A stretch of 64,000 nt of DNA from Escherichia phage UE-S1. The position numbers and the translations under genes are program-made. The notes beneath the pieces are model-generated. The model made no database searches, was not told the origin of the DNA, and saw only the letters and a list, made by a program, of their open reading frames with translations. Below, piece by piece: positions 1-64,000 of the stretch. The stretch lies in sequence record ON568341.1, one strand, 5' to 3'. Each line of letters opens with the position of its first letter. Positions within the stretch are counted from its first letter, which is position 1.

Positions 1-258
1 AATTACGGTTTCAATTCAGGCGGTTGTGAAAAATATCAGTACTTTATAACTGCTGATGGCGGTGTCCTGGGTATTAATACAGTTATTGTAAACATTCAGA
101 AAATTAATTTCAATGATCCAGACGATAGCCAGTTTTACATTATAGGCGTAGACGTGAACTATGAGGATGACTCACTAACTGATGATTACACTGGCGAGAA
201 GTTAGAAAGTGCATACGGTGAAGATGATTATCAGTCAGTACCAGAAGATTTCGAATAA
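1..258 (+). CDS. hypothetical protein, 5-prime truncated at window edge
   Basis: frame 1 open from base 1 to TAA 256-258; promoter follows immediately. Confidence 0.45.
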   Translation, partial: NYGFNSGGCEKYQYFITADGGVLGINTVIVNIQKINFNDPDDSQFYIIGVDVNYEDDSLTDDYTGEKLESAYGEDDYQSVPEDFE

Positions 259-272
259 TATTAAAAAATAGT

Positions 273-300
273 TTGACAATAGATTATAGTACTGTATAAT
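273..300 (+). promoter_or_regulatory. sigma70-type promoter (TTGACA-16-TATAAT)
   Basis: TTGACA 273-278, TATAAT 295-300. Confidence 0.6.
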
Positions 301-317
301 AGTTTACATCAAGAAAC

Positions 318-337
318 GGGAAGTAACAGTACTTCCC
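318..337 (+). promoter_or_regulatory. 5-prime UTR stem-loop (GGGAAGTA / TACTTCCC)
   Basis: perfect 8-bp stem, 4-nt loop, between promoter and RBS; same architecture recurs upstream of many early genes. Confidence 0.5.
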
Positions 338-358
338 TACTAACAGAGAGAAAACAAA

Positions 359-571
359 ATGGCTGATATCCGCACTTTACTGAAAAATGCAAAACGAGTT
401 TTATTTTCTGATCACGAACATTTAAACAAGGATATTACTGGCGTTCGGAATATCAAAGATGTAAAACGTGTTATGGGTATCTATTGCAATATGAAACGTG
501 TTGGCACGTTCGGTAATAAATTTCTATACCAGGCGGGGGATTACAATTTTACACTGACTATCATTAACTAA
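359..571 (+). CDS. hypothetical small early protein (70 aa)
   Basis: ORF track; promoter + hairpin + A/G-rich RBS upstream. Confidence 0.6.
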   Translation: MADIRTLLKNAKRVLFSDHEHLNKDITGVRNIKDVKRVMGIYCNMKRVGTFGNKFLYQAGDYNFTLTIIN

Positions 572-590
572 AAATATTATCACAGTACTA

Positions 591-619
591 TTGACATAGT
601 TTGATAGTACTGGCATAAT
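591..619 (+). promoter_or_regulatory. sigma70-type promoter (TTGACA-17-CATAAT)
   Basis: TTGACA 591-596, CATAAT 614-619. Confidence 0.55.
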
Positions 620-653
620 AGATTTTATCAACTACACTACTAAGGAATTAAAA

Positions 654-833
654 ATGGCTATCATCGCAAAAACTGAAATCATCGGCCTGGATTCTATCAT
701 CATGACGTTTGAAGATCAAAAAGGTATGTATGTAGTTTCCTATGGTGATTATGTTCGGGAGTATGAAACAGTAGACGAAGCCTTTGAAAGTTACATTCGC
801 CAGGTGAATAAAGCATACGACGATTACCGCTAA
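654..833 (+). CDS. hypothetical small protein (59 aa)
   Basis: ATG 654 after RBS AAGGAA; not in ORF track (below 60 aa); stop TAA 831-833. Confidence 0.5.
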   Translation: MAIIAKTEIIGLDSIIMTFEDQKGMYVVSYGDYVREYETVDEAFESYIRQVNKAYDDYR

Positions 834-860
834 AATATATTACCAGTACTATTAAAGATA

Positions 861-889
861 TTGACAACGTTTGATAGTACTGGCATAAT
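861..889 (+). promoter_or_regulatory. sigma70-type promoter (TTGACA-17-CATAAT)
   Basis: near-identical copy of promoter at 591-619. Confidence 0.55.
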
Positions 890-946
890 AAGTTTTATAA
901 ACAGTAGTCAAATAGTAGTTAACTTAACAAAAGAGAGAGAAACAAA

Positions 947-1090
947 ATGATCGCACTGGATTCATTCATCGATGCAGTTCTGGCAAAAACTGGCGAGGAT
1001 CTGACCGCAGAACAATACGCAATGATCGAGCAATGCCAGCAAGACGGTAAATCGGTGAAAGATACTGTTAAGATTATCCGCAAGATGTAA
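947..1090 (+). CDS. hypothetical small protein (47 aa)
   Basis: ATG 947 after AGAGAGAGAAACAAA RBS; terminator-like hairpin follows. Confidence 0.45.
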   Translation: MIALDSFIDAVLAKTGEDLTAEQYAMIEQCQQDGKSVKDTVKIIRKM

Positions 1091-1096
1091 GATTAT

Positions 1097-1124
1097 AAGC
1101 CCATTAGTTAACGCTGGTGGGCTT
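1097..1124 (+). terminator. terminator-like hairpin (AAGCCCA / TGGGCTT)
   Basis: 7-bp stem, weak T-run. Confidence 0.3.
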
Positions 1125-1196
1125 TAATCATTTACCCTATACAATGCCAGTACTAAACCGTTTATCTCATTAGAATGCATTACAGGACGTTTAACA

Positions 1197-1394
1197 ATGA
1201 TTAGCATGAAATCAGTACAAAAACAAATAGAAACATTATCAAAAATTAAACGTAAACAGTACTCATTAGAATATAATATCAATGGTAACTATCATCTAAT
1301 GAAAGAGAATAATTTTATCGTCATTGATGAATCATTGCAAATTATTAGTATAGTACTGAAAGCATTAATTAATGATAGAAAAAGGTTAAAATAA
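1197..1394 (+). CDS. hypothetical protein (65 aa)
   Basis: ORF track; weak RBS; 1-nt overlap with next gene. Confidence 0.4.
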   Translation: MISMKSVQKQIETLSKIKRKQYSLEYNINGNYHLMKENNFIVIDESLQIISIVLKALINDRKRLK

Positions 1395-1651
1395 TGGCAG
1401 TAGGATTCGCGAAAGATGGAGCCGAGCAAGATGAGATTAACGCAGTTATTCAAGCCGCCGTTAACCACGCTAGAAAGCAAATTAACGCACAAATAGAATC
1501 ACTGATACATTGCCTCGACTGCGGCGATAAAATCCCTGAGAATCGCCGACAGGCTGTTAAGGGATGTAAGTACTGCATTAATTGCCAAGTGGATCATGAT
1601 AGTACTTTTAAAAGAGATCCGCGTAATTGTTGGCATAGATCTATGAGATAA
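1394..1651 (+). CDS. putative TraR/DksA-like C4 zinc-finger protein
   Basis: CLDCGDKIPENRRQAVKGCKYCINCQ matches the Cx2C-x17-Cx2C pattern of TraR/DksA zinc fingers. Confidence 0.5.
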   Translation: MAVGFAKDGAEQDEINAVIQAAVNHARKQINAQIESLIHCLDCGDKIPENRRQAVKGCKYCINCQVDHDSTFKRDPRNCWHRSMR

Positions 1652-1658
1652 AAAGTAA

Positions 1659-1686
1659 TTGACAGTACTGAAAGATAGTGTATAAT
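1659..1686 (+). promoter_or_regulatory. sigma70-type promoter (TTGACA-16-TATAAT)
   Basis: TTGACA 1659-1664, TATAAT 1681-1686. Confidence 0.6.
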
Positions 1687-1715
1687 GTTTTATATCTTAA
1701 CTGAGGATAGAAATC

Positions 1716-2072
1716 ATGGGAATACAACATATCACGCGGACCACTGACAATGGCGAGATCACTGGTTATCAAGTACAGGGCAAAGTAGCACAATTGCAGT
1801 ACTGGTTTGTTAAACGTGGAATCATTGCACCGGATCTTGATTATGACCGTGTAGCGTTTATTGATTCTCTTTATGTTGATCCTGATAGTCGGGGCAATGG
1901 TGAAGGTAACGAATTAATGAATGCCTTTATCGATGCCGCCGATGATTCAGATTGTATCATCTTAGAATGCGATACGGGAGAAGATAACGCCTTTAATCTT
2001 AAAGAATGGTACGAAGGATTCGGATTCGAGGTACTGATCGATAGTGAATATCCTATCATGATTTTATCATAG
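1716..2072 (+). CDS. hypothetical protein, possible GNAT-like acetyltransferase
   Basis: VDPDSRGNGEGNELMNAF resembles GNAT motif A (R-x-x-G-x-G); 118 aa. Confidence 0.45.
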   Translation: MGIQHITRTTDNGEITGYQVQGKVAQLQYWFVKRGIIAPDLDYDRVAFIDSLYVDPDSRGNGEGNELMNAFIDAADDSDCIILECDTGEDNAFNLKEWYEGFGFEVLIDSEYPIMILS

Positions 2073-2150
2073 TACTTGCATTTAGTTTTCAGTACTGTTA
2101 TAGTACTTGCATCAAGGGGAAACATCTTCCCCTACTAAGAGGAAATAAAA

Positions 2151-2339
2151 ATGGAAAACTTATCAAGTATTTTAGTACAAGATGATTTCGGTAATCCTGG
2201 AAGTGCTATCATTGTTCGGGGCAATAAAGCAACGTTTGTTATTGCTGGTGGACCCGTACAGCGTAGCATTAAAAATAATGCTGTTACCATTAATAATGTA
2301 CGCTATCGCTTAGATAAAGAATTAATTCATAAACTGTAA
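2151..2339 (+). CDS. hypothetical small early protein (62 aa)
   Basis: promoter, GGGGAA..TTCCCC hairpin and RBS upstream. Confidence 0.55.
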   Translation: MENLSSILVQDDFGNPGSAIIVRGNKATFVIAGGPVQRSIKNNAVTINNVRYRLDKELIHKL

Positions 2340-2347
2340 AAAAGTAC

Positions 2348-2375
2348 TGGACAATAGATTATAGTACTGTATAAT
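2348..2375 (+). promoter_or_regulatory. sigma70-type promoter (TGGACA-16-TATAAT)
   Basis: near-copy of promoter at 273-300. Confidence 0.55.
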
Positions 2376-2424
2376 AGTTTACATGAAGGGGAGAAATGAT
2401 TCTCCCCACTAAGAGGAAAGAAAA

Positions 2425-2637
2425 ATGCAAGGTCAACTAATCGTTCGTAAATGGTCTGATACTAACGAAAAACCGTGGGATGTACAATACATCGCCCCAA
2501 ATGGTGAATCCAGATATCAACCAGGTGTAACGCATAGTACTGAGCAATTCGCCGCCGCTCATCGCGAACGTCTGTTACAATCAATGCAGCACGGTTCCGG
2601 TGAAAAATTCATTCAGGATCATTGGCTGAAAGATTAA
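2425..2637 (+). CDS. hypothetical small early protein (70 aa)
   Basis: promoter, hairpin and RBS AAGAGGAAAG upstream. Confidence 0.6.
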   Translation: MQGQLIVRKWSDTNEKPWDVQYIAPNGESRYQPGVTHSTEQFAAAHRERLLQSMQHGSGEKFIQDHWLKD

Positions 2638-2644
2638 AAAGTAC

Positions 2645-2672
2645 TTGCACAGTACTGAATAAAGTGTATAAT
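2645..2672 (+). promoter_or_regulatory. sigma70-type promoter (TTGCAC-16-TATAAT)
   Basis: TTGCAC 2645-2650, TATAAT 2667-2672. Confidence 0.55.
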
Positions 2673-2723
2673 GTTTTATATCGGAAGGGGAATAGTTCCC
2701 CTCCTAACAAAGAGGAAAGTATA

Positions 2724-2897
2724 ATGGTCCAGGTAGAATTAACAGTACTGAAAGATCTGTTTTATCGGATTGGTACTACTGGCGAATATCCGAAGGGTGA
2801 TAATGCAAAACTTTACGTATCACTCGACTTATGGCAACGCGAACAATTAGCAACGGCCTGGCGTAAAGGCAAAGCAGATAGCGAGGTGAAAGCATGA
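2724..2897 (+). CDS. hypothetical small protein (57 aa)
   Basis: ATG 2724 after RBS; track ORF 2622-2897 would run through the promoter, so the internal start is preferred. Confidence 0.5.
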   Translation: MVQVELTVLKDLFYRIGTTGEYPKGDNAKLYVSLDLWQREQLATAWRKGKADSEVKA

Positions 2898-3043
2898 AAG
2901 AATTCTTATTTGAAGTAGTGTTTCAAGGTGTCGGTAATAACCAACTGATTCGAACAAGTGGTTATAATGTTAACCAGGCATGGAATAACATTAAACAAAT
3001 GTACCCGAACGCTATCACATATCGCAACCCGAAAGAAGTTTAA
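2894..3043 (+). CDS. hypothetical small protein (49 aa)
   Basis: ATGA overlap with upstream stop; not in track (below 60 aa). Confidence 0.4.
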   Translation: MKEFLFEVVFQGVGNNQLIRTSGYNVNQAWNNIKQMYPNAITYRNPKEV

Positions 3044-3052
3044 AAATAATTG

Positions 3053-3093
3053 AAAAAGGGATTGACTCCGGTCAGTCCCTTTGCTATTATATA
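3053..3093 (+). promoter_or_regulatory. repeated promoter-like dyad element, copy 1 (TTGACT-17-TATTAT)
   Basis: AAAAAGGGATTGACTCCGGTCAGTCCCTTTGCTATTATATA; exact copies at 6060 and 8319. Confidence 0.55.
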
Positions 3094-3191
3094 CGCATAG
3101 AAACAAATTAGCCCACCGGGTGCATAAATGTATCTATTGTTTGCTGGTGGCTAGTACTATCAAGTACTGAAAACTATTTTTAAAAAAGTAC

Positions 3192-3219
3192 TTGCAAAGT
3201 ATCACGATAAGCGTATAAT
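3192..3219 (+). promoter_or_regulatory. sigma70-type promoter (TTGCAA-16-TATAAT)
   Basis: TTGCAA 3192-3197, TATAAT 3214-3219; structured ORF-less segment downstream. Confidence 0.5.
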
Positions 3220-3307
3220 GTTTTACATCAGGACGGGGAACGAAATAAGTAACCCCGTTAAGTAGTCCAGGAGTAAGACATACGAAAAACTCCCCTGATA
3301 AAATAGT

Positions 3308-3335
3308 TTGACAATAGAAAGTAAACGAGTATAAT
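3308..3335 (+). promoter_or_regulatory. sigma70-type promoter (TTGACA-16-TATAAT)
   Basis: TTGACA 3308-3313, TATAAT 3330-3335. Confidence 0.55.
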
Positions 3336-3368
3336 ACTTACATCAACCACTGATAAGGAAACATTAAA

Positions 3369-3644
3369 ATGCGGACTTTACTTACAGCTAACGAAATCGA
3401 GCAAGTACTGACTACTAATCTGGAACAATGGAAACGTGAAGCAGATATCCAGGCGGTTCAATGCCTTAACGATAAGTTAACGCCAGATGACTTAAGCACG
3501 ATTGTTGATCCACAATTTTATGAAGATATTCACGACACGTCTTTAAGCGTCGAGGATGTACTTGATAAGCACTACATTGATACTGATTTACATGTTTACG
3601 GTCGTAAAAACTTTATCACTATTCACGACATTTACAATACTTAA
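3369..3644 (+). CDS. hypothetical early protein (91 aa)
   Basis: promoter and RBS upstream. Confidence 0.6.
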   Translation: MRTLLTANEIEQVLTTNLEQWKREADIQAVQCLNDKLTPDDLSTIVDPQFYEDIHDTSLSVEDVLDKHYIDTDLHVYGRKNFITIHDIYNT

Positions 3645-3647
3645 GTA

Positions 3648-3675
3648 TTGACAAAGTATCTTAGTACTGTATAAT
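3648..3675 (+). promoter_or_regulatory. sigma70-type promoter (TTGACA-16-TATAAT)
   Basis: TTGACA 3648-3653, TATAAT 3670-3675. Confidence 0.55.
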
Positions 3676-3731
3676 AGTTTACATCAAGCGAGGGGAATGG
3701 TTCCCCTCCTAACAAAGAGAGAGAAATAAAA

Positions 3732-4055
3732 ATGGCTATGATCCTTACCCAGAAAGTAGAACTGAAAATTGTAACCTCCTTTGACATTAAAGTTAATCGG
3801 TGGACTGATAGCCACGGCAATACTTACCACTCCTGCTACGTGTCCGCATTGATTGGTGATCGCTGGGAAGACCTGGGACACGAAACCTTTACATACGGTT
3901 ACGGCACACAAGGCGAGTACACGGGTTTAGAAATCATTAAGGAAACTGTAATAGGTTTCAACCCGAAAGAGAAAGTACTACACAGAATTGAGAAAGAGAT
4001 CAACAAAGAAATTACAGTTCGCTACTACGATGTAAAACGTAAGAAAGACATGTAA
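3732..4055 (+). CDS. hypothetical early protein (107 aa)
   Basis: promoter, GGGGAATGGTTCCCC hairpin, RBS. Confidence 0.6.
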   Translation: MAMILTQKVELKIVTSFDIKVNRWTDSHGNTYHSCYVSALIGDRWEDLGHETFTYGYGTQGEYTGLEIIKETVIGFNPKEKVLHRIEKEINKEITVRYYDVKRKKDM

Positions 4056-4077
4056 TAGAATCCATTTAAAGTACTAT

Positions 4078-4106
4078 TTGACATTGCCCAGATAGTACTT
4101 TATAAT
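4078..4106 (+). promoter_or_regulatory. sigma70-type promoter (TTGACA-17-TATAAT)
   Basis: TTGACA 4078-4083, TATAAT 4101-4106. Confidence 0.55.
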
Positions 4107-4150
4107 AGACTCTAACTTGTAGTACTAACTCAACTAATAGGATGTATACC

Positions 4151-4546
4151 ATGATTACTAAATTCTACGCTACCCGTGAAGCTGCCCGTATTGTTGCACG
4201 CGAGGAAGGAGCAGCATTTAAAGACATGGGCAAAGATGCAACGAAAGGTCAACGCTGGGCCGTACAGTTCAAAGAAATCTCTGATATTGTGAATTCACCT
4301 GAGCCAGTACTGACAGCAGCAGAACTAAAACGAGCGGATATGCTGGCGGCAATACTTGACGCACAAGATGAGTTTATCGCTGACTCTGATATCAAAGTAC
4401 AGGTAAACCACACCGCATGGACTCACGCGGATCACCTGGCAAACCTTAAGCGTCCAAGTGAACTGATTCGCAACCAGAAAGAGATCCGACATGATCGTAA
4501 GGGTAATCGTGTAACAGTATACAGTAAACGCCGCCAGGTTATCTAA
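4151..4546 (+). CDS. hypothetical protein (131 aa; alternative start 4142)
   Basis: AGGA RBS 9 nt upstream of ATG 4151; intrinsic terminator follows. Confidence 0.6.
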   Translation: MITKFYATREAARIVAREEGAAFKDMGKDATKGQRWAVQFKEISDIVNSPEPVLTAAELKRADMLAAILDAQDEFIADSDIKVQVNHTAWTHADHLANLKRPSELIRNQKEIRHDRKGNRVTVYSKRRQVI

Positions 4547-4568
4547 TAACTTGCAGTACTAACAACAC

Positions 4569-4593
4569 GGCGGGATCAGTTCCCGCCTTTTTT
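4569..4593 (+). terminator. rho-independent terminator
   Basis: GGCGGGA / TCCCGCC stem followed by TTTTTT. Confidence 0.7.
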
Positions 4594-4607
4594 ATAGGAC
4601 AAACAAA

Positions 4608-4862
4608 ATGATTAAGGTTCAACTATATAAAGATAACATCTTACGGGTACACTATAAAGCACCTCAGAGAATCATCACAAAGGCCGTACAGCTTGCTAAT
4701 GAGTTTATTAATGGTAACCTATTACCTAGGAAGTTAAGCAACGGAAAACTGCGTGTAATCGACGTGGACACTAACAACAGGATAGTAATCGAGAACACAG
4801 GAAAAATAAACCTATATGAACACCAACAATACAATAAGAAAATAAAACTAATATCACGTTGA
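4608..4862 (+). CDS. hypothetical protein (84 aa)
   Basis: RBS GGACAAACAAA upstream. Confidence 0.5.
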   Translation: MIKVQLYKDNILRVHYKAPQRIITKAVQLANEFINGNLLPRKLSNGKLRVIDVDTNNRIVIENTGKINLYEHQQYNKKIKLISR

Positions 4863-4887
4863 CAGTACTCAAATGTTTTAGTATTAT
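4859..4887 (+). promoter_or_regulatory. sigma70-type promoter (TTGACA-17-TATTAT), duplicated unit A
   Basis: 60-bp promoter/5-prime UTR block nearly identical to 5135-5191. Confidence 0.5.
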
Positions 4888-4915
4888 GTACACATACCAA
4901 CACGGGAGAAACAAA

Positions 4916-5134
4916 ATGAAATTATCTAAAATCGAAAAGAAAACTATTGATGAAGCAGTTAAGCACGGTTATACCTTTCGTAATGATTCACATTTTACCA
5001 ATTTTCAACAGGGGTATCGTACTATTAAAAAACTAATTGACAAAGGTTTATTAGTTGAAGTCAATAATGGGAACGGTATCGAGTATCAGCCAACCCAAGA
5101 CGCATTATCTTTAAAGAAATATAATATTATCTAA
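4916..5134 (+). CDS. hypothetical protein (72 aa)
   Basis: ATG 4916 after GGGAGAAACAAA RBS; track ORF from 4859 includes the promoter. Confidence 0.55.
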   Translation: MKLSKIEKKTIDEAVKHGYTFRNDSHFTNFQQGYRTIKKLIDKGLLVEVNNGNGIEYQPTQDALSLKKYNII

Positions 5135-5163
5135 TTGACAGTACTCAAATGTTTTAGTACTAT
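5135..5163 (+). promoter_or_regulatory. sigma70-type promoter (TTGACA-17-TACTAT), duplicated unit B
   Basis: copy of 4859-4887 block. Confidence 0.5.
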
Positions 5164-5191
5164 ATGTACATACCAACACGGGGGAAACAAA

Positions 5192-5434
5192 ATGATTACT
5201 TTAGAAAAACGTATCAAAGAAACTACATCGCTGGTGGAACTGTTAACAGTACTCAAATGTAAAACAACACCATTTAGCACGCCGGACTTTATTAATATGG
5301 TTGATGTTAATGGTCGCTATCGTATCACGGTCGAACAAGGAGCGGCGAAAGTATTCAGTACTAAAAACACGAAGGAAGTGATCCACGCCGTTAATGTTAA
5401 AAAAGTAGTTGCCATTGATAGTAAAGTACTGTAA
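5192..5434 (+). CDS. hypothetical protein (80 aa)
   Basis: ATG 5192 after GGGGGAAACAAA RBS. Confidence 0.55.
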   Translation: MITLEKRIKETTSLVELLTVLKCKTTPFSTPDFINMVDVNGRYRITVEQGAAKVFSTKNTKEVIHAVNVKKVVAIDSKVL

Positions 5435-5465
5435 TATAGTTTCATTAACTCAAGGAGAACATGCA

Positions 5466-6050
5466 ATGCGTAATTATACTAAATTCATCCGTACACTGTC
5501 AGAAATGGAAACCAACAAAGAGATCCTTTCAGCTTGTCGGTTAGCTGGCCTGGAGATCATCGGTGCTGGTTCTTCCCGTATAGTTTTCGCTTTAAATGAT
5601 CGGTTAGTGATTAAGGTCGCGAATTGTGATGCGGGTGTAGAACAAAATGAAACTGAATGTAAGGTATGGAATTTTTTAGACTATGACCGCCCTCAGTTGA
5701 AACAGTACTTTGCAAAGGTGCATATGCATTTATGCGATCCTGATAATATGTTTATCGTTATGGATCGGTTGAGTACTGCAAGCAAAGGTAGTGTGAAGCA
5801 CGTAAACGCGTGCAATGAATTAAAGTACAATATTAAACGTAATGCAATCGAACGCCATCACCGCTTTGCTGATGCACTACAACACGTCGATGATACATTA
5901 TCAACACTAACGATAAGAGATATCAGAAAACAGAATATCGGCCAGGATCGTAATGGCCTTATTAAAGTACTTGATTACGGTTTAACCTGCAATATCTGGA
6001 ATCAGTACTATAAAAAGCGTGATGTGGCAGCAAGTAAGGTAACACGATAA
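5466..6050 (+). CDS. putative minimal Hanks-type protein kinase-like protein
   Basis: GAGSSRIV (Gly loop), VIK (lysine), IRDIRKQNIG (catalytic loop), LDYG (DFG-like) in canonical order; RBS AAGGAGAA. Confidence 0.45.
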   Translation: MRNYTKFIRTLSEMETNKEILSACRLAGLEIIGAGSSRIVFALNDRLVIKVANCDAGVEQNETECKVWNFLDYDRPQLKQYFAKVHMHLCDPDNMFIVMDRLSTASKGSVKHVNACNELKYNIKRNAIERHHRFADALQHVDDTLSTLTIRDIRKQNIGQDRNGLIKVLDYGLTCNIWNQYYKKRDVAASKVTR

Positions 6051-6059
6051 AAAAGATTA

Positions 6060-6100
6060 AAAAAGGGATTGACTCCGGTCAGTCCCTTTGCTATTATATA
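6060..6100 (+). promoter_or_regulatory. repeated promoter-like dyad element, copy 2
   Basis: TTGACT 6069-6074, TATTAT 6092-6097. Confidence 0.55.
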
Positions 6101-6191
6101 TCCATTGAGAGATAACTCACTGACCCATAGGGTGCGGAAGTGTATCTATTATATAAGTATTCAGTACTGAAAACTATTTTTAAAAAAGTAC

Positions 6192-6219
6192 TTGCAAACT
6201 ATCTCAATGAGCGTATAAT
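6192..6219 (+). promoter_or_regulatory. sigma70-type promoter (TTGCAA-16-TATAAT)
   Basis: copy of promoter at 3192-3219. Confidence 0.55.
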
Positions 6220-6274
6220 GTTTTATATCGAGAGGGGGAAATGGTTCTCCCTAGTACTAAAAGGAATCAAGACG

Positions 6275-6496
6275 ATGACTACTATGACCTGCGTTCACGC
6301 TTCAAATCTTCTGAATGATGCAGCATTTAAAGCAGGTGAAGAATATCAATGCTATCGGGATGAAAATAAAAAAGTTTTTGTAGTTGATAATAATGGTTTC
6401 CATATTGAATTACAATCCGGCTTCACTGGTTTAAATGGTAAATCAGTATGGGGCGTACAGGATGATAAAGGTACATATCATTTTAAACGTAATTAA
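6275..6496 (+). CDS. hypothetical protein (73 aa)
   Basis: ATG 6275 after hairpin and AAAAGGAA RBS; track start 6140 lies upstream of the promoter. Confidence 0.5.
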   Translation: MTTMTCVHASNLLNDAAFKAGEEYQCYRDENKKVFVVDNNGFHIELQSGFTGLNGKSVWGVQDDKGTYHFKRN

Positions 6497-6499
6497 GTA

Positions 6500-6527
6500 T
6501 TGACAAAGTATATCAGTACTGTATAAT
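6500..6527 (+). promoter_or_regulatory. sigma70-type promoter (TTGACA-16-TATAAT)
   Basis: TTGACA 6500-6505, TATAAT 6522-6527. Confidence 0.55.
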
Positions 6528-6577
6528 AGTTTACATCAAGGGGAGAATGGTTCTCCCCACTAAAAGGAAACAAAATT

Positions 6578-6850
6578 ATGTCCAGCTACTCCGCTACTAT
6601 GATCATTAAAGATATGAACGGTAATCCTACTTCTGCTGGTGGATCATTTGGAAACATTAATTTAGATGGTCGGTTATCCATGCAATCAGCCATCGATGCA
6701 GCGAAAGAAGTTTTTAAGAATGAATGTACTGTTAGTAAGCTGGATTATATGGGTTTCGCTATCGAGAAAACTACTCGTTTTGTGAACTACAAAAATCCAC
6801 TGATGATTGATACTAACCTGAAAGCTAACGAAGTGGGGTACTTATTATGA
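6578..6850 (+). CDS. hypothetical protein (90 aa)
   Basis: promoter, hairpin, RBS. Confidence 0.6.
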   Translation: MSSYSATMIIKDMNGNPTSAGGSFGNINLDGRLSMQSAIDAAKEVFKNECTVSKLDYMGFAIEKTTRFVNYKNPLMIDTNLKANEVGYLL

Positions 6851-7038
6851 CAGTAGAAGAAGTAAAAAAAGTACTGGCAGTACTACGATATCATAATCAT
6901 TGCAAGGTGAAGAATGATCCTGATTATCTTGATTCATCCCTGGAGGAAGACACCTTGAACGCTATAAGCCATATGCAGACATTAGCAAAGCGTATGACTG
7001 AAAAGAACATGCCGGACTATATCGGAAATAAAATTTAA
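6847..7038 (+). CDS. hypothetical protein (63 aa)
   Basis: ATGA overlap with upstream gene. Confidence 0.5.
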   Translation: MTVEEVKKVLAVLRYHNHCKVKNDPDYLDSSLEEDTLNAISHMQTLAKRMTEKNMPDYIGNKI

Positions 7039-7045
7039 AAAGTAC

Positions 7046-7073
7046 TTGCATTGTAGTTAGATTAACGTATAAT
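7046..7073 (+). promoter_or_regulatory. sigma70-type promoter (TTGCAT-16-TATAAT)
   Basis: TTGCAT 7046-7051, TATAAT 7068-7073. Confidence 0.5.
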
Positions 7074-7124
7074 GTTTTATATCGAGAGGGGAAATGGTTT
7101 CCCCTCAAGTCCAGGAGATACACC

Positions 7125-7388
7125 ATGAACACTATCGAAATCACTATCAATGCACACGTATACGACAACGTAGTACTGCAAACTACTATGACCGCCAATG
7201 ATACCAGTACTTTGCGGAATACTGTTATTAGTGCTGTATGTGCCGCTATCGGTGATGTATCCCTGGAAAATTCAGAACACATCAACAACGGTTTCACTAT
7301 GTGCAAACGTGATAACGCAAAACATATCATCGTGGAAGGTTACGGCGGTGTAGAATTTAATGTTTATATGAAAAAAGTACTTGCATAA
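7125..7388 (+). CDS. hypothetical protein (87 aa)
   Basis: promoter, hairpin, RBS CAGGAGA. Confidence 0.6.
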   Translation: MNTIEITINAHVYDNVVLQTTMTANDTSTLRNTVISAVCAAIGDVSLENSEHINNGFTMCKRDNAKHIIVEGYGGVEFNVYMKKVLA

Positions 7389-7408
7389 TAACTAAAACAA
7401 AGTATAAT
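7381..7408 (+). promoter_or_regulatory. sigma70-type promoter (TTGCAT-16-TATAAT)
   Basis: overlaps 3-prime end of preceding gene. Confidence 0.5.
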
Positions 7409-7455
7409 GTTTTGCATAGGGGGAGATATCCTCCCCCACTAAAAGGAGTAATAAA

Positions 7456-7680
7456 ATGGCTAACTTTGATGAACTGATGCGGGAAGTAGCTTACCTGGCA
7501 GAAGAGAAGAAATCATTCGATTCTATCTATAACACCGCTCACCGTGATTCAGTACTGGCATGTAACCAGGATCAAAAAGATGAACTAATCGCCACCTATC
7601 ATGAAGCATGGAAGTACTACCGACAATGGGAGAAAGAAGAAAGTGAGTCTACCATTGACGGCCTCAATAATCTAATCTAA
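7456..7680 (+). CDS. hypothetical protein (74 aa)
   Basis: promoter, GGGGGAGATATCCTCCCCC hairpin, RBS. Confidence 0.6.
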   Translation: MANFDELMREVAYLAEEKKSFDSIYNTAHRDSVLACNQDQKDELIATYHEAWKYYRQWEKEESESTIDGLNNLI

Positions 7681-7699
7681 AAGTTTTATTTCAGTACTA

Positions 7700-7728
7700 T
7701 TGACATAGCTTGATAGTACTGATGTAAT
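7700..7728 (+). promoter_or_regulatory. sigma70-type promoter (TTGACA-17-TGTAAT)
   Basis: TTGACA 7700-7705. Confidence 0.5.
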
Positions 7729-7756
7729 AACTTTACTAACTACAAGGGGAAACATA

Positions 7757-8014
7757 ATGGATCAATTCACACAATATCGGGTAAATCCTCAAGCTATGGC
7801 CTACGTAGAAGACCATAAAACGTTACCAGTACTGCAACCAGTTAAAGGCCGTATCTATCGTGGCCTTGCCTGGGATACGGCCCAGGATGGATATAAAACC
7901 GTCGCCGTGGGTATGTATTGCGGTGATGGTGAATGGTTTGATCCAAATAATCCGGTATCCATTGACAGTACTGAAAAAATGAAATGGGCCGACTACATCG
8001 AAGATATTTCATAA
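7757..8014 (+). CDS. hypothetical protein (85 aa)
   Basis: promoter and RBS upstream. Confidence 0.6.
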   Translation: MDQFTQYRVNPQAMAYVEDHKTLPVLQPVKGRIYRGLAWDTAQDGYKTVAVGMYCGDGEWFDPNNPVSIDSTEKMKWADYIEDIS

Positions 8015-8021
8015 AAACTAT

Positions 8022-8049
8022 TTGACAGTACTAACCAGTAATGTATAAT
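8022..8049 (+). promoter_or_regulatory. sigma70-type promoter (TTGACA-16-TATAAT)
   Basis: TTGACA 8022-8027, TATAAT 8044-8049. Confidence 0.55.
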
Positions 8050-8104
8050 GTTTTACATAGAGCGGGGGAATAGTTCTCCCGCCAATAGTTTGGAGTAAAA
8101 CATT

Positions 8105-8305
8105 ATGTCTATCGCTATCGCCCTGGTTGAAGTACTGAAAGAAGCTAAAGCCAACCTTATCGACGTAAAGATCCAGGAACTACAAAACGGCTTAATCGGC
8201 TGTACTTGTACCGCTGGTGGAGCGGCAGACTATCGAGAACACGAATCACTCGAATCACTGGTTCGGTATCTTACCATGATCGTTGATGATTGGAGAATCA
8301 TCTAA
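8105..8305 (+). CDS. hypothetical protein (66 aa)
   Basis: promoter, hairpin, RBS. Confidence 0.55.
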   Translation: MSIAIALVEVLKEAKANLIDVKIQELQNGLIGCTCTAGGAADYREHESLESLVRYLTMIVDDWRII

Positions 8306-8318
8306 CAAAAAAGAATAA

Positions 8319-8359
8319 AAAAAGGGATTGACTCCGGTCAGTCCCTTTGCTATTATATA
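8319..8359 (+). promoter_or_regulatory. repeated promoter-like dyad element, copy 3
   Basis: TTGACT 8328-8333, TATTAT 8351-8356. Confidence 0.55.
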
Positions 8360-8468
8360 CGCATAGACAAAAACTAGCCCACAGGGTGCATAGGTGTATC
8401 CAAAATATATAGTTAATAACGGTGAGTAACTATCTGCTGGTGGAACTAAAACTATTAATAAAAAAGTA

Positions 8469-8497
8469 TTGACAAAGTATATCAGTACTGCAATAAT
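8469..8497 (+). promoter_or_regulatory. sigma70-type promoter (TTGACA-17-AATAAT)
   Basis: TTGACA 8469-8474; weaker -10. Confidence 0.45.
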
Positions 8498-8550
8498 GTA
8501 TCTCGTAGGGCGGCAATGGTGCGACGGCCCACAAAGTTAGGAGATTCACC

Positions 8551-8883
8551 ATGAGTACTTCAATCGCTATCGTTAAAGCTTTCATCCGTACTAATGTTTC
8601 CTCTGTATTCATCGACGGCCTCGACCGTAACGTAGAATACTCAATCATTATCGCACAAACGGCAAACGGTTCTCGGTACATCCTGAATGATAGTGAAGCA
8701 AATCACTACTACTTCACTAAAGCCACTGGCTTTAAACGCATCGATGCTGATGTAGTATACGCTAAGATGAATAAGCTGGTAGACAAGATTAACGCGAAAG
8801 GTACTATCGATTTACAGTACTGGACCGAAACCGATCCAGAATATGGATCTCACCGCTACCTGAATCCAGGTATCAAAATGTAA
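8551..8883 (+). CDS. hypothetical protein (110 aa)
   Basis: RBS AGGAGA upstream. Confidence 0.6.
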   Translation: MSTSIAIVKAFIRTNVSSVFIDGLDRNVEYSIIIAQTANGSRYILNDSEANHYYFTKATGFKRIDADVVYAKMNKLVDKINAKGTIDLQYWTETDPEYGSHRYLNPGIKM

Positions 8884-8890
8884 AAAGTAC

Positions 8891-8918
8891 TTGCATAGTA
8901 CTTAGATTCATGTATAAT
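8891..8918 (+). promoter_or_regulatory. sigma70-type promoter (TTGCAT-16-TATAAT)
   Basis: TTGCAT 8891-8896, TATAAT 8913-8918. Confidence 0.5.
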
Positions 8919-8972
8919 GTTTTACATAGAGAGGGGGAAATGGTTCTCCCTCCTAAATTAAGGAGTTTTATC

Positions 8973-9374
8973 ATGACCTTCTCAATCACTTCCTTCGCTG
9001 ACGTTTTAGTACTGGCCCGGACTTTTGGTAAAGCTGGCCTTGAGCACGCTGTAAGTAATGGTCATATGCACCCTGAATATTGCCGCATCATCGGTAGCTG
9101 CAAACGTTGGGCCGTGTCCCGTAACATTGAGATTGAAAACTTCAATGACGGCAACAACGAATATACAGTTGATGCAGTATTCGAAGCCGTTGATCTCGGC
9201 GGTATCTATAACACTAACCTGAATGATGTGCGTATCGTTCGCACGGGGTTCGGTGCTTATGATGTATCTATCCGTGAAGCTATGGACAAGGGATACATTA
9301 GCAAGGACCAGTTAGCTTACATCATGCAGCAAACTAAGGAACGTAACGAAGCACGTACTATCTTAGGGTTGTAA
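8973..9374 (+). CDS. hypothetical protein (133 aa)
   Basis: ATG 8973 after AAGGAG RBS; track start 8910 lies in the promoter. Confidence 0.6.
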   Translation: MTFSITSFADVLVLARTFGKAGLEHAVSNGHMHPEYCRIIGSCKRWAVSRNIEIENFNDGNNEYTVDAVFEAVDLGGIYNTNLNDVRIVRTGFGAYDVSIREAMDKGYISKDQLAYIMQQTKERNEARTILGL

Positions 9375-9442
9375 GCGTTACACATCACCAAACATCATAG
9401 GCCGCCTTGTAGCGGCCTTAACTATATCAGGAGTTCATACAC

Positions 9443-9652
9443 ATGAACTATACAGTATACAGCGTTCTAGGCACTATTGCAGGCGTACATGATAACGTCG
9501 ATGGTGCTATGCGTACAGTACTGCAACAGGTTCCACTAAAGCCTAAGACCATTAAGCAGATGACAGCACGACTAACCAGGGCGACGGCTGGCGTGGAAGT
9601 ATGGCAGGACTATGGGGATACACAGATAATCGTAAGCGTAACGAAGGATTAA
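9443..9652 (+). CDS. hypothetical protein (69 aa)
   Basis: RBS CAGGAG upstream. Confidence 0.55.
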   Translation: MNYTVYSVLGTIAGVHDNVDGAMRTVLQQVPLKPKTIKQMTARLTRATAGVEVWQDYGDTQIIVSVTKD

Positions 9653-9680
9653 TGCGTAAAAGGATTTAGTACTGATTCAG

Positions 9681-9747
9681 AAAAAAGTCAAGGCGTTTTT
9701 TAAATTATGCGTTAAAAAAATGCATAGGTAATCCCTTGACTTTTTTG
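9681..9747. promoter_or_regulatory. long inverted repeat at module boundary (13-bp arms AAAAAAGTCAAGG / CCTTGACTTTTTT)
   Basis: perfect arms ~40 bp apart, T-run after right arm; possible terminator of early unit. Confidence 0.4.
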
Positions 9748-9843
9748 AAATAAAAGGGATTGGACTATGGCAAAATGCGTAGGGGGCTAAAGGGCGGGTA
9801 ACCTTAGCGACTTCGTTAAAGGGGTATTACGAATAAAATGTTA

Positions 9844-9871
9844 TTGACTTTTTATATAAATCGTATAAAAT
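9844..9871 (+). promoter_or_regulatory. sigma70-type promoter (TTGACT-16-TAAAAT) for FamA array
   Basis: TTGACT 9844-9849; only clear promoter before a 6-kb run of overlapping genes. Confidence 0.45.
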
Positions 9872-9901
9872 ATGATTGATAATAATTTTAAGGGAGTCCC
9901 T

Positions 9902-10099
9902 GTGCGTATTTTAACTCAAGCAGAACACCACGAAAGACTTATCAATAACATGGCTATGATAATGTATAAGTCCCATGACCGTGGTATTGCATATAAGCGT
10001 GAATTAGTACTGGAACTATTCATTGGGACTAACTATCAGGAAAGGTATGTCAACGATTGGATTTGGTATTTAATTGAAGATATAACGAGTAAACTATGA
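9902..10099 (+). CDS. FamA small paralog (LGTNYQE family)
   Basis: GTG 9902 after AAGGGAG RBS (track ATG 9872 sits inside promoter); motif FIGTNYQERYV. Confidence 0.6.
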   Translation: MRILTQAEHHERLINNMAMIMYKSHDRGIAYKRELVLELFIGTNYQERYVNDWIWYLIEDITSKL

Positions 10100-10290
10100 T
10101 AATTTTAACTAAAGAAGAATATCAATCACTGTTACGTAAAAACTACGTAAAGATTTACAATACAGCCACACACGTAGAACGAATGGAGTTATACCTTTTG
10201 ATTACATTGGGAACTAACTATCAGGAAAGATGGGTGATTCAATATATGGATACATTGAAAAATAAAATATTGTCCACGAGGAAACAATGA
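10096..10290 (+). CDS. FamA small paralog
   Basis: motif LGTNYQERWV; 4-nt overlaps. Confidence 0.65.
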   Translation: MIILTKEEYQSLLRKNYVKIYNTATHVERMELYLLITLGTNYQERWVIQYMDTLKNKILSTRKQ

Positions 10291-10496
10291 AAATCATAAC
10301 ACACAGACAAGCATTGAGTCGTATGGTGAAGTATCTTGAATTGATGGTGTCTATACCAAAGAGCTTACCAAAAACTGAAAGAGAGATACATTCAGCAGAG
10401 TATCGTCTATTAGCAGTACTGAATACTAACTACCAAGATGAATATGTTGACGATTGGATTCTATCATTAATAGAAGATATAAAGAGTAAACTATGA
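10287..10496 (+). CDS. FamA small paralog
   Basis: motif LNTNYQDEYV. Confidence 0.65.
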   Translation: MKIITHRQALSRMVKYLELMVSIPKSLPKTEREIHSAEYRLLAVLNTNYQDEYVDDWILSLIEDIKSKL

Positions 10497-10708
10497 ATAT
10501 CATTGCGAACTCACATCAATATACCGAACGCGTCGCTGCCAGACAACTTGAAATCCTCATAATATACGAAGAAACTTCTGATTTAAACTTAGCTGAGGTA
10601 TTGGAAAATGAAATACTTTTGGGTGCATTCTTGGGAACAGACTATCAGGAGTATTATGAGGAAAAGTATTTGTCATCTCTTGAGAAATACATCAGGAGTA
10701 AACAATGA
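10493..10708 (+). CDS. FamA small paralog
   Basis: motif LGTDYQEYYE. Confidence 0.65.
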   Translation: MNIIANSHQYTERVAARQLEILIIYEETSDLNLAEVLENEILLGAFLGTDYQEYYEEKYLSSLEKYIRSKQ

Positions 10709-10932
10709 AACATTTAAGTATAAGAGAGAAGAATAAAATTATCATCAATGTCATGAACCGATATAATCAACTATTGGATAGAGAATACTCAAGTTCATAT
10801 GTGCACAGGATAAACACTACGGATGTACGCATGATGGCTGTACTGGGGACAAACTATCAGGAAAGTTATGTTCATGAGCACATAGTTGCACTCACTAATT
10901 ACATAATGGACAAATGTAATGAACATCATTAA
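10705..10932 (+). CDS. FamA small paralog
   Basis: motif LGTNYQESYV. Confidence 0.65.
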   Translation: MKHLSIREKNKIIINVMNRYNQLLDREYSSSYVHRINTTDVRMMAVLGTNYQESYVHEHIVALTNYIMDKCNEHH

Positions 10933-11143
10933 TAACTTTGAATACGAGGCCCGTGTTAAGAGTGCCAGAGAAAAAGAGAACACCATTTACTTCACTATGA
11001 TGTACTTACAATGGACTGAAATTGAAGAAAAGGTTGCTGAAGTATGGATGTTGGAATTCATGGGGACGCAGTATCAGAATATGTTTGCGGGTGAGTATAT
11101 CAATGTTCTTATGAAACAAATAGAAAGGAAGGAAAAGAACTAA
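10919..11143 (+). CDS. FamA small paralog
   Basis: motif MGTQYQNMF. Confidence 0.6.
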   Translation: MNIINNFEYEARVKSAREKENTIYFTMMYLQWTEIEEKVAEVWMLEFMGTQYQNMFAGEYINVLMKQIERKEKN

Positions 11144-11232
11144 TGGAGGGATGCTGTACTTTATTTGAACTTTTATATATTCATGAACACATAGTTGCCC
11201 TCACAAATCTAATAAAGGATAAATGTAAATGA
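11143..11232 (+). pseudogene. truncated FamA paralog remnant (29 codons)
   Basis: encodes MEGCCTLFELLYIHEHIVALTNLIKDKCK; 3-prime part matches C-terminus of gene 10705-10932 (HEHIVALTNYIMDKC); central motif deleted; start/stop overlaps retained. Confidence 0.4.
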
Positions 11233-11486
11233 AACACTTGACTGATGATGAACATGAAACTATAATTCGTAAACTAACCCCCATCACAAGGATAGTATAC
11301 GGTGATCCCAGCCTTACATGGAACCAAATGCAAGCTAAAGTTAATGAGCTATGGTTGCTGTACTTTATGGGGACTCAATATCAAGATAAGTTTTGCACAG
11401 AATATATCGAACAATTAACGAATGTTATACAGGATAAACTAAATGAACGAATTGTGGAAAAATATGAAAACTTTATCAAGCATTGA
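11229..11486 (+). CDS. FamA small paralog
   Basis: motif MGTQYQDKF. Confidence 0.6.
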   Translation: MKHLTDDEHETIIRKLTPITRIVYGDPSLTWNQMQAKVNELWLLYFMGTQYQDKFCTEYIEQLTNVIQDKLNERIVEKYENFIKH

Positions 11487-11715
11487 GTATCAGACTGCCC
11501 TCTTCTCTCTTCTAAATACCCTCCGCACGAACAATAAACTTTATAATTCCCGTGAAGCTGATATTGTCAACGCTGATGTATATCTTAATAAATTCATTGG
11601 GACTAACTATCAAGAACTGTTTGTTTTACGATATATCTCTGCACTAAGAAACGAAATATCAGATAAAACCCGACAAGCCAGAAGAGAATGGAAGAAACAA
11701 TGCGACACAGACTAA
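11443..11715 (+). CDS. FamA small paralog
   Basis: motif IGTNYQELFV. Confidence 0.6.
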   Translation: MNELWKNMKTLSSIEYQTALFSLLNTLRTNNKLYNSREADIVNADVYLNKFIGTNYQELFVLRYISALRNEISDKTRQARREWKKQCDTD

Positions 11716-11951
11716 ATCACAAAATGTATTGTAAACTATTACAGGAACTGACACAGAAACACTATAATACAATATCTTCCATATTACCCTATGATATCAT
11801 GCGTTTAATTCATAGTGAGGCAGAGATGTTAGTACTGATGACCGGTACTGATAAAATAGCAATCACCAGATCGATAGAGCAATATATTGATGCACACTGT
11901 CAATGTATTAGAACTGAGATATGGAGGCGAGTAAATGAAAGTACTGAATGA
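11688..11951 (+). CDS. FamA-like divergent paralog
   Basis: motif degenerate (MTGTDKIAI); same size and packing. Confidence 0.5.
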   Translation: MEETMRHRLNHKMYCKLLQELTQKHYNTISSILPYDIMRLIHSEAEMLVLMTGTDKIAITRSIEQYIDAHCQCIRTEIWRRVNESTE

Positions 11952-12150
11952 GTATCAGTATCATTGGAGGTTACAAACTATAAGAGGGAAAGTTGTTAGT
12001 ATTTCTTTAGACAAGTCTATTGCACAAGAGGACAAATGTGTTATAATAGCTGAAATGAAGTTGGGTGTATTTGTAGGAACAAACTATCAAAACATCTACA
12101 CTGACGTATTATTAAGTGCCTTACGCAACAAGGTGTTATCCAGAGAATGA
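11935..12150 (+). CDS. FamA small paralog
   Basis: motif VGTNYQNIYT. Confidence 0.65.
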   Translation: MKVLNEYQYHWRLQTIRGKVVSISLDKSIAQEDKCVIIAEMKLGVFVGTNYQNIYTDVLLSALRNKVLSRE

Positions 12151-12365
12151 GAAAATTAATAGGTTACGAATATGTTAAGCTTCTGAAAACCTGTAGTATT
12201 AGCAGGGTAAAGATTCAATCTGATAAGAGTATTCCTGTTGAACTAAAGTACGCAATGATGGCTGAACTTTATGTAGGTGCACTATTGGGGACAAACTATC
12301 AACAAATGTATGTAGACCTATGGGTTGACGCTCTACAGAAAGAGGTCCAAAGTAAATGCAAATGA
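12147..12365 (+). CDS. FamA small paralog
   Basis: motif LGTNYQQMYV. Confidence 0.65.
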   Translation: MRKLIGYEYVKLLKTCSISRVKIQSDKSIPVELKYAMMAELYVGALLGTNYQQMYVDLWVDALQKEVQSKCK

Positions 12366-12577
12366 TTCATTTATCTTACTATGAATATCAAAAACGTTTA
12401 AATGCATCAAGAGGTATAAGGATTCAAATCTTCAATAACAAAAGATTGAAATCTGAAGCCAAAAAAATCAAAATCATAGAAGCAGAGTTGTGCAACTTTC
12501 TAGGGACGAACTATCAGGAAGGTAAGATAAAAAACTATCTTAGAGAACTAATGATTAGTATCAAGAGTAAATGTTAG
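12356..12577 (+). CDS. FamA small paralog
   Basis: motif LGTNYQEGKI. Confidence 0.65.
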   Translation: MQMIHLSYYEYQKRLNASRGIRIQIFNNKRLKSEAKKIKIIEAELCNFLGTNYQEGKIKNYLRELMISIKSKC

Positions 12578-12581
12578 GCAG

Positions 12582-12839
12582 ATGTACATGAAAATGATTA
12601 AATTATCTCAAGCAAAATATAAAGAACGCCTGGAAAAAATTACACCTAAACTTAATGAAATCCATCACGGAGAAGTCATTAAACACGGAAATAAGATGAT
12701 TATGAAACTTGAGTTAAAGGTGGGTGCATTCATAGGAACAAACTATCAGGAGTATTATGTAGATGAATACATAATCGCACTTAAGAGATACATTGGAAGA
12801 AAACTATATCTACAAACTAAAGAATTGTATTGCAAATAA
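12582..12839 (+). CDS. FamA small paralog
   Basis: motif IGTNYQEYYV. Confidence 0.65.
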   Translation: MYMKMIKLSQAKYKERLEKITPKLNEIHHGEVIKHGNKMIMKLELKVGAFIGTNYQEYYVDEYIIALKRYIGRKLYLQTKELYCK

Positions 12840-12850
12840 ATGTGAGGTTG

Positions 12851-13120
12851 ATGAACATGCAAATGATTAATTTAAGTAAAGATGAATATACCGAGCGTAT
12901 GACAAAAATTACGCACAAACGTAATACAATCTATCACAACCCAGAAATTCAACACAGTAAGAAAATGATTATGATGCGTGAGTTAAAGATGGGTGTATTC
13001 TTAGGAACAAACTATCAAGATACAGAAGTAAATCGCTTAATCGCGGAGTTACTACTGGAAATCAGAGGTAAGCTGTACTTTCATCAAATGACCCAACCAC
13101 TGAGGTGTACTAAGAAATGA
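12851..13120 (+). CDS. FamA small paralog
   Basis: motif LGTNYQDTEV; start chosen downstream of previous stop. Confidence 0.6.
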   Translation: MNMQMINLSKDEYTERMTKITHKRNTIYHNPEIQHSKKMIMMRELKMGVFLGTNYQDTEVNRLIAELLLEIRGKLYFHQMTQPLRCTKK

Positions 13121-13332
13121 TCAACATCACATTGCAAGAAAGATTCATCCGAATCAACTATGCAATTACCAAATTAGATGCTACTATAGGATTCCAAAGT
13201 CTACCGTTCCAAACAAGAATGATATTAGAGTGCGAAGCTAAATTGGGTGTACTGTTAGGAACGCAACACCAACAACGATATGTGGAAATCTGGATTGATC
13301 TTTTAACCCAAAATGTACATGAGAAAATGTAA
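13117..13332 (+). CDS. FamA small paralog
   Basis: motif LGTQHQQRYV. Confidence 0.65.
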   Translation: MINITLQERFIRINYAITKLDATIGFQSLPFQTRMILECEAKLGVLLGTQHQQRYVEIWIDLLTQNVHEKM

Positions 13333-13569
13333 ATGAAAAATGAAATGATATACTTAACGAATGAAGAGTTTCAAGAGAAGATGTTAAAAATCTATGATAA
13401 TACTCTTGAGTACGTTCCAAATCAATCAATATATGAAGTGTCTGCGAATGTATTATTTCAGAAGCTACCATACGTTCTTGGTACTGATAAACAAGAATTT
13501 ATGGTCAAAAATATGATTGAACATCTTATGATGAGTATTAAGGAAAAAGTAAATGCAAAAACAAAATAA
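13333..13569 (+). CDS. FamA small paralog
   Basis: motif LGTDKQEFMV. Confidence 0.6.
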   Translation: MKNEMIYLTNEEFQEKMLKIYDNTLEYVPNQSIYEVSANVLFQKLPYVLGTDKQEFMVKNMIEHLMMSIKEKVNAKTK

Positions 13570-13570
13570 A

Positions 13571-13816
13571 ATGATATACTTAACACCTGCTGAGTTAACA
13601 GAAAGACTAGTTAAATCCAGAAGATATACAAATCAACTTCCTCACAACCCAAATCAAAGCCCAGCGGAAAGGAGTGCAGAAGTTTTATTCCAATCACTAC
13701 CATACCTTCTTGGAACTAATAGACAAGAGTATCATATCGAACGTATAATTAAATATCTTAAAATTACTATTAAGGAAAAGATACATGCTCAAGAATTTAA
13801 AAATCCTAACAGCTAA
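13571..13816 (+). CDS. FamA small paralog
   Basis: motif LGTNRQEYHI. Confidence 0.6.
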   Translation: MIYLTPAELTERLVKSRRYTNQLPHNPNQSPAERSAEVLFQSLPYLLGTNRQEYHIERIIKYLKITIKEKIHAQEFKNPNS

Positions 13817-14027
13817 TGAATATCATAAGATTGTAATGACGACTAATAGTGCAATTTCTAAAAAATCAAATCCCAAATACATACTGGAACACACATTTGA
13901 AGAACGACAATTAACTTTAGTTGAAGCAAAACTTCTTGCACTCCTAGGAACAAACTATCAAGAAGAGTACGTTAGAAAACTAATATACCTTTTAACTAAA
14001 CATATTAGAAAAAAGAAAAACGCATGA
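13785..14027 (+). CDS. FamA small paralog
   Basis: motif LGTNYQEEYV. Confidence 0.6.
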   Translation: MLKNLKILTANEYHKIVMTTNSAISKKSNPKYILEHTFEERQLTLVEAKLLALLGTNYQEEYVRKLIYLLTKHIRKKKNA

Positions 14028-14254
14028 AACACTTGACAGATGATGAACATGGGCTTATAGTAATGGATGTAATCAACATCGAATACAAAAAGTTGATACG
14101 CTACCGTTGTTATGAAGATAAGCAACTCGTTCTAGAAGAACAGAAGTTGTTTCGACTCTTAAACACAAACTACCAAGCACAATACGAAGAATCGTATATG
14201 TACCTTTTGGCGAGGAAAGCAAAAAGAGATTATGAAAATTTTAAGCGAAGGTGA
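14024..14254 (+). CDS. FamA small paralog
   Basis: motif LNTNYQAQYE; N-terminus MKHLTDDEH shared with gene 11229. Confidence 0.65.
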   Translation: MKHLTDDEHGLIVMDVINIEYKKLIRYRCYEDKQLVLEEQKLFRLLNTNYQAQYEESYMYLLARKAKRDYENFKRR

Positions 14255-14447
14255 TGCAGTAATATTACTTATCGAGAATTCACGTAAATTCGTAAACATA
14301 ACACTGTCTGATATAGATGAAGATGACAAAGAAGTACTGAGAGCAGATTTAAGAGTACTGTTACATCTCGGAACAAACCTACAAGAAAGATATGTAGAGT
14401 TCTACATTGATGAACTTAAAGAATCAGTACTGAAAAGATGCAAATGA
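14232..14447 (+). CDS. FamA small paralog
   Basis: motif LGTNLQERYV. Confidence 0.6.
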   Translation: MKILSEGDAVILLIENSRKFVNITLSDIDEDDKEVLRADLRVLLHLGTNLQERYVEFYIDELKESVLKRCK

Positions 14448-14665
14448 AAATCATTACTGACGAAGAATACCTAACAATCATAAATGGACTGTTTTTGAAG
14501 CTATATGCTATTAACATATCAAACCTACCAGATATGGATAAAATTATTAAGAGAAATGAAATCTATGTTCTAGCTACCCTGGGAACTAACTATCAAGAAT
14601 ACGATATTAATGATTATATTAAGACACTTAAACGAGCGATTGAACTAAAATGCCAAAACCACTAG
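14438..14665 (+). CDS. FamA small paralog
   Basis: motif LGTNYQEYDI. Confidence 0.65.
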   Translation: MQMKIITDEEYLTIINGLFLKLYAINISNLPDMDKIIKRNEIYVLATLGTNYQEYDINDYIKTLKRAIELKCQNH

Positions 14666-14865
14666 GAACAGCAGAATACATTGAACTCATGGGATTACAC
14701 TTCTCATCCTTTCAGAAACTTATGCGAGAATCAAAGAATGATTTAGAATATACCATCAGAGGTTCAGATTTAAGAATGCTTCTCACCCTAGACACAGATT
14801 CCCAAGAGCGATTTGTCAATGAGCACATTAGAGCACTTTTAATGGAAATTCAAAGTAAACTATGA
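14650..14865 (+). CDS. FamA small paralog
   Basis: motif LDTDSQERFV. Confidence 0.6.
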   Translation: MPKPLGTAEYIELMGLHFSSFQKLMRESKNDLEYTIRGSDLRMLLTLDTDSQERFVNEHIRALLMEIQSKL

Positions 14866-15077
14866 AGGAAATATCAAACCAAGAGTACTTGGCACTATTC
14901 AGAAAGAATAATCATAAATTTATGGCACTTGATACAAGAACTGATATAGGGGAACTTGAAAAAAATCTTTTGCGTTCAGAGATGATAGTACTGACACTTT
15001 TAGGAACACAGCATCAAGAGAGAACTGTTAATTCATATATTGAGATTCTTACGAAGCTTATACAGGAAAAACTATGA
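14862..15077 (+). CDS. FamA small paralog
   Basis: motif LGTQHQERTV. Confidence 0.65.
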   Translation: MKEISNQEYLALFRKNNHKFMALDTRTDIGELEKNLLRSEMIVLTLLGTQHQERTVNSYIEILTKLIQEKL

Positions 15078-15295
15078 GAATCATAACACAAACAGACATA
15101 TTTAAGTTAGCAAGAGAACATACATCTGAAATTGATGCTATAGTATCAAAAAGTTACAATGACCCTTATACACAAGATGTACACTACAATGAATTATGGG
15201 TGTATATACTTTTAGGTACAAATTATCAAGAGCAAGCAGTACAGAAGTATTTGACAGCCTTAAGTACTGCTATTGCTAATGGAATAGGTGTTTAA
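15074..15295 (+). CDS. FamA small paralog
   Basis: motif LGTNYQEQAV. Confidence 0.65.
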   Translation: MRIITQTDIFKLAREHTSEIDAIVSKSYNDPYTQDVHYNELWVYILLGTNYQEQAVQKYLTALSTAIANGIGV

Positions 15296-15539
15296 AATGC
15301 TAGTACTGACAGAACTAGAAATGTATCATAGATTTAACAAGTACTATCATTTACTTAAGCCTATACAGAGGATTAAATGTCCATTTGAAGAGAAACAGGT
15401 ATTAATTTATGAGCATAAGTTATTTGTATCATTAGGTACGAATGAACAAGAGTATTATTTGAAGTTGTACTTAATTACTTTAATTGAATTGATTAATCAC
15501 AAAACTCAGAAAGCTAAGAAATCTAAAAATGAAAACTAA
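15288..15539 (+). CDS. FamA small paralog
   Basis: motif LGTNEQEYYL. Confidence 0.6.
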   Translation: MFKMLVLTELEMYHRFNKYYHLLKPIQRIKCPFEEKQVLIYEHKLFVSLGTNEQEYYLKLYLITLIELINHKTQKAKKSKNEN

Positions 15540-15867
15540 TATTCAACTCAAGGTATACATATCTTATGAATCTATATACATCAAATGCAGTCTATGTAAA
15601 GATGTAATGGATTATAAAGGTAAGCCATTCACAATTACTTACAGTCTAACAGGAGGTTTTTATATATCTTTTGTTGATTACGAAAATAAAATATACAAGC
15701 ACATTGATATTAAAGATTTAAGTACCTTGTCAGATGAGGAATACTTTCAAGAATCATTAGTATGGGATTTAGAGTTTCCTATGACATTAGTACACAAAAT
15801 GATAGTTCTAATGAAAGAAACTAAACCTGAGCCGAGTGGTTATGAAGAATTCATTATTGAGTATTAA
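15529..15867 (+). CDS. FamB paralog (FQ-S motif family)
   Basis: motif SDEEYFQESLVWD. Confidence 0.6.
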   Translation: MKTNIQLKVYISYESIYIKCSLCKDVMDYKGKPFTITYSLTGGFYISFVDYENKIYKHIDIKDLSTLSDEEYFQESLVWDLEFPMTLVHKMIVLMKETKPEPSGYEEFIIEY

Positions 15868-15879
15868 GAGTACTGATAT

Positions 15880-16095
15880 ATGAAAATATTATCATACAAA
15901 GATTATAGTAAGCTTATCAGTGCTTTGCAACCAGAAATTAGGAGAATTAATTCTCTTCCTGTATCTAATGCAGAATGTACAGTACTGAAAAAAGAGTTAA
16001 TATTAAAACGCACAGTAGGTACTAACTATCAGGATAATAGTGTTCGAGATTTAATTAGAGGGTTAATGAACACAATAAAGGCCAAGTGCCATTGA
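15880..16095 (+). CDS. FamA small paralog
   Basis: motif VGTNYQDNSV. Confidence 0.6.
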   Translation: MKILSYKDYSKLISALQPEIRRINSLPVSNAECTVLKKELILKRTVGTNYQDNSVRDLIRGLMNTIKAKCH

Positions 16096-16101
16096 CAGTA
16101 C

Positions 16102-16130
16102 TTGACGGAGCTTTTCATTACTGATATAGT
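16102..16130 (+). promoter_or_regulatory. sigma70-type promoter (TTGACG-17-TATAGT)
   Basis: TTGACG 16102-16107, TATAGT 16125-16130. Confidence 0.45.
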
Positions 16131-16159
16131 ACACAAACGTTAATCATAGGGTAGAAATT

Positions 16160-16405
16160 ATGTTAAAATTTTTAAATTTCCTTATCGTCTTGTGTATTGT
16201 TCTTGGGATTGCACCGTTTGTACTGGTGTATATGGATTCAGATGAAATGCAAAAGATGAATTGCACAAAGACGGGACAGAGTAGAGAAGAGACGATTCTT
16301 ATGCCTGTTACCGTTATTGTTAATAATATGCCCATTACAAACATGGTCCCTAACCTAACGACAACGTACCAGTACTCTTGTACAGACGGGGAGAGGTGGA
16401 GATGA
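16160..16405 (+). CDS. hypothetical small membrane protein
   Basis: N-terminal hydrophobic segment FLNFLIVLCIVLGIAPFVLVY. Confidence 0.5.
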   Translation: MLKFLNFLIVLCIVLGIAPFVLVYMDSDEMQKMNCTKTGQSREETILMPVTVIVNNMPITNMVPNLTTTYQYSCTDGERWR

Positions 16406-16722
16406 AATTTAATATAGCAAAAACATCGAATGTATGTATATTTGGTTATGCAGATGAGTTAGGTGATCTTGACATTCTTTTGTACAAAAAGGATGGTGTT
16501 ATGCATTTCAAGTACCAGGATGAAGAGGCAGACAATTATCCTTTACCTAATTTAGTACAAATGCAGGAAGAGGAATTATTCCAGTACAGCTTAGTATATG
16601 ACATTGATATTTGCACGATGCCAGTACTAATTAATATTCAAAAAGTGATGCTCGATGTGTTTGATAGGCTAATACAAGGCACACAAGGAAGAACCATATA
16701 TGTCAATGTACAAGACAATTAA
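16402..16722 (+). CDS. FamB paralog
   Basis: motif EEELFQYSLVYD; ATGA overlap. Confidence 0.6.
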   Translation: MKFNIAKTSNVCIFGYADELGDLDILLYKKDGVMHFKYQDEEADNYPLPNLVQMQEEELFQYSLVYDIDICTMPVLINIQKVMLDVFDRLIQGTQGRTIYVNVQDN

Positions 16723-16915
16723 TCAAGAATGGAAGACCCAAAAATACAGAGAATTCAATAGGAATTTTACAAAAGACGAATTGAATATAAAAACAACAGA
16801 ATTTGATATGTTTATTTTTCTCGGAACACGTTCACAGGAGCAATTTGTTCATTATTATATAAATTCGTTGCGAACGGAGATAGTATGCAAAACAAAGGGT
16901 ATTATAAAAAGGTAA
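16700..16915 (+). CDS. FamA-like paralog
   Basis: motif LGTRSQEQFV. Confidence 0.55.
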   Translation: MSMYKTINQEWKTQKYREFNRNFTKDELNIKTTEFDMFIFLGTRSQEQFVHYYINSLRTEIVCKTKGIIKR

Positions 16916-17151
16916 ACCAACATTTGTACGCTACAAAGTACAGGGATTTTTGTTTAAAGGGTGGTGATGAAGATTTTTCTTTGCGATTATCAGAATTTAA
17001 TCTGTTATTTTATCTTGGTACATCGGAACAAGAAGAAATGGCACAGAAATTTATCAAGCACCTTGTACAAAAAATTAATATGCAAATTTTGATGCTTAAG
17101 TTACAGAATGAGATAAATGAATATGAACCCAACAATAGTACTGGATCTTAA
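16885..17151 (+). CDS. FamA-like paralog
   Basis: motif LGTSEQEEMA. Confidence 0.55.
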   Translation: MQNKGYYKKVNQHLYATKYRDFCLKGGDEDFSLRLSEFNLLFYLGTSEQEEMAQKFIKHLVQKINMQILMLKLQNEINEYEPNNSTGS

Positions 17152-17506
17152 AAAAGTAATATTTCTATTGAATGCCAGAAGTGAATTGTATACAGAGTTA
17201 AAAGAGATTAATGCATTTTATCAGAATTTTGTAATCCAAGAGTTCAGTGATTTAATTACAGATGCATTATTTGAATTCTCGGAGAAATACAAAGGAGCCG
17301 AGTTCAGTGTTAAGAATGTATTACGTCCTTTATCTAAGCGTATAATAAAATTGGATCATTTTAAATTTGACAATAAAGATTTATTCAGCTATAATCCTAA
17401 TACAGCTTTATATTTTATTCCTGATTCAGACAAAGATCACCCAATTCATTACGGATGGATTCTGTCGTACATAGAACAAGGAAAGGAGTATCCTATTAAA
17501 TGGTAA
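17117..17506 (+). CDS. hypothetical protein (129 aa)
   Basis: ORF track. Confidence 0.5.
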   Translation: MNMNPTIVLDLKKVIFLLNARSELYTELKEINAFYQNFVIQEFSDLITDALFEFSEKYKGAEFSVKNVLRPLSKRIIKLDHFKFDNKDLFSYNPNTALYFIPDSDKDHPIHYGWILSYIEQGKEYPIKW

Positions 17507-17660
17507 GATTATGGCGTTTAGATTATTACACAATTAATGTAAATTATTTGCTGAGTAATATAAAATCCGATTACAAAATATGGATAAAGAACAGAGATAG
17601 TATGTGTTATGAATTTTATTTAGATTATGCTATCAAACGATTTTTAAGAGAAGAACATTA

Positions 17661-17864
17661 GTGCAAAATAGTAATACGATAACATTAAATGCATTACAGG
17701 ATTCATTATTAGATAGTATTAAGATGTATTACAATATACATTTGAGGGGTGGCATTGATGATTATAATTATTATTTGAGTTTAATTGTAATTGAGCACCT
17801 TTCAGTACAGGACAGGATTTTACATCCTACAAATCCTATGTATCCATCAATAGGTAAATTATGA
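17661..17864 (+). CDS. hypothetical protein (67 aa)
   Basis: ORF track; ATGA overlap with next gene. Confidence 0.4.
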   Translation: MQNSNTITLNALQDSLLDSIKMYYNIHLRGGIDDYNYYLSLIVIEHLSVQDRILHPTNPMYPSIGKL

Positions 17865-18418
17865 ATGAGATAGAGTTATTAGCACACAAGATAAGTACAA
17901 TAATGCTTATCCTCAATAACAACCATCCTATATCGCAGATAGATGGAATCCTGAGTCAGAGGACAGGTGGTAGTTTATATTTGTCCATAAACGCAAATAT
18001 CGCAAGGAAATACATTGACATTGGTGATGTTGATGCTGAAATCGAATGTGATACAACTGGAATTGTTGATGTAGGTGCATTAATCAGTTCAAATCCTGTA
18101 TCAGTATCCCCATTGACCAAAGGTGTTAGTACAGGATTCGAAGGATATTTGTGGTATAATGCTAATGATAATTATTTTATATATCAGCATTCCAATACAA
18201 ATTATGATGAAGATAAATTTGAGTTCATTGACCCTTATGATGAAGCTGGAGTATTTCAACAATCATTAATCACAAAACCACATCAAATGATGTATCTAAT
18301 GTTATTCAGTACAATGAATTTGAATCCATTAATTAATGGTTTAAAGTTTTATATTCAATTGAATCTGGTTCATATAGTTTATGATTTATTAATGCAAGGA
18401 TATAGTTATGAAGTATAA
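17861..18418 (+). CDS. FamB paralog
   Basis: motif EAGVFQQSLITK. Confidence 0.55.
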   Translation: MNEIELLAHKISTIMLILNNNHPISQIDGILSQRTGGSLYLSINANIARKYIDIGDVDAEIECDTTGIVDVGALISSNPVSVSPLTKGVSTGFEGYLWYNANDNYFIYQHSNTNYDEDKFEFIDPYDEAGVFQQSLITKPHQMMYLMLFSTMNLNPLINGLKFYIQLNLVHIVYDLLMQGYSYEV

Positions 18419-18710
18419 AATGATGTATACTCCAGATATGATTTATGTTGAATTAGAAGACGATGACGACGGGTGGAATTTGATTTATTCAATTAGTTCA
18501 GGTTGGTACATGGCACATTTAAATGATAACAAAGTTACAGATTATTTTGTAGATTTCAACACCTTATCCGATGAAGAATTGTTTCAACAACAATTAGTGA
18601 TTGATACAGGTGGTTATGATGTGTTATTATTAAAAAAGATACAGAAAGCTGTTATTGATTTTAAGCCCAATATGTTGCAAAGGAAATATTATGACATCGA
18701 AGTACAATAA
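18408..18710 (+). CDS. FamB paralog
   Basis: motif DEELFQQQLVID. Confidence 0.6.
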   Translation: MKYKMMYTPDMIYVELEDDDDGWNLIYSISSGWYMAHLNDNKVTDYFVDFNTLSDEELFQQQLVIDTGGYDVLLLKKIQKAVIDFKPNMLQRKYYDIEVQ

Positions 18711-19044
18711 TGTATTTGATATTAAGAAATTAAAAGAATGGGTTTATAGTATTGAAATTGAAGCAATTCCTTATCATAGATACAAACAATATGATTTATG
18801 TAATATAGATATTCGTGAGTTGTACGCATATTATCAGAGTGCATTAGAGATGCATAAGATATTTTTGAGTTCAAATTACATGACACGTTGTAATGATGCT
18901 TTTAAAGAATTTAATAATTATAATTTAGTACAAAAATATGTAGTATCAAAGTACATGTACAATCAAGGAATTAAAGGTTGTATTGAATTCAATTCGGTCT
19001 TTGCTTTAGTTGAGATAATTTTATGCAGTACATGTCTGATTTAG
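18691..19044 (+). CDS. hypothetical protein
   Basis: ATG 18691 after AAGGAAA RBS; no FamB motif. Confidence 0.45.
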   Translation: MTSKYNNVFDIKKLKEWVYSIEIEAIPYHRYKQYDLCNIDIRELYAYYQSALEMHKIFLSSNYMTRCNDAFKEFNNYNLVQKYVVSKYMYNQGIKGCIEFNSVFALVEIILCSTCLI

Positions 19045-19520
19045 AGTTTAGTTTAGATGCTGCTTTTAAATTTGTACACAAGATAGAAACAATATATCGT
19101 ACATTATGTGCAATACGATTAGTAACATCTGAACTTGATGTTGGTAAAAGGTATCAGGTATGGAATAACACATTTCTAGACAAAGAGCGTTGTTCAACTG
19201 GGTTTAATATTTTATCATTTAATCCAAGTAATTGTTACCCAGAGAAGCATGAGCGTTATCCGAATGATGACATGTGGTTTGAGTACAAAGAAGATGGTGA
19301 TATGTCGTTCATTGAAGTTCCTGATGATTTTAATGCACAAGATTTAACTGAAGAATGGTGGTTCCAGCAGAATTTAGTCCACGATGATATTGATTTATTT
19401 TTTTATGTAGTATTTAAAATGCTTTATCATAACAAGATAGTACAAGATAGTGTATTTTTTTCATGTCTATATATTGATGATTTGTACAATGAAATTCAAA
19501 TCAACATGCCTGTATCGTAA
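19023..19520 (+). CDS. FamB paralog
   Basis: motif EEWWFQQNLVHD. Confidence 0.6.
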   Translation: MQYMSDLEFSLDAAFKFVHKIETIYRTLCAIRLVTSELDVGKRYQVWNNTFLDKERCSTGFNILSFNPSNCYPEKHERYPNDDMWFEYKEDGDMSFIEVPDDFNAQDLTEEWWFQQNLVHDDIDLFFYVVFKMLYHNKIVQDSVFFSCLYIDDLYNEIQINMPVS

Positions 19521-19545
19521 GATATGGGCTTTTTTTGTTTTGGTA

Positions 19546-19574
19546 TTGACATAGAAGTACAAAACTGTTATCAT
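19546..19574 (+). promoter_or_regulatory. sigma70-type promoter, extended -10 (TTGACA-17-TGTTATCAT)
   Basis: TTGACA 19546-19551; followed by strong RBS AAAGGAGGAA. Confidence 0.5.
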
Positions 19575-19600
19575 GGGTAATCATTTTAAAGGAGGAATTT

Positions 19601-20134
19601 ATGGCGAGTTTTATGGTTCCAAGTACATACGAAGATGCATCAAGTGCAGTGCATAAGGTTCATCATATTTTTAATTTAATTATTAATGCATCAAAAAATA
19701 AAATGTATGCACCTCTAGTGAAATTTAATAAAAATGAGGAAATTTTTGTTAGTACAGAACAAACGATTTTTCCATATTTCAATAAAGATAGATTATGGTT
19801 CATGCATTCAGTCGCATTACAAAGATATAATATAACAAGATCCAACGAAAATCATAATCCAAGATATTTGCATATATCGTTATACCATCCCGATATTGGA
19901 GAGGATGAATATTTTCAGTACAGCACAGTACACCACCATGAAGATATCTTTGCTGCTATGCTTATTGCTAAATTGAACACCGTTGATTTGGAGAAGCACA
20001 AATACAATAATAAATCATGTAAGATCATAATCCCTGCATTCATAGCTCTTTATGATTATGTGGTGCATAACAAAAAAGATGATACATATGCTTTCAATGA
20101 AGAGTATTTGAATTTTTTTAAGGAGAACATATGA
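19601..20134 (+). CDS. FamB paralog
   Basis: motif EDEYFQYSTVHH; RBS AAAGGAGG. Confidence 0.65.
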   Translation: MASFMVPSTYEDASSAVHKVHHIFNLIINASKNKMYAPLVKFNKNEEIFVSTEQTIFPYFNKDRLWFMHSVALQRYNITRSNENHNPRYLHISLYHPDIGEDEYFQYSTVHHHEDIFAAMLIAKLNTVDLEKHKYNNKSCKIIIPAFIALYDYVVHNKKDDTYAFNEEYLNFFKENI

Positions 20135-20661
20135 GCAGTACAACAGTACAGAAAGCAATGACATTCAATGAAATTGGTACATTTAAAGATAAGATCATTG
20201 ATTGCCTTGAATACATGATTTGTAGTAATATTGAGAGTATCGAAATATTTAACAAGAGAAATCGCTCTTACCATATGATGTACACTGCAAAAAATACTGG
20301 TATCATTCCATTTATTTCGGATAGCACAATATGGTACGCATGTGATACGAAAAAATACACAGCAGGTTCGTATAGCGTAGGGTCACATACGGAATTGATT
20401 ATTCCTGAGCATTGTATACAAGAAGAAGAATATTTTCAAATGCAATGTGTACATTCACCATTAGAGTTGTTTAGTTTATATATGATACCGTATATTTCTA
20501 AATGTGTTCATGAGAATAAAGCTCCGTGGAATCATGAATTTGTATCGTTGAAGTTATTGTATAATGTATTAGTAGAATATTATGATTACAGGCACAATGG
20601 TACAATCAGTGATGTATGGGATTTTGAATCGCTAAGGGTGAAAACATACACAGGTGAATGA
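20131..20661 (+). CDS. FamB paralog
   Basis: motif EEEYFQMQCVHS. Confidence 0.6.
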   Translation: MSSTTVQKAMTFNEIGTFKDKIIDCLEYMICSNIESIEIFNKRNRSYHMMYTAKNTGIIPFISDSTIWYACDTKKYTAGSYSVGSHTELIIPEHCIQEEEYFQMQCVHSPLELFSLYMIPYISKCVHENKAPWNHEFVSLKLLYNVLVEYYDYRHNGTISDVWDFESLRVKTYTGE

Positions 20662-21277
20662 TATGACCAGAATTAAAATGTATGATTTGATGCAGTACAG
20701 TAAAATTGCAATTCCAGTACTTAATAAAGTGCTGGATGCATTCATTGCCAAATACCCTGAGAATTCAGAGTTACGCATTCCATTTCGTGTACCAGATAAA
20801 GATGATATATTCCAAGTGAATGTCAGTACACGTGGTATTACATTGCAGCAGAAATACATGGATACAGAATATTATGGAATAAAGTTGGATTCAGTTCAGG
20901 GTTCGAAATCAGCCTATGATTTTTTTGTTCCTAATAATATAGAGTCATGGGAAACAAACATTTCAAAGAAAGATGAAAATGATGTTCCTATTAGCGGTGA
21001 ATTAAACAATAAAGTTTTTTATTATTACGAAACTGATAAATTCCCTGAAGAGTTATATTACAATTCAGAAATGAGTGAAGATGTAGATGCATTTATGTTT
21101 CAATTATCTTTAGTACATGATATCATCGACGTTCAAGAGTTAAGAGCAGAAATCAATTTAGCTAAAGAGTTGTCGGACATGTTGCCACCGTTTAGTATGA
21201 TTTTTTGTGAAGGAGGTTATTTTACAAAAGAAGTGTTTGAACATTTCGTAGATGTTGTAAAAGGGTTGGATATATAG
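20654..21277 (+). CDS. FamB paralog
   Basis: motif DAFMFQLSLVHD. Confidence 0.6.
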   Translation: MNDMTRIKMYDLMQYSKIAIPVLNKVLDAFIAKYPENSELRIPFRVPDKDDIFQVNVSTRGITLQQKYMDTEYYGIKLDSVQGSKSAYDFFVPNNIESWETNISKKDENDVPISGELNNKVFYYYETDKFPEELYYNSEMSEDVDAFMFQLSLVHDIIDVQELRAEINLAKELSDMLPPFSMIFCEGGYFTKEVFEHFVDVVKGLDI

Positions 21278-21278
21278 T

Positions 21279-21473
21279 ATGCTTACTGATGATATTAAAC
21301 AAAAATACCGTAAGTTTGATTGGTTCACCGACAGTTTCCAGCTTGAATTACTGCATTTGAATATAAGTGAGACATTATGTGCAGAAACACAAGATGAATT
21401 TGATGACAGAGTTCTTAACATAGTAATGCTTTCTTGCTTTAAACATTTTGGTTATTTTTTCGAACAGGATTAA
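21279..21473 (+). CDS. hypothetical protein (64 aa)
   Basis: ORF track. Confidence 0.4.
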   Translation: MLTDDIKQKYRKFDWFTDSFQLELLHLNISETLCAETQDEFDDRVLNIVMLSCFKHFGYFFEQD

Positions 21474-21481
21474 GGTACAAA

Positions 21482-21997
21482 ATGCATCAACACAAGCATC
21501 ATTCATATGATTTTGCAATTAACATTATGAAGTTCATTCGAGCGTTGGAGGATGGGAAGCTTAGTCATAAGTACAGGAAAGAGGGTAACAATTGGTTCAG
21601 AAATGATTCCGAGTTCAGGAGTCATAACATCGTGTATAGCAATCAGTACAGTGCCAATTACCTACAAGATGTAGTGATGTGTTTTGAATATGTATTGCAG
21701 TTCAGGGGTACAATCCAGAATGAATTAATGGATCACATGTACATCCGATACCTTCCAATGCATAAAGATGAAAATGCATTATTAGGTTCAATATACCAAC
21801 GAGTAAGGGAAATTGAGTGCAGGGATATATTAGATACAGAAGAATCGTATTTCCAGCAATCTCTTATTACTGCACCTGATTCATTACAGGCACATAATTT
21901 GTTTAATACATTACGTCAGAACATCAGTACAGACATATTTTTGTCATTATTGGATTATGATACATTTGTCAAAGATTTAGAGGAAATAGGTTTATGA
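21482..21997 (+). CDS. FamB paralog
   Basis: motif EESYFQQSLITA. Confidence 0.6.
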   Translation: MHQHKHHSYDFAINIMKFIRALEDGKLSHKYRKEGNNWFRNDSEFRSHNIVYSNQYSANYLQDVVMCFEYVLQFRGTIQNELMDHMYIRYLPMHKDENALLGSIYQRVREIECRDILDTEESYFQQSLITAPDSLQAHNLFNTLRQNISTDIFLSLLDYDTFVKDLEEIGL

Positions 21998-22350
21998 GTA
22001 TATTTTCGGTTTGTGTGGTAAACATAAAAAGTGATGGTAGTTTAATTGAATTTGAACTAGTTGATGACGATTATAATGCATATGGTATTAAAGTACAGGG
22101 CAATGATGTACAGTTCAGTGCAAGAACAGATTATGAAAATCCAGTCCATGTTCCTAATTTCATAGAAGATGAAGCAACCCGATTCCAATACGAAACGGTA
22201 TATGACAATGTACATATGCATATTGTTATGCAACAAAGTTTAGTTCAATTAGTTCCTTTGTTCAGACAAAATATATATGTACACGAGATAACGATTGGTG
22301 GCATAAGTAAATCCGTGTTATTCCGTACAATTGATTCCTATGATATGTAA
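21994..22350 (+). CDS. FamB paralog
   Basis: motif EATRFQYETVYD. Confidence 0.55.
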   Translation: MSIFSVCVVNIKSDGSLIEFELVDDDYNAYGIKVQGNDVQFSARTDYENPVHVPNFIEDEATRFQYETVYDNVHMHIVMQQSLVQLVPLFRQNIYVHEITIGGISKSVLFRTIDSYDM

Positions 22351-22359
22351 GGAAGTACA

Positions 22360-22908
22360 ATGAGTTTATTAGATACATTAGAAAAAGACAGAAGTGCAAT
22401 TAAGCGTTTAAAAGAGCAAGTACAAAAGATTGTATACAACGTTGATAAGTTTGAGGTTCCCGGAAGATTTGGTGATATTTCCCATACGGAGATCAAATCC
22501 CTGAAGTCAGATTTGTTGATTAAAAATAAAAATGAGTTGATTTTAGTTTTGAGTTCAGATATGATGGGGGCAAGATATGGTTTTAATTCAATATCAGTAC
22601 ATCCTAAGAGTGAAGGGTTATATCTATCACAGGGTTTCAATAGCAACGAGCAGAAGTGTTTTTGTGATGCCGTGCATGATCCTATGAAGTTCAGGAGAAG
22701 TGAAGCCCAAGCGTTATTAGAGCTATCAGACGAAAGTTTGTTTCAGTACAGTACAATATACGACAATGACAAGCTTCGTTGTATGTACGCAGTGAAGCAT
22801 TATGCACATGAGTTCTCTGGATTTGAATACCTTTTAGTCAGAACCAATACAATGTATCTTGATATGTTAGAAGAATACATCGATAAAGTTGTCAATGAGT
22901 ATTACTAA
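22360..22908 (+). CDS. FamB paralog
   Basis: motif DESLFQYSTIYD. Confidence 0.6.
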   Translation: MSLLDTLEKDRSAIKRLKEQVQKIVYNVDKFEVPGRFGDISHTEIKSLKSDLLIKNKNELILVLSSDMMGARYGFNSISVHPKSEGLYLSQGFNSNEQKCFCDAVHDPMKFRRSEAQALLELSDESLFQYSTIYDNDKLRCMYAVKHYAHEFSGFEYLLVRTNTMYLDMLEEYIDKVVNEYY

Positions 22909-23069
22909 TGAAAGAGTTATTTGAAGATCAGTTCAATACCTATGTGGATAATATTCTTTATTCCAGTCGTGACAGTCAACGAGGGAATCGTGCTTACAAT
23001 ATTGATTACCTATTAGTGGTACTGAGTTCACAGTACACACACGCTGTACAGAGGATGTATTATGAATAG
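22908..23069 (+). CDS. hypothetical small protein (53 aa)
   Basis: TAATG overlap with upstream gene; not in track. Confidence 0.3.
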   Translation: MKELFEDQFNTYVDNILYSSRDSQRGNRAYNIDYLLVVLSSQYTHAVQRMYYE

Positions 23070-23265
23070 TTATCACGATATTGCAAAGGAGAAGTTGGAG
23101 TGCAGTTTAGATTACGGTTTAAATGATTTTCTTACATGCACAATGTACAGGAATGATGATTATGAGCAATCCGTAATTTCGTTGCACAGATATTTCGAAA
23201 TAATTTACGCAAGATATCTTAGAAGGTTAGAGGGAATAGGGGATTGGAATTATGATTACGTTTGA
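23062..23265 (+). CDS. hypothetical protein (67 aa)
   Basis: ORF track. Confidence 0.4.
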   Translation: MNSYHDIAKEKLECSLDYGLNDFLTCTMYRNDDYEQSVISLHRYFEIIYARYLRRLEGIGDWNYDYV

Positions 23266-23497
23266 AGAGCCGGAAACAATGAGTCCATATACGATGAAAG
23301 GTTTTGAATTCATGATGGATTCGATTTTGAAGAGTTCGTGTTTAGTACACAATCCTGGATGTGCTACAGTGAGGGAATATCAGGACAATGCATTGCATCG
23401 TGTAATGAATATGTACAGGAATACGAGCCGTAAGCTTTGTGCGATTAAAAGGATTAAAGAAATCAAGGCTTCTAAGATGAATAAAATCAATCCGTGA
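23252..23497 (+). CDS. hypothetical protein (81 aa)
   Basis: ORF track. Confidence 0.4.
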   Translation: MITFEEPETMSPYTMKGFEFMMDSILKSSCLVHNPGCATVREYQDNALHRVMNMYRNTSRKLCAIKRIKEIKASKMNKINP

Positions 23498-23542
23498 GAT
23501 TTTTGAAATCTTCGTATTCATATATCATAAGGTTTAATAAAA

Positions 23543-24271
23543 ATGAAATATAAAGAATTTTGTATAAAAACATGGATGTACACTGGTGAATTGCTTACGT
23601 GTTGTAATTTGTACAAGCGTGATGTAAACTTCACAAAGGACAAAGTTATCAAGTATGAAAATTCTCAATTTTATTTGATGGATTTTAGTACTGGGTTTCA
23701 TGGTAAATCAACCGAGATGCTGGATTATACATTAATGGATGAGGCGGCACTATTTCAAGAATCATTAGTATTTGATAAGAAGTACATCTGTACATTAGAA
23801 GAGATGATTGAAATTCAGAATAAAATTAAATGTGTTCACAGGGAATGTATTGATAAATGGTGTAAAACTGGTGAAACTGATTTTAGTAATCATTTTAATC
23901 TAGGAGAAAGAGTGATGGAATTTGATTTTTTAATATCAGTGCATACATTCAAGAATACACATCAGTACTTTTGTAATTTAAACAAAGGTGATTTAATGCA
24001 CAGTGCGAATGAGTATATTCATTTTATGGATGGTAAATTCACATTCATTGATTACAGTTCATTACAATATCCACATCAAGATATGCCGGACTATACAATA
24101 ATGAATGAGGCTGAACTATTTCAAGCTTCATTAGTATTTGACAAGAAGTACATCTGTACATTTGAAGAAGTAATTACTATACAAAATGAAATGAAGGAGT
24201 ATGCATCTTTGAATAAACCCAATGAAGGTATTAATCAAGAATACAAATTCAATATAGAGATTCCAAAATGA
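23543..24271 (+). CDS. FamB paralog with two tandem copies of the conserved module
   Basis: DEAALFQESLVFDKKYICTLEEMIEIQNKIK and NEAELFQASLVFDKKYICTFEEVITIQNEMK in one 242-aa ORF. Confidence 0.6.
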   Translation: MKYKEFCIKTWMYTGELLTCCNLYKRDVNFTKDKVIKYENSQFYLMDFSTGFHGKSTEMLDYTLMDEAALFQESLVFDKKYICTLEEMIEIQNKIKCVHRECIDKWCKTGETDFSNHFNLGERVMEFDFLISVHTFKNTHQYFCNLNKGDLMHSANEYIHFMDGKFTFIDYSSLQYPHQDMPDYTIMNEAELFQASLVFDKKYICTFEEVITIQNEMKEYASLNKPNEGINQEYKFNIEIPK

Positions 24272-24627
24272 CATATGATTACTCTATGTACTATTATAAG
24301 TTACCTAAAGGATGGGACTTGTGCTGTAATCTTATTAAGGGAGACTCGGAACATGAGTTGAATTTATATATGCACTACAAAGATTCTTGTTTTAAATTTA
24401 TTCATGTATCACATGATGACTATGACTATGAATCTGAGAGTCTTATAGATTATACAGTACTGGACGATGGCGAACTATTTCAGGAAGCATTAGTGTTTGA
24501 TAAGAATAAGTACTCCTGTACATTTGAAGAAATGGTTTCTTTGCAAACTGAAATGAAGAGATTTGAAAAAGAAAACGTATTTAATCCATCCCCATCAAGA
24601 ACGAATAATTATTATTTCAATATATGA
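24268..24627 (+). CDS. FamB paralog
   Basis: motif DGELFQEALVFDKNKYSCTFEEMVSLQTEMK, near-identical to modules of upstream gene. Confidence 0.6.
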   Translation: MTYDYSMYYYKLPKGWDLCCNLIKGDSEHELNLYMHYKDSCFKFIHVSHDDYDYESESLIDYTVLDDGELFQEALVFDKNKYSCTFEEMVSLQTEMKRFEKENVFNPSPSRTNNYYFNI

Positions 24628-24636
24628 GATTATAAA

Positions 24637-25110
24637 ATGACATTACAGAGTTCATTGGAAAAAGCAAAGAAGATCCATGAGTACATGAATATGGCAAAAG
24701 AAGGTTCAGTTTACGGTGTTTTCAAAGACACAAGTACTCAATATTATGTGCCGGATAACCTCCTTTATAATGACTACTCAGATACAGAAACGTGCGTACT
24801 GGATACCGACCCTAAAGATTATGAATGTTTCATTGATATGCATTATGAGTACATGGTCTATATTAATGATGCAGATATTACCATCTACAGTACTGACAGC
24901 GATTCCGATGACATTATAATTCCGAGTGAAGTTCTGGAAGGTCCGTGGGATAGTGAAGAGTATTACTTCCAACAAAGTACTGTGTATGATGAAGAAGTTT
25001 TAGATGTTATTGTAATTATGTGGTATTTTAAAAGTATTGGTTCTGGGAACTTCTATTTCGATTACAAATACGTAAAGAAAACTGTAGATAACGGTATTAA
25101 CAGGGGTTGA
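24637..25110 (+). CDS. FamB paralog, subfamily B2
   Basis: N-terminus MTLQSSLEKAKKIHEY; motif EEYYFQQSTVYD..IVIMWYFKS. Confidence 0.65.
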   Translation: MTLQSSLEKAKKIHEYMNMAKEGSVYGVFKDTSTQYYVPDNLLYNDYSDTETCVLDTDPKDYECFIDMHYEYMVYINDADITIYSTDSDSDDIIIPSEVLEGPWDSEEYYFQQSTVYDEEVLDVIVIMWYFKSIGSGNFYFDYKYVKKTVDNGINRG

Positions 25111-25111
25111 A

Positions 25112-25582
25112 ATGAGTTTAGAAAGAGCATTAGAGATTGCGAAGTTAATTGATTTATGCAGCAAAGAAATTGTATCAAATTGTCTCAATGGATATCTATT
25201 CAAGGAAGGTAAATCATATTGTCGAATGAGATACGATGACAGTAGTGAGTATATTCACATGTATGAAGAAGACCTTGATGATTCCGAAATAACACTGAAT
25301 GGGTGTGATGTTAATCTGGAAGATAATTACATTTACTTCAGTCGTGGTGCTGATATTTTAATACAAGAAACATCAATTCAACATGTGAATCCAGATGTAT
25401 ATCTTCCATATTCAGTACTGGATAATGACTGGGGAAGTGAAGAGGTTTACTTTCAGCATAATACTATCTATGATGAAGATGTGCTTGACAAGCTTGTCAT
25501 TCTGTGGTACTTTAAGAACACTGATACTCCCAACTTCTATATGGATTTGGATCTACTACGAGTTATAAAAGAGGATATATGA
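25112..25582 (+). CDS. FamB paralog, subfamily B2
   Basis: motif EEVYFQHNTIYD..LVILWYFKN. Confidence 0.65.
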   Translation: MSLERALEIAKLIDLCSKEIVSNCLNGYLFKEGKSYCRMRYDDSSEYIHMYEEDLDDSEITLNGCDVNLEDNYIYFSRGADILIQETSIQHVNPDVYLPYSVLDNDWGSEEVYFQHNTIYDEDVLDKLVILWYFKNTDTPNFYMDLDLLRVIKEDI

Positions 25583-26022
25583 GTTTAGCAAGTGCACTTA
25601 AACTGGCACACAAAATACATCACTTCCACGATAACATAAAAAGTGGGTTTTATGGTGATAAAGTACATACATATGGAAATGAATATTATCTATCAGGTGT
25701 GACAAGATACTCTAATGATATTTTACTTATGGGATGTGATAAAGATAACTTCATGCAGTACACGTCATGTAGCTTATACACTAATTTTATTGTATATATG
25801 CCTGGTGCTAATATTACATTTGACACATCAAATACCTCGGTAGATTTTGGAATACTGGATGGGCCGTGGGGGACTGAAGAGTATTACTTCCAACAGAGTT
25901 TTATTTTCAGCCAAGAAATGCTTGATTCCTTGGTTGTTTTGTGGTACTTTAAGGAATTAGATATAGAACCCTTCTTTATGGACTGGGGGGCGTGTGAGTA
26001 TTTAGAGACAGAGGTATATTAA
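25579..26022 (+). CDS. FamB paralog, subfamily B2
   Basis: motif EEYYFQQSFIFS..LVVLWYFKE. Confidence 0.65.
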   Translation: MSLASALKLAHKIHHFHDNIKSGFYGDKVHTYGNEYYLSGVTRYSNDILLMGCDKDNFMQYTSCSLYTNFIVYMPGANITFDTSNTSVDFGILDGPWGTEEYYFQQSFIFSQEMLDSLVVLWYFKELDIEPFFMDWGACEYLETEVY

Positions 26023-26510
26023 TGTCATTGCAGAGTGCATTAAAAGAGGCAAAGAAGATTCATGAGTACATGATTATGGTACAGGAAGGTTTAGTGCCTG
26101 GTGTATACAAAACATCAGATACGGAATTCTTTGTTCTGGACAGGGATGATTATGATGAGTCCGAGGTACATGCTGAAACATTAGTTCTGCACACTGATAC
26201 TGGTGATAGTGACAACTGTGAATATCATATGTACAATCAATACATTAGTTATTGCCGTAATGAAGATATTACCATCTACAACACAGATATTGATGCTGAT
26301 GACACTATCATTCCATATTCAGTTCTGGAAGGTCCGTGGGATAGTGAAGAGTATTACTTTCAGAATAGTACTATCTACAGTGAAGAAGAACTGGATGTTA
26401 TTGTGATTATGTGGTACTTTAAAAGTATTGACTCCAGTAGTTTCTATTTTGATTATGAATATGTAGAGAATACAGTAGGAGAAGGTAATGTCATTACAAA
26501 GTGCTCTTGA
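26022..26510 (+). CDS. FamB paralog, subfamily B2
   Basis: motif EEYYFQNSTIYS; near-duplicate of 24637-25110. Confidence 0.65.
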   Translation: MSLQSALKEAKKIHEYMIMVQEGLVPGVYKTSDTEFFVLDRDDYDESEVHAETLVLHTDTGDSDNCEYHMYNQYISYCRNEDITIYNTDIDADDTIIPYSVLEGPWDSEEYYFQNSTIYSEEELDVIVIMWYFKSIDSSSFYFDYEYVENTVGEGNVITKCS

Positions 26511-26934
26511 AAAAGCAAAAGAACTACATGGATACTTTGAAGATATAAAGGCAGGAAAGTTCAAAGAAGTATACAAAACCGAGAACGGTAACTACTACAA
26601 AGATGAAATATATAATAATTCCGTTGGTGTAAGGGTTATTCTTGGGTTGAATTCCAATAGTCCTGTGTCGTTTTCTGAATACAATAGAGATGCAGAATTC
26701 ATTAGTTATGTTGAAAATGGTAGCATTCGTTTTATTAATAGACAAAAACCATTAATTTTGAATTATGAAGTTCTGGATGGTCAGTGGAATAATGAAGAGT
26801 ATTACTTCCAAAACAGTACTGTATACGACGATGAAGTACTTGAAGCATTAGTTATTATGTGGTACTTCAAGAGTATTAACTGTCCTCGATTTTATTTGGA
26901 TTTCGAAGAACTTGGTAAAGATCCAGAGGTATAG
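26488..26934 (+). CDS. FamB paralog, subfamily B2
   Basis: motif EEYYFQNSTVYD. Confidence 0.65.
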   Translation: MSLQSALEKAKELHGYFEDIKAGKFKEVYKTENGNYYKDEIYNNSVGVRVILGLNSNSPVSFSEYNRDAEFISYVENGSIRFINRQKPLILNYEVLDGQWNNEEYYFQNSTVYDDEVLEALVIMWYFKSINCPRFYLDFEELGKDPEV

Positions 26935-26935
26935 A

Positions 26936-27250
26936 ATGAAAAACTTATTCAGTGTTCAGTACGTTCCAGGTGAAATTAGTTTATTGTATCTCTTTGACCA
27001 TGATAATTCATTATTACTAGTAGTGAAGAAATGCCAAGCTAGTTCGTTTGTTGAATACATTCACGATAATGAATATATACCTGATTTTTTAGAGTGTGAT
27101 TATCACGATGAACATGAATCATTTATTTTCCAGGAATCGCTAGTATGGGATAAGTCGATTAACTTTTTTACGTTAATTGAATTACAAAAGCAGGTGAAAT
27201 ATCATTGGGATTACTTAATTACCCAAGACTACATAGAGATAGAAATATAA
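26936..27250 (+). CDS. FamB paralog
   Basis: motif ESFIFQESLVWD; ATG 26936 just after upstream stop. Confidence 0.55.
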   Translation: MKNLFSVQYVPGEISLLYLFDHDNSLLLVVKKCQASSFVEYIHDNEYIPDFLECDYHDEHESFIFQESLVWDKSINFFTLIELQKQVKYHWDYLITQDYIEIEI

Positions 27251-27558
27251 TGACTAAAAATGAATTTGATTCACTTTGTACGGTTTATAATTCATTGACA
27301 GCAATACCTGACTTTATTAATTATATTTCAGCTTTAAATCACATTATGCATAGTTTTGAACAATCATTTGAAGAGAAATATGCTGGAAGAAAAGTTCTAT
27401 GTCATATGACAATGTACTTAGGAGATGGTGAGCCTTACACTACAAGTACTACATGTGAAATAAAAAAATATAATATATTATTGGGAACTATAGAATTCAC
27501 AGTATCCAATGGCGGTAGTTATATGTACTTTAGAGATGGAGTGGTTGAATTATTATGA
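27250..27558 (+). CDS. hypothetical protein
   Basis: TAATG overlap; no FamB motif. Confidence 0.45.
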   Translation: MTKNEFDSLCTVYNSLTAIPDFINYISALNHIMHSFEQSFEEKYAGRKVLCHMTMYLGDGEPYTTSTTCEIKKYNILLGTIEFTVSNGGSYMYFRDGVVELL

Positions 27559-28004
27559 GTTACGAAAGTGCAATCAAGAAAGCAAATGATATTCTACGCG
27601 TCGTTCAATTCTTCAAAGAAAATCCTGAATACGTAGATGATAAAAACCAAGAGAACGATGAGAGATTGAGACGAAAAATTATCTCTTTATTTGACACTAA
27701 TAAAGATAATTGGAGTCTATGTGAGTTAGCATACGATTATATTTCATTGAACCGAAATGATGATGTAGTTAAGATAGAAAGGCATGAATCAGAAGAATCT
27801 TTTAAAATTTCAGATATTTTATCCCTGAGTACTGAAGAAGGGTACTTCCAGGGTAGCACTCTTTATAATGAAGAAACACTTGACAATCTATGCACATTCA
27901 GTGTAATATATCAGAAATCTGTACTAGATATATTTTATCTTGACACTGCTGAACTGCATACCCTAACCAATTTTGTTACTACCGAAGAGGCTACATTCGA
28001 GTGA
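27555..28004 (+). CDS. FamB paralog
   Basis: motif EEGYFQGSTLYN. Confidence 0.6.
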   Translation: MSYESAIKKANDILRVVQFFKENPEYVDDKNQENDERLRRKIISLFDTNKDNWSLCELAYDYISLNRNDDVVKIERHESEESFKISDILSLSTEEGYFQGSTLYNEETLDNLCTFSVIYQKSVLDIFYLDTAELHTLTNFVTTEEATFE

Positions 28005-28537
28005 TGAAAGTTAACATTAATGACTTTGATGCATTACAAGATTTATCAAAAAAGATTCGCACCATCGTACCAGTACTTAAAAAATGCAGTACTGGTTTAA
28101 TCGATCCTAGTACTGTTGTTAATGAGAAGTACAATTTTCATCGTGTATTACAGGGGACAGGTGCATTTCAGAAGTGTGAGGTACGTGAGAAACATGTAAT
28201 TGATACATCGTTGTTTTCTATTGGTGCACCTGTGTCAAACAATACTATTTTCCTGGATGCCTCTGGAAATATTCAACAATTAACATTTAAGAAAAGGAAA
28301 AAGAATAATAACATTGGTGTGTACGCGATGAAGTGGGGACAGCCAGCGTTGATGCGTGACATTCACATTCCTAAGTACAATTTCAATGCATTTGAAGAAC
28401 AGTGTTTTCAACTTTCTTGTACTGACCCTGACTATGCTATCATTCAATTCTATATGGAATTGCAGATTGCATTTAATAGTAATTTGTATATTAACTTATT
28501 GGCAATGAACATAGATGAAGTATTCAAAAACATTTAA
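28001..28537 (+). CDS. FamB-like paralog
   Basis: motif EEQCFQLSCTDP (divergent). Confidence 0.5.
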   Translation: MMKVNINDFDALQDLSKKIRTIVPVLKKCSTGLIDPSTVVNEKYNFHRVLQGTGAFQKCEVREKHVIDTSLFSIGAPVSNNTIFLDASGNIQQLTFKKRKKNNNIGVYAMKWGQPALMRDIHIPKYNFNAFEEQCFQLSCTDPDYAIIQFYMELQIAFNSNLYINLLAMNIDEVFKNI

Positions 28538-28733
28538 TCGAATTGAATACATGAGAACTGTGAGAGCGGTGTGGAATATATGGTACACTACTAAACCAAA
28601 AATGGATTACCATGATTTTAAGCTCTTGTTCTTTGTTGGCTCTAACAAACAGGATGTTGCAATGAAGGGTTATATTCAGCACTTACAGGAACTAATCCAG
28701 AAGAGAATATATGAAAATAATAGACCAAAATGA
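28515..28733 (+). CDS. FamA-like paralog inside FamB array
   Basis: motif VGSNKQDVAM; start uncertain. Confidence 0.5.
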   Translation: MKYSKTFNRIEYMRTVRAVWNIWYTTKPKMDYHDFKLLFFVGSNKQDVAMKGYIQHLQELIQKRIYENNRPK

Positions 28734-28902
28734 CATTGCTAAACTATTCAATATATATTCTACTAGAATGATGCAAACAGATTCATATAGTACTAAATTC
28801 AAAGAGTTGAAAGTACTGATGTACTTGGGAACACAATATCAGGAACAAGTTATTTTAGAATATATTAATTCATTAAAGAAGGATATCCGTGATGTACGAT
28901 GA
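28711..28902 (+). CDS. FamA paralog inside FamB array
   Basis: motif LGTQYQEQVI. Confidence 0.55.
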   Translation: MKIIDQNDIAKLFNIYSTRMMQTDSYSTKFKELKVLMYLGTQYQEQVILEYINSLKKDIRDVR

Positions 28903-29452
28903 TTTAGATCTTGCGTTTGAACGCATGAAAATTTTAATGCAATGCAATGAAATGCATGAGACAATCCGTCGCACCAAAGGGATTGAATATACAAGTAAAC
29001 TATTCTCATACGAAAGTCGTCGAGGGATGGATCATTTTTACTGCACTGATTGTTCAAAGTTTTCAGTACTGAAATATTATCATCCTACTGTTTCCAATAA
29101 TAGTTTAATATCCACATATGACGGTGATCTGTTTAGTGTAATGTATGACACATTACATCCATCAATTTCAATATATAAAGATTGCGATAGTAGTCTATCG
29201 TATATAATTGAAGATTACTTATCTCCTAATACTGAAGAGAATATATTTCAAAACAGTGTATTGCATGATGAATTAAGTATAAAATGCATCTATATGTTCA
29301 ATAAGTTAAAAGAATACGTTGATAATAATTACTTAATTGATGAGTTAGCTGTGTTTTCGGTTTCAGTTTTCAATACAAATGATGTTGATATGAAATACTA
29401 TAATGAAATTTGTAAAGTACATAACATGTATAAGGAACTCTTATGCTACTAA
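28889..29452 (+). CDS. FamB paralog
   Basis: motif EENIFQNSVLHD. Confidence 0.6.
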   Translation: MMYDDLDLAFERMKILMQCNEMHETIRRTKGIEYTSKLFSYESRRGMDHFYCTDCSKFSVLKYYHPTVSNNSLISTYDGDLFSVMYDTLHPSISIYKDCDSSLSYIIEDYLSPNTEENIFQNSVLHDELSIKCIYMFNKLKEYVDNNYLIDELAVFSVSVFNTNDVDMKYYNEICKVHNMYKELLCY

Positions 29453-30045
29453 ATGCCAATAAATGTTGTAGTGCAGATGTGCATTTGTTTTTTAAGAAAT
29501 TGGCAAATGATATTATATATATGCAGGAAATGATTTACCACAAACGAACAGATTTAGAAAAAGCATTAGTACAGTTCTCCTTTATGCTTGATGGTGATAT
29601 ATTTCTACATGGTGATACATTGCGAACAGTACTGGACGGAAATTCAAATAGAAGTTTCATTTGTACAAATAATAAATTTTCTTCCACGATGTGCCGTACT
29701 TTTTATAATCCTGATTCGGACTTATATCAAGTGTCGTATTCTAAAGGTGCAGTTGAATCATCATATTGTGATAGTTCAGCTTTAGGTAAAAGTCGTCCAT
29801 ATATGCAATCATTTGAAATTGAACTCATCAGTACTGATGAAGATGCAATGTTCACAAATGATATAACGATGGATCGTGAATCGGCAATGATATATATTAC
29901 AAATTCTATGCATACATTCTTTCAACGATTAGAATTTGATAATGTATATATATCAAATGTAAATATTTTCAATGATCTGTGTCAGTACTTGAAAAGTGTT
30001 TGTGATTTTGATGAAAGCTATTGTAAGCTTTATACTGAGGTATAA
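29443..30045 (+). CDS. FamB-like divergent paralog
   Basis: degenerate motif EDAMFTNDITMD. Confidence 0.5.
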   Translation: MLLNANKCCSADVHLFFKKLANDIIYMQEMIYHKRTDLEKALVQFSFMLDGDIFLHGDTLRTVLDGNSNRSFICTNNKFSSTMCRTFYNPDSDLYQVSYSKGAVESSYCDSSALGKSRPYMQSFEIELISTDEDAMFTNDITMDRESAMIYITNSMHTFFQRLEFDNVYISNVNIFNDLCQYLKSVCDFDESYCKLYTEV

Positions 30046-30050
30046 AACAA

Positions 30051-30413
30051 ATGAACACATTAAGTATTACATACTATACAACTAAAAAATTAATTACTTG
30101 TTTAATATCATTGAAGTCAAAAAATGATGATATGTTTGATATGGCTGCATATGAATTAGAATTATCAGAAGATGGTTTCAAGATCTATGAAGTATATAGC
30201 TATGTTCGTGAAGATGTAATTGACACTACACTAATGCAAGAGGATGAGTTATTCCAAGAAAGTTTAGTATGGGATAATAAGTACGATTGTAACTTTGATT
30301 TCTTATGTTTAATCCAAAAAGAAATGAAAAGAATCTTTGATAATTATCCAATCAAACGTTTCAGTACTGCACCTGAGCAATATAAAAGGATTATATTCAC
30401 CTATGAAGATTGA
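30051..30413 (+). CDS. FamB paralog
   Basis: motif EDELFQESLVWD. Confidence 0.6.
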   Translation: MNTLSITYYTTKKLITCLISLKSKNDDMFDMAAYELELSEDGFKIYEVYSYVREDVIDTTLMQEDELFQESLVWDNKYDCNFDFLCLIQKEMKRIFDNYPIKRFSTAPEQYKRIIFTYED

Positions 30414-30780
30414 ATTTGAAGTTATTACATATAGTATAGGTGATGGTATCCGTTGCTACGTACAAGCAAGGCATATTGTTCCTGATGATAAACTGTCACC
30501 CAAAAGTTTCCTTATTACACAAGAACTCTTAGATATTAACAGAGAGAACAAGTATACATATTATCTCACTAAGGGTTATTGTGGTTCGCGTGGATTTAAT
30601 ATTGTAGCTGTTTCTAGAGATGAAATTGATGATTTAACTGAGTACGGTGAAGAAGAGATGTTCCAGTACAGTACTGTTTTTAATGAACTGGATGTGTTTC
30701 TGTTACGAAAAATACAACACATTATGAAAGAATGTTTGCATCATAAGAGAGGTATTGTATGCGACGTGAATCTGAATTAG
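30403..30780 (+). CDS. FamB paralog
   Basis: motif EEEMFQYSTVFN; ATG 30403 overlapping upstream stop. Confidence 0.55.
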   Translation: MKIEFEVITYSIGDGIRCYVQARHIVPDDKLSPKSFLITQELLDINRENKYTYYLTKGYCGSRGFNIVAVSRDEIDDLTEYGEEEMFQYSTVFNELDVFLLRKIQHIMKECLHHKRGIVCDVNLN

Positions 30781-31100
30781 TTAAAGTAATGTACGCTACT
30801 CATATTAAACTACTACTTGTGAAATTTGATTATAATATAAAACATAATAATTTCTATACGTTGATTCGTGATGAAAATTCATTCTCATTGCGATGCAACA
30901 ATATACAGTGGACGATAAGTGATTTTACTTCACTTGACGAGGGTGAATTATTTCAAGAATCATTAGTTTTTAATAGTAATATAAAAGTTGATATAGAAGC
31001 AATTAAACAGTATCAAATATTATTAAACAAAATTATGGATTGTTATCCATGTGAAATAGGTGGTCATATGCAGTTCAAATCAAAAATGTACGAGTTATGA
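30759..31100 (+). CDS. FamB paralog
   Basis: motif EGELFQESLVFN. Confidence 0.55.
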   Translation: MRRESELVKVMYATHIKLLLVKFDYNIKHNNFYTLIRDENSFSLRCNNIQWTISDFTSLDEGELFQESLVFNSNIKVDIEAIKQYQILLNKIMDCYPCEIGGHMQFKSKMYEL

Positions 31101-31107
31101 GGTCTTT

Positions 31108-31644
31108 ATGTTAGATAAAAAAATGAACACTGGAACTCTATACAATCATCTTAAGTTGGATACTTTCGAATCAGCTATCAGTACTGCACAAGATATTATC
31201 GATATTATTAAGTACATTAAAGAAAATAAGTTAAAATGTGTGAAAACACCCGAACGTACAATGTATAAAGATGACTGTATTCACGTATCTGTTGTTAATC
31301 CAAAAGATAAGGATGGTAATAGAGATTTCTATAATAACAGTGAGCAGTTCGAATGTGAATATGATCCAGAATTCAGAGGTGGTTTCATGTGTTACAGTAT
31401 GAAGGATACCTCACACATTGAGATACGTTCATCTAAAGGTGGCATACGTACATTAGAGTTCATTGATATAGTTTTAAATCAGGAATACTACTTTCAACTA
31501 TCATTATTGTTTCCTGCATACGATTTAGGAGTTCTATTCATGTATAAGTACTTTCATGAGCACTGGAATGAAGACTTCTATCTGGACTTAGAAGATTACC
31601 AATTAGTTTGGGAAGAAATGGTAGAACTTCGCAACCACTCTTGA
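31108..31644 (+). CDS. FamB paralog
   Basis: motif QEYYFQLSLLFP; start after TGAGG RBS. Confidence 0.55.
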   Translation: MLDKKMNTGTLYNHLKLDTFESAISTAQDIIDIIKYIKENKLKCVKTPERTMYKDDCIHVSVVNPKDKDGNRDFYNNSEQFECEYDPEFRGGFMCYSMKDTSHIEIRSSKGGIRTLEFIDIVLNQEYYFQLSLLFPAYDLGVLFMYKYFHEHWNEDFYLDLEDYQLVWEEMVELRNHS

Positions 31645-31670
31645 CACCCACCGATTTTTTGTGATATAAT
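31641..31670 (+). promoter_or_regulatory. sigma70-type promoter, extended -10 (TTGACA-18-TGATATAAT)
   Basis: TTGACA 31641-31646, TATAAT 31665-31670; hairpin CCCTTTA..TAAAGGG follows. Confidence 0.5.
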
Positions 31671-31703
31671 CCCTTTATATTAATTTTAAAGGGTTATAAC
31701 ACA

Positions 31704-32180
31704 ATGTCCAACGAACTCACATTCACCAATGCACAAAAAATAGCAAAAGACATTATCAGGGTTTATAAATTCCTTGCGAATGTTACTGAAGATTTTTTAA
31801 TTGATAAAAATAAAGTTATTAAGCGAAATGGATACCTTTCCTTTATGGATGGGTTGCTCTATAGTTCAGATGAGTCAGCTTGTAGTATTAGAGTACTTGA
31901 TACTGTACCAAGTGGTGATTTTATTTCATACCATTTTCCAAGTTCAGATAAGTTCAAATACTACAATAGTATTCTCATAGCAGAAGACTTTGATACGATT
32001 GTAATTAACACTGAAGAAGAGTTCTTCCAGTACAGTACTGTGTACCCAGAGAGGATTGTTTTCAGTTCAGTGATTTACACTACCCTTAAAAATGAACTAA
32101 ATTCCGATAGTGATCATTTCTACTTGGACCTGAATAATATCGATTGTATTATTGAGTACATGGAGAAAAATGGTTTATGA
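31704..32180 (+). CDS. FamB paralog
   Basis: motif EEEFFQYSTVYP. Confidence 0.6.
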   Translation: MSNELTFTNAQKIAKDIIRVYKFLANVTEDFLIDKNKVIKRNGYLSFMDGLLYSSDESACSIRVLDTVPSGDFISYHFPSSDKFKYYNSILIAEDFDTIVINTEEEFFQYSTVYPERIVFSSVIYTTLKNELNSDSDHFYLDLNNIDCIIEYMEKNGL

Positions 32181-32680
32181 TTACTACAGAATATGATTAC
32201 AATAGTGTCCTTGAATTTGCAGAAAATATATATCGTATTGCAAAGGAGTTCAGAAGTCCTGAGCCGTTTGGTGGTATGTTCGAATACGATGAGTTTAGTT
32301 CATCAAAAGGAAGACTTGCATTTACTAATGGTAGAGGTAATCAAATCTACACAGAGTACTTTGATGACAATGACTTTCATCACAAAGCCGAATACATTTC
32401 ATATTGCCCTGGGTCTGATTTGAAGATTCATATTGAAAGAGATATAGAAAATGTATTTGTTCCATATACTGATTTAGTCTTCATGTCAGAGGAAATGTAC
32501 TTTCAGGAATCATTGATTCATGATACAAAAGTACTTAATACTATATTATTATATGGTACACTACTTAATCATTACAAATACAATCAAAGATTCTTTTTAG
32601 ATTTAGTAGTATACCATCAATGTGTGGATTATTTGAATGCAAAATCAGACAACAATTCAGTACATGACCGATGGTTCTGA
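32177..32680 (+). CDS. FamB paralog
   Basis: motif EEMYFQESLIHD. Confidence 0.6.
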   Translation: MITTEYDYNSVLEFAENIYRIAKEFRSPEPFGGMFEYDEFSSSKGRLAFTNGRGNQIYTEYFDDNDFHHKAEYISYCPGSDLKIHIERDIENVFVPYTDLVFMSEEMYFQESLIHDTKVLNTILLYGTLLNHYKYNQRFFLDLVVYHQCVDYLNAKSDNNSVHDRWF

Positions 32681-32999
32681 ATACTTTGTTTCAAGATATG
32701 TAATAAATCACAACCATTATGTAACCTATATTCCAGAGTACAATCAATTTTATATCCAGATTTATCAACATAATGGAAAGAGAAATGATATATATTCAGA
32801 AATAAAAATCCCTGATTATAGTTCTTTATCAGAAGAGGAATTGTTTCAGGAGAGCACTATCAGTACTGAAGATGTGTACGAAATAATGGAGTACCAGAAG
32901 GTACTTAAACATTTTCATGAAACAAATGATATACAAATAGATATTGTTAAACCGTGGTGTTACAATACATATGAGGTAAATTATGTTAGAAATGATTAA
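32664..32999 (+). CDS. FamB paralog
   Basis: motif EEELFQESTIST. Confidence 0.55.
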   Translation: MTDGSEYFVSRYVINHNHYVTYIPEYNQFYIQIYQHNGKRNDIYSEIKIPDYSSLSEEELFQESTISTEDVYEIMEYQKVLKHFHETNDIQIDIVKPWCYNTYEVNYVRND

Positions 33000-33396
33000 A
33001 ATTATGCAACGCTGTCTTATTGACAAATACGGGATATATGGATATCGTTTAAGTGCTCCTATTGACAAAAATAAAACAACCTATGTAAGCTATAATGCTG
33101 TACAAGGGTTTGATATATTCATTAGTACTAATTATCAAATCAAACAAGCTAAAGATGTGTCTATAATGACCCCTGATGAGTTATTTCAGTACAGCTTAGT
33201 TCTTCCTACATGTATCGATTTACAACGTCTAGGAGCGATACAGAAGGTTTTACGCGAACATAAAATACAACCCAATAAAGTTACACACATTCCAGAAACA
33301 ATCTTCAAAACAATAGAAGTAGAAACCCCTGATTATATGTTAAGTGATGATGAATTCTACGAGAAGCACTTCCCTGGTAAAGTTTGGAGAGACTAA
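32983..33396 (+). CDS. FamB paralog
   Basis: motif PDELFQYSLVLP. Confidence 0.6.
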   Translation: MLEMIKIMQRCLIDKYGIYGYRLSAPIDKNKTTYVSYNAVQGFDIFISTNYQIKQAKDVSIMTPDELFQYSLVLPTCIDLQRLGAIQKVLREHKIQPNKVTHIPETIFKTIEVETPDYMLSDDEFYEKHFPGKVWRD

Positions 33397-33878
33397 TGAA
33401 CCGAAAGTACAGAGAAACTATGAAGTTCGCTAAGGAGTGTTTAGAGACATTTGATTTCATTTTCGATAACAACGAATCACTAGGTCATTACTTCGTAATT
33501 ACAAAGGAAGAAGATAATAGATACAAGTGTCAAAGATTAGGATACAGTATTGAGTTATCCTTAATGAGTGATGGTTTGATAAACTCCGTCTATGAATCTG
33601 GTAAGACAGATTACATTTCATTTAGATCATGGAGTGATAATATAATGTTCTTGAGTCCTAATGGAAGTAAATATCCATTCATTAATGATTTATCAGAAGA
33701 AAGTTACTTTCAAAACAGTTTAATTTATACAGAAAAAGAACTCAAAATGTTATTCATAATGTCGTACTTTAAAAAGTACTGTAAATTTAAATCATTATCT
33801 TTTGAGATTTCTGCGATGAAAGTATTCATTAAAAATGTAAAAGAATTAAAGAGGGCTTTTAATGTACATAGAAAATGA
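33384..33878 (+). CDS. FamB paralog
   Basis: motif EESYFQNSLIYT. Confidence 0.6.
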   Translation: MERLMNRKYRETMKFAKECLETFDFIFDNNESLGHYFVITKEEDNRYKCQRLGYSIELSLMSDGLINSVYESGKTDYISFRSWSDNIMFLSPNGSKYPFINDLSEESYFQNSLIYTEKELKMLFIMSYFKKYCKFKSLSFEISAMKVFIKNVKELKRAFNVHRK

Positions 33879-34404
33879 GAATGTAAAATGCATCACTGAC
33901 ATTTGTATAAAATTAATGAAAATTTTCATTAACCCAAAATACAAGACTCGTTCTTTACGTCATAATATTGATGAGCATTGTACCATTAATATCCTAGGTA
34001 GTATTCTTGATGTAAAATATGATGGTAAACTGTTATTCGGTATAAGAGAAGAGAAAATGGATGATGCATTCTTTTCTTGTAAAGATAAATTTGAACCTTC
34101 TGATTATAAAGTAATTATTCGTGATGATAGCATCTATATTAGTAGTGATTATTCAAATTACTTCGATAAAATATACACTGAAAACGTTGATTACCATTAT
34201 GAAATGCTAGATTTACCAGTAACAGACATTGATATGGAGAGAATCAAATTTTCATTATCAGATAATGAGTACTTAGGTATACAAACATATTATTCACTAC
34301 AAGGAAAGATTCCACCTGCTATGTATATAAGGATTGAGATTGGTAATGTATTCAATGATAAGGTTATATCAATTGCTGATAAAATATTGAGGGTTGAATT
34401 ATGA
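33862..34404 (+). CDS. hypothetical protein, possible divergent FamB
   Basis: same size and packing; motif not clear. Confidence 0.45.
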   Translation: MYIENENVKCITDICIKLMKIFINPKYKTRSLRHNIDEHCTINILGSILDVKYDGKLLFGIREEKMDDAFFSCKDKFEPSDYKVIIRDDSIYISSDYSNYFDKIYTENVDYHYEMLDLPVTDIDMERIKFSLSDNEYLGIQTYYSLQGKIPPAMYIRIEIGNVFNDKVISIADKILRVEL

Positions 34405-34964
34405 ATGGCCATGATTACCAATTCCATAGACTAGAATTTAGACACTGTGTTGCATATGCAAAAACATTAATGTGCATCATTGACACTCTTTCATCCGAAC
34501 AATTTCGTAAGGATAATGATTTATTGCTGAAAAAAGGTCGTATAACATCATCCGATATCGGTATTGAACTATTTGTTGAAATCAGTGTTGATACCGGAGA
34601 CAGTACAAGGGCTGGTTGTATAGGTCATATTGGTACACATTGTTTCACATGGAATCCAAATACAAGTCAAGTTAGAATTGATTATAGAAATTCACGTTGG
34701 GTTGATCTTAGTACTGAATCAGATTTAGAATCAGTTATGTTCCAGCTAAGTTTAATTCACGATCCTAATGAACTTCTTTATATTATTACTTTCAGTTATC
34801 TGTTACAAAACTACGATAGTCCATCAGGGTTTTTCATAGAATCAGATATAGATGAAATTATGGAAGAGATTCCTAGTTTAAAGAATATTCTGGAAAAAAA
34901 AGATTTCTATAATGACTTCAGAGATTTATACGACATGCACTTGGAGTTATTTAAGAATGGATAA
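34401..34964 (+). CDS. FamB paralog
   Basis: motif ESVMFQLSLIHD. Confidence 0.6.
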   Translation: MNGHDYQFHRLEFRHCVAYAKTLMCIIDTLSSEQFRKDNDLLLKKGRITSSDIGIELFVEISVDTGDSTRAGCIGHIGTHCFTWNPNTSQVRIDYRNSRWVDLSTESDLESVMFQLSLIHDPNELLYIITFSYLLQNYDSPSGFFIESDIDEIMEEIPSLKNILEKKDFYNDFRDLYDMHLELFKNG

Positions 34965-35475
34965 AGATGATATTCTAATTAGACTAGTTCAAAGTTTGAT
35001 AAAGTTCGCAAATAATGATATCAATACATACAAAGTAGGTGATATTGAATTCAAATCATTTGGTATGTACGGTGATGACGAAACATATTATGCTTCAATG
35101 AAATTTCAAGAATTTCACGAGATGTTAATATCGTTATCATACGAAGATGTTGACCCAAGATGGAGTTCCAGTATTTCACTATCGAGAATGGTAATTCGTA
35201 GTAAGCATCGTTACATTTCGTCAAAGAATACTCCTAACTTGATTAATATTGTGTTGAATGAAAATACAAACCCCCTATCTAAATATGATATCGTACCTTT
35301 AACCGATGAAGCAATTTTTCAATTGAGTACCATTTGTGATGAAGATGTGATATCATGTATGAAAATTTATGAGAAAGTTGGGGGTGATATTCCCATGAAC
35401 TATTACCTAACTATAGATGAAACGTATCTCCAAGATGATGTTCTGGCGTACATTGACAGTGTTTTACCAAAATAA
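34957..35475 (+). CDS. FamB paralog
   Basis: motif DEAIFQLSTICD; ATGGATAA start/stop overlap. Confidence 0.55.
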   Translation: MDKDDILIRLVQSLIKFANNDINTYKVGDIEFKSFGMYGDDETYYASMKFQEFHEMLISLSYEDVDPRWSSSISLSRMVIRSKHRYISSKNTPNLINIVLNENTNPLSKYDIVPLTDEAIFQLSTICDEDVISCMKIYEKVGGDIPMNYYLTIDETYLQDDVLAYIDSVLPK

Positions 35476-35496
35476 AGACCCGTTATGGGTCTTTTT
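35475..35496 (+). terminator. rho-independent terminator
   Basis: AAGACCC / GGGTCTT stem plus T-run. Confidence 0.65.
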
Positions 35497-35551
35497 GTGT
35501 TTATGGCTTTACAAGAGCATTCAGGTGTGTTATACTTGATTTCAAATAGAG

Positions 35552-36130
35552 TTGGAGGAATCTATGAGTACTGAATTAATTAAAGAAGTTACCTTACTTC
35601 TGAAGCATTGTTTTAAGTTCATTCCTGATACTGGTTCACGCCAGTACATTAAAGTTAATGAGAAATATAACATCAATATCCTTGTATCTGAAACTGCGAG
35701 CAGCTATGCTAACATTGAGTTGGATTCTGAAGAAAAATATACAGTATTACAAATCATAGCAGATGTACAACGTAAACAAGATTATCGTTCTTCATTTGAC
35801 AACGATTATCTGTGTGTTTGCTCAAACTTCAGTGAGAATAAAATTGTGTATAAGAATTTATACACACATGAAGTGATTGATACATATAATTATAAAATTT
35901 CATCTGATGAATACAATGTGCTAATGTTCAACGCAAACCTTTTGTATGATGCCAGTACTGTACGCTGTTTAGAGTTAGCATATAAAATTCCAAAGATCAT
36001 GGAAAGAAAAGATTTGATTCACTTTAAAACTATTTTAAAATACAGTACAAAAGAATTAGAAGATTTAGTACAGGCTCTTAAGAATTTCATTAATGAACAT
36101 GTACCTGTTAAATTCGAGGATGCACAATGA
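35552..36130 (+). CDS. hypothetical protein, possible divergent FamB
   Basis: RBS GGAGGAA; degenerate motif. Confidence 0.5.
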   Translation: MEESMSTELIKEVTLLLKHCFKFIPDTGSRQYIKVNEKYNINILVSETASSYANIELDSEEKYTVLQIIADVQRKQDYRSSFDNDYLCVCSNFSENKIVYKNLYTHEVIDTYNYKISSDEYNVLMFNANLLYDASTVRCLELAYKIPKIMERKDLIHFKTILKYSTKELEDLVQALKNFINEHVPVKFEDAQ

Positions 36131-36711
36131 ACCATATCAGAACTAAAATTTTGAGACTCATGCATGACATTTCAGAACTTTCAGAGATTCATGACATTAC
36201 AGAAATTGTTGAATTTGATGATTATCGACTGAAAATTGAAAACAAATCCAAACATCGTTTTGGTTCAGTTCAGTTGGATGTATATAAAACTTATGAATTT
36301 TCTAAAAAAATTAAAAGTTCATGGGATACGATTACTATGTACATTCGCACATCCAGAAATCGTGAACGTATTGGTTCTATTTCTTCTAATATGATATTTG
36401 CGAATGCATTACATGAAAAAATGAATAAAATTGTAGAATCTGATTTCAGTAAAGATGATGGTTTTATTGGTTTGGATGTTCCACCAGAATTAGATCAAAG
36501 TGAAGATATTCGAGATGCATTCATTTTCCAGAAATCATTGTTGGACAATTACAAAGAATTCGAGTACTTAATGCTTTGTTACGATACTGCAAAAATTCTT
36601 GATTGTGGTGAACTAGTTATGTACAATGATTTTATCAATTGCAAGACTGATGTTCTGAATACACTACTTCAAAATATAGAATCTGTTAAGGAAAAATATG
36701 AACGCTTATAG
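36127..36711 (+). CDS. FamB paralog
   Basis: motif DAFIFQKSLLDN. Confidence 0.55.
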   Translation: MNHIRTKILRLMHDISELSEIHDITEIVEFDDYRLKIENKSKHRFGSVQLDVYKTYEFSKKIKSSWDTITMYIRTSRNRERIGSISSNMIFANALHEKMNKIVESDFSKDDGFIGLDVPPELDQSEDIRDAFIFQKSLLDNYKEFEYLMLCYDTAKILDCGELVMYNDFINCKTDVLNTLLQNIESVKEKYERL

Positions 36712-37276
36712 TTATATGACAGAACGTCATCAGATATTATATGATATCAGTGCTAAAATGTTATCAATTGTTAGTAGTACAAAAGAAATTGAAAAACAAT
36801 ACCTCATCCGTGATGTAGCAATTTCATCTAAATGTTGGTCCAATGAATATTACGATCACGGTATTCTTACTATTTCTGGGGCTAGAAATATTTGTATTGT
36901 AAAAAATAAGAAAAAATGCAATGAAGAGTGTGAAATTAGTTCTGATATCCAAATAAAGGATGATGGAAGCTTTTCTCATCATCCATTCCATATTAGTACT
37001 ATTGGTGTTTTATATAATATTAAAGTACTATTCGGTGATGAAGAGTATGTGTTAAAAGCTATCAATCCAGAATCAAGTACAGTTGAAGAAGAACTGTTCC
37101 AGATGAGCACGGTTATACCTGAAGAGGTTCTTAGTACTGTTATTTTTTGTAGTTTAATTTATCATGAATACAAAAAGAACCAGTTCGATTTCCACATGTT
37201 AGGAACGTACATCTTCAATAATTTGAGCGTAGATCGTTTAAAAGCATTAAATTCAGCGATGGATAAGGTTCTATAA
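36698..37276 (+). CDS. FamB paralog
   Basis: motif EEELFQMSTVIP. Confidence 0.6.
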   Translation: MNAYSYMTERHQILYDISAKMLSIVSSTKEIEKQYLIRDVAISSKCWSNEYYDHGILTISGARNICIVKNKKKCNEECEISSDIQIKDDGSFSHHPFHISTIGVLYNIKVLFGDEEYVLKAINPESSTVEEELFQMSTVIPEEVLSTVIFCSLIYHEYKKNQFDFHMLGTYIFNNLSVDRLKALNSAMDKVL

Positions 37277-37704
37277 TGACAAGAGATGATTGTTTGTACA
37301 TATGGGATGTAGTTGAAAATACACTTTCAAATCCAGAAAATTATAAAACACAAAAAAGACAGCGACACAAAACATGGATAGATTTGTTCGTTGAGGACAT
37401 ACATGCAGTGACTATTTGGGATTCACCGAGGGCATCAGCATCTACTCTATTGGACAATGAATGCATTGATTGCATTAATTCCACTTTTCATCTACACGGT
37501 TCTACAATTTTTGGTACATTTCTGGATATTGAAAATAAAGATGATATTGATTCACTTGCGTTACAATATCAAGTACTGTATAATACTAAATTAATTTACG
37601 ATTTAGTACTAGCTTCTTATGTGTATAAATTAATGATGAAATATAATCACATTTCTGTATCAGTTTATACCAAGGATATTCTTTCATTAAGAGACAAAAC
37701 ATGA
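37276..37704 (+). CDS. hypothetical protein, possible divergent FamB
   Basis: degenerate motif SLALQYQVLYN. Confidence 0.45.
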   Translation: MTRDDCLYIWDVVENTLSNPENYKTQKRQRHKTWIDLFVEDIHAVTIWDSPRASASTLLDNECIDCINSTFHLHGSTIFGTFLDIENKDDIDSLALQYQVLYNTKLIYDLVLASYVYKLMMKYNHISVSVYTKDILSLRDKT

Positions 37705-38210
37705 GTTTATTAAATGCACGAGAATTAGTTGAGATGTATGAGATCTTATCTTCATATAAAAATTCCCCAAAAGATGTAATTCTCAACAAAAAGTTCCATG
37801 TCAATGTTGATCATATGAAAAATATAGATATGATTTCTTTAGTGGAAAGTAGTAAATCGGGTCTTGAGCGTGATATCATGCGTTTGATTTATATTACCAA
37901 ACCATCATATACTAATGATAGTTCAATTAGTAATGAGACGTTTTTGTACACTCCTTATACTGATTGTACTTTAGTTTCAGTGTCTAATCAGAAACAAGAT
38001 ACTATCCAATTCATCAATACCAGTACTGATAACATTGAAGAAAATGAATTCCAAAACAATACATTAAGTTCATGTAGTAGTGTTATAACCTTTATGTCAT
38101 ATCTGTGGTCAATAAAATCAAATGCAATTGTATATAGTTCTAATTACACACAAGATAGTATTGTTGAATCATATAAAGCTCTGAAGGAATACTATGAAAA
38201 TAACAAATGA
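37701..38210 (+). CDS. FamB-like paralog
   Basis: motif EENEFQNNTLSS. Confidence 0.5.
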   Translation: MSLLNARELVEMYEILSSYKNSPKDVILNKKFHVNVDHMKNIDMISLVESSKSGLERDIMRLIYITKPSYTNDSSISNETFLYTPYTDCTLVSVSNQKQDTIQFINTSTDNIEENEFQNNTLSSCSSVITFMSYLWSIKSNAIVYSSNYTQDSIVESYKALKEYYENNK

Positions 38211-38775
38211 TTTTTTTAAATGTTTAGTACACCCTATGCTGAGTGTTATGAAAAAATTACAGAATCTACCGGAAGACAACGATTACAAGTTTAATCGTTT
38301 TGATTCAGATGTATTTTGTATTGAAATTGAAATGAATAATAATCGTAATTTGCATTTAAAATTCAAAGAATCGTCAAGTCCGTATTACAACTTTGATATG
38401 AATTTTAAAATAGATACTGACATTGAAGAAAACGTAATATCAAATCATACTAGCAAAAATGGTTTTAAGCATAGAACTACTATGTACAATAATAAAAATA
38501 GTATTATATCTAAATGGTTTCACCAATTCACAAAAATTGGTGAAATTGAATATAGTGATTTTGGTGAAGAGCAATACTTTCAGTTGAGTACAATTCATGA
38601 ACTTCCACCATATGATTATGTTAAAACATGGTTTGATATTCATAATATAATTGATGATGCAATCAAACTTCCATTTGGGGTATCAATATCATATACTGCT
38701 CCTAAAACATTTGTTTTTACTGAAGATATGATTATGAAAAAGATATGGGCAATTATCCCACTTATGATGGATTAA
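38194..38775 (+). CDS. FamB paralog
   Basis: motif EEQYFQLSTIHE. Confidence 0.6.
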   Translation: MKITNDFFKCLVHPMLSVMKKLQNLPEDNDYKFNRFDSDVFCIEIEMNNNRNLHLKFKESSSPYYNFDMNFKIDTDIEENVISNHTSKNGFKHRTTMYNNKNSIISKWFHQFTKIGEIEYSDFGEEQYFQLSTIHELPPYDYVKTWFDIHNIIDDAIKLPFGVSISYTAPKTFVFTEDMIMKKIWAIIPLMMD

Positions 38776-38836
38776 ATTTATACCAGGGGTTGACTCTGGT
38801 ATTTTTGTATGATACATTATCCTAAAGGAGAATTTT

Positions 38837-39388
38837 ATGAACTACAATCATGATCTTTTTACATTATGTGCATCAAAATGTGTTGATGGTTGGGCAGATA
38901 AAATCAATACCATAATTCATCGATATCTCGTCTTTAGTTCCCGTGCACGAAGTGAGGGGGCTATGGATTTCAAATATACACTATCTATTGATGGTGTAAC
39001 TATCCATGCAGACGAAGAACGTCTGAGCATTAATTTGTATGATTCCTGTGTATTTGCTATTCACCAAAAGATGGGGACAGGATGGGGTTGTAATAACATT
39101 AACTCCAAAGCTATCTTTTGGGTTGGTCACCATCAGACAGTACTTGATCCTTCAATTAAATCTAATCTTTTATCCGATAATATGGTTTATGATTTATTGT
39201 ACTCCGAAGAACAACATTTTCAATTAAGTACATTGCATGATCTGGCACAGTACGAGGATTGTTACAAAACATTAGAACTATGCCATTCCCTTGAACTCAA
39301 AGATAAATTGATACAAGTTTACCCTTCATTCTTTCATGAAGAAGTACAATGCACACTAGAACATATTTTATATGGGTACGACAAATGA
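38837..39388 (+). CDS. FamB paralog
   Basis: motif EEQHFQLSTLHD; RBS AAAGGAGAA. Confidence 0.6.
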   Translation: MNYNHDLFTLCASKCVDGWADKINTIIHRYLVFSSRARSEGAMDFKYTLSIDGVTIHADEERLSINLYDSCVFAIHQKMGTGWGCNNINSKAIFWVGHHQTVLDPSIKSNLLSDNMVYDLLYSEEQHFQLSTLHDLAQYEDCYKTLELCHSLELKDKLIQVYPSFFHEEVQCTLEHILYGYDK

Positions 39389-39987
39389 GAAAAAGTTATC
39401 AAGAAACTATTGACCTAATTAGAGAAGTTATTAAAGTGGCCCCTGGTGCGATAGCATTCAAGAAGTCCCTATATAAAAAGTATGGCTCCATGTCAAATAT
39501 GTGTTGTCAAAAGAAACGTAGTAAATTCACTACGCAGTACTGGCATGATTCTATTATCCTTAGTAATGAACATCAGCGTATTTTAACAATCGAATCAGTA
39601 GATAATCAATATGGTGAAGGAATGATTTGTGTACCTGATTATGATGAAATTAACTTCAACTGCGGTGATTTTGAAACAACATTATTACTTCACGAGGGTT
39701 ATCCAGAAGGTGATGTATTAGCTGAGTACAATCCAAAAACTAAAATTCTCAAAAGAGGAATCCAGTTCACTATTAATAACAAAGATGATGTTGAAGCAGC
39801 ACTAATGCAACTGAGTACAAGTGAACCTATTACTATTAGTGTAGAAGAGTTATGGGGAATTATTTCAGTCCTCAATGAATGCTACAAAGTAAAATCATTG
39901 CGTAATCACACCCTTATATTGCATACTAATATGGCAAATATAAAATGTAAGCACATTCAAGAAATGGCGGTTCCAGATGGACTTTAA
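39385..39987 (+). CDS. FamB-like divergent paralog
   Basis: motif EAALMQLSTSEP; ATGA overlap. Confidence 0.5.
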   Translation: MRKSYQETIDLIREVIKVAPGAIAFKKSLYKKYGSMSNMCCQKKRSKFTTQYWHDSIILSNEHQRILTIESVDNQYGEGMICVPDYDEINFNCGDFETTLLLHEGYPEGDVLAEYNPKTKILKRGIQFTINNKDDVEAALMQLSTSEPITISVEELWGIISVLNECYKVKSLRNHTLILHTNMANIKCKHIQEMAVPDGL

Positions 39988-40561
39988 AGAAATTGAAAGT
40001 AAATTAAAGTACTTCAAAGATATCAAACTTCTTTGGGAAAAGTATAAAATTGATTACAAATTCAGTGATGATGAGACAATAAAATCCATTGATATTAATA
40101 TCAAAATCAAGTTCAAGAATAATAATTATGGTGAAGTAAGCTTAAATCATACTGGTGTATCACTCAGGGACTATGATGGTTCAACACTCGCATATTTCGA
40201 CTTCATTCCAGAACCAGGTGAAACACTACTTAGTGAGATAAATTCCTATGATATGGAAATATTCGGCGGGAATCCGTTACTGTTCCGACTGTCTGAAGAG
40301 TGGAGTGAAGAATACTACACTTACAAAGATGGTGTAGTACTTGACATTAATGGAGAAGTTGTGAATGACTTGGAAGAACGTTTGTTCCAAGAATTGTGTG
40401 TTTCAAATACTTCATATGCATACAATCATATCCTTGACATGTTTGATTTATATAGTAAAATAGATGCTGAAATGAATGCACATGGTATTCATTACCTTAC
40501 AATTAACGACTATGCTCAACTCGAAACCGCTGTGAAAGCATTGACTAAAGTACTGAAATAG
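39977..40561 (+). CDS. FamB-like paralog
   Basis: motif EERLFQELCVSN. Confidence 0.5.
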   Translation: MDFKEIESKLKYFKDIKLLWEKYKIDYKFSDDETIKSIDINIKIKFKNNNYGEVSLNHTGVSLRDYDGSTLAYFDFIPEPGETLLSEINSYDMEIFGGNPLLFRLSEEWSEEYYTYKDGVVLDINGEVVNDLEERLFQELCVSNTSYAYNHILDMFDLYSKIDAEMNAHGIHYLTINDYAQLETAVKALTKVLK

Positions 40562-40570
40562 GAATGAAAT

Positions 40571-40984
40571 ATGAAACTGTATCATGCGAGTACTGTAAAA
40601 ATTGATAACTTTTATATCCCGTATGGTGGTCTTCATATGGGAGGTAAACACAGTGCTTTGGAAGCTGCATTACGCAAGCTGAGAAGCCCACTGAACGTAG
40701 TAGACGCATGTACAGTATACTTGCATACCTTAGAAGTTGATGTTGATAACGTGCTTCTGTGTGAAGATTTAGGCAGTGATGATGAGTGGCGTTCACTTAT
40801 TGAGAATTGCACTGCTCAAGGTTATGATGCTGTTCAGTACAAAAATGATTACGAGCCAGACAATGTTCCTAGCTTTATGATTTGGGATGCATCTAAAGTT
40901 CGCATCATTGAAGTTGATGCTATGCATATGGATGAAGCTGAAATGATTATCGAAGATTTTCTTGATGAATATGAAGGTGTATAA
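40571..40984 (+). CDS. hypothetical protein (137 aa)
   Basis: ORF track; no family motif. Confidence 0.5.
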   Translation: MKLYHASTVKIDNFYIPYGGLHMGGKHSALEAALRKLRSPLNVVDACTVYLHTLEVDVDNVLLCEDLGSDDEWRSLIENCTAQGYDAVQYKNDYEPDNVPSFMIWDASKVRIIEVDAMHMDEAEMIIEDFLDEYEGV

Positions 40985-41520
40985 TGACTGACCCGATGGT
41001 AGCACTGGCACGTACTAAGTTACTATTAAAGATTGGTGAGATTTTTACGGTTCTTCTGTCCAATAATATTGATATTACTGAGCTAGATATTAAGCAACCG
41101 TGGGAAGTGACTATGTTCTCGGCGTTCCACCGATTGTCATATAAAGGTGAAAGTGTTCTTGATTTTAACCCTAAAGCAAAATTCATAGATTATGCTGCGT
41201 TGTACAGAGAGTTGCACCGAAATATTTATTCCGGTTGTATAACCAATAACTTCAAAGAAATTAAAGTTCAAACTGCATCACATGAGTTCAATGATTTACT
41301 CTATCCAGAATTTAATCTAACTGAAGAATTACTTTTTCAGTACTCGTTAATTCTCACAAATCTAGAATCACTCGAGTACTACACAAAGTTAGTAGATATT
41401 TTTATGAATACACGACTTTCAAAAGATATTGTGATATTCTGGTATACAGAGCATGTTACGGAGGAATTGCTTACTGAATTTCTTCTAAATATGACAGCTA
41501 TAAAGGAGAAGTTATGTTAG
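40984..41520 (+). CDS. FamB paralog
   Basis: motif EELLFQYSLILT. Confidence 0.6.
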   Translation: MTDPMVALARTKLLLKIGEIFTVLLSNNIDITELDIKQPWEVTMFSAFHRLSYKGESVLDFNPKAKFIDYAALYRELHRNIYSGCITNNFKEIKVQTASHEFNDLLYPEFNLTEELLFQYSLILTNLESLEYYTKLVDIFMNTRLSKDIVIFWYTEHVTEELLTEFLLNMTAIKEKLC

Positions 41521-41987
41521 ATATTTTAGGAAACATCGATACTGCAAATTATTTTATCCAAGACGCACTGTTTAATACACTACAAAAAGGTTTAGAAGTT
41601 CGTTACAACGTATATCAAGGTGATGGATATTTTGTTGATATTCTAGAAACACGTAAAAATACATTTAATGTTAACATTACGACGTTTGGAAGACAGAACA
41701 TTGCACGAATTTTAGTAAGTAAAGATGAAATAGTACTGAGATACAGTGCTAAGTTTATGTTGACGTACAAGAAAAAAACAGACATGTTCAGTACTAATTT
41801 ATTTGATGAACCATTTGACCTTGTAGATATTGAAGCTACTTTCTTTACTCAAAGTACTATGGTAAAATACACTGATGTTCAATTTTCATCAGACGTTATG
41901 TCTGAAACATTACAAATGATCAAGGTATTATTTTATGCATTTGAGCAATTCAGAGAAGAAAGAAACAAGGTTAACAACCACAGATGA
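41514..41987 (+). CDS. FamB-like divergent paralog
   Basis: motif EATFFTQSTMVK. Confidence 0.5.
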   Translation: MLDILGNIDTANYFIQDALFNTLQKGLEVRYNVYQGDGYFVDILETRKNTFNVNITTFGRQNIARILVSKDEIVLRYSAKFMLTYKKKTDMFSTNLFDEPFDLVDIEATFFTQSTMVKYTDVQFSSDVMSETLQMIKVLFYAFEQFREERNKVNNHR

Positions 41988-42348
41988 ACTAATAGAGGCG
42001 ATCACTAAGGAGTCAAAATACCACAAAGGGATTCGTCTATATTTTATAGATCTTGGTTCGATGGAAGGTACATACATTTATGGTTCACAATCATTGTCTT
42101 ATGATGCAATGCCAGATAAACATGTTAAAATCTTTCTAGGTTCAAGTAATAAAACTTTCTTGACAATTAATGATAACAGTGTTATTATGAATTCCCTGGG
42201 TCATGACAAAGTAGAAATTGACCTAAACACATTAGAAGAAATGGATTTTTTTCAATACGAGTGTTTAGGCGTTGACTTACATGGTATCAGTAGTGATATG
42301 ATAAAATCATTAATTAAATATTTCGAAGGTGTTTATAAATGTATCTAA
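41935..42348 (+). CDS. FamB-like paralog
   Basis: motif EEMDFFQYECLG; start uncertain (53-nt overlap). Confidence 0.45.
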   Translation: MHLSNSEKKETRLTTTDELIEAITKESKYHKGIRLYFIDLGSMEGTYIYGSQSLSYDAMPDKHVKIFLGSSNKTFLTINDNSVIMNSLGHDKVEIDLNTLEEMDFFQYECLGVDLHGISSDMIKSLIKYFEGVYKCI

Positions 42349-42845
42349 CTAAATCGATGAAAAATTCATTAGATAATATAAAGAGTGTAATTAGTGGTGA
42401 GTATATTGCTAGTGTAACACAAACTGCTGACCAGATACAAAGTAGTTCTAGTGATTGTACTGTGATTCTCGGTTTACACAGTCTACGTTTATCAATAGTA
42501 AATAATATTGACAACACTGCTATTGTAATCACACCATGTCATATTCAAAATGAGAATGGTGTATATCTTCATCACATGGGAACAGTATTTTACATTTTCA
42601 ATACAAACAATACACTCGAAACAATTGTCAAAGAATATAATACACTTAACATTGATCCGGGTGAATTATTTCAGATGAGTACGTTGTATTCATGTGATTT
42701 TACAGATACCTCACATATTTTACCATTTTTCTTGGAAATTCTAAAGAAAATGGAAAAATTAAATCGTGAATACAATAAAAAAATGGTTCCAGAAGCTATA
42801 TTAAATATTACTGATGCTATGAAAAAATATAAAGCAGTGCCTTAA
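42339..42845 (+). CDS. FamB paralog
   Basis: motif PGELFQMSTLYS. Confidence 0.6.
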   Translation: MYLTKSMKNSLDNIKSVISGEYIASVTQTADQIQSSSSDCTVILGLHSLRLSIVNNIDNTAIVITPCHIQNENGVYLHHMGTVFYIFNTNNTLETIVKEYNTLNIDPGELFQMSTLYSCDFTDTSHILPFFLEILKKMEKLNREYNKKMVPEAILNITDAMKKYKAVP

Positions 42846-42890
42846 TAAAAAAAACGCACATGGAGTGCATATGAAGATCAAGGATAGATC

Positions 42891-43364
42891 ATGGAGATTA
42901 AAACTGTTGAAAATGGGAAAATTGATGACATTTTAGACTTGGACGCATTCAAAGTTCATGATATAATGTTTAATGTGAAGGACATTATTCAATGTCTGTT
43001 TTTATGCAGCAAGACTATGCATGATTTTTTTCACAACCCGAATACTAATGTTTTTATACTTACAATCAGTACTGAAAACTCGTTTATCATGGGTATGCCC
43101 ATGAGTACAAATGAACAGTATATTGATTGTGTTATTCGCAATAATGATTGTATTACCCCACAATCTGAAGTTCGCAAAAAGAAAAACACTTACACAATCA
43201 AAGATGATAAAATCATGATGTGTTGCAGTAAAGGATTTATATTGGACAATTTCATCGTCAAAGATAGTTATCATGACTTTAAAATTTCCGAAAATCAATC
43301 CAATGTAGTTCTTTATGCTAGTGATATCGAAAGTTTAACAGTCAAAGATCCTAGTTTGGAGTAA
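42891..43364 (+). CDS. hypothetical protein (157 aa)
   Basis: ORF track. Confidence 0.5.
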   Translation: MEIKTVENGKIDDILDLDAFKVHDIMFNVKDIIQCLFLCSKTMHDFFHNPNTNVFILTISTENSFIMGMPMSTNEQYIDCVIRNNDCITPQSEVRKKKNTYTIKDDKIMMCCSKGFILDNFIVKDSYHDFKISENQSNVVLYASDIESLTVKDPSLE

Positions 43365-43366
43365 GT

Positions 43367-43498
43367 ATGGCTAAGAAAGTAAACAATTTCGTACAGAAAC
43401 ACATGAATGAGTTTAACAAGCCTCAGACACATGTGGATCGTAAAAAAGAAATGAAAAATGGTAAAGTAAAACACAAGTCGAGATTTATTCTCGACTAA
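43367..43498 (+). CDS. hypothetical small basic protein (43 aa)
   Basis: ATG after GGAGT RBS; lysine-rich; ends inside terminator hairpin; not in track. Confidence 0.3.
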   Translation: MAKKVNNFVQKHMNEFNKPQTHVDRKKEMKNGKVKHKSRFILD

Positions 43499-43505
43499 TT
43501 TTTTG
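43477..43505 (+). terminator. rho-independent terminator
   Basis: GTCGAG / CTCGAC stem followed by TTTTTT. Confidence 0.5.
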
Positions 43506-43527
43506 TCTAAATTTTTGAGGATTGTAT

Positions 43528-44376
43528 ATGTTGGACATTTCAGATTTTCTTAATTTTAAAAAGTATTCAGTACTTGAACATATCAACGAATTTCTGAATT
43601 CCCCAACACCATTTGGTATCAGTACATCAGATTCATACGATGGATATAGAATCTTCCCATGCAATGACTTTCAAATTTCTGTCAAAAAAGGTTTTACAAA
43701 AGAAGTTGCAATTCGTGATGTAGTAATGTATAGCGATTCTTCTATTTCTTACTGTCATGATGTGAACAATTTTGAATCTCTTTCAACACCTAATTGTTCA
43801 TACTACAAATCCCATGACACGATGATGTATAAAGAACAACATATCAATGGTGTTTCGTTCTACAAAACTAGCAGTGATAAATCATATACATCTAGAGATG
43901 ATTTTGGAAAATACACATGTACTATGCACACGGATAATGAAAAAACAAATTACACTCATTCATTCGAGTCCAAATTCCAAGAGAGTGAAGTTTCAAATAT
44001 CACTATACAAGAACAGGTTTCAGAAGGCATTGTATATCGTAGTACTGCATTCTTTCGCATGAAAGATGTTGCCACAGGCAGACCAATGATGTACAATATT
44101 GACATATACATGAAAGGTGATATATCAGAAGTAGTGATTAGTACTGGTTATCGTGAAAAATATACAGTTACAATGGAATCACCAGATGCATCGTTAGTTC
44201 ACCTCTTTAACAATTTATATACATTCCAATTCGAACTTAGTTTAGACTACAATGAATATCAAATATTCGATATATTAAAAAGTAATATTATTAATAAGTT
44301 AGAATATTACTACAAGTTAGGTGGTAAGATGTGCATAGTTAATACTATGTTACATAACATAAAAGAAACATTATAA
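43528..44376 (+). CDS. hypothetical protein, possible divergent FamB (283 aa)
   Basis: ATG 43528 after GAGG RBS; C-terminal YTFQFELSLDY. Confidence 0.5.
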   Translation: MLDISDFLNFKKYSVLEHINEFLNSPTPFGISTSDSYDGYRIFPCNDFQISVKKGFTKEVAIRDVVMYSDSSISYCHDVNNFESLSTPNCSYYKSHDTMMYKEQHINGVSFYKTSSDKSYTSRDDFGKYTCTMHTDNEKTNYTHSFESKFQESEVSNITIQEQVSEGIVYRSTAFFRMKDVATGRPMMYNIDIYMKGDISEVVISTGYREKYTVTMESPDASLVHLFNNLYTFQFELSLDYNEYQIFDILKSNIINKLEYYYKLGGKMCIVNTMLHNIKETL

Positions 44377-44392
44377 ATCTGGAGGATTTGGT

Positions 44393-44686
44393 ATGGATAC
44401 TAAATTCAAAATTATTTTTAAAACTAAGCCGTATATTCCACATACAGCAGAACGTTTTATACCACATGATGCAGAGGAAATTATTCATCAAGATGGTACA
44501 AAGTTATATCTAGTGCCATGTTCATATGAACGTGCAGTAGAAATGTTACTCATGAATTCTAAATTATGTACAAACAAGTACATTAGTTACTTATATAATG
44601 AACATATTTTAGATTTTAATGATGAAAATATGTTTATTCTGGCAATTGAAGATTTTAATAATTGGTACAACATTATTAAAATCTGA
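44393..44686 (+). CDS. hypothetical protein (97 aa)
   Basis: RBS GGAGGA upstream. Confidence 0.5.
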   Translation: MDTKFKIIFKTKPYIPHTAERFIPHDAEEIIHQDGTKLYLVPCSYERAVEMLLMNSKLCTNKYISYLYNEHILDFNDENMFILAIEDFNNWYNIIKI

Positions 44687-44693
44687 TAAAATA

Positions 44694-44731
44694 TTGTGAA
44701 CATATTAAATCTTTATGATATAATGTTCACA
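44694..44731 (+). promoter_or_regulatory. promoter flanked by 9-bp inverted repeat (TGTGAACAT / ATGTTCACA)
   Basis: TTGTGA -35 and TATAAT 44719-44724 lie inside a perfect palindrome; candidate operator. Confidence 0.45.
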
Positions 44732-44756
44732 TCTTTTTTTGATAATGGAGATATAG

Positions 44757-45143
44757 ATGAATACAAGTTCAATCCTAAAAGCAATTGGTGGTGTTTTACT
44801 TATTGAAGTGAAAGGTGAACCAAAACTGTGCTGTTTGGAAGATATGAAGAATACAAAACACTTCAGTACTGGTCAGATTTTTAATGCCATTCGTGTTCTA
44901 AATGATAAATCAATCGCTGATTATGGTAAAGTTTGGCCTGTATATCAAAACGCAGATGGTGATATCAGTTCTGACTGGAAAACCATTGAAGCAGTCCGAC
45001 AAAGTTGTGATAGCGACTGGGACTTCATTGTAGAAGTATGTGACCAACTTCAAGAAGATGTACCAGAAATTGTGGAACGAAAGGAAGTTCTGGCAAATCT
45101 AGAAAAGTTCCGTCATGGAACACTACCATATGATACAATCTAA
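44757..45143 (+). CDS. hypothetical protein (128 aa)
   Basis: RBS GGAGATA; downstream of palindromic promoter. Confidence 0.5.
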   Translation: MNTSSILKAIGGVLLIEVKGEPKLCCLEDMKNTKHFSTGQIFNAIRVLNDKSIADYGKVWPVYQNADGDISSDWKTIEAVRQSCDSDWDFIVEVCDQLQEDVPEIVERKEVLANLEKFRHGTLPYDTI

Positions 45144-45193
45144 TCTACTTATTAAAAAATAGCTAGTTAACATTATATAAAAAGGAATTTAAA

Positions 45194-45499
45194 ATGGAAG
45201 ATAATGGAATGAAATTTGATATGTTTGAGGGTGTACCTGAGTTTGATTTTAACAAACTAGAAAATGGTGAAGAGTCAGAACTCGTTAGTGTTACACTTAA
45301 AGCAGATTCTAAAAAGAAATATTCATCAACGGTACGTTCACGTTCACAAGAAGAATATGAATCTTTCATTGAGAGTATTCATTATGAAACATTATATCAT
45401 AAAGATGGAACTCCATATGAAGTACGTGTAACAGTACTGAAGCCTGAAGTGAATCCAATGGAAAATCTACGTCCTGTTTACTGCTGGGCAAGTCACTAA
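45194..45499 (+). CDS. hypothetical protein (101 aa)
   Basis: RBS AAGGAA; terminator follows. Confidence 0.5.
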   Translation: MEDNGMKFDMFEGVPEFDFNKLENGEESELVSVTLKADSKKKYSSTVRSRSQEEYESFIESIHYETLYHKDGTPYEVRVTVLKPEVNPMENLRPVYCWASH

Positions 45500-45508
45500 T
45501 AAACCAAT

Positions 45509-45537
45509 GGACGGGATTTCATATCTCGTCCTTTTTT
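45509..45537 (+). terminator. rho-independent terminator
   Basis: GGACGGGAT / ATCTCGTCC imperfect stem plus TTTTTT. Confidence 0.5.
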
Positions 45538-45550
45538 ATATGGAGATTTT

Positions 45551-46405
45551 ATGAAACTTTATCTAATAGTTGACTATAATAAGGATTATGCTGGTAACTT
45601 CACCGAAGATTCGGATGGATATTGCACATCGACTAATGTCAATGTACGTAGCAGTAGTGCTCATGAACATGAATCTTGTAAAAATCTAAAAGATTTTATC
45701 ACATACCGAGCATTTGAAAAGAACTTCTGCCGCAGTAGATATTCTAAGTTTGAGTACCCATTAATTGATGTTCCTGATGAATTGATGTTCCAGCTAATGT
45801 TAACTGGAGTTCAAGATTATGATTATATTGCTTATAATCACATAACAAAGAAGATTTACATTGGAACATCAGTACACGATACTTCCATGTATGCATCATG
45901 CCCAGATGATCGAATGAAGCATAGAAATTCATACTATAGTGGATCAGTTGGTTCAAATAATTCATCAAATAAAAATTCATTCTTTGAGTACGTGTATGAT
46001 TACCATCACGAGAAAAAAGAACGTGAAGATTACTGTATAGAGATTGATAGTACTAATGGATATGAAGACGTAAAAGAAGCTCTTATGCCATACATTATAG
46101 AAAAATACTACAAAGATTTTCAGTACTGTAGTAATTTTCTAATCAGAAATTCTATTCAAATCGGTCGTCAATCCACTGCATACGCTATGTACTACAGTGA
46201 TTCTCCAGTTGTAGCAGGAAATGAAAGGGGTGATATCCTACCAATTCCACGTGAAGATATGACATTCATTTTTACATCTTTTATTGAGGATGATGAATTG
46301 TACGTTAAAAATAAGCATCGTTTCATGCCAAGTAAAATTGAGATTATTAGAAGCATCAGTGTTGATATATTAACCAATTTTACTGAAAAAACTGAATATA
46401 ACTGA
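45551..46405 (+). CDS. hypothetical protein with FamB-like motif (284 aa)
   Basis: motif DELMFQLMLTGV at residues 67-78; RBS GGAGA. Confidence 0.55.
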   Translation: MKLYLIVDYNKDYAGNFTEDSDGYCTSTNVNVRSSSAHEHESCKNLKDFITYRAFEKNFCRSRYSKFEYPLIDVPDELMFQLMLTGVQDYDYIAYNHITKKIYIGTSVHDTSMYASCPDDRMKHRNSYYSGSVGSNNSSNKNSFFEYVYDYHHEKKEREDYCIEIDSTNGYEDVKEALMPYIIEKYYKDFQYCSNFLIRNSIQIGRQSTAYAMYYSDSPVVAGNERGDILPIPREDMTFIFTSFIEDDELYVKNKHRFMPSKIEIIRSISVDILTNFTEKTEYN

Positions 46406-46435
46406 GACAAAATAGAAGTTAATGATATAATGTGA

Positions 46436-46463
46436 GGTGACAGTATATACTGTCACCTTTTTT
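46436..46463 (+). terminator. rho-independent terminator
   Basis: GGTGACAGTAT / ATACTGTCACC stem followed by TTTTTT. Confidence 0.7.
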
Positions 46464-46554
46464 AATCCTGAAAGGTTCCTATAAGGAAATGATTAAAAGC
46501 CTAATCCACTCGAAAATGTAGAGGGTAGATGAGTAGTCCTTTCAGTACGAACAG

Positions 46555-46664
46555 CAGAAGAAACCCGTCAGATGTGGGCATAGTTTGAACCCCTCACGGC
46601 AATGCGGCTCAGAAGAAACCCGTCAGATGTGGGCATAGTTTGAACCCCTCACGGCAATGCGGCT
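46555..46664. repeat. perfect 55-bp direct tandem repeat (2 copies)
   Basis: CAGAAGAAACCCGTCAGATGTGGGCATAGTTTGAACCCCTCACGGCAATGCGGCT at 46555-46609 and 46610-46664. Confidence 0.9.
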
Positions 46665-47083
46665 GTATAAAGAACTCCAATAGGATAAAGAGAGTTCCTC
46701 GATAGACATATAAGGATCGCACCTTACCAATTATCTAAGGGAGATTTCATAAGAAATATGCGGTCGGAATTATACAATATAGTTGCGTCCAAATTTTGTG
46801 AAATCAAATACAAGTACTGGTCATATGGTATTTGTATTATGTGTCGGGATGTTTAAGACCGACGACCGTTGCTACAAGAACCGCGATAGAGAGAAACAGA
46901 GCAACCCGCTTTCGTCTCGTAAGAGAATTCGTGATATGAACTATGTGAAGGCCACCAGCGTCAAACTTTTTTGTTCTTTCCCCTGCGGGGGGATGAAATA
47001 TGCTCAAGCAAACCTCGTCAATATTAATTAAAAGACTTTATAATACTTGTAGAATTGTACATGCACCGCATGGAGAATTCTAC

Positions 47084-47106
47084 TGATGTTGATGTAATCA
47101 ACATCA
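47084..47106. promoter_or_regulatory. palindrome TGATGTTGAT-gta-ATCAACATCA upstream of gene 47137
   Basis: 10-bp perfect arms, 3-bp spacer, ~30 bp before ATG. Confidence 0.4.
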
Positions 47107-47136
47107 CGTATATTCATTGATGTTTCCATAGGAATA

Positions 47137-47682
47137 ATGATGGCATTTATTAAAAAAGAAAAAACTATTACTTATAAAACTTTGAATTTTGATGATTGTA
47201 TTAATCAATCACAGGACGAAAATATTTTTACTGGATATGTGGTTATTAAAGAAAAAGGATGCATTTCTTATATAAAGGAATTGCAAAATGGCATTGAAGT
47301 CACTTCAGTTAAATTACTTCCTACACAAAAACCAACAATATCAAAAGCCCAGTACGGTAATTATTTCGAGGAAAGATACAGTAATAATTTAATAAGTGTT
47401 AAAGCTCATATTGTAAAAGGAGAACTAGAAGGAGAATATAGAAAATTCAACCCACAAGGAAAATGTGTTTGGGTTAAATACTACAATTCAGGTGTTGACA
47501 TAACATCTGAAATTATTGAGTTTTTAGGATTGACATGTACACCTGAAACTCTTCATGACTACAAATTTAATACTGAAGAAGAGTTTAATCTGATGATGCG
47601 TTATGGATCACATTTTAAATTTTTATATGAATATAACGTTGACAGTAGTATTTTTGATAAAATAGTACATAATTGTCTATAA
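47137..47682 (+). CDS. hypothetical protein (181 aa)
   Basis: ORF track; first gene after noncoding island. Confidence 0.55.
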   Translation: MMAFIKKEKTITYKTLNFDDCINQSQDENIFTGYVVIKEKGCISYIKELQNGIEVTSVKLLPTQKPTISKAQYGNYFEERYSNNLISVKAHIVKGELEGEYRKFNPQGKCVWVKYYNSGVDITSEIIEFLGLTCTPETLHDYKFNTEEEFNLMMRYGSHFKFLYEYNVDSSIFDKIVHNCL

Positions 47683-47698
47683 CAAAAGGATTTATATA

Positions 47699-48220
47699 AT
47701 GTCGAAGAAGGATACTTCGAATAAACATTCAGTACATTTCAGTACTGGAAAAGATAACTGGACAACCCCAAAAGATTTTTTTGAAGATTTAGATGAGTTA
47801 TGGGGATTTACACTTGATGCTGCTTGTGTAGATGAGACTGCATTGTGTGATAATTTTTTCACTCCAGAAGATGATTCACTGTCACAGGATTGGGGAAATA
47901 ATATAGTTTGGTTGAATCCACCATATAGTGACTTAAAAACATGGTTATCTAAAGCTGTAGATGCATATAATAACGGAGCAACTGTAGTTATTCTTGTACC
48001 CTCAAGAACCGATACAATTGCTTTTCAGGATTATGCTGCTAAAATATGTGATTGTATTTGTTTTATTAAGGGAAGATTGCGATTTGGTATACCAGAAGAA
48101 CCCGATAAGAAAACTGATTCAGCACCATTTCCTTCGTGTCTGATAGTTCTGGATAAGTACTTAACCACTGCTAAAATCAATTGTCTTAAATCTCTCGGAT
48201 TGGTGATGAAGAATTTATGA
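47699..48220 (+). CDS. dam: DNA N6-adenine methyltransferase, phage Dam type
   Basis: catalytic NPPY motif (WLNPPYSD) and overall resemblance to small phage Dam methylases; 173 aa. Confidence 0.75.
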   Translation: MSKKDTSNKHSVHFSTGKDNWTTPKDFFEDLDELWGFTLDAACVDETALCDNFFTPEDDSLSQDWGNNIVWLNPPYSDLKTWLSKAVDAYNNGATVVILVPSRTDTIAFQDYAAKICDCICFIKGRLRFGIPEEPDKKTDSAPFPSCLIVLDKYLTTAKINCLKSLGLVMKNL

Positions 48221-48750
48221 AAGAAACATGTATATTATCATTTATGAGATGTAACCCAGTCCACAATGGACATGGTTTAGTTTTTGAAAAGGCCAAAACA
48301 TTACAAGAACAGTACAATGCTGATTTAAAAATTTATCTAAGCACTAGTACTGACAATATAAAAAACCCACTACCACCTGAACTAAAAATGTATTATACAG
48401 AGGGATTCTATCCTTCAGTGCAAGAGAACATCTACACAGAGGACAATCTATTTGATATAATGAGAGAACTGGATGGAAAGTACTTAGATGTTCTCTTCAT
48501 ATGTGGTTCTGACCGTATTGATTCTTTTCAGAAAACCCTTGACACTTACAATGGGAAGTTGTATAATTTTTGTAATATAAAAGTAATTCAAGCAGGTATT
48601 GACCGCCAATCAAGTCGATATAGCTCAACACAAATGCGTAAGTTTGCCAAAAATGAAGATTTTGATAGTTTTCGTGAGTTTTTGCCTGGAAATGACGAGA
48701 ACTTAAAAATTCAATTATTTGAAGATGTTATAAAATACATGAGGAAATAA
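48217..48750 (+). CDS. HxGH-motif nucleotidyltransferase (cytidylyltransferase superfamily, NMN adenylyltransferase-like)
   Basis: N-terminal FMRCNPVHNGH matches the (T/H)xGH nucleotidyltransferase signature; ATGA overlap with dam. Confidence 0.5.
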   Translation: MKETCILSFMRCNPVHNGHGLVFEKAKTLQEQYNADLKIYLSTSTDNIKNPLPPELKMYYTEGFYPSVQENIYTEDNLFDIMRELDGKYLDVLFICGSDRIDSFQKTLDTYNGKLYNFCNIKVIQAGIDRQSSRYSSTQMRKFAKNEDFDSFREFLPGNDENLKIQLFEDVIKYMRK

Positions 48751-48752
48751 TT

Positions 48753-49046
48753 ATGTCAGTACTGTTCAAAACTAATCCAGTACTTTGGGAACAAAATGAA
48801 CAATCAGGATTTCGTTCCATCCATGTTGAATACAAAGGTAATACAGTAGTTGCAATTATTGCTAACAAAACTCTAGGAAAATGGACCGCACAGGTTGTTC
48901 CTATGGGCTATTCTTATACATCTGATGAGGTTCAATTTTTAGCTGAACTTTATCGTCAAGTTCCTTTTATTATTAATGTGTTAGAAGGCAATGATACATT
49001 ATCACATGAAGATGTGATTGATTTTCTTGGAAACTTACATGTGTGA
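48753..49046 (+). CDS. hypothetical protein (97 aa)
   Basis: ORF track. Confidence 0.5.
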   Translation: MSVLFKTNPVLWEQNEQSGFRSIHVEYKGNTVVAIIANKTLGKWTAQVVPMGYSYTSDEVQFLAELYRQVPFIINVLEGNDTLSHEDVIDFLGNLHV

Positions 49047-49326
49047 TGAAATAAATCTTACAGGATATTTTTTACAAGAATCTATGATTAAATTTAGTGA
49101 ACATTTCCCAGTACTGGATGGTATCGAAATGTGGCATGTCAAACCACTGTTCCACACTTTCAGTAAAGAGCACAAAATGTTATTGACTGAGGCGAGTAAA
49201 TCAAATAACATATGTGAAATCAAAATTGGTGTAAATGTCTATAAAGGGATGGTTATCTTTTTTGACAATAACAGCAACTACTTTTATATTGTTAAGGAGC
49301 ATTACGTTGACAAATACAAATACTAA
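49039..49326 (+). CDS. hypothetical protein (95 aa)
   Basis: ATG 49039 overlapping upstream stop. Confidence 0.45.
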   Translation: MCDEINLTGYFLQESMIKFSEHFPVLDGIEMWHVKPLFHTFSKEHKMLLTEASKSNNICEIKIGVNVYKGMVIFFDNNSNYFYIVKEHYVDKYKY

Positions 49327-49915
49327 TACATACTTCCGTTATCTTCGCTTAGGTCTTTCCCTGCGACCGATCCGTGGAAAGTGCGATTCACTCGCGGACC
49401 TTGACTATGCATATGCATTACATCATGAAGGTGTACAGTATGTATTGGGTGATTATGGTGAATTTGAAGAAACAAATGACAGTACTGGAATTAATGCTGG
49501 TGTAGATAATCTCAACAACATTGCAAACAGTTCTCGTCATGATATTGTATTACAAATCCAGAACTTTATTGAGCAACACACAGGAAAACGTGTTTGGTGC
49601 TATGTCGGAACTGATGCACAAATGTCTATTTCATTCGGTAATGATGATGGATATGTCGCACAGCTAATTATGGATTTTGAATCTGAAGAGAAGTTTTTAG
49701 AATTTAAAGAGAAAATCATCAAATCACTCGTTGATATGGGTGTCCCCGAAAATAAAATGCCAGAAGTTCAAAATATTGATGAATTTGTTTTGATTCCATC
49801 TGATGAGAAATATGATGCAATGTTTACTGCTCTTGATATTCCTGGAGTTATTGTGGAGTACTTTGATGATGGTGATGATAGTATCTATATAGATCTAGAT
49901 GACGACGATGAATAA
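49235..49915 (+). CDS. hypothetical acidic protein; start uncertain
   Basis: 226-aa ORF with DDGDDSIYIDLDDDDE tail; first 92 nt overlap previous gene; no in-frame ATG after 49326. Confidence 0.4.
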   Translation: MSIKGWLSFLTITATTFILLRSITLTNTNTNTYFRYLRLGLSLRPIRGKCDSLADLDYAYALHHEGVQYVLGDYGEFEETNDSTGINAGVDNLNNIANSSRHDIVLQIQNFIEQHTGKRVWCYVGTDAQMSISFGNDDGYVAQLIMDFESEEKFLEFKEKIIKSLVDMGVPENKMPEVQNIDEFVLIPSDEKYDAMFTALDIPGVIVEYFDDGDDSIYIDLDDDDE

Positions 49916-49920
49916 TATAT

Positions 49921-49947
49921 AGCCCGACATAAGTTCGGGCTATTTTT
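49921..49947 (+). terminator. rho-independent terminator
   Basis: AGCCCGA / TCGGGCT stem followed by ATTTTTG. Confidence 0.65.
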
Positions 49948-49959
49948 GTAAGGGGATAT

Positions 49960-50235
49960 ATGAATTATAAAGTTCTACAATATACATACAGTGTTTTGTT
50001 TGATTTACATCACAATGGAAGATATCTCAATACAATACGAGAAAACACATTTACTCATATGTTATGGATTGATTACTTAGAAACGATTCGTGCATATTTT
50101 GTTAATACTGAGATAATCATTCGTGGTAAAAAACAGAAGATTCAACATGTTAATAGTTATGGTGGTAAATTAACTCTAACATTTACCGATAATAATACTA
50201 ATGAAATGTGTTGTATCGAGTTGGTGAACATATGA
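49960..50235 (+). CDS. FamC small paralog
   Basis: N-terminus MNYKVLQYTYSVLFDL. Confidence 0.55.
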   Translation: MNYKVLQYTYSVLFDLHHNGRYLNTIRENTFTHMLWIDYLETIRAYFVNTEIIIRGKKQKIQHVNSYGGKLTLTFTDNNTNEMCCIELVNI

Positions 50236-50498
50236 ATTATAAAGATTTCCAATTAACATATAAGATTATTCGCAATCTAGCACACAACAATGATAGCCCT
50301 AGTCTAGAAGACACATGCACAGAAATGATCCATACGATTCGTGCAAAGATTGAAGAAAATTTCAGTACTGTTATTATTAATGATGACCATGCAGAATTTT
50401 CTGATATAATCATTAGACGTGATGGTAAAGTTGAGGTTCAGTACTACACTGATTTTGGATTTACAAGTGTACCGTTGGAGATATTCCCTTGGGATTAA
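50232..50498 (+). CDS. FamC small paralog
   Basis: N-terminus MNYKDFQLTYKII; ATGA overlap. Confidence 0.55.
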   Translation: MNYKDFQLTYKIIRNLAHNNDSPSLEDTCTEMIHTIRAKIEENFSTVIINDDHAEFSDIIIRRDGKVEVQYYTDFGFTSVPLEIFPWD

Positions 50499-50800
50499 AT
50501 TTAAATGATATACAATTCACTTATAAGGTACTATATGATTTGTATGATGCATACCTTGTTAGTAACAAAATAGGTTCACATAACCCAACCAAAGAACAAT
50601 CATTTATTGATTTATATATTGAGTACTTAGATTCTATTGAAAACTATCTCAAAAAGAATTACAGTACTTTTATCGATGGAAATGATACATTCGATTTCTA
50701 TGGTGTGCAATCATATGATGGTATAATCCATGTTCAATTTCAGGAAAGAACCGATAGGGAATTTATCGAAATTAAAGTTGTGAAGTTGGTGAATTTATAA
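50489..50800 (+). CDS. FamC small paralog
   Basis: N-terminus LNDIQFTYKVLYDL. Confidence 0.55.
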   Translation: MGLNLNDIQFTYKVLYDLYDAYLVSNKIGSHNPTKEQSFIDLYIEYLDSIENYLKKNYSTFIDGNDTFDFYGVQSYDGIIHVQFQERTDREFIEIKVVKLVNL

Positions 50801-50810
50801 GAGGTTACAT

Positions 50811-51122
50811 ATGTTATTAAATGATATACAATTTACATACAAATTTTTGTATATCCAATTCGCAACGGTTGATGCTGGTCAATATATCTACAGTGAAGTT
50901 TATCGTTCGATATGGATAAAGTTTTTGGATGAATTACATGATTATTACCATGATTTGTGTATAGTTCGTGATAATAAAATATACAAATTCCGCGATATTG
51001 TTAGCCATAGCGGTAAGCTAAGATTGGAATTAAGTACTGATAAGGATGTTGATTGGATTGGTGTAAATTTACTGGAGTTGGAGAATGAAAAACAACTTAA
51101 AGGAAATACAAGTATTTTATAA
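50811..51122 (+). CDS. FamC small paralog
   Basis: N-terminus MLLNDIQFTYKFLY. Confidence 0.55.
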   Translation: MLLNDIQFTYKFLYIQFATVDAGQYIYSEVYRSIWIKFLDELHDYYHDLCIVRDNKIYKFRDIVSHSGKLRLELSTDKDVDWIGVNLLELENEKQLKGNTSIL

Positions 51123-51369
51123 ATTCTTATACTTATCATATGTAAAAGATGAGTATTATGAAAGTGTGTATTATTTTTTATGGCAACATTACCGTACTAT
51201 AGTAAGAGATTTATATATAGGAAAATCTATCATATCCAATGGTGAAAAATGTACCTGTACGGATGTAGTTAGTTTTAATGGTTCTTTAACACTGTGTTTC
51301 AGATGCGATAATAATAGTGGGTCATTTTCATTAAACGTATATCAGTTAGAAGGAATAAATTTTGAATAA
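51085..51369 (+). CDS. FamC small paralog
   Basis: N-terminus LKEIQVFYKFLYL. Confidence 0.5.
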   Translation: MKNNLKEIQVFYKFLYLSYVKDEYYESVYYFLWQHYRTIVRDLYIGKSIISNGEKCTCTDVVSFNGSLTLCFRCDNNSGSFSLNVYQLEGINFE

Positions 51370-51562
51370 ATGTCCATACTGTAACAGTACTCAATTAGCT
51401 CGTTTCCGTTTAGATTCAGACTGGGCGACTGGTGCTGGTGATTTCTTTCCTATTAATGATGATGCGGAATACACCGAAGAACAACTCAAAGATTTTGATA
51501 AATCATGGCGACCTGACATTGAGTGTATTTATTGCCTTAATTGTGAGCGTGTCCATGACTAA
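51362..51562 (+). CDS. putative zinc-ribbon protein (66 aa)
   Basis: CPYCNS ... CIYCLNC (Cx2C-x40-Cx2C). Confidence 0.5.
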   Translation: MNKCPYCNSTQLARFRLDSDWATGAGDFFPINDDAEYTEEQLKDFDKSWRPDIECIYCLNCERVHD

Positions 51563-51818
51563 AGCTGAACTAATAGTTCATACATATAAAATGATATCAA
51601 GTACTGAGTCTTCGTATAGTGAAGATAATCCGGTACTGGATTATTTTGTTGAATTATTGAAAGAGCATTATATTGGTAAATCACTGATTCTCAATAATAT
51701 TAATTTCACGGTAAAGGATGTAGCACCTGGAAAAAACATACTAATAGTATGTGTTACTTCATCTGATAACCCAGTATACCCAATATCAATAATTTTTGAG
51801 ATATTAGGAGATTTATGA
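51555..51818 (+). CDS. hypothetical small protein, FamC-like
   Basis: ATG 51555 overlapping upstream stop; track start 51432 rejected. Confidence 0.45.
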   Translation: MTKAELIVHTYKMISSTESSYSEDNPVLDYFVELLKEHYIGKSLILNNINFTVKDVAPGKNILIVCVTSSDNPVYPISIIFEILGDL

Positions 51819-52105
51819 ATATCATTTTAATGCAGAAAACATATGCTATATTGGTGAAAGATTATTCCATTACTTTCGATTTACAAGAAAGTGCTCTGCA
51901 TAACCTATACAAAAACGTAACACAAGAATACAGAAATATGTTTTCTGACTTAGTAGTAGGAAGGTATTTCAGAACTAGAAAATACCCAAAACTTCAAATA
52001 GTTGATGTTTCTTTTTATTTCAATGGTCATATTACTATTCATAGTTTAGACCAAGATTCAACAACGTACTTAAACTTTTCATTTGATGAGGTAACATTTT
52101 TATGA
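51815..52105 (+). CDS. hypothetical small protein, FamC-like
   Basis: ATGA overlap. Confidence 0.45.
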   Translation: MNIILMQKTYAILVKDYSITFDLQESALHNLYKNVTQEYRNMFSDLVVGRYFRTRKYPKLQIVDVSFYFNGHITIHSLDQDSTTYLNFSFDEVTFL

Positions 52106-52278
52106 GAACAGTATTTTTTATCTGGAGTCTTTTTTCATTGGCAGTACTGACAGTATGTGGGATTTGTTTCCTTTCATCAATTAATACTTGGTATATCAAT
52201 TTACTATTTCCATTTGTCGGTGTTGGTTTAGGGTTTACTTTGCATAGTGTATGTAAGGATTACAATGAGAACAAATGA
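52102..52278 (+). CDS. hypothetical small membrane protein (58 aa)
   Basis: two hydrophobic segments; fills a 160-bp gap; not in track. Confidence 0.3.
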   Translation: MRTVFFIWSLFSLAVLTVCGICFLSSINTWYINLLFPFVGVGLGFTLHSVCKDYNENK

Positions 52279-52543
52279 AGTACTTATTGCTGAAACAATG
52301 AAGATGATTTACAATATCACGTCAGCACAGAATATGCCCTATCCAACTAAGTCTTTATTGAGGACTGTGTATCTGGGGATAGTACAGGAGTACTACAAAT
52401 CCAAGCACCTAAGCATTATTAGTGTTTATCGTGATTATGAAAGGATTCGTATTTTATTCTGGAACAAGAATCGAGTACGTTCTGAATGTGACCTAGTGGA
52501 CTTTAAATTAGAGAATCTTTATTGCTATAAACAGGGACAATAG
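52265..52543 (+). CDS. hypothetical small protein (92 aa)
   Basis: ATG 52265 after AAGGA RBS (track start 52247 is GTG). Confidence 0.45.
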   Translation: MRTNEVLIAETMKMIYNITSAQNMPYPTKSLLRTVYLGIVQEYYKSKHLSIISVYRDYERIRILFWNKNRVRSECDLVDFKLENLYCYKQGQ

Positions 52544-52601
52544 TTTAATTCATGATATAATAATGGGTAAGGAACAATAATTAACACAAGGAGTGTGTGA
52601 A

Positions 52602-53330
52602 ATGCTTGACCGTATCCGTTTCGCTACAGAGATGGCGAATGAATTAAACATGGCAAATTTCCAAATGTTAACATCAGTAATGGCTGAACATGCATGTGCT
52701 TATTCTGTAAGTGGTGTGCAGTGTGGTCAGGAGAATATGTTAGCAGATGTTTATAGTGAAGTGCAAAGTAAGCAATATAGTGTAAAGACATATAAGGATA
52801 AGTTTGTTAGTCTTTATATGAACGAAGATATTGCCGAAGACCGTAAATTCACTGATTTTATTATTGAACGCCGAGTATCAGGTGTATCTAATCCTAATGC
52901 ATCAAGCGAGGAAGTTTTTGCAGAAGTACTGAAAGATATATACGAAAATGAATTAAAAAGTAAGAATCATTACAATGTACGTGAAACTAACACAGTGCTC
53001 TTGGGATATGATGAAGACGAAGAATACTATTATTTTCGTATGACTGAAGTTCCTTTTGAATACAAATCTCCATATACAACTACAGTGAAAGAATTTACTG
53101 AAAAAAGTAAAAACTTCATGAAGCATGAAGGAAATCGTTGTAGTATAAATGGTTATGACGAAAATGGCATTCACATTTATGAATGGGTTCACCCAAATTG
53201 TCAGACATACACTCGTTGCTTGAAAAAACGTTATAATTTAGAAGAGCATGAATCATTCTATTTTAAAGTTAAGAAGCAAGGTTATACTCGCCCCGCCGAT
53301 TCTGAATTGATGGGTATGATATATTTCTAA
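52602..53330 (+). CDS. hypothetical protein (242 aa)
   Basis: ATG 52602 after AAGGAG RBS. Confidence 0.55.
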   Translation: MLDRIRFATEMANELNMANFQMLTSVMAEHACAYSVSGVQCGQENMLADVYSEVQSKQYSVKTYKDKFVSLYMNEDIAEDRKFTDFIIERRVSGVSNPNASSEEVFAEVLKDIYENELKSKNHYNVRETNTVLLGYDEDEEYYYFRMTEVPFEYKSPYTTTVKEFTEKSKNFMKHEGNRCSINGYDENGIHIYEWVHPNCQTYTRCLKKRYNLEEHESFYFKVKKQGYTRPADSELMGMIYF

Positions 53331-53340
53331 GGAAACTTCT

Positions 53341-53622
53341 ATGGATTTTTATCTACACACATGGACATACGAACAATATATTACATTATATCTTGAAATT
53401 ATTAACACAGAACCTAGGTGTGGTTGTTGGTTCGCAGATATCATAAAAGAGTATGCTGACGAGTTCGAGTTTGTGTATCTTGGGTCTGATATATTTGTAA
53501 AAAGTGTAGGTAAAACCGGACGAATCACTGATATAGATTACGACACTGTTAGTGTCAATTTCTATGTTGATTTTCCTGATGCTGGCGTTGATGGTGTATA
53601 TTGTCTTTATGAAATAATTTAA
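53341..53622 (+). CDS. hypothetical small protein
   Basis: ORF track; terminator follows. Confidence 0.5.
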   Translation: MDFYLHTWTYEQYITLYLEIINTEPRCGCWFADIIKEYADEFEFVYLGSDIFVKSVGKTGRITDIDYDTVSVNFYVDFPDAGVDGVYCLYEII

Positions 53623-53630
53623 ATTCTTAG

Positions 53631-53654
53631 GCCAGCGTTTGCTGGTCTTTTTTC
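53631..53654 (+). terminator. rho-independent terminator
   Basis: CCAGC / GCTGG stem followed by TCTTTTTTC. Confidence 0.55.
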
Positions 53655-53666
53655 GCAGGTACAAAG

Positions 53667-53969
53667 ATGTTCAGTATAGATTTAATTAACAGTACTATCA
53701 AAATGTTGGCTGATTTGGTGAGACAATCCAATGGAACTTTATATCCATCAATGTATAAAATGTTTGACCGATACATCAAGGATTGTAACATATCATTATA
53801 TGGACTTGCTGTTGATATAGACGATTACTATGGAATTAATACTTCATATGAAAGAGGAATTTTGATTGGTATTAATATAAAGATGGGATATTATCCTTAT
53901 TACTGTATAGGATTACCAGATAATACTTTTGTAGAATATCCAGCCAGTACTATTAAATTAAGAGGATAA
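53667..53969 (+). CDS. hypothetical protein (100 aa)
   Basis: ORF track. Confidence 0.5.
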   Translation: MFSIDLINSTIKMLADLVRQSNGTLYPSMYKMFDRYIKDCNISLYGLAVDIDDYYGINTSYERGILIGINIKMGYYPYYCIGLPDNTFVEYPASTIKLRG

Positions 53970-53976
53970 AACTAAA

Positions 53977-54555
53977 ATGAATGTATTAGAATTAAGTACT
54001 AAGCTGATTAGTATGCGTAATGAGTGGTACGATTGGTTTTATAATGGTACTGATATGGATTTTTCAAAATATCCATTTATGGAATCAGGATGTGATGCAA
54101 GATACCGCTGGTTGAGCAAAGATTGTTCTGGTTTACATATTCTAGTTGACGATAGTGGTCAGGGAATTATAAAAGATTTACTTCAAGTTGAACAACTCGT
54201 CCATGATAATTGGTGTGATAACGATCCATACCTTGGAAATATGATTTATGTAAGTGAAGATGATTGCATATTCGTTATCCAGCGTCATGGTAATTCTATG
54301 TTTTATGTAGCAGATAGCAGTACTCCAGAAGGTGCAGCAGCCGATGGACTTATGCCTAAGATTGATATATTGGAATTTGGATTACCTGAGCACTTCCAGA
54401 TTAGTACTTTATACGATATTCCACCACTTGAGTTCTTTGAAGAATTTAAATTGTACTACAATGATCTTCAAAAATTGAGTACTGATCGACGCATTGAAAT
54501 AACTGTTAAGTACATGGACGGAACGAAATTAACTGATACGGGGATAGAATTTTGA
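53977..54555 (+). CDS. FamB paralog outside main array
   Basis: motif PEHFQISTLYD; RBS AAGAGGA. Confidence 0.55.
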   Translation: MNVLELSTKLISMRNEWYDWFYNGTDMDFSKYPFMESGCDARYRWLSKDCSGLHILVDDSGQGIIKDLLQVEQLVHDNWCDNDPYLGNMIYVSEDDCIFVIQRHGNSMFYVADSSTPEGAAADGLMPKIDILEFGLPEHFQISTLYDIPPLEFFEEFKLYYNDLQKLSTDRRIEITVKYMDGTKLTDTGIEF

Positions 54556-55241
54556 TTAAAGATTTAGATAGAATTTTATATGTACTAAGGGGTGTAATTA
54601 CATTACATCCACAAATCAATCGAATTGAAAGTACATTTCAGTTGGAGTCAAGAGAAACTCCATATTCACATATATCAAATGTAGTTGGTTCACTCAGTAC
54701 TGAAGACTCGTCTTACGATATTTGTGTATGTGAAGTACAACCAAGTTCGGATCTTGGATTTGCTATTTTTGATAAAGATCAAAATCTCATTAGTATGTTT
54801 CAGTGCAATAATCCTTTTTGGAAAACATGCCTGTATCCAGAGTGGGCTATGCTTGATCCAACCAAGAGTACCATTAAAGTTTATGACTCTAAAAATGATG
54901 AAGTCGTTATTGATTTGGATGAGTCAATGTCAGAGGAAGAACACTTTCAGCTAATGATGATGCGTGCTATGCCGGAATACAATGCAATGATTAACACTGT
55001 GCAATACATTAAGGATACCATGCCAGCGTTGCGTACACATGAGTTTTGTCATCCGGTATTGTATGAACATCTAGATTTAGACTTCAGTACTATTAAATTT
55101 AAAGATAGTGTTAAAAAATATATTCAAGAGAATGTTAAATTTGATTTTATTAGTACTATGAACAATAATCCAAAAACTAATTTTAGGCATCAGTACAATG
55201 AATCTTTGTCTAATGGACGTGATACCAGTTGGTGGAAATAA
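54552..55241 (+). CDS. FamB paralog outside main array
   Basis: motif EEEHFQLMMMRA; probable TTG start overlapping upstream stop. Confidence 0.5.
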   Translation: MIKDLDRILYVLRGVITLHPQINRIESTFQLESRETPYSHISNVVGSLSTEDSSYDICVCEVQPSSDLGFAIFDKDQNLISMFQCNNPFWKTCLYPEWAMLDPTKSTIKVYDSKNDEVVIDLDESMSEEEHFQLMMMRAMPEYNAMINTVQYIKDTMPALRTHEFCHPVLYEHLDLDFSTIKFKDSVKKYIQENVKFDFISTMNNNPKTNFRHQYNESLSNGRDTSWWK

Positions 55242-55242
55242 T

Positions 55243-55506
55243 ATGAATATTCAAGATAGATTACAATTACTGTACACACTTGAACAGGCTGCTTATGATC
55301 TTGTTCGAAAAATCTCAGATGAACTACCTAAAGGAACTAAAGTTCGTGTACGTGAGATGAATTATTTTTCTGGAGTAATTGAAGAACAAGTACTAACAGT
55401 GAATAAAGTAACATACTATGAATCTGAGTTGTCTATTCAGTGTGAATCTGATGATGGATTAATATCATATTATGGAACTGATGTAGATATAGAGGTAATA
55501 AAATGA
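55243..55506 (+). CDS. hypothetical small protein
   Basis: ATG 55243 just after upstream stop. Confidence 0.45.
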   Translation: MNIQDRLQLLYTLEQAAYDLVRKISDELPKGTKVRVREMNYFSGVIEEQVLTVNKVTYYESELSIQCESDDGLISYYGTDVDIEVIK

Positions 55507-56645
55507 CCCTTTTGCAAATATATGAAGATTTAATGCACTTATGTAATACAAACGATGCATTCTTTTATGTGGATCATAAAAGTCCTGCTGGTGGCACGTA
55601 TCGTGTATTCAGTTATCGCCTAGCATCATACAATGATTTCATGCAACCAAATGCACTAGAAACCCGTGGCTCTATGTGGGAAATTGATGAAGAAGGTAAT
55701 ATGATTCGTTGTGCTGCTCGTACTATGAAAAAGTTCTTCAATGCTTACGAGAATCCTGCTACAATGTTCCCTGCTAACACCACATGCGATGACATTGCGG
55801 TAGTGATGCCTAAATTAGATGGTTCAGTGATCAGTACTTACCGTGATAATGATGGTGAGATTCGTTGTAAATCACATACTGCATTGTATTCTGACCATGC
55901 GATTAACAGTACTCGACTTATTAACGAAAACCAGAATTTGTATCAGTACATCGACGAAGCTGAACGTTTAGGTTACACAGTTAATATGGAGTATACAAGC
56001 CCAGAGTACCGAATTGTATTACCATATCAGGTAGAACAACTGTTTGTATTGAACGTTCGTCATCGTGTGAGTGGTGAGTTGCTATGTGGTAAAGCACTAC
56101 GTGATAAGTTTCCATGTCTTGCACAGTACAGCACTAACATGACAGGCCAAGATATTCATCACACTTTTCCTGTACGAAATACATTCCGTGAAAGTGTTGA
56201 TGAAGTTCATAAAATGCTTGATATTGAGGGGTTTGTGTGCATCTTAAATAATGGGACAATGTGTAAAATAAAGACTGACTGGTACAGTTCATTACATCTT
56301 ACAAAAGATAGTATTATTATTGATTCTCATTTATATGAAGCTGTATTAAATGGTTCAAGTGATGATTTAAAACAATTGTTCAGTACTGATGAATATGCTA
56401 TGCAAAAGATATTAAGAATGGAACAGTTGGTTTTTTCGTGCTATAATGCATTACAAGATGAAGTAGAAAGCTTCGTCAATGAACACAAGCACTTAGAGCG
56501 AAAGGAATTCGCATTGAAGGTTCAGTCGTGTTTATCTAGTGAACTGAATCGTCAGGGCTTGGCATTTGCAATGTATAATAATAAGAAAGTTGATTATAAA
56601 GATACTCTTATCAAATACATGAAAATTATACTAAAAGATTTTTAG
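55503..56645 (+). CDS. rnlA: RNA ligase 1 (T4 RnlA-like ATP-dependent RNA ligase)
   Basis: collinear with T4 Rnl1 as I recall it: FFYVDHKSPAGGTYRVFSY, active-site KLDGS (KxDG), KIKTDWYSSLHLTK, GSSDDLKQLFSTDEY; 380 aa. Confidence 0.9.
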   Translation: MTLLQIYEDLMHLCNTNDAFFYVDHKSPAGGTYRVFSYRLASYNDFMQPNALETRGSMWEIDEEGNMIRCAARTMKKFFNAYENPATMFPANTTCDDIAVVMPKLDGSVISTYRDNDGEIRCKSHTALYSDHAINSTRLINENQNLYQYIDEAERLGYTVNMEYTSPEYRIVLPYQVEQLFVLNVRHRVSGELLCGKALRDKFPCLAQYSTNMTGQDIHHTFPVRNTFRESVDEVHKMLDIEGFVCILNNGTMCKIKTDWYSSLHLTKDSIIIDSHLYEAVLNGSSDDLKQLFSTDEYAMQKILRMEQLVFSCYNALQDEVESFVNEHKHLERKEFALKVQSCLSSELNRQGLAFAMYNNKKVDYKDTLIKYMKIILKDF

Positions 56646-56675
56646 TACTAACTAGCCTAAGCACAAGGAGAAGTG

Positions 56676-56930
56676 ATGGCTAAACCTAAGTATAAAAATG
56701 ACGGTTCCCTTTCTCCAACTGAGTTCAGGAAAATACAACAAGAAATCGATGAATTACAGCACAAACGCTCAATGAAAGGTGTGAAGATAAGTAAGAAGAG
56801 AATCGAGAATACTTTCGGATGTAGTAGTACTGAATATAAGAAGAAAAGGAAACCGAAGGGTGTTAAGCCGAGAATACATGATGTAACTCGCTATACATCA
56901 AAACGTGAAAATAAATTTGATCCACTATAA
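56676..56930 (+). CDS. hypothetical highly basic protein
   Basis: ATG 56676 after AAGGAGAA RBS; Lys/Arg-rich. Confidence 0.5.
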   Translation: MAKPKYKNDGSLSPTEFRKIQQEIDELQHKRSMKGVKISKKRIENTFGCSSTEYKKKRKPKGVKPRIHDVTRYTSKRENKFDPL

Positions 56931-56939
56931 GGAGTTCAT

Positions 56940-57170
56940 ATGAAAGTTGAAGTTCAGCATAGTATTGTTCAAGATATGTCTGTAGTTAAATTTCTTTCAT
57001 TAAAAGATTACTTTAGATGTATCAAGTTCCTAGAAGAATCTCATTTAAAATGGACTCCATTAAAGTACAGTTCATCCAAAGACACTGCTAGTATTCGTTG
57101 TGATGAAGCTGTACTCGTAAAAATCTCTAAAAGATTTGGGATAGGTAAAGTGAATGAGCACAGTAAATGA
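56940..57170 (+). CDS. hypothetical protein (76 aa)
   Basis: RBS AAGGAG. Confidence 0.5.
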   Translation: MKVEVQHSIVQDMSVVKFLSLKDYFRCIKFLEESHLKWTPLKYSSSKDTASIRCDEAVLVKISKRFGIGKVNEHSK

Positions 57171-57408
57171 ACTAAAATACTACAACAAAATTGCGGATAC
57201 GTTTATTACTCATTTATATGAAGAATTCAGTAGTATCCGCAAGGAATATACAGGTAAATGTATTTTATATAGTTCTTATCTTAGTGGAAGAATTGAACGT
57301 GCTTACATTACTAAAGTGAAGTTTTCTGATGATTATCAATTACTATTTGAATTGGATGATTGTTTAGTCATTGAAGCTGATTTAATAGTAGATGTGCTGA
57401 ACAATTGA
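57154..57408 (+). CDS. hypothetical small protein
   Basis: ORF track. Confidence 0.45.
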   Translation: MSTVNELKYYNKIADTFITHLYEEFSSIRKEYTGKCILYSSYLSGRIERAYITKVKFSDDYQLLFELDDCLVIEADLIVDVLNN

Positions 57409-57414
57409 GGACAT

Positions 57415-57729
57415 ATGAATAAAGAACTTGCATATAAGGGTATCGAAAAGCTAAAGTTCGTTGAAAAGGAACTAATAGAATCAGTTGAAACAATGGTTGA
57501 AGATTACGTTTTTGATTTTAAGAAAACATTAATTGGATGTAAAGTCAAATGCTGGGATCATACCATTAGAGAATGGTTCAGTGCTATAATTCTTGATGTT
57601 AAAGTATCTCGAACTGGTATTGGTAACTTAGTAAATGGTGAATGCTTTGTATACACTGAATACAATAACGGTACAAGACACCTTTCAAAAGGATGGCACA
57701 ATCTCGAAGATGTAGAATTCATTGAGTAA
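57415..57729 (+). CDS. hypothetical small protein
   Basis: RBS GAGGA. Confidence 0.5.
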   Translation: MNKELAYKGIEKLKFVEKELIESVETMVEDYVFDFKKTLIGCKVKCWDHTIREWFSAIILDVKVSRTGIGNLVNGECFVYTEYNNGTRHLSKGWHNLEDVEFIE

Positions 57730-57741
57730 CAAGGAGTAATA

Positions 57742-58674
57742 ATGCCAACTATCACCTTAACAATTGGGTTGCCTGGGTGTGGTAAAACTACATGGGCAGT
57801 GCAAGAGATTAAAAACGCCAAATCTAAGACTATCAACATCAACCGTGATGATATTCGTGAATCTATGGCGGGGTCACATGATGCTTACAAATTCAACGAT
57901 GCTAATGAGCAGTACGTAACTACTTTACAGTTCAGTGCAGCAAATTTAGCAGCAGAGAATGGTTGGAACATCATCATATCCGATACGAACCTTAAACAAC
58001 ATTTCCGTGATCTCTGGAAAGTATGGGCTAAAGATAATGATTATGATTACAAAGAAAAGAACTTCTATGATGATTTTGTACCTAATGAAGACCGTGGTGC
58101 AGATGTTCATGAATTCTTTAAGATTAAAGAGTTCGTAAAACTTTGTAAGAAATATAACCGCCAGCGTGAGCGTTCAGTACAAGATAATATCATTGATACG
58201 ATGGCAGATACTTACTATTATAGTAAAGCAATGCACATTGGTTACTATGGTAATTCAAGAGAAGCCTCTGTTATCGTTGATATCGACGGAACTCTTGCTC
58301 ATAAATGGGGTCGTAATCCTTACGATGAAAGTACTGTACTACAAGATACACCAGATGAAGAAGTTATTTTGTCTATTATCGCTGAAGCAGTTTTCCATAA
58401 ACGTAAGATTATTGTAATGAGTGGGCGTACTGAAGGGTGTCGTGCAGACACAGAACAGTGGCTTAAGAATTGGGGTGTTCCTTACGATGCATTGTTTATG
58501 CGAGGCATCGATGATAAACGACCCGATGATGTGGTAAAATATGAGTTGTATATGAATAACGTCGTGCATCATTACGATGTTAAAAAAGTATACGATGACA
58601 GATCACAAGTCGTATTCATGTGGCGTAAACTACTTGGATTAAAAGTGATGCAAGTTGCAGAAGGAAATTTCTGA
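57742..58674 (+). CDS. pseT: polynucleotide 5-prime kinase / 3-prime phosphatase (T4 Pnk-like)
   Basis: N-terminal P-loop GLPGCGKTT, NINRDD, ISDTNL; C-terminal DxDGT phosphatase motif VIVDIDGTLA; collinear with T4 Pnk as I recall it; RBS AAGGAG. Confidence 0.85.
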   Translation: MPTITLTIGLPGCGKTTWAVQEIKNAKSKTININRDDIRESMAGSHDAYKFNDANEQYVTTLQFSAANLAAENGWNIIISDTNLKQHFRDLWKVWAKDNDYDYKEKNFYDDFVPNEDRGADVHEFFKIKEFVKLCKKYNRQRERSVQDNIIDTMADTYYYSKAMHIGYYGNSREASVIVDIDGTLAHKWGRNPYDESTVLQDTPDEEVILSIIAEAVFHKRKIIVMSGRTEGCRADTEQWLKNWGVPYDALFMRGIDDKRPDDVVKYELYMNNVVHHYDVKKVYDDRSQVVFMWRKLLGLKVMQVAEGNF

Positions 58675-58677
58675 CAC

Positions 58678-58706
58678 AAAAGGGATCAATGTATGATCCC
58701 TTTTTC
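58678..58706 (+). terminator. rho-independent terminator
   Basis: AAAGGGATCA / TGATCCCTTT stem plus T-run. Confidence 0.65.
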
Positions 58707-58723
58707 TTTTAAGGTATATTATA

Positions 58724-58900
58724 ATGAATGTAAAAACACAGATGTTATTACAAAAAGAATACTTAGAAAATATAGAAATGTTCTATAGATTGTCTTTATA
58801 CGAAAATAAACATAAAAAATATAACTTTTCTAAACAACTAACCACAAGTACTAATGATTATCTATTTTCATCAATGTTTTATGTGAGAGGTTTATTATAA
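58724..58900 (+). CDS. hypothetical small protein (58 aa)
   Basis: ATG after AAGG; TAATG overlap with next gene; not in track. Confidence 0.3.
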   Translation: MNVKTQMLLQKEYLENIEMFYRLSLYENKHKKYNFSKQLTTSTNDYLFSSMFYVRGLL

Positions 58901-59157
58901 TGGATAAATTTCACACAGATATAACACAGATAGGTAATCTTATCAATAGTCTAATTACTGATTTAGAAGAAAAGTACTTAGGTCGAAATGTATACGTTGA
59001 AATGTATGAAACATATGGTGTTATTGATATGATTTATTACAGTGCATTGAAGTGTGAAATACGTTTAACAGTATGTTTGTTTGAAAAAGATACATTCAAC
59101 AGAAGTACTGCAATTCGTCAGGTTGGTGTAGATGACATTGAATTATATGAGGAATAA
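58900..59157 (+). CDS. hypothetical small protein
   Basis: ORF track. Confidence 0.5.
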   Translation: MDKFHTDITQIGNLINSLITDLEEKYLGRNVYVEMYETYGVIDMIYYSALKCEIRLTVCLFEKDTFNRSTAIRQVGVDDIELYEE

Positions 59158-59411
59158 TGATGTTTGAACAGGACGTAGAGCTATTCAAAAGACATATTGA
59201 ATATTTGACTGTTTTAGAGAATGATTTAACCACAAAATACAAAGGAATTAGAGTCCAGTGTTGGTATGATGACTGGGATTATAAAAGGGAACTTACTATT
59301 GACCGAATTTATTTCAGTGATGGTGTACTGAATGTACATGGTGTAAATGATTTTGGTCATTCATATACATATTCTAATAATGCTAAATTTAAAAGGATCT
59401 GCAATGAATGA
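59157..59411 (+). CDS. hypothetical small protein
   Basis: TAATG overlap. Confidence 0.5.
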   Translation: MMFEQDVELFKRHIEYLTVLENDLTTKYKGIRVQCWYDDWDYKRELTIDRIYFSDGVLNVHGVNDFGHSYTYSNNAKFKRICNE

Positions 59412-59706
59412 ATATTATCATAATTTATTCGATTACATAAAACTAATAGATGATCTTTCTTTTGAATTTCTCAGTACTGAAAAAGTTGATGAACCTCTCT
59501 ATTATGATTGTATTAGTTCACTGTGTTTAGATGAAAAAGAGATATTAGCAAATAACTTACCATCCACGGTCTGTGTAATCAATGGTTCCAAGGCTGTGGT
59601 GTCTGAGGTTAATTTTCATAAATCACTTAATACAATTGTTTACAAGTTCGATAACACTTGGTTTAATCACGTAACTAGTAATATTAAATCTGTGAGATTT
59701 TTATGA
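59404..59706 (+). CDS. hypothetical protein
   Basis: ATG 59404 overlapping upstream stop. Confidence 0.45.
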   Translation: MNEYYHNLFDYIKLIDDLSFEFLSTEKVDEPLYYDCISSLCLDEKEILANNLPSTVCVINGSKAVVSEVNFHKSLNTIVYKFDNTWFNHVTSNIKSVRFL

Positions 59707-59999
59707 ATATAAAAAAATTATTTGAACAAGTAAATTTATTGTACTTGTGTTCAGACGGCTCAGATAAGGAATATAGTGAAGTTTATTTAGAACTATTTAG
59801 AACTGAAATACATCTAATTCGAAGATACCTAATTGATAACAAAACTGAAGTAAAAGTTAGATACCATAATGGTACTTTAAAGAATGGTATAATTATTGGA
59901 TTGATAGTTACAAGAATGTCCAGTAATATTAAAGTTGCAGTAAGATTAATGACTGATGATGGTGTCTACACAATAGAAGCTAATGAGATTATATATTAA
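59703..59999 (+). CDS. hypothetical small protein
   Basis: ATGA overlap. Confidence 0.5.
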   Translation: MNIKKLFEQVNLLYLCSDGSDKEYSEVYLELFRTEIHLIRRYLIDNKTEVKVRYHNGTLKNGIIIGLIVTRMSSNIKVAVRLMTDDGVYTIEANEIIY

Positions 60000-60305
60000 A
60001 TGGATATACAAACATTCAATAAACTAAAGTACTATGATAATGGTTTTGTATTAATAATTAACGAACTTGATAGTATACCATACGAATATCATAATCAAGT
60101 AATGAATATAGTAAAAAATATATGTGAAGAACTAAAAAGTATATTTAAAAATGAATATGTTTATGATTTAGGTAATAATAGAACAAAACTATACATAAAG
60201 AAATTCTGGGGAACACATTGTGGTTTGATGGTCGATTTGGGTTTAAGTTTAGACAATAATTTCGAATCATGTTCATTATATTTGGACGAAATGAGAATCT
60301 CATGA
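60000..60305 (+). CDS. hypothetical protein (101 aa)
   Basis: ORF track. Confidence 0.5.
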   Translation: MDIQTFNKLKYYDNGFVLIINELDSIPYEYHNQVMNIVKNICEELKSIFKNEYVYDLGNNRTKLYIKKFWGTHCGLMVDLGLSLDNNFESCSLYLDEMRIS

Positions 60306-60362
60306 GACATAAGGACATTCGGTGATATAATTTGATTATATCATTAATAAGGAGAGGTTGAA

Positions 60363-60689
60363 GTGAATGGGTCGTTTTTAGAAATACTAGAAAAGACAAC
60401 TGGGATGCTTTCAAGTTCACTAATGCACATTTTCAGTACTAGTAATTTTTACGATTCGCGTGTGTTAGATGTAATTTGTAATAGCTATGTTGAATGTGTG
60501 TCTAATACAATATGTCCATTTAACGCTTATTCAAATGATGGTGTTGAAAAGTTTATTATATCCAAGATTCAATGTGGTTTTGGTGATTGGATAGTTCTAT
60601 GTGAACGTAGTGGTGTGTCTTTATACATCGAAGAAATTGGAAAATTTATATACAAAGGAGTAGAATATGTTAGTCCCAATTATTATTAG
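60363..60689 (+). CDS. hypothetical protein (108 aa)
   Basis: GTG start after AGGAGAGG RBS. Confidence 0.45.
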   Translation: MNGSFLEILEKTTGMLSSSLMHIFSTSNFYDSRVLDVICNSYVECVSNTICPFNAYSNDGVEKFIISKIQCGFGDWIVLCERSGVSLYIEEIGKFIYKGVEYVSPNYY

Positions 60690-61314
60690 TAGTGCATATG
60701 TCATCGGTATTATTATTTCTGGTATGCTTGCATATAACTATAACAGAAGTATTCTAGGTTATGCAGTACTTGGTGCAGTTCTAAGCCCAGTAATTGCAAT
60801 TGGTGTTCTTATCATCTTAGGTGAGAAAAACACAAAATATTTTATTACTGAAGAACTTGATAAAATCACTCCAGCACCGGAGACGGTTATTCCAGAAGTT
60901 GAAGAAGAAGTAAAAGAAGTTGAAGTTCAAATGCAAGTTAAAGTACATAATACACTCGAAGAAACTGATCCTAAAGTTGTGGTGAATGTAGTTCCTGTCG
61001 TTGAAGATGTAAAACCAAAAGCCCAAAGATCCAAAAAAACCACTAAAACACAGAAAAATACTAAAACTGCAAAAAAATCACGTAACACTAAAGGTAAGAA
61101 TAAAGGGAAATCGACGGATGAACAACAACTAGGTGTTCATAACCATACTGCACAAATTACATCGGCAGCGGCAGCGGGGGCAATCGTAACATCACCAATC
61201 TACAACAATGATGATTACAGTGATTATAGTCGTCACAGTAGTTCCCCTTCTGATTCTTGTTCTTATGATAGTTCTAGCTCTGATTCAAGTTCATCTTCTG
61301 GAAGTTGTGATTAA
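60667..61314 (+). CDS. membrane protein with low-complexity charged and Ser-rich tail
   Basis: two hydrophobic helices, then EVEEEVKEVE / KKTTKTQKNTKTAKK / SSSSDSSSSSGSCD. Confidence 0.55.
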   Translation: MLVPIIISSAYVIGIIISGMLAYNYNRSILGYAVLGAVLSPVIAIGVLIILGEKNTKYFITEELDKITPAPETVIPEVEEEVKEVEVQMQVKVHNTLEETDPKVVVNVVPVVEDVKPKAQRSKKTTKTQKNTKTAKKSRNTKGKNKGKSTDEQQLGVHNHTAQITSAAAAGAIVTSPIYNNDDYSDYSRHSSSPSDSCSYDSSSSDSSSSSGSCD

Positions 61315-61643
61315 TGTCAATGAAACCACTAATTCAACATAATATTTTTTATAGTTCATTATTCAAAATACAAGATGATTTTTATCAGACGTTGAGTAAT
61401 GATCTTATAGGTAAAACTGTACGATATTCAGACCAATACATCAAACGTATGACAAGTCAGTATATTGACCCTGAATACGAATACGACATTGAACACATTA
61501 ATCCCAATACTAGAATGAAAATCATTGAGATATTTAAGAATGGGAGAACTATAGGTGCTGAAATTGAGTACTTGAATTGTGATTGTTACATAGATACTGA
61601 GTTGAGTTTAGATTATCTTGTTTTAGTGGATGATGAGGAATAA
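61314..61643 (+). CDS. hypothetical small protein
   Basis: ORF track. Confidence 0.5.
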   Translation: MSMKPLIQHNIFYSSLFKIQDDFYQTLSNDLIGKTVRYSDQYIKRMTSQYIDPEYEYDIEHINPNTRMKIIEIFKNGRTIGAEIEYLNCDCYIDTELSLDYLVLVDDEE

Positions 61644-61645
61644 TT

Positions 61646-61861
61646 ATGATAACATTTTTCGCAATATATGGATTTGTAACATTTGTTACATTTATAACCA
61701 ACTTTTTAGTACTTAATTGGGGTTGTTTTAAAGATGAAATCATGATTGCCATGAATCTCCAAACAGCAGCACTAATGGCTATTATTTGGCCTGTAACGTT
61801 AGTATACCTTTTTATTTCACTTACTCAAGATATTATTAACAAATATAAGAGAAAGAACTAA
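61646..61861 (+). CDS. small membrane protein (71 aa)
   Basis: two hydrophobic segments, basic C-terminus KYKRKN. Confidence 0.5.
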   Translation: MITFFAIYGFVTFVTFITNFLVLNWGCFKDEIMIAMNLQTAALMAIIWPVTLVYLFISLTQDIINKYKRKN

Positions 61862-62118
61862 TGTTCAAAACCGACTTATCACATTTTCGATATCTTAGGT
61901 CTTTGGCTGATGATTTTATAAATGATCTTAAGCCAAAATATATTGGTCAAGAAGTACGATTAATAAACTCCAGAGGGTATGGAAAGTATATTATAACGGA
62001 TATGTATATTAGTGCTGGTGAGTGGTGTTTTAAAATTAACACTTATCTTAAAGATGGTTCTTTTGCTGGAACACAAGTTACTAAACATACTAATATTATA
62101 TGGTTGGAGCAACAATGA
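61861..62118 (+). CDS. hypothetical small protein
   Basis: ORF track. Confidence 0.5.
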   Translation: MFKTDLSHFRYLRSLADDFINDLKPKYIGQEVRLINSRGYGKYIITDMYISAGEWCFKINTYLKDGSFAGTQVTKHTNIIWLEQQ

Positions 62119-62858
62119 AACACTTTTTAGAAGTAACCGTGCCTGATGATAAAGATTTATATATTGTAGGTGATTTGCATGGTAATGGTAAACTATGGGA
62201 TGCTACAGTAAAAGAATTTGGTATTACACACAATGATTATGTTTTCAGTGTAGGTGATGTTATCGACCGTGGAGAACAAAATTCAAAGCTCCTTTTTGAA
62301 TTTTTGTTCGGTGAAAATCGTTACATGATTGCTGGTAATCATGAGATGATGTGTGTTGATTCTGAAACACTTCGAGATTGGTATCATTGTTGGATAAGTA
62401 ATGGTGGTGATAAATTCCTTGATGAAGTTGGAGGGACAGGTATTCAATTCTTTCGTCAGTACTTGAAAGATTTACCTATGATTATCCAAATCAACCATAG
62501 AGGCTTGAAGATCGGGTTAGTTCATGCTGGAGTTCCTTTGGAATATACAACATGGGAACGATTTGTTAATGGGACAAAATCACTTAGTGCTGATATAGTT
62601 GATAAGTGCTTGTGGGATAGGAAAACATTCGATTATTGTAGGACAAATAATACTTATTATGCACCTAAGTTAGATGGAGTGCATTGTGTCTTTAGTGGAC
62701 ATACAGCAGTTACTGAACCACTCATTTATGGCAATCGCATTTGGATTGATAGTCAGTTCTTGACGGGTGACTTAACTCTCGCTACTCCACAAAGTGGTGG
62801 GATGAGATACTTACGTAAAGAAAAAGATGAGTACTCATTCAGTCGTTTCAAAAGGTAA
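62115..62858 (+). CDS. Ser/Thr protein phosphatase (lambda-PPase-like metallophosphoesterase)
   Basis: GDLHG, GDVIDRG, GNHE motifs in canonical order; ATGA overlap. Confidence 0.8.
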   Translation: MKHFLEVTVPDDKDLYIVGDLHGNGKLWDATVKEFGITHNDYVFSVGDVIDRGEQNSKLLFEFLFGENRYMIAGNHEMMCVDSETLRDWYHCWISNGGDKFLDEVGGTGIQFFRQYLKDLPMIIQINHRGLKIGLVHAGVPLEYTTWERFVNGTKSLSADIVDKCLWDRKTFDYCRTNNTYYAPKLDGVHCVFSGHTAVTEPLIYGNRIWIDSQFLTGDLTLATPQSGGMRYLRKEKDEYSFSRFKR

Positions 62859-62863
62859 TAATT

Positions 62864-63133
62864 ATGCATGATGTAGTTAAAAAATATTTGAATGATAGAT
62901 ATATCATGGAAAAATCTATTAATTCTATCCTAAAAGATCATGATAATCAAATACGTGAGATTCTATCAAATAAACTTATTGGTTGTTCAGTTGAGTTCAA
63001 CTACAAAAAGAATGTAGTGAAGATTGGAGTTATTAAACGTGTAGTTGCTGTTTATGACCAAAATGTATATGTTGAAATTGAATATGATGGTAAATTATCA
63101 CAATTAAGTACTGAAGATTTAACATTTTTATAA
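62864..63133 (+). CDS. hypothetical small protein
   Basis: ORF track. Confidence 0.5.
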   Translation: MHDVVKKYLNDRYIMEKSINSILKDHDNQIREILSNKLIGCSVEFNYKKNVVKIGVIKRVVAVYDQNVYVEIEYDGKLSQLSTEDLTFL

Positions 63134-63143
63134 GGAAATAGAA

Positions 63144-63371
63144 ATGAAAGTAATTCAAGTTATGGTAGAAAAATACCAAACTGAAGATGGTCGTATTTTT
63201 GATTCAGCTAAACAAGCTGAACATCATGAACGTATTATTTCGGGTACACGTAAAGTGTGTCCTACATGTAATGGAACACAACAAGTGCCGTCAGAAGATT
63301 ACCGCAGCTTTTATGCTTGTCCATACTGTGATGGGAAAGGCTATGTAGAAAAACAAGAGGTATGGAAATGA
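63144..63371 (+). CDS. putative zinc-ribbon protein (75 aa)
   Basis: CPTCNG ... CPYCDG; RBS AAGGAAA. Confidence 0.5.
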   Translation: MKVIQVMVEKYQTEDGRIFDSAKQAEHHERIISGTRKVCPTCNGTQQVPSEDYRSFYACPYCDGKGYVEKQEVWK

Positions 63372-63781
63372 AATTGTATTGCTTAACTAATATGTACTGT
63401 CAAGGTGTCCAAGCTGGTATTCAAGCATTTCATGCTGGTGTTAAACTAATCAAAGAATATGAAGGTACTGCTTTCAGTACTATGATTGATGAATGGTATA
63501 ATGAGCACGAAACTATTGTAGTACTAAATGCGGGTGGACATGATAAATTAAATTCTTATTATAAAGACCTTAACAAACAGGGAACAGTTCCGTTTGCCAA
63601 ATTCAATGAAGCTGGATTGAATGATGCTATTACATGTATCGCAGTACTGTGTACATCTGAAATGATTGAAGACATGGCTGTTATGCGTATGAATCTTCCT
63701 GCTGGTGATCAGCTAATGCAAGTGAAATATGGTGCATTGTTTGACACACTTAAAGCAATCAGTACGATGAGGACAATTTGA
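63362..63781 (+). CDS. hypothetical protein (139 aa)
   Basis: ORF track. Confidence 0.5.
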   Translation: MEMKLYCLTNMYCQGVQAGIQAFHAGVKLIKEYEGTAFSTMIDEWYNEHETIVVLNAGGHDKLNSYYKDLNKQGTVPFAKFNEAGLNDAITCIAVLCTSEMIEDMAVMRMNLPAGDQLMQVKYGALFDTLKAISTMRTI

Positions 63782-64000
63782 TGGATTTTCCAGAGAAGTT
63801 ATTTGTTGCACGTTCCTATGTAAACCACAACCAAGTTGATGGTTTTATCATTGATGCAACCAAATCACACACAAAAGCATTTGAAACAAAGAAAGAAAGA
63901 GCAGAGTATTGGGCAAAGAAGAACAATCTTCCATCGTTGTTTATTGACAACGTTCCAACCACTGGATTTTGTGTAGTTGATAAATTAACAATTCATGCAC
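63781..64000 (+). CDS. hypothetical protein, 3-prime truncated at window edge
   Basis: ATG 63781 overlapping upstream TGA; open to window end. Confidence 0.4.
   Translation, partial: MDFPEKLFVARSYVNHNQVDGFIIDATKSHTKAFETKKERAEYWAKKNNLPSLFIDNVPTTGFCVVDKLTIHA

What the first reader, a model, noticed from the sequence alone, without database searches (positions are those of the whole stretch)
1394..1651. TraR/DksA-like zinc-finger protein among early genes
The 85-aa ORF carries CLDCGDKIPENRRQAVKGCKYCINCQ, matching the C4 finger of DksA/TraR-family proteins that bind the RNA polymerase secondary channel. A phage-encoded copy expressed early could reprogram host transcription.
Basis: partly seen in the sequence, partly recalled or inferred. 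Interest (0 to 1): 0.4.

Follow-up and report, generated by a model that had tools for sequence, protein, structure and literature searches.

The report
Phage YbiI/TraR-like zinc-finger protein
An 85-residue gene in a jumbo E. coli phage really does encode a DksA/TraR-family zinc-finger protein (closest to E. coli YbiI) that most likely binds host RNA polymerase, but sister phages already carry this annotation, so the finding is correct and fairly ordinary.

Summary
The ORF at 1394..1651 (+), 85 aa, exists exactly as described and is a real gene under purifying selection. Profile searches place it in the DksA/TraR C4 zinc-finger family: Pfam PF01258 at 43.3 bits (cutoff 24.9) and PHROG 54 at 2.7e-18. 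The nearest solved relatives are E. coli YbiI (2KGO) and RNAP-bound TraR. An AlphaFold model superposes on TraR (TM 0.52/0.59) with the same layout of one long N-terminal helix, a Zn knuckle and a short C-helix.

The window comes from a PBECO4-like jumbo coliphage (Asteriusvirus). Near-identical genes in sister phages are already annotated "DksA-like zinc-finger protein". The gene lies in an array of small + strand genes driven by consensus sigma-70 promoters, which fits early expression.

There are three caveats:
- It belongs to the YbiI-type subfamily, not TraR proper.
- The function-critical DxxDxA tip is replaced by an invariant D8-x-x-E11 behind a 5-residue extension.
- It has an invariant C-terminal tail (RNCWHRSMR) that TraR lacks.

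RNAP binding is inferred, not shown. Verdict: interpretation supported, a new member of a known kind, low to moderate interest.

The parts
1394..1651 (+). CDS of the 85-aa DksA/TraR-family (YbiI-type) C4 zinc-finger protein, stop codon included
   Evidence: ORF. Pfam PF01258 above cutoff, PHROG_54, best NCBIfam model NF008243, PDB hits YbiI and TraR, fold match to TraR.
1406..1480 (+). Residues 5-29: predicted long N-terminal helix, the counterpart of TraR-N (residues 2-27), which enters the RNAP secondary channel
   Evidence: AlphaFold2 DSSP gives H5-29. TraR element definitions are from PMC6970531.
1415..1435 (+). Residues 8-14 (D-G-A-E-Q-D-E): variant acidic tip D8-x-x-E11-x-x-E14 in place of the canonical DxxDxA
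   Evidence: In the phage clade D8 is 42/45, while E11, Q12 and E14 are 45/45. D8 and E11 lie 32 and 29 residues before the first Cys, exactly as D3 and D6 do in lambda Orf73.
1394..1408 (+). Residues 1-5 (MAVGF): conserved N-terminal extension beyond the acidic tip, absent from TraR and Orf73
   Evidence: M1, A2 and G4 are invariant and F/Y5 is conserved in the phage clade. MAxG[FW] is shared with the bacterial YbiI clade.
1511..1585 (+). Residues 40-64: C4 zinc knuckles (C40, C43, C61, C64) enclosing I47-P48-E49-x-R51-R52, where R51/R52 are the counterparts of TraR R48/R49 (beta' rim-helix and beta'Si3 contacts)
   Evidence: C40, C43, I47, R51, R52, C61, C64 and Q65 are invariant in 65 homologs. 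The roles of R48/R49 are from PMC9239242.
1577..1597 (+). Residues 62-68: short predicted C-terminal helix, the counterpart of the first half of TraR-C (residues 58-73), which contacts the beta lobe-Si1
   Evidence: AlphaFold2 DSSP gives H62-68. TraR-C is defined in PMC6970531.
1613..1648 (+). Residues 74-85 (RDPRNCWHRSMR): basic C-terminal tail that TraR lacks, homologous to the bacterial YbiI tail YNRRGSKDSQLR
   Evidence: R74 and R77-N-C-W-H-R82 are 45/45, S83 and M84 are 44/45, and R85 is 40/45 (K in the other 5). Intermediates P0169 (NRKVWHRSMR) and P0114 link the two tail types. This segment also matches phrog_25948.
1382..1385 (+). Shine-Dalgarno-like AAGG, 8 nt upstream of the ATG
   Evidence: Read directly from the sequence.
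1197..1394 (+). Upstream 65-aa ORF of unknown function whose stop overlaps the start of the TraR-like gene (TAATG); probably the same transcript
   Evidence: it is annotated in phage ph0011. No Pfam hit. Not homologous to the upstream gene in phage Merlin.
861..889 (+). Nearest upstream sigma-70-like promoter (TTGACA-17-CATAAT with TG, 11 of 12), candidate promoter for the unit 947..1651
   Evidence: repeat family D7. The assignment to this gene is an inference.
1659..1686 (+). Perfect sigma-70 consensus promoter of the next gene (a GNAT acetyltransferase, 1716..2072); marks the 3' boundary of the unit

Best explanation
The gene encodes a small, single-helix member of the DksA/TraR family, of the YbiI subtype. 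It is made by a lytic jumbo coliphage that transcribes its genome with host RNA polymerase.

Proposed mechanism, by homology with TraR and lambda Orf73:
- The long N-terminal helix inserts into the channel, so that its acidic tip (D8, E11) lies next to the active site.
- The short C-helix and the conserved basic tail contact the beta lobe-Si1 side.

[quoted passage not shown] Host promoters that form short-lived open complexes (rRNA, ribosomal protein) would be turned down. The phage's own early promoters have consensus -35 and -10 elements and A+T-rich discriminators, so they should be spared, and RNAP and resources would shift to the phage.

Shown here: gene reality, family membership, predicted fold, conservation of the RNAP-contact arginines, and the promoter context. 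Inferred: RNAP binding, promoter selectivity and early timing.
For: Family and fold:
- Pfam PF01258 scores 43.3 bits against a cutoff of 24.9. PHROG_54 scores 2.7e-18. The best NCBIfam models are YbiI-type NF008243 and TraR subfamily TIGR02419.
- PDB sequence hits are YbiI 2KGO (3.4e-12) and TraR 5W1S/6N57 (about 5e-6), ungapped over residues 18-69.
- The AlphaFold2 model (pLDDT 74.6) has H5-29, Zn knuckles and H62-68. It matches RNAP-bound TraR 6n57_M at TM 0.52/0.59 and rmsd 3.3 A over 64 columns.

Contact residues:
- R51/R52 (= TraR R48/R49) and I47 are invariant in 65 homologs and P48/E49 are >=90% conserved. An IPxxRR-like element is present in 111 of 117 wider representatives that keep the C4 motif.
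- D8 and E11 are spaced from the first Cys exactly as D3 and D6 are in lambda Orf73.

Precedent:
[quoted passage not shown] P2 Orf82 and X. bovienii Gp34, whose tip motif is imperfect, showed lower activity in vitro (PMC9239242). P2 Orf82 reads DNVDFI.
- E. coli YbiI was reported to rescue dksA auxotrophy when over-expressed, as data not shown (PMC2613031).

Context:
- Rak2/PBECO4-like phages carry a phage sigma factor, and their relative PA5oct relies on host RNAP.
- All nine perfect sigma-70 promoters are on the + strand, against 0.2 expected, and their discriminators have only 1-3 G/C in 8 nt.
Against: - The canonical DxxDxA motif, critical for TraR and DksA function, is absent. None of the 65 close homologs has it, and only 1 of 117 wider representatives does.
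- The second acidic residue is Glu. DksA D74E was reported as loss of function, although the equivalent D80E in R. sphaeroides RSP2654 retained activity (PMC4010833).
- The bacterial YbiI clade has Val at position 11, so the acidic pair is not a family-wide feature.
[quoted passage not shown] The extra 3-5 N-terminal residues here cannot simply extend the helix in the same pose.
- The predicted C-helix is about half the length of TraR's, and the tail is modelled at low confidence.
- Scores fall below the curated NCBIfam cutoffs for both the YbiI equivalog (80.9 < 96) and the TraR subfamily (51.5 < 59.7).
- The searchable literature holds no experiment on any member of this phage clade and none on YbiI beyond a 'data not shown' remark.
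- The gene is not directly preceded by one of the consensus promoter cassettes.
Confidence: 0.65

Rival explanations
1. It binds the RNAP secondary channel but does not act like TraR. With a Gre-like DxxE tip and a 5-residue N-terminal extension, it may act as a plug or competitor that excludes DksA and GreA/B. Alternatively it may act directly on catalysis or on the trigger loop, rather than allosterically tuning open-complex lifetime.
For: - The tip D8-x-x-E11 matches the first four positions of the Gre DxxExA motif cited in PMC9239242.
- G4, G9, E11, Q12 and E14 are invariant, and the MAVGF extension is conserved.
- TraR S2 is already 4.3 A from the Mg2+.
- DksA D74E loses regulatory function.
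- Some secondary-channel binders, such as Rnk, only compete (PMC9239242).
Against: - The Ala of DxxExA is not conserved either. Position 13 is L, D, E or N.
- The fold and the rim-contact residues are TraR-like, not Gre-like.
- YbiI reportedly complements dksA.
- There is no structural model of the complex.
Confidence: 0.2
2. It is a YbiI-type protein whose real partner is not RNA polymerase, for example another host protein or a nucleic acid bound through the basic, invariant C-terminal tail. On this reading, DksA/TraR family membership reflects only the shared Zn-knuckle scaffold.
For: - Not all C4 DksA/TraR-family proteins act like DksA (RSP0166, SMc00049; PMC9239242).
- E. coli ybiI sits in an iron-metabolism operon, and its discoverers thought it more likely to be involved in iron metabolism.
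- The tail R77-R85 is at least as conserved as the finger itself.
- A Mosigvirus ORF keeps only the second CxxC and the tail.
Against: - Homology to TraR extends well beyond the finger, to the N-helix and the invariant RNAP-contact arginines.
- The non-functional family members cited lack these features and are longer.
- The fold matches RNAP-bound TraR.
- YbiI rescued dksA auxotrophy.
Confidence: 0.1
3. It is a chance ORF or a decaying pseudogene with a fortuitous CxxC...CxxC pattern.
For: The ORF is short, and nothing else points this way.
Against: - Profile E-values range from 1e-11 to 1e-23.
- Full-length orthologs occur in 539 phage records, and 2,746 representative clusters match.
- The substitution pattern is that of purifying selection.
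- The start is conserved, and an RBS is present.
Confidence: 0.01

Closest known systems
E. coli YbiI (PDB 2KGO; NCBIfam NF008243 / PRK11019)
   Same: It is the best hit by both sequence and fold. It aligns from residue 1 and shares the N-terminal MAxG[FW]Ax[DN]DxA motif, the IPxxRR element, the C4 finger, and a conserved basic C-terminal tail ending in R.
   Different: The score of 80.9 bits is below the equivalog cutoff of 96. The phage clade has E11 and E14 where the bacterial clade has V11 and Q14. It has two more residues in the helix-to-finger linker, and its tail is PRNCWHRSMR rather than YNRRGSKDSQLR. YbiI is chromosomal and essentially uncharacterised.
F-plasmid TraR (PDB 5W1S, 6N57)
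   Same: It is similar in size, with a single N-terminal helix, a Zn-knuckle globular domain and a C-helix. The alignment is ungapped from residue 18 to 69, and R27, C4, I-P-E, R-R, G57 and Q65 are conserved. The fold match is TM 0.52/0.59.
   Different: It has no DxxDxA motif. There are 3 extra residues before the finger, the predicted C-helix is shorter, and there is an additional 12-residue conserved tail. It scores below the TIGR02419 cutoff. TraR is encoded by a conjugative plasmid, not a lytic phage.
Phage lambda Orf73 (and P2 Orf82, VP882 Orf61, VHML Orf8)
   Same: These are phage-encoded TraR homologs shown to bind RNAP and inhibit rRNA and r-protein promoters (PMC9239242). Identity to Orf73 is 43% over residues 28-74, ungapped. 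The acidic pair is spaced identically from the finger. P2 Orf82 is expressed from an early promoter.
   Different: Those proteins come from temperate phages, carry D-x-x-D at residues 3-6 and have no N-terminal extension or conserved tail. This one comes from strictly lytic jumbo and T4-like phages and has D-x-x-E behind a 5-residue extension.
DksA
   Same: It belongs to the same Pfam family (PF01258), and both bind in the secondary channel with an acidic tip and a C4 globular domain.
   Different: DksA is 151 aa, has a two-helix coiled coil, and needs ppGpp. DksA-specific models score only 12-13 bits here, and the fold match is weak (E about 1.3).
GreA/GreB tip motif (DxxExA)
   Same: The D-x-x-E spacing of the acidic pair is the same.
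   Different: The fold is unrelated to the Gre factors, and the Ala is not conserved. This is only a motif resemblance. No cleavage function is implied or tested.

Membership tests
DksA/TraR C4-type zinc finger family (Pfam PF01258) | Profile match above Pfam's gathering threshold | tested here: met
   43.3 bits against a cutoff of 24.9, E=3.5e-11, covering residues 39-68.
DksA/TraR C4-type zinc finger family (Pfam PF01258) | Four Cys arranged as CxxC-N17-CxxC | tested here: met
   C40, C43, C61 and C64 are invariant in 65 homologs.
TraR-type regulators (functional definition of PMC9239242) | A single N-terminal helix of about 25 residues instead of a coiled coil, in a protein of about 70-90 aa | tested here: met
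   The AlphaFold2 model has a helix at 5-29 in an 85-aa protein, and the fold matches TraR in 6N57.
TraR-type regulators (functional definition of PMC9239242) | DxxDxA motif at the N-terminal tip | tested here: not met
   The sequence reads D8-G-A-E11-Q-D13. None of the 65 close homologs carries DxxDxA. The variant D-x-x-E is invariant in the phage clade and in the same register as Orf73 D3/D6. The Ala position is variable.
TraR-type regulators (functional definition of PMC9239242) | Counterparts of R48 (rim helices) and R49 (beta'Si3) in the globular domain | tested here: met
   R51 and R52 align with R48 and R49 and are invariant.
TraR-type regulators (functional definition of PMC9239242) | C-terminal helix that contacts beta Si1 (TraR residues 58-73) | tested here: inconclusive
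   Only residues 62-68 are predicted helical, followed by a low-confidence conserved tail. Whether it contacts beta Si1 cannot be judged without a model of the complex.
TraR-type regulators (functional definition of PMC9239242) | Direct binding to RNAP and promoter-specific regulation without ppGpp | not testable with these tools
   This needs biochemistry: Fe2+ cleavage competition and in vitro transcription.
TraR subfamily (NCBIfam TIGR02419) | Score above the curated cutoff | tested here: not met
   51.5 bits against a cutoff of 59.7.
YbiI equivalog (NCBIfam NF008243 / PRK11019) | Score above the curated equivalog cutoff | tested here: not met
   80.9 bits against a cutoff of 96, although this is the best model and aligns residues 1-73 with profile positions 1-72 of 88.
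YbiI-type subfamily (as seen here's alignments) | N-terminal MAxG[FW]xx[DE]GAxQ motif and a conserved basic C-terminal tail ending ...S-x-[LM]-R | tested here: met
   The MAVGFAKDGAEQ motif is present, and the tail RNCWHRSMR is linked to YNRRGSKDSQLR through intermediates P0169 and P0114.
DksA proper (TIGR02420 / NF033459) | Coiled-coil domain, ppGpp-contact residues, and a score above the cutoff | tested here: not met
   12-13 bits against cutoffs of 105-115. The model has a single helix, not a coiled coil.

The most novel reading that the evidence does not exclude
The lytic-phage YbiI-type clade could be a mechanistically distinct secondary-channel factor rather than a TraR equivalent. Its invariant 5-residue N-terminal extension (MAVGF, with G4 and G9) and Gre-like D-x-x-E tip would reach into or fold at the active site. 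That would make it a direct catalytic or trigger-loop inhibitor, or an excluder of DksA and Gre factors. Its invariant tail (R77-N-C-W-H-R-S-M-R85), possibly together with the phage-clade-invariant H25, would form an extra contact or metal site that TraR lacks. This would define a second functional class of small RNAP-channel regulators, shared by bacterial YbiI proteins and many T4-like and jumbo phages.
Probability: 0.2. Interest if true: 0.55.

Novelty: new member of a known kind. Interest (0 to 1): 0.25.

Why it matters
If it works as proposed, this protein is one of the tools a 350-kb lytic phage uses to pull host RNA polymerase away from ribosome synthesis and towards its own consensus promoters, without triggering the stringent response. 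TraR-type factors have so far been tested only for a conjugative plasmid and for temperate phages.

The YbiI-type branch is widespread. It includes E. coli's own YbiI, 2,746 representative clusters, and the clade shared by jumbo and T4-like phages. It has no published biochemistry. Its altered tip and conserved tail make it a cheap test case for which features of secondary-channel regulators are really essential.

As a genome annotation, however, the call is routine and already present in public records.

Tried and rejected
- **Conserved gene partner.** The upstream coupled ORF and the downstream GNAT gene have no homologs next to the Merlin ortholog, so there is no conserved operon partner. 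The gene moves as a stand-alone module.
- **MAFFT placement of TraR's N-terminus.** introduced an arbitrary 3-residue gap there, so I did not use it. I relied on the ungapped HMMER and BLASTP alignments and on residue spacing instead.
- **Literature on YbiI.** The plain search was swamped by ytterbium(II) chemistry. The combined ybiI + DksA search returned only the 2009 'data not shown' remark.
- **Literature on this phage group.** The jumbo-phage comparative review does not mention DksA or TraR, and the fEgEco12 paper does not discuss the gene. No functional study of a lytic-phage DksA-like protein was found.
- **Weak Pfam hits.** The Cystatin (18.5 bits) and KDM6_GATAL hits are below their cutoffs and were rejected.
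- **T-cell receptor, ribosomal protein and RPA12 hits.** These PDB sequence hits have E of 0.1 or more and are noise, or at most generic zinc-ribbon resemblance.
- **A dedicated sigma-70 promoter directly upstream.** None was found between 1090 and 1197. TACAAT at 1141-1146 has no -35 element. I did not pursue a possible activator-dependent promoter.

Full report
**Observation**

The window has an ATG ORF at 1394..1651 on the + strand that encodes 85 aa. The quoted string CLDCGDKIPENRRQAVKGCKYCINCQ is residues 40-65. An AAGG Shine-Dalgarno lies 8 nt upstream. The ATG overlaps the stop codon of the preceding 65-aa ORF (TAATG), which suggests translational coupling.

The gene is real. Full-length orthologs with the same Met-Ala start occur in 539 phage records. 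Against the ortholog in Citrobacter phage Merlin (71% protein identity) there are 36 synonymous and 25 non-synonymous codon changes. Differences concentrate at third positions (49, against 23 and 16), the pattern expected under purifying selection.

**Source of the window**

The first 6 kb are 97.7% identical to Escherichia phage ph0011 (genus Asteriusvirus, 348 kb) and 91-96% identical to the other best-matching PBECO4-like jumbo coliphages. In those records the orthologous gene is already annotated 'DksA C4-type domain-containing protein', 'DksA-like zinc-finger protein' or 'TraR/DksA C4-type zinc finger protein'.

**Family assignment**

- Pfam PF01258 (zf-dskA_traR) matches at 43.3 bits against a gathering cutoff of 24.9, E=3.5e-11.
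- PHROG_54 'DksA-like zinc-finger protein' matches at 2.7e-18 over residues 12-77.
- In NCBIfam the best model is the YbiI-type NF008243 (80.9 bits, residues 1-73, below its equivalog cutoff of 96). Next is the TraR subfamily TIGR02419 (51.5 bits against 59.7). DksA-proper models score only 12-13 bits.
- Among solved structures the best sequence hits are E. coli YbiI (2KGO, 3.4e-12, aligned from residue 1) and F-plasmid TraR in complex with RNAP (5W1S and 6N57, about 5e-6, ungapped over residues 18-69).
- An AlphaFold2 model built on 65 homologs (mean pLDDT 74.6) has a helix at 5-29, the Zn knuckles, a short helix at 62-68 and a low-confidence tail. Foldseek against the PDB returns YbiI (E 9.6e-6) and TraR 6n57_M (E 5.4e-4, TM 0.52/0.59, rmsd 3.3 A over 64 columns) as the only significant hits.

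**Tests of the features that define a working TraR**

Gopalkrishnan et al. (PMC9239242) and Chen et al. (PMC6970531) define three elements.

   - The helix is present here, but the canonical motif is not. The sequence reads D8-G-A-E11-Q-D13.
   - None of the 65 close homologs has DxxDxA, and only 1 of 117 wider representatives does.
   - Within the phage clade (45 sequences at 64-96% identity), G4, G9, E11, Q12, E14 and A17 are invariant and D8 is nearly so.
   - BLASTP aligns the protein with lambda Orf73 (recovered from the lambda record) without gaps at an offset of 5. D8 and E11 lie 32 and 29 residues before the first Cys, exactly as Orf73 D3 and D6 do.
   - So a D-x-x-E variant sits in the right register, behind a conserved 5-residue extension (MAVGF).
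   - There is precedent for imperfect tips. P2 Orf82 (D-N-V-D-F-I) still binds RNAP, and the authors suggest its imperfect motif may explain its lower in vitro activity.
   - Against this, DksA D74E was reported as loss of function, while the same change in R. sphaeroides RSP2654 was tolerated (PMC4010833).
2. *A C4 globular domain with R48 (rim helices) and R49 (beta'Si3).* Here C40, C43, C61, C64, I47, R51 and R52 are invariant and P48/E49 are >=90% conserved across all 65 homologs. R51 and R52 align with R48 and R49. This feature is met.
3. *A C-terminal helix (58-73) that contacts beta Si1.* Here only residues 62-68 are predicted helical. This feature is inconclusive.

**What is different**

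The protein belongs to a YbiI-type branch.
- An exhaustive profile search finds 2,746 representative clusters at E<=1e-3 and 329 at E<=1e-10.
- Most full-length top hits begin MAxG[WF]xxDGAxQ and end YNRRGSKDSQLR.
- The phage clade ends PRNCWHRSMR instead. R77-N-C-W-H-R82 is invariant, S83 and M84 are 44/45, and R85 is 40/45.
- Intermediates (P0169 ...NRKVWHRSMR; P0114 with a phage-like finger and the bacterial tail) show that the two tails are homologous.
- TraR, Orf73 and P2 Orf82 have no such tail.
- The only functional statement on YbiI in the searchable literature is that over-expression rescues dksA auxotrophy, given as data not shown. Its authors thought it more likely to be involved in iron metabolism (PMC2613031).

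**Context**

- The gene lies in an array of small + strand genes. The window holds nine perfect TTGACA-N16/17-TATAAT promoters, all on the + strand, against 0.2 expected by chance, and seven are in the first ~8 kb.
- Most of the small genes are preceded by a conserved cassette: an A-rich stretch, then AAAAAGTAnTTGACA, a spacer, TATAAT and GTTTTAYAT, then a G-rich RBS. The 8 nt after the -10 contain only 1-3 G/C.
- This is what an early region read by host sigma-70 holoenzyme looks like. Relatives of this phage group rely on host RNAP and carry a phage sigma factor.
- The TraR-like gene has no cassette immediately upstream. The nearest is at 861-889 (11 of 12, with TG), so it is probably the last gene of the unit 947..1651 (inference).
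- Its neighbours are a GNAT acetyltransferase (1716..2072) and a kinase-like protein (5409..6050).
- In T4-like phages the ortholog sits in the tk-rI region among unrelated small genes, and the flanking genes are not homologous to those here. The gene therefore travels alone between phage lineages.

**Mechanism proposed**

Confidence is about 0.65.
- The Zn-knuckle domain docks on the beta' rim helices through I-P-E-x-R-R.
- The N-helix enters the secondary channel and places D8 and E11 beside the active-site elements.
- The C-helix and tail contact the beta lobe-Si1 side.
- Binding shortens open-complex lifetime. Host rRNA and r-protein promoters, which have G+C-rich discriminators and intrinsically unstable open complexes (established knowledge from the DksA/TraR field), would be shut down. 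The phage's consensus promoters with A+T-rich discriminators would be spared.

Every step after 'same family and fold, contact arginines conserved' is inference.

The main rival (about 0.2) is that the protein binds the channel but acts differently, as a plug, a competitor or a direct catalytic effector. This is suggested by the extension and the Gre-like DxxE tip. A non-RNAP target is less likely (about 0.1).

**Verdict**

The assignment is already made in public annotations of sister phages, and phage TraR homologs are an established class. That makes this a new, untested member of a known kind. The modest twist is that it belongs to the uncharacterised YbiI-type branch, with a non-canonical tip and a conserved tail. 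Interest is 0.25.

**Note on sources**

Residues 15-69 are confirmed by the alignment. S2, D3, D6 and the DxxDxA motif agree with the papers.

Noticed in passing
window 262-8950 (e.g. 262-309, 1648-1695, 2337-2384, 3181-3228, 6181-6228, 8011-8058): A family of conserved intergenic promoter cassettes precedes most of the small + strand genes. Each has an A-rich stretch, then AAAAAGTAnTTGACA/TTGCA, a spacer that often contains AGTACT, then TATAAT and GTTTTAYAT, and finally a G-rich RBS. All nine perfect sigma-70 consensus sites in the window are on the + strand, against 0.2 expected.
   Followed up: partly
window 3042-3134, 6049-6141, 8308-8400: A three-copy repeat contains a perfect 12-bp-stem hairpin (AAAGGGATTGACTCCGGTCAGTCCCTTT). 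A -35-like TTGACT is embedded in the stem and is followed by a TATTAT -10. A terminator-like hairpin therefore overlaps a promoter-like site. Its function is unknown.
   Followed up: no
locus L003 1117-1281 (Escherichia phage PNJ-6, Mosigvirus): A 54-aa ORF (phrog_25948) carries only the last ~27 residues of the phage TraR/YbiI-like protein (the second CxxC and the invariant tail). They are fused to an N-terminus resembling the start of the neighbouring gene (MLYD..SEDGV). It is apparently a recombination chimera or a gene remnant.
   Followed up: partly
window 4849-4919 and 5125-5195; ORFs 4859..5134 and 5135..5434: This is a tandem duplication of a promoter and leader cassette (87% identical, 276 nt apart) in front of two small ORFs. 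The TTG starts listed for these ORFs (MTVLKCFS...) simply read through the promoter TTGACAGTACT. The true starts are probably the ATGs after AAACAAA.
   Followed up: no
window 1716-2072 and 5409-6050: The same early-type array holds a GNAT acetyltransferase (Pfam PF00583, 4.1e-9) and a weak protein-kinase-like ORF (PF00069, 17.1 bits, below its cutoff, but annotated as kinase-domain in ph0011). Both are candidate host-takeover enzymes.
   Followed up: partly
window 1097-1124: A 7-bp stem hairpin (AAGCCCA, a 14-nt loop, TGGGCTT) followed by TAATCATTT lies between ORF 947..1090 and the ORF pair 1197..1651. The terminator scan did not call it because the loop is too long. It may attenuate read-through into the TraR-like gene. 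This is read only.
   Followed up: no
window 1466-1468 (H25) and 1628-1636 (C79-W80-H81): H25, C79, W80 and H81 are all invariant in the phage clade but replaced in the bacterial YbiI clade (mostly R25, and S-K-D in the tail). The intermediate P0169 keeps H25 with W-H. The tail may pack on the N-helix, or there may be an extra metal site. This was not tested.
   Followed up: no

What the first reader, a model, noticed from the sequence alone, without database searches (positions are those of the whole stretch)
3053..3368. Triplicated promoter-like dyad element followed by conserved ORF-less segments (candidate small RNAs)
The 41-bp sequence AAAAAGGGATTGACTCCGGTCAGTCCCTTTGCTATTATATA occurs at 3053, 6060 and 8319, with a degenerate fourth copy near 9751. 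It has exact promoter geometry (TTGACT, 17 bp, TATTAT) and its spacer is a dyad that could fold as RNA or bind a dimer. Downstream of each copy is ~100 nt without an ORF sharing a core (CCCAC.GGGTGCATA..TGTATC ... CTGCTGGTGG), then a second strong promoter. After copy 1 that second promoter (3192-3219) also drives a hairpin-containing ~80-nt segment with no ORF before a third promoter. These long multi-promoter intergenic regions stand out in a tightly packed genome.
Basis: partly seen in the sequence, partly recalled or inferred. Interest (0 to 1): 0.6.

Follow-up and report, generated by a model that had tools for sequence, protein, structure and literature searches.

The report
Terminator-promoter cassette launching conserved phage RNA
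Three identical 41-bp elements in the early region of an E. coli jumbo phage each end the upstream gene's transcript and immediately start a new one, and that new transcript opens with a short non-coding RNA motif that is conserved in many copies across this whole phage group but has no described family or known function.

Summary
The 41-mer occurs exactly three times (3053, 6060, 8319); none is expected by chance. The "fourth copy" near 9751 is not a copy. The window comes from an Asteriusvirus-like (121Q/PBECO4) jumbo phage, and its first ~10 kb lies in the direct terminal repeat.

Each unit has two separable modules.
- **Module A** is a composite intrinsic terminator and sigma-70 promoter. 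The stem covaries in 34 distinct copies from related phages. Its G-U pairs work only as plus-strand RNA. TTGAC and the -10 are fixed. This is a known kind: PeSL cassettes of T4-like phages and "promoter-coupled terminators".
- **Module B** (3096-3139, 6103-6151, 8362-8405) is a ~45-50-nt non-coding RNA motif starting at +1. I found 87 distinct copies in at least ten related phages. Of 90 distinct promoter contexts, 88 sit on a strong promoter. It has a covarying 5' hairpin and a near-invariant RCCCAYNGGGUGC core. No Rfam family, host match or paper describes it.

In relatives, module B also occurs as stand-alone units antisense to the genes, with their own promoter and terminator. That favours an RNA with its own function; the mechanism is unresolved.

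The shared "CTGCTGGTGG" is the Chi site, strongly enriched in one orientation.

The parts
3053..3093 (+). Module A, copy 1: composite terminator/promoter. Hairpin 3055-3066/3071-3082 with loop TCCG; -35 TTGACT 3062-3067; TG 3082-3083; -10 TATTAT 3085-3090; predicted start A3097.
6060..6100 (+). Module A, copy 2 (hairpin 6062-6089; -35 6069-6074; -10 6092-6097). It follows the kinase-like ORF 5409-6050.
8319..8359 (+). Module A, copy 3 (hairpin 8321-8348; -35 8328-8333; -10 8351-8356). It follows ORF 8105-8305. In phage BF17 the homology break lies at 8308, directly at this copy.
3096..3139 (+). Module B, copy 1, short form without the SL1 stem: CAU AGAAACAAAUUA GCCCACCGGGU GC AUAAA UGUAUC UAUUG.
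   Evidence: covariance model R1, 37.9 bits, E 5e-9
6103..6151 (+). Module B, copy 2, long form: SL1 UGAG-AGAUAA-CUCA, then ACCCAUAGGGU GC GGAAG UGUAUC.
   Evidence: R1, 68.8 bits, E 8e-19; alignment A2
8362..8405 (+). Module B, copy 3, short form.
   Evidence: R1, 38.7 bits, E 3e-9
3143..3150 (+). Chi octamer GCTGGTGG. This is the 'CTGCTGGTGG' of the finding. Not part of module B.
8436..8443 (+). Chi octamer GCTGGTGG after copy 3.
3192..3219 (+). Second promoter after copy 1 (TTGCAA, 16 bp, TATAAT), a member of the ordinary promoter-plus-stem-loop cassette family.
6192..6219 (+). Second promoter after copy 2. It drives a 5' stem-loop, a Shine-Dalgarno sequence and the ORF from 6275.
8469..8497 (+). 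Second promoter after copy 3 (TTGACA, 17 bp, AATAAT with TG). It drives the ORF from 8551.
3226..3307 (+). ORF-less, stably folding transcript segment from the second promoter, holding an AGGAG with no start codon. Probably a cassette that lost its ORF; an RNA gene is not excluded.
3308..3335 (+). Third promoter (TTGACA, 16 bp, TATAAT) for ORF 3369-3644.

Best explanation
Each unit is a two-part early regulatory cassette in the direct terminal repeat of a Rak2-like jumbo phage.

**Module A is one sequence with two jobs.**
- Read as RNA from the upstream gene, it folds into a 9-12-bp hairpin with a UNCG loop and a U-rich tail. This stops incoming host RNA polymerase about 10 bp before the next start site.
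- Read as DNA, the 5' arm supplies the -35 (TTGAC). The U-tract runs into an extended -10 (TGnTATTAT). Host sigma-70 polymerase therefore re-initiates at A3097, A6104 and A8363.

**Module B is what the new transcript begins with, at +1.**
- It consists of an optional 4-5-bp hairpin with an A-rich loop, then the near-invariant RCCCAYNGGGUGC, 5 variable nt and UNYRUC.
- The GGGU(G) can pair either with the preceding CCC or with the following YRUC.
- I commit to module B working as RNA: an abundant, multi-copy, very early non-coding RNA tag or small RNA, recognised through its invariant core by a protein or RNA partner, and acting independently of the downstream gene.
- That downstream gene has its own promoter 40-100 bp further on.

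**What is shown and what is inferred.**
- Shown: the repeat, the geometry, covariation of both hairpins, strand specificity, obligatory promoter linkage, clade-wide conservation, and stand-alone promoter-to-terminator units in relatives.
- Inferred: actual termination and initiation, the RNA's 3' end in this phage, action in trans, and the partner.

The repeats also serve as recombination junctions for gene-cassette gain and loss.
For: **Module A**
- Three exact copies, each placed directly after a stop codon.
- 34 distinct homologous hairpins: 97% of cells paired, 4 pairs with compensatory changes, TTGAC invariant, 62 G-U cells.
- + strand RNA folds at -19.5 kcal/mol against -14.1 for the - strand.
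- Annotated as an ARNold terminator in phage G17.
- The geometry matches PeSLs (PMC2839356, PMC4122927) and promoter-coupled terminators (bioRxiv 10.64898/2026.08.19.745784: -35 in the stem, T-tract before the -10, about 10 bp from termination site to start site).

**Module B**
- blastn aligns only this non-coding stretch between genera, at 70-85% identity.
- The ungapped 15-sequence alignment has SL1 100% paired, with both-sided changes at all 4 pairs.
- The covariance model finds 98 hits, 87 distinct. SL1 covaries, CCC/GGG is nearly invariant, and there are 2 CCU..AGG compensatory cells.
- 88 of 90 distinct copies start at +1 of a promoter matching at least 9 of 12 positions, against 1.7% of random positions.
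- The modules are separable: hairpin promoters occur without module B, and module B occurs behind ordinary promoters.
- 15 copies lie antisense to the genes in their own intergenic gaps. Seven of them have an intrinsic terminator 6-36 nt downstream (five at 19-24 nt) and none has a promoter. Of 45 sense copies, 29 are followed by a second promoter.
- Indel junctions between genomes fall at the repeats.
- A distant relative, PA5oct, has highly transcribed ncRNAs in its terminal repeat by RNA-seq (PMC7318152).
Against: - There are no transcript data for any phage carrying the motif.
- In this window no terminator lies between module B and the next promoter. A discrete small RNA is therefore not demonstrated here.
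- Single-sequence folding of module B is no better than shuffled sequence (z -0.6 to -1.3).
- Two of the three window copies lack the SL1 stem.
- The invariant core gives almost no covariation, so an RNA reading and a DNA reading of it cannot be separated.
- No target or partner was found. The only complementary sites in the window are the copies themselves.
- The terminator's U-tract is interrupted (UUUGCUAUUAU).
Confidence: 0.55

Rival explanations
1. Module B is a cis-acting elongation or antitermination tag, functionally like HK022 put, lambda nut or an ops-type pause site. Polymerases that start at the hairpin promoter acquire the nascent RNA (or a factor bound to it) and then read through the many terminators of the early region. 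Polymerases from ordinary promoters stop at them.
For: - Module B always lies at the very 5' end of the transcript, directly after a sigma-70 promoter. putL sits in the same position after PL (PMC9378689).
- Terminators lie downstream, including the next copies of module A and 4569-4587.
- Sense copies are never followed by their own terminator. They run into the next gene, which also has a separate promoter.
- SL1 loops are A-rich, as boxB loops are.
Against: - put RNA is about 70 nt with two long stems (PMC9378689). Module B has only 3-5-bp helices, and its folding energy is not distinguishable from shuffles.
- Antisense copies are followed 6-36 nt later by an intrinsic terminator, which a terminator-resistant polymerase would ignore.
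- Convergent pairs 12-60 nt apart in CBB and GAP32 would collide.
- The SL1 stem is dispensable: short forms lack it.
- There is no boxA or ops match. The ops-like GCGGTAG occurs only in the variable 5-nt segment of a few copies.
Confidence: 0.2
2. The units are only promoter-terminator cassettes (PeSL-type). Their extended similarity, module B included, is kept by gene conversion and duplication between repeats. In this view module B has no function of its own beyond being a leader and a recombination substrate.
For: - The 41 bp are 100% identical in three copies while the flanks differ, and copies 1 and 3 are 90% identical over 93 nt. This fits homogenisation.
- Cassette indels between Asteriusvirus genomes fall at promoter repeats. 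The BF17 junction lies exactly at copy 3.
- PeSLs are documented recombination sites (PMC2839356).
Against: - Within one genome the copies differ widely in SL1 stem sequence and in the variable segment, yet keep the 13-mer core and the pairing.
- The core is conserved across phages of six host genera whose flanking DNA is not alignable.
- Stand-alone antisense copies with their own promoter and terminator are not needed for any gene's expression.
Confidence: 0.12
3. The invariant core is read as DNA. It would be an operator or roadblock site, or a non-template-strand hairpin, for a phage or host protein that controls the early promoters. The RNA would be incidental.
For: - ACCC-N3-GGGT is a short inverted repeat.
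- The core is always promoter-associated.
- Convergent pairs form larger inverted repeats in relatives.
- The core shows almost no covariation.
Against: - SL1 covariation right at +1 needs a single-stranded nucleic acid.
- The motif is asymmetric beyond 4+4 bp and always has the same orientation relative to the promoter.
- 39 of 87 copies have GCCC...GGGT, which breaks the DNA palindrome but keeps a G-U pair.
- The distance from the start site varies by 5-8 bp between short and long forms.
Confidence: 0.08
4. The 41-bp element works only as a terminator of the upstream gene, and the promoter resemblance is accidental. This is the refutation case the first reader named.
For: It is predicted as a terminator by two scans.
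Against: - TTGAC is invariant in 34 of 34 distinct hairpins, while the complementary arm drifts.
- The -10 hexamer sits at a fixed 17-bp spacing with a TG extension.
- A conserved C-A start lies 7 nt after it.
- The same downstream motif follows ordinary, non-hairpin promoters at the same distance.
Confidence: 0.03

Closest known systems
PeSL (promoter-early stem-loop) cassettes of T4-like phages (Arbiol et al. 2010, PMC2839356; Comeau et al. 2014, PMC4122927)
   Same: - A composite of a strong sigma-70-type early promoter and a stem-loop with G-T pairs that overlaps the promoter and acts as a terminator.
- It begins at the stop codon of the upstream gene in an A/T-rich stretch.
- It is densely repeated among small ORFan genes.
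- It marks cassette indel junctions between related genomes.
   Different: - PeSLs end in a Shine-Dalgarno sequence and the start codon of the next gene. Here the promoter launches a conserved ~45-50-nt non-coding motif, and the next gene has a second promoter of its own.
- The phage group is Rak2-like jumbo phages, and the cassettes lie in the direct terminal repeat.
- Mini-circle formation was not tested.
Promoter-coupled terminators of bacteria (Fletcher et al., bioRxiv 10.64898/2026.08.19.745784)
   Same: - The -35 lies inside the terminator stem-loop.
- The T-tract lies immediately upstream of the -10.
- A purine start is preceded by a pyrimidine.
- The termination site is expected about 10 bp upstream of the start site.
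- The element lies between tandem genes.
   Different: - That class was described from mapped RNA ends in bacterial chromosomes. Here it is inferred from sequence and covariation in a phage.
- Here it occurs as an exactly repeated 41-bp unit.
HK022 put RNA and lambda nut sites (processive antitermination; PMC9378689)
   Same: A structured nascent RNA placed directly downstream of early sigma-70 promoters of a phage, ahead of terminator-containing early operons.
   Different: - put is about 70 nt with two long stems and a triplex. nut has boxA plus a boxB hairpin.
- Module B has only 3-5-bp helices and no boxA.
- Module B also occurs as terminated antisense units.
- Membership is not supported. 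A functional analogy is not excluded.
ncRNA001 and ncRNA002 in the terminal repeat of jumbo phage PA5oct (PMC7318152)
   Same: ORF-less, highly transcribed regions in the long terminal repeat of a distantly related jumbo phage that relies on host RNA polymerase.
   Different: - There is no sequence or structure relationship: the covariance model finds nothing in the PA5oct repeat.
- The PA5oct RNAs are 236 and 451 nt and single-copy.

Membership tests
PeSL composite promoter-terminator cassette | Near-consensus sigma-70 promoter with an A/T-rich upstream region | tested here: met
   TTGACT, 17 bp, TATTAT with TG, preceded by an A-tract. Conserved in 34 homologues.
PeSL composite promoter-terminator cassette | Stable stem-loop (with G-T pairs) overlapping the promoter, placed after the upstream stop codon | tested here: met
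   12-bp hairpin spanning the -35 and the spacer, 10-14 nt after the stop codon. It covaries.
PeSL composite promoter-terminator cassette | 3' end formed by the Shine-Dalgarno sequence and start codon of the downstream gene | tested here: not met
   All three copies are followed by module B and a second promoter. There is no Shine-Dalgarno sequence or ORF for 180-280 nt. Some hairpin promoters in relatives do meet this feature (L009:9508, L010:9057).
PeSL composite promoter-terminator cassette | Located in plastic regions of small ORFan genes and at indel junctions | tested here: met
PeSL composite promoter-terminator cassette | Measured promoter and terminator activity; mini-circles | not testable with these tools
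   Needs reporter assays and inverse PCR.
Promoter-coupled terminator | -35 coincides with the stem-loop, and the T-tract abuts the -10 | tested here: met
   -35 at 3062-3067 lies inside the 5' arm. TTT 3080-3082 runs into TG-C-TATTAT.
Promoter-coupled terminator | RNA 3' end about 10 bp upstream of the RNA 5' end of the next unit | not testable with these tools
   Predicted 3' ends at about 3086-3091 and start at 3097. Needs Term-seq and Cappable-seq.
Intrinsic (Rho-independent) terminator | G+C-rich stem followed by a U-tract | tested here: inconclusive
   The stem is good, at -19.5 kcal/mol. The tail UUUGCUAUUAU has 7 U in 11 but is interrupted. It is picked up by the scan and by ARNold in G17.
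Any Rfam 15 family | Covariance-model score at or above the gathering threshold | tested here: not met
   No hit in the window or in four relatives' early regions. The best E-value hits in 2900-3400 are 0.7-10 and unrelated.
HK022 put RNA | About 70 nt with two long stem-loops immediately downstream of an early promoter | tested here: not met
   The position is met. The architecture is not: only 3-5-bp helices. Sequence comparison was not done because no put model was at hand.
Lambda-type nut site | boxA (CGCUCUUUA-like) plus a boxB hairpin with a GNRA-like loop | tested here: not met
   There is no boxA. SL1 has A-rich 6-8-nt loops, but its stem is absent in two of the three window copies. 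The boxA and boxB consensus sequences are from my own knowledge.
RfaH ops element | Invariant GGCGGTAG in the non-template strand | tested here: not met
   GCGGTAG-like strings occur only in a few copies, inside the variable 5-nt segment. The ops consensus is from my own knowledge.
Terminated trans-acting small RNA gene | Own promoter and own Rho-independent terminator enclosing an ORF-less RNA | tested here: inconclusive
   Met by antisense copies in RaK2, 7t3, Munch and fENko-Kae01. Not met by the three window copies, which have no terminator before the second promoter.
Chi site (for the CTGCTGGTGG sub-motif) | Exact 5'-GCTGGTGG-3' | tested here: met
   3143-3150 and 8436-8443. Eight on the + strand against about 0.2 expected.

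The most novel reading that the evidence does not exclude
Module B is a previously undescribed class of phage RNA made by host polymerase in the first minutes of infection from many promoters in the terminal repeat. It would act in one of two ways. Either it is a protein-free or factor-loading tag that makes the polymerase terminator-resistant, a small functional analogue of put or nut. Or it is an abundant decoy that neutralises a host RNA-binding defence or turnover factor. Its invariant GGGUG would be the hinge of a two-state switch between the CCC and YRUC partners.
Probability: 0.25. Interest if true: 0.8.

Novelty: new variant of a known kind. Interest (0 to 1): 0.55.

Why it matters
Rak2-like jumbo phages (Asteriusvirus, Alcyoneusvirus, Mimasvirus and relatives) are being developed for therapy. 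Their roughly 20-kb terminal repeats are annotated as strings of hypothetical proteins.

This analysis gives three things.
- It shows that the long "empty" intergenic regions there are organised. They hold dual-use terminator-promoter elements of the PeSL or promoter-coupled type, extending that architecture to another phage lineage.
- It defines, with coordinates, a covariance model and about 90 instances, a clade-wide promoter-proximal RNA motif that no database or paper I could search describes.
- It offers a directly testable candidate for an early phage non-coding RNA or elongation-control element.

Two side observations may matter for how the incoming linear DNA survives and is regulated: one-orientation Chi clustering in the repeat, and the ten-fold excess of AGTACT around promoters.

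Tried and rejected
- **Fourth copy at ~9751.** Rejected; it is only an 11-14-nt resemblance.
- **Rfam.** Nothing, both at gathering thresholds and at permissive E-values.
- **Host mimicry.** No match of the core region in 5,426 complete E. coli genomes. The degenerate core pattern across 185,579 bacterial species genomes gave 109 scattered single hits. My estimate of chance expectation is in the low hundreds, and there is no enterobacterial locus.
- **IMG/VR scan.** Only ~350-kb Rak2-like contigs and two fragments.
- **PA5oct terminal-repeat ncRNAs.** Unrelated.
- **Antisense targets of the core in the window.** Only the copies themselves.
- **Mini-ORF on the minus strand** (ATG CAC CCG GTG GGC TAA = MHPVG, copies 1 and 3). 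Rejected because copy 2 has no ATG there (read).
- **Plus-strand mechanical ORFs** 3081-3170 and 6069-6170. They have TTG starts, no Shine-Dalgarno sequence, and no counterpart in copy 3.
- **DnaA box** (TTATNCACA against TAACCCACA). Rejected because a third of the copies have CAT instead of CAC.
- **CsrA-type GGA loop.** Rejected because the AUAAA variants lack GGA.
- **ops.** Rejected, see the membership test.
- **CRISPR-repeat mimic.** Considered from memory of the I-E and I-F repeats. There is no resemblance. It was not formally tested.
- **Literature.** No paper held the core sequence in a phage context or described the motif. The Sharanji paper has no transcript data.
Full report
**What the window is.** Megablast of 2600-9000 finds 82 phage records, the best at 93-97% identity. 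All of the well-covered ones are E. coli jumbo phages of the 121Q/PBECO4/phAPEC6 group (Asteriusvirus, ~350 kb). In phage vB_Ec-M-J the annotated direct terminal repeat (1-21,525) covers the homologous region. Repeats are also annotated over the homologous places in CBB, Muenster and fENko-Kae01. By offset, about the first 10 kb of the window lies inside the terminal repeat. That stretch is a dense array of small + strand ORFs. They include a DksA/TraR zinc-finger protein (1394-1651), a GNAT acetyltransferase (1716-2072) and a weak kinase match (5409-6050).

**Checking the observation.** The 41-mer is present exactly three times, at 3053, 6060 and 8319. Nothing else matches within three mismatches, and no match appeared in shuffles.
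- The promoter scan reports TTGACT, 17 bp, TATTAT with a TG extension at each copy. The terminator scan reports the same sequence as a 12-pair hairpin.
- Each copy begins 10-14 nt after the stop codon of a + strand ORF.
- Copies 1 and 3 stay 90% identical for 93 nt. Copy 2 shares the core with indels.
- A second promoter follows each copy (3192-3219, 6192-6219, 8469-8497).
- After copy 1 there is a further ORF-less segment and a third promoter at 3308-3335.
- The proposed fourth copy near 9751 is only AAAAGGGATTG(G)ACT at 9752-9766. It lacks the second arm, the -10 and the downstream core, and no search recovers it.
- A genuine fourth copy, with a diverged stem (GTGG/CCAT), lies just upstream of the window start in relatives (L003:3722-3820, L002:1954-2052).

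**Module A, the dyad.**
- A blastn search with words of 11 bases using 3040-3200 hits 63 records. Among them are Klebsiella RaK2 and K64-1, Salmonella 7t3 and Munch, Cronobacter GAP32, Pectobacterium CBB, and Erwinia and Serratia phages. In the more distant of these only this non-coding stretch aligns, at 70-85%.
- I collected 34 distinct hairpin promoters from these genomes.
  - On the ungapped alignment the 11-pair helix is paired in 97% of cells. Four pairs show changes on both sides: GGGA/TCCC, GTGG/CCAT, GTAC/GTAC, GAGG/CCTC, AAGG/CCTT.
  - The 5' arm TTGAC is invariant. Its partner varies only by transitions that keep G-U or U-G pairs, in 62 of 374 cells.
  - These copies were selected for at least 8 of 9 pairs, so the percentage paired is biased. 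The covariation and the strand asymmetry are not.
- The G-U pairs become A-C mismatches on the other strand. In line with that, the + strand RNA folds at -19.5 kcal/mol (z -4.9) against -14.1 for the - strand.
- The loop is UUCG or UCCG closed by C-G.
- The G17 genome record annotates exactly these three hairpins as ARNold terminators.

So the dyad is selected as a + strand RNA hairpin, that is, a terminator for the upstream gene. Its 5' arm and tail are at the same time selected as the -35 and an extended -10. The predicted termination zone (~3086-3091) lies 6-11 nt before the predicted start, A3097.

This architecture is known. PeSLs of T4-like phages are composite sigma-70 promoter and stem-loop terminator cassettes. 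They begin at the upstream stop codon, carry G-T pairs in the stem, and have measured promoter and terminator activity (PMC2839356, PMC4122927). A 2026 preprint describes "promoter-coupled terminators" in bacteria with the -35 in the stem, the T-tract abutting the -10, and about 10 bp between termination and start sites (10.64898/2026.08.19.745784).

**Module B, the ORF-less segment.**
- An nhmmer profile of the three copies found 5-13 copies per ~20 kb of early region in every relative fetched. Some lacked the hairpin, and some lay on the strand opposite to the genes.
- Every instance of the core lies a fixed distance downstream of a sigma-70 promoter, whether hairpin-type or ordinary. Of 90 distinct upstream contexts, 88 have a promoter matching at least 9 of 12 positions whose -10 ends 5-6 nt before the conserved C-A. 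Only 1.7% of random positions in the same loci do. The motif therefore begins at +1.
- Its parts are:
  - a 4-5-bp hairpin (SL1) with an A-rich 6-8-nt loop (AGAUAA, GAGAAA, GCGAAA, AGAACAA), reduced to the loop-like GAAACAA in "short forms";
  - a 2-4-nt linker;
  - RCCC-AYN-GGGU-GC;
  - five variable nucleotides;
  - UNYRUC, then UAU.
- On an ungapped alignment of 15 long forms, SL1 is paired in 60 of 60 cells and all four pairs change on both sides.
- A covariance model built from it finds exactly three copies in the 64-kb window, all on the + strand: 6103-6151 (68.8 bits), 8362-8405 (38.7 bits) and 3096-3139 (37.9 bits). The next hit has E = 0.6. Copies 1 and 3 are short forms and copy 2 is a long form.
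- Over 19 sources the model gives 98 hits, 87 of them distinct.
  - SL1 again covaries at all four pairs.
  - CCC/GGG is nearly invariant, with two CCU..AGG compensatory cells.
  - The outer pair is A-U in 46 copies and G-U in 39.
  - This alignment is fitted to the model, so it leans toward the structure.
- A second small helix, GGUG with YRUC, is paired in 337 of 347 cells. It shows only one-sided, wobble-compatible changes, and it excludes the first helix. The data do not decide between the two. A switch using GGGU(G) in both would explain why that strand never varies.
- Single-sequence folding energies are unremarkable (z -0.6 to -1.3). Conservation is mainly of sequence.

**Context of module B in relatives.**
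- The modules are separable. Hairpin promoters are sometimes followed directly by a Shine-Dalgarno sequence and an ORF, as in a classic PeSL (L009:9508, L010:9057). Module B is often driven by ordinary promoters.
- Of 45 distinct copies in gene orientation, 29 are followed within 20-60 nt by a second sigma-70 promoter that serves the next ORF.
- Of 15 copies antisense to the genes, each in its own ~200-nt intergenic gap, 7 are followed 6-36 nt later by an intrinsic terminator (five of them at 19-24 nt) and none by a promoter (crude scans).
- Examples are RaK2 L004:13335-13385(-) and 6267-6318(-), and the orthologous units in fENko-Kae01, Munch and 7t3. Each is a complete promoter, ~100-nt RNA and terminator gene.
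- CBB, GAP32, RaK2 and fENko-Kae01 also have convergent pairs of the motif 12-60 nt apart.

These facts argue that the RNA has a role of its own and does not merely lead into the downstream gene. In this window, however, no terminator separates module B from the second promoter. Its 3' end here is unknown.

**Is it known?**
- There is no Rfam family at gathering thresholds in the window or in four relatives, and nothing meaningful at permissive thresholds.
- There is no match in complete E. coli genomes.
- The degenerate core pattern gives only scattered single hits in bacterial genomes, in unrelated taxa, at roughly the number expected by chance.
- In IMG/VR the pattern occurs only in ~350-kb Rak2-like contigs and two fragments.
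- The model finds nothing in the terminal repeat of PA5oct, a distant relative whose repeat nevertheless holds two highly transcribed ncRNAs by RNA-seq (PMC7318152).
- Searches of the paper library found no description of the motif.
- put RNA (PMC9378689) shares the position but not the architecture. nut, ops, the DnaA box and CsrA sites fail on defining features (see the membership table).

**Recombination role.** Comparison with WPEC3, G17, 121Q and BF17 shows gene-cassette indels at the promoter repeats.
- WPEC3 has 350 bp extra at window 2339 and about 270 bp extra at 3631-3738.
- G17 lacks 1669-2090.
- BF17 lacks 8018-8307, with homology resuming at 8308, the first base of the A-rich lead of copy 3.

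Together with the perfect identity of the three 41-mers, this fits the PeSL model of repeat-mediated shuffling and homogenisation.

**The second ORF-less segment (3226-3307).** It folds stably (z -3.9) and contains AGGAG followed by ATA rather than ATG. It is 98-99% identical in 121Q, G17 and vB_Ec-M-J and absent elsewhere. The same gap exists in Turkey5. It looks like a promoter and stem-loop cassette that lost its ORF. With no divergent homologues this cannot be tested.

**Verdict.** The finding is real and better than chance. Its promoter-like dyad is a member of a known kind: the PeSL or promoter-coupled terminator. Its ORF-less downstream segment is a clade-wide, multi-copy, promoter-proximal RNA motif that appears undescribed. 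I favour an independent early non-coding RNA function (confidence 0.55 for the whole model). A put/nut-like elongation tag is the main rival (0.2). Transcript mapping and a terminator read-through assay would settle it.

Noticed in passing
window 1113, 2244, 3143, 5230, 6635, 8213, 8436, 55587 (+ strand); 46952 (- strand): The E. coli Chi octamer GCTGGTGG occurs 8 times on the + strand, 7 of them in the first 8.5 kb (the terminal repeat), and once on the - strand. About 0.2 per strand is expected. In relatives it keeps the + strand orientation even inside antisense promoters. With this orientation Chi would be read by RecBCD entering from the right-hand end.
   Followed up: partly
whole window; e.g. 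584-619, 845-889, 7693-7728: AGTACT occurs 204 times against ~21 expected, and CAGTACTG 47 times against 0.6. Copies sit just upstream of the -35 and -10 of most early promoters. A second dyad-promoter class (AGTACTAT-TGACATAGTTTG-ATAGTACT-GGCATAAT) lacks A/T tracts and looks like an operator for a dimeric regulator.
   Followed up: partly
window 2348, 2640, 3192, 3648, 6192, 6500, 7040, 8022, 8885: Ordinary PeSL-like cassettes recur before most small ORFs: a near-consensus promoter, a 5' stem-loop such as GGGGAGAATGGTTCTCCCC, and a Shine-Dalgarno sequence. Cassette indels between Asteriusvirus genomes fall at these repeats.
   Followed up: partly
window 1098-1127: A terminator-like hairpin AAGCCCA...TGGGCTT follows ORF 947-1090 and carries a Chi site in its loop and 3' arm. 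The homologous position in G17 is annotated as an ARNold terminator.
   Followed up: no
window 26070-26154 and 24.9-26.9 kb: ARAGORN calls one 85-nt tRNA-Cys with anticodon ACA. It lies inside an array of ~450-bp-period paralogous repeats. The tRNA is unusual in length and anticodon and may be spurious.
   Followed up: no
window 10.0-15.2 kb: An array of small paralogous genes with a ~212-bp period shares GGAACAAACTATCAAGAA (13 or more copies). It lies just beyond the presumed end of the terminal repeat.
   Followed up: no
window 9653-9871: A 220-nt intergenic region near the inferred inner boundary of the terminal repeat. The G17 record end maps to about 9806 and the vB_Ec-M-J repeat end to about 10,570. 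It holds the inverted repeat AATCCCTT...AAGGGATT, which produced the false 'fourth copy'.
   Followed up: partly
L006:987-1035/1049-1097 and 3797-3845/3859-3907 (CBB); L008:3129-3177/3191-3239 (GAP32); L010:139-187/212-255: Convergent pairs of the RNA motif, each with its own promoter, face each other 12-60 nt apart. Their transcripts would be mutually complementary and could fold into stems of about 17 bp.
   Followed up: no
L009:9567-9995 (Hallingskeid), L007:1566-2063 (Munch), L010:7019-7273 (fENko-Kae01): Free-standing HNH or NUMOD-type endonuclease genes sit directly next to copies of the cassette in three relatives. In two of them the endonuclease gene lies between the RNA motif and the next gene.
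   Followed up: no
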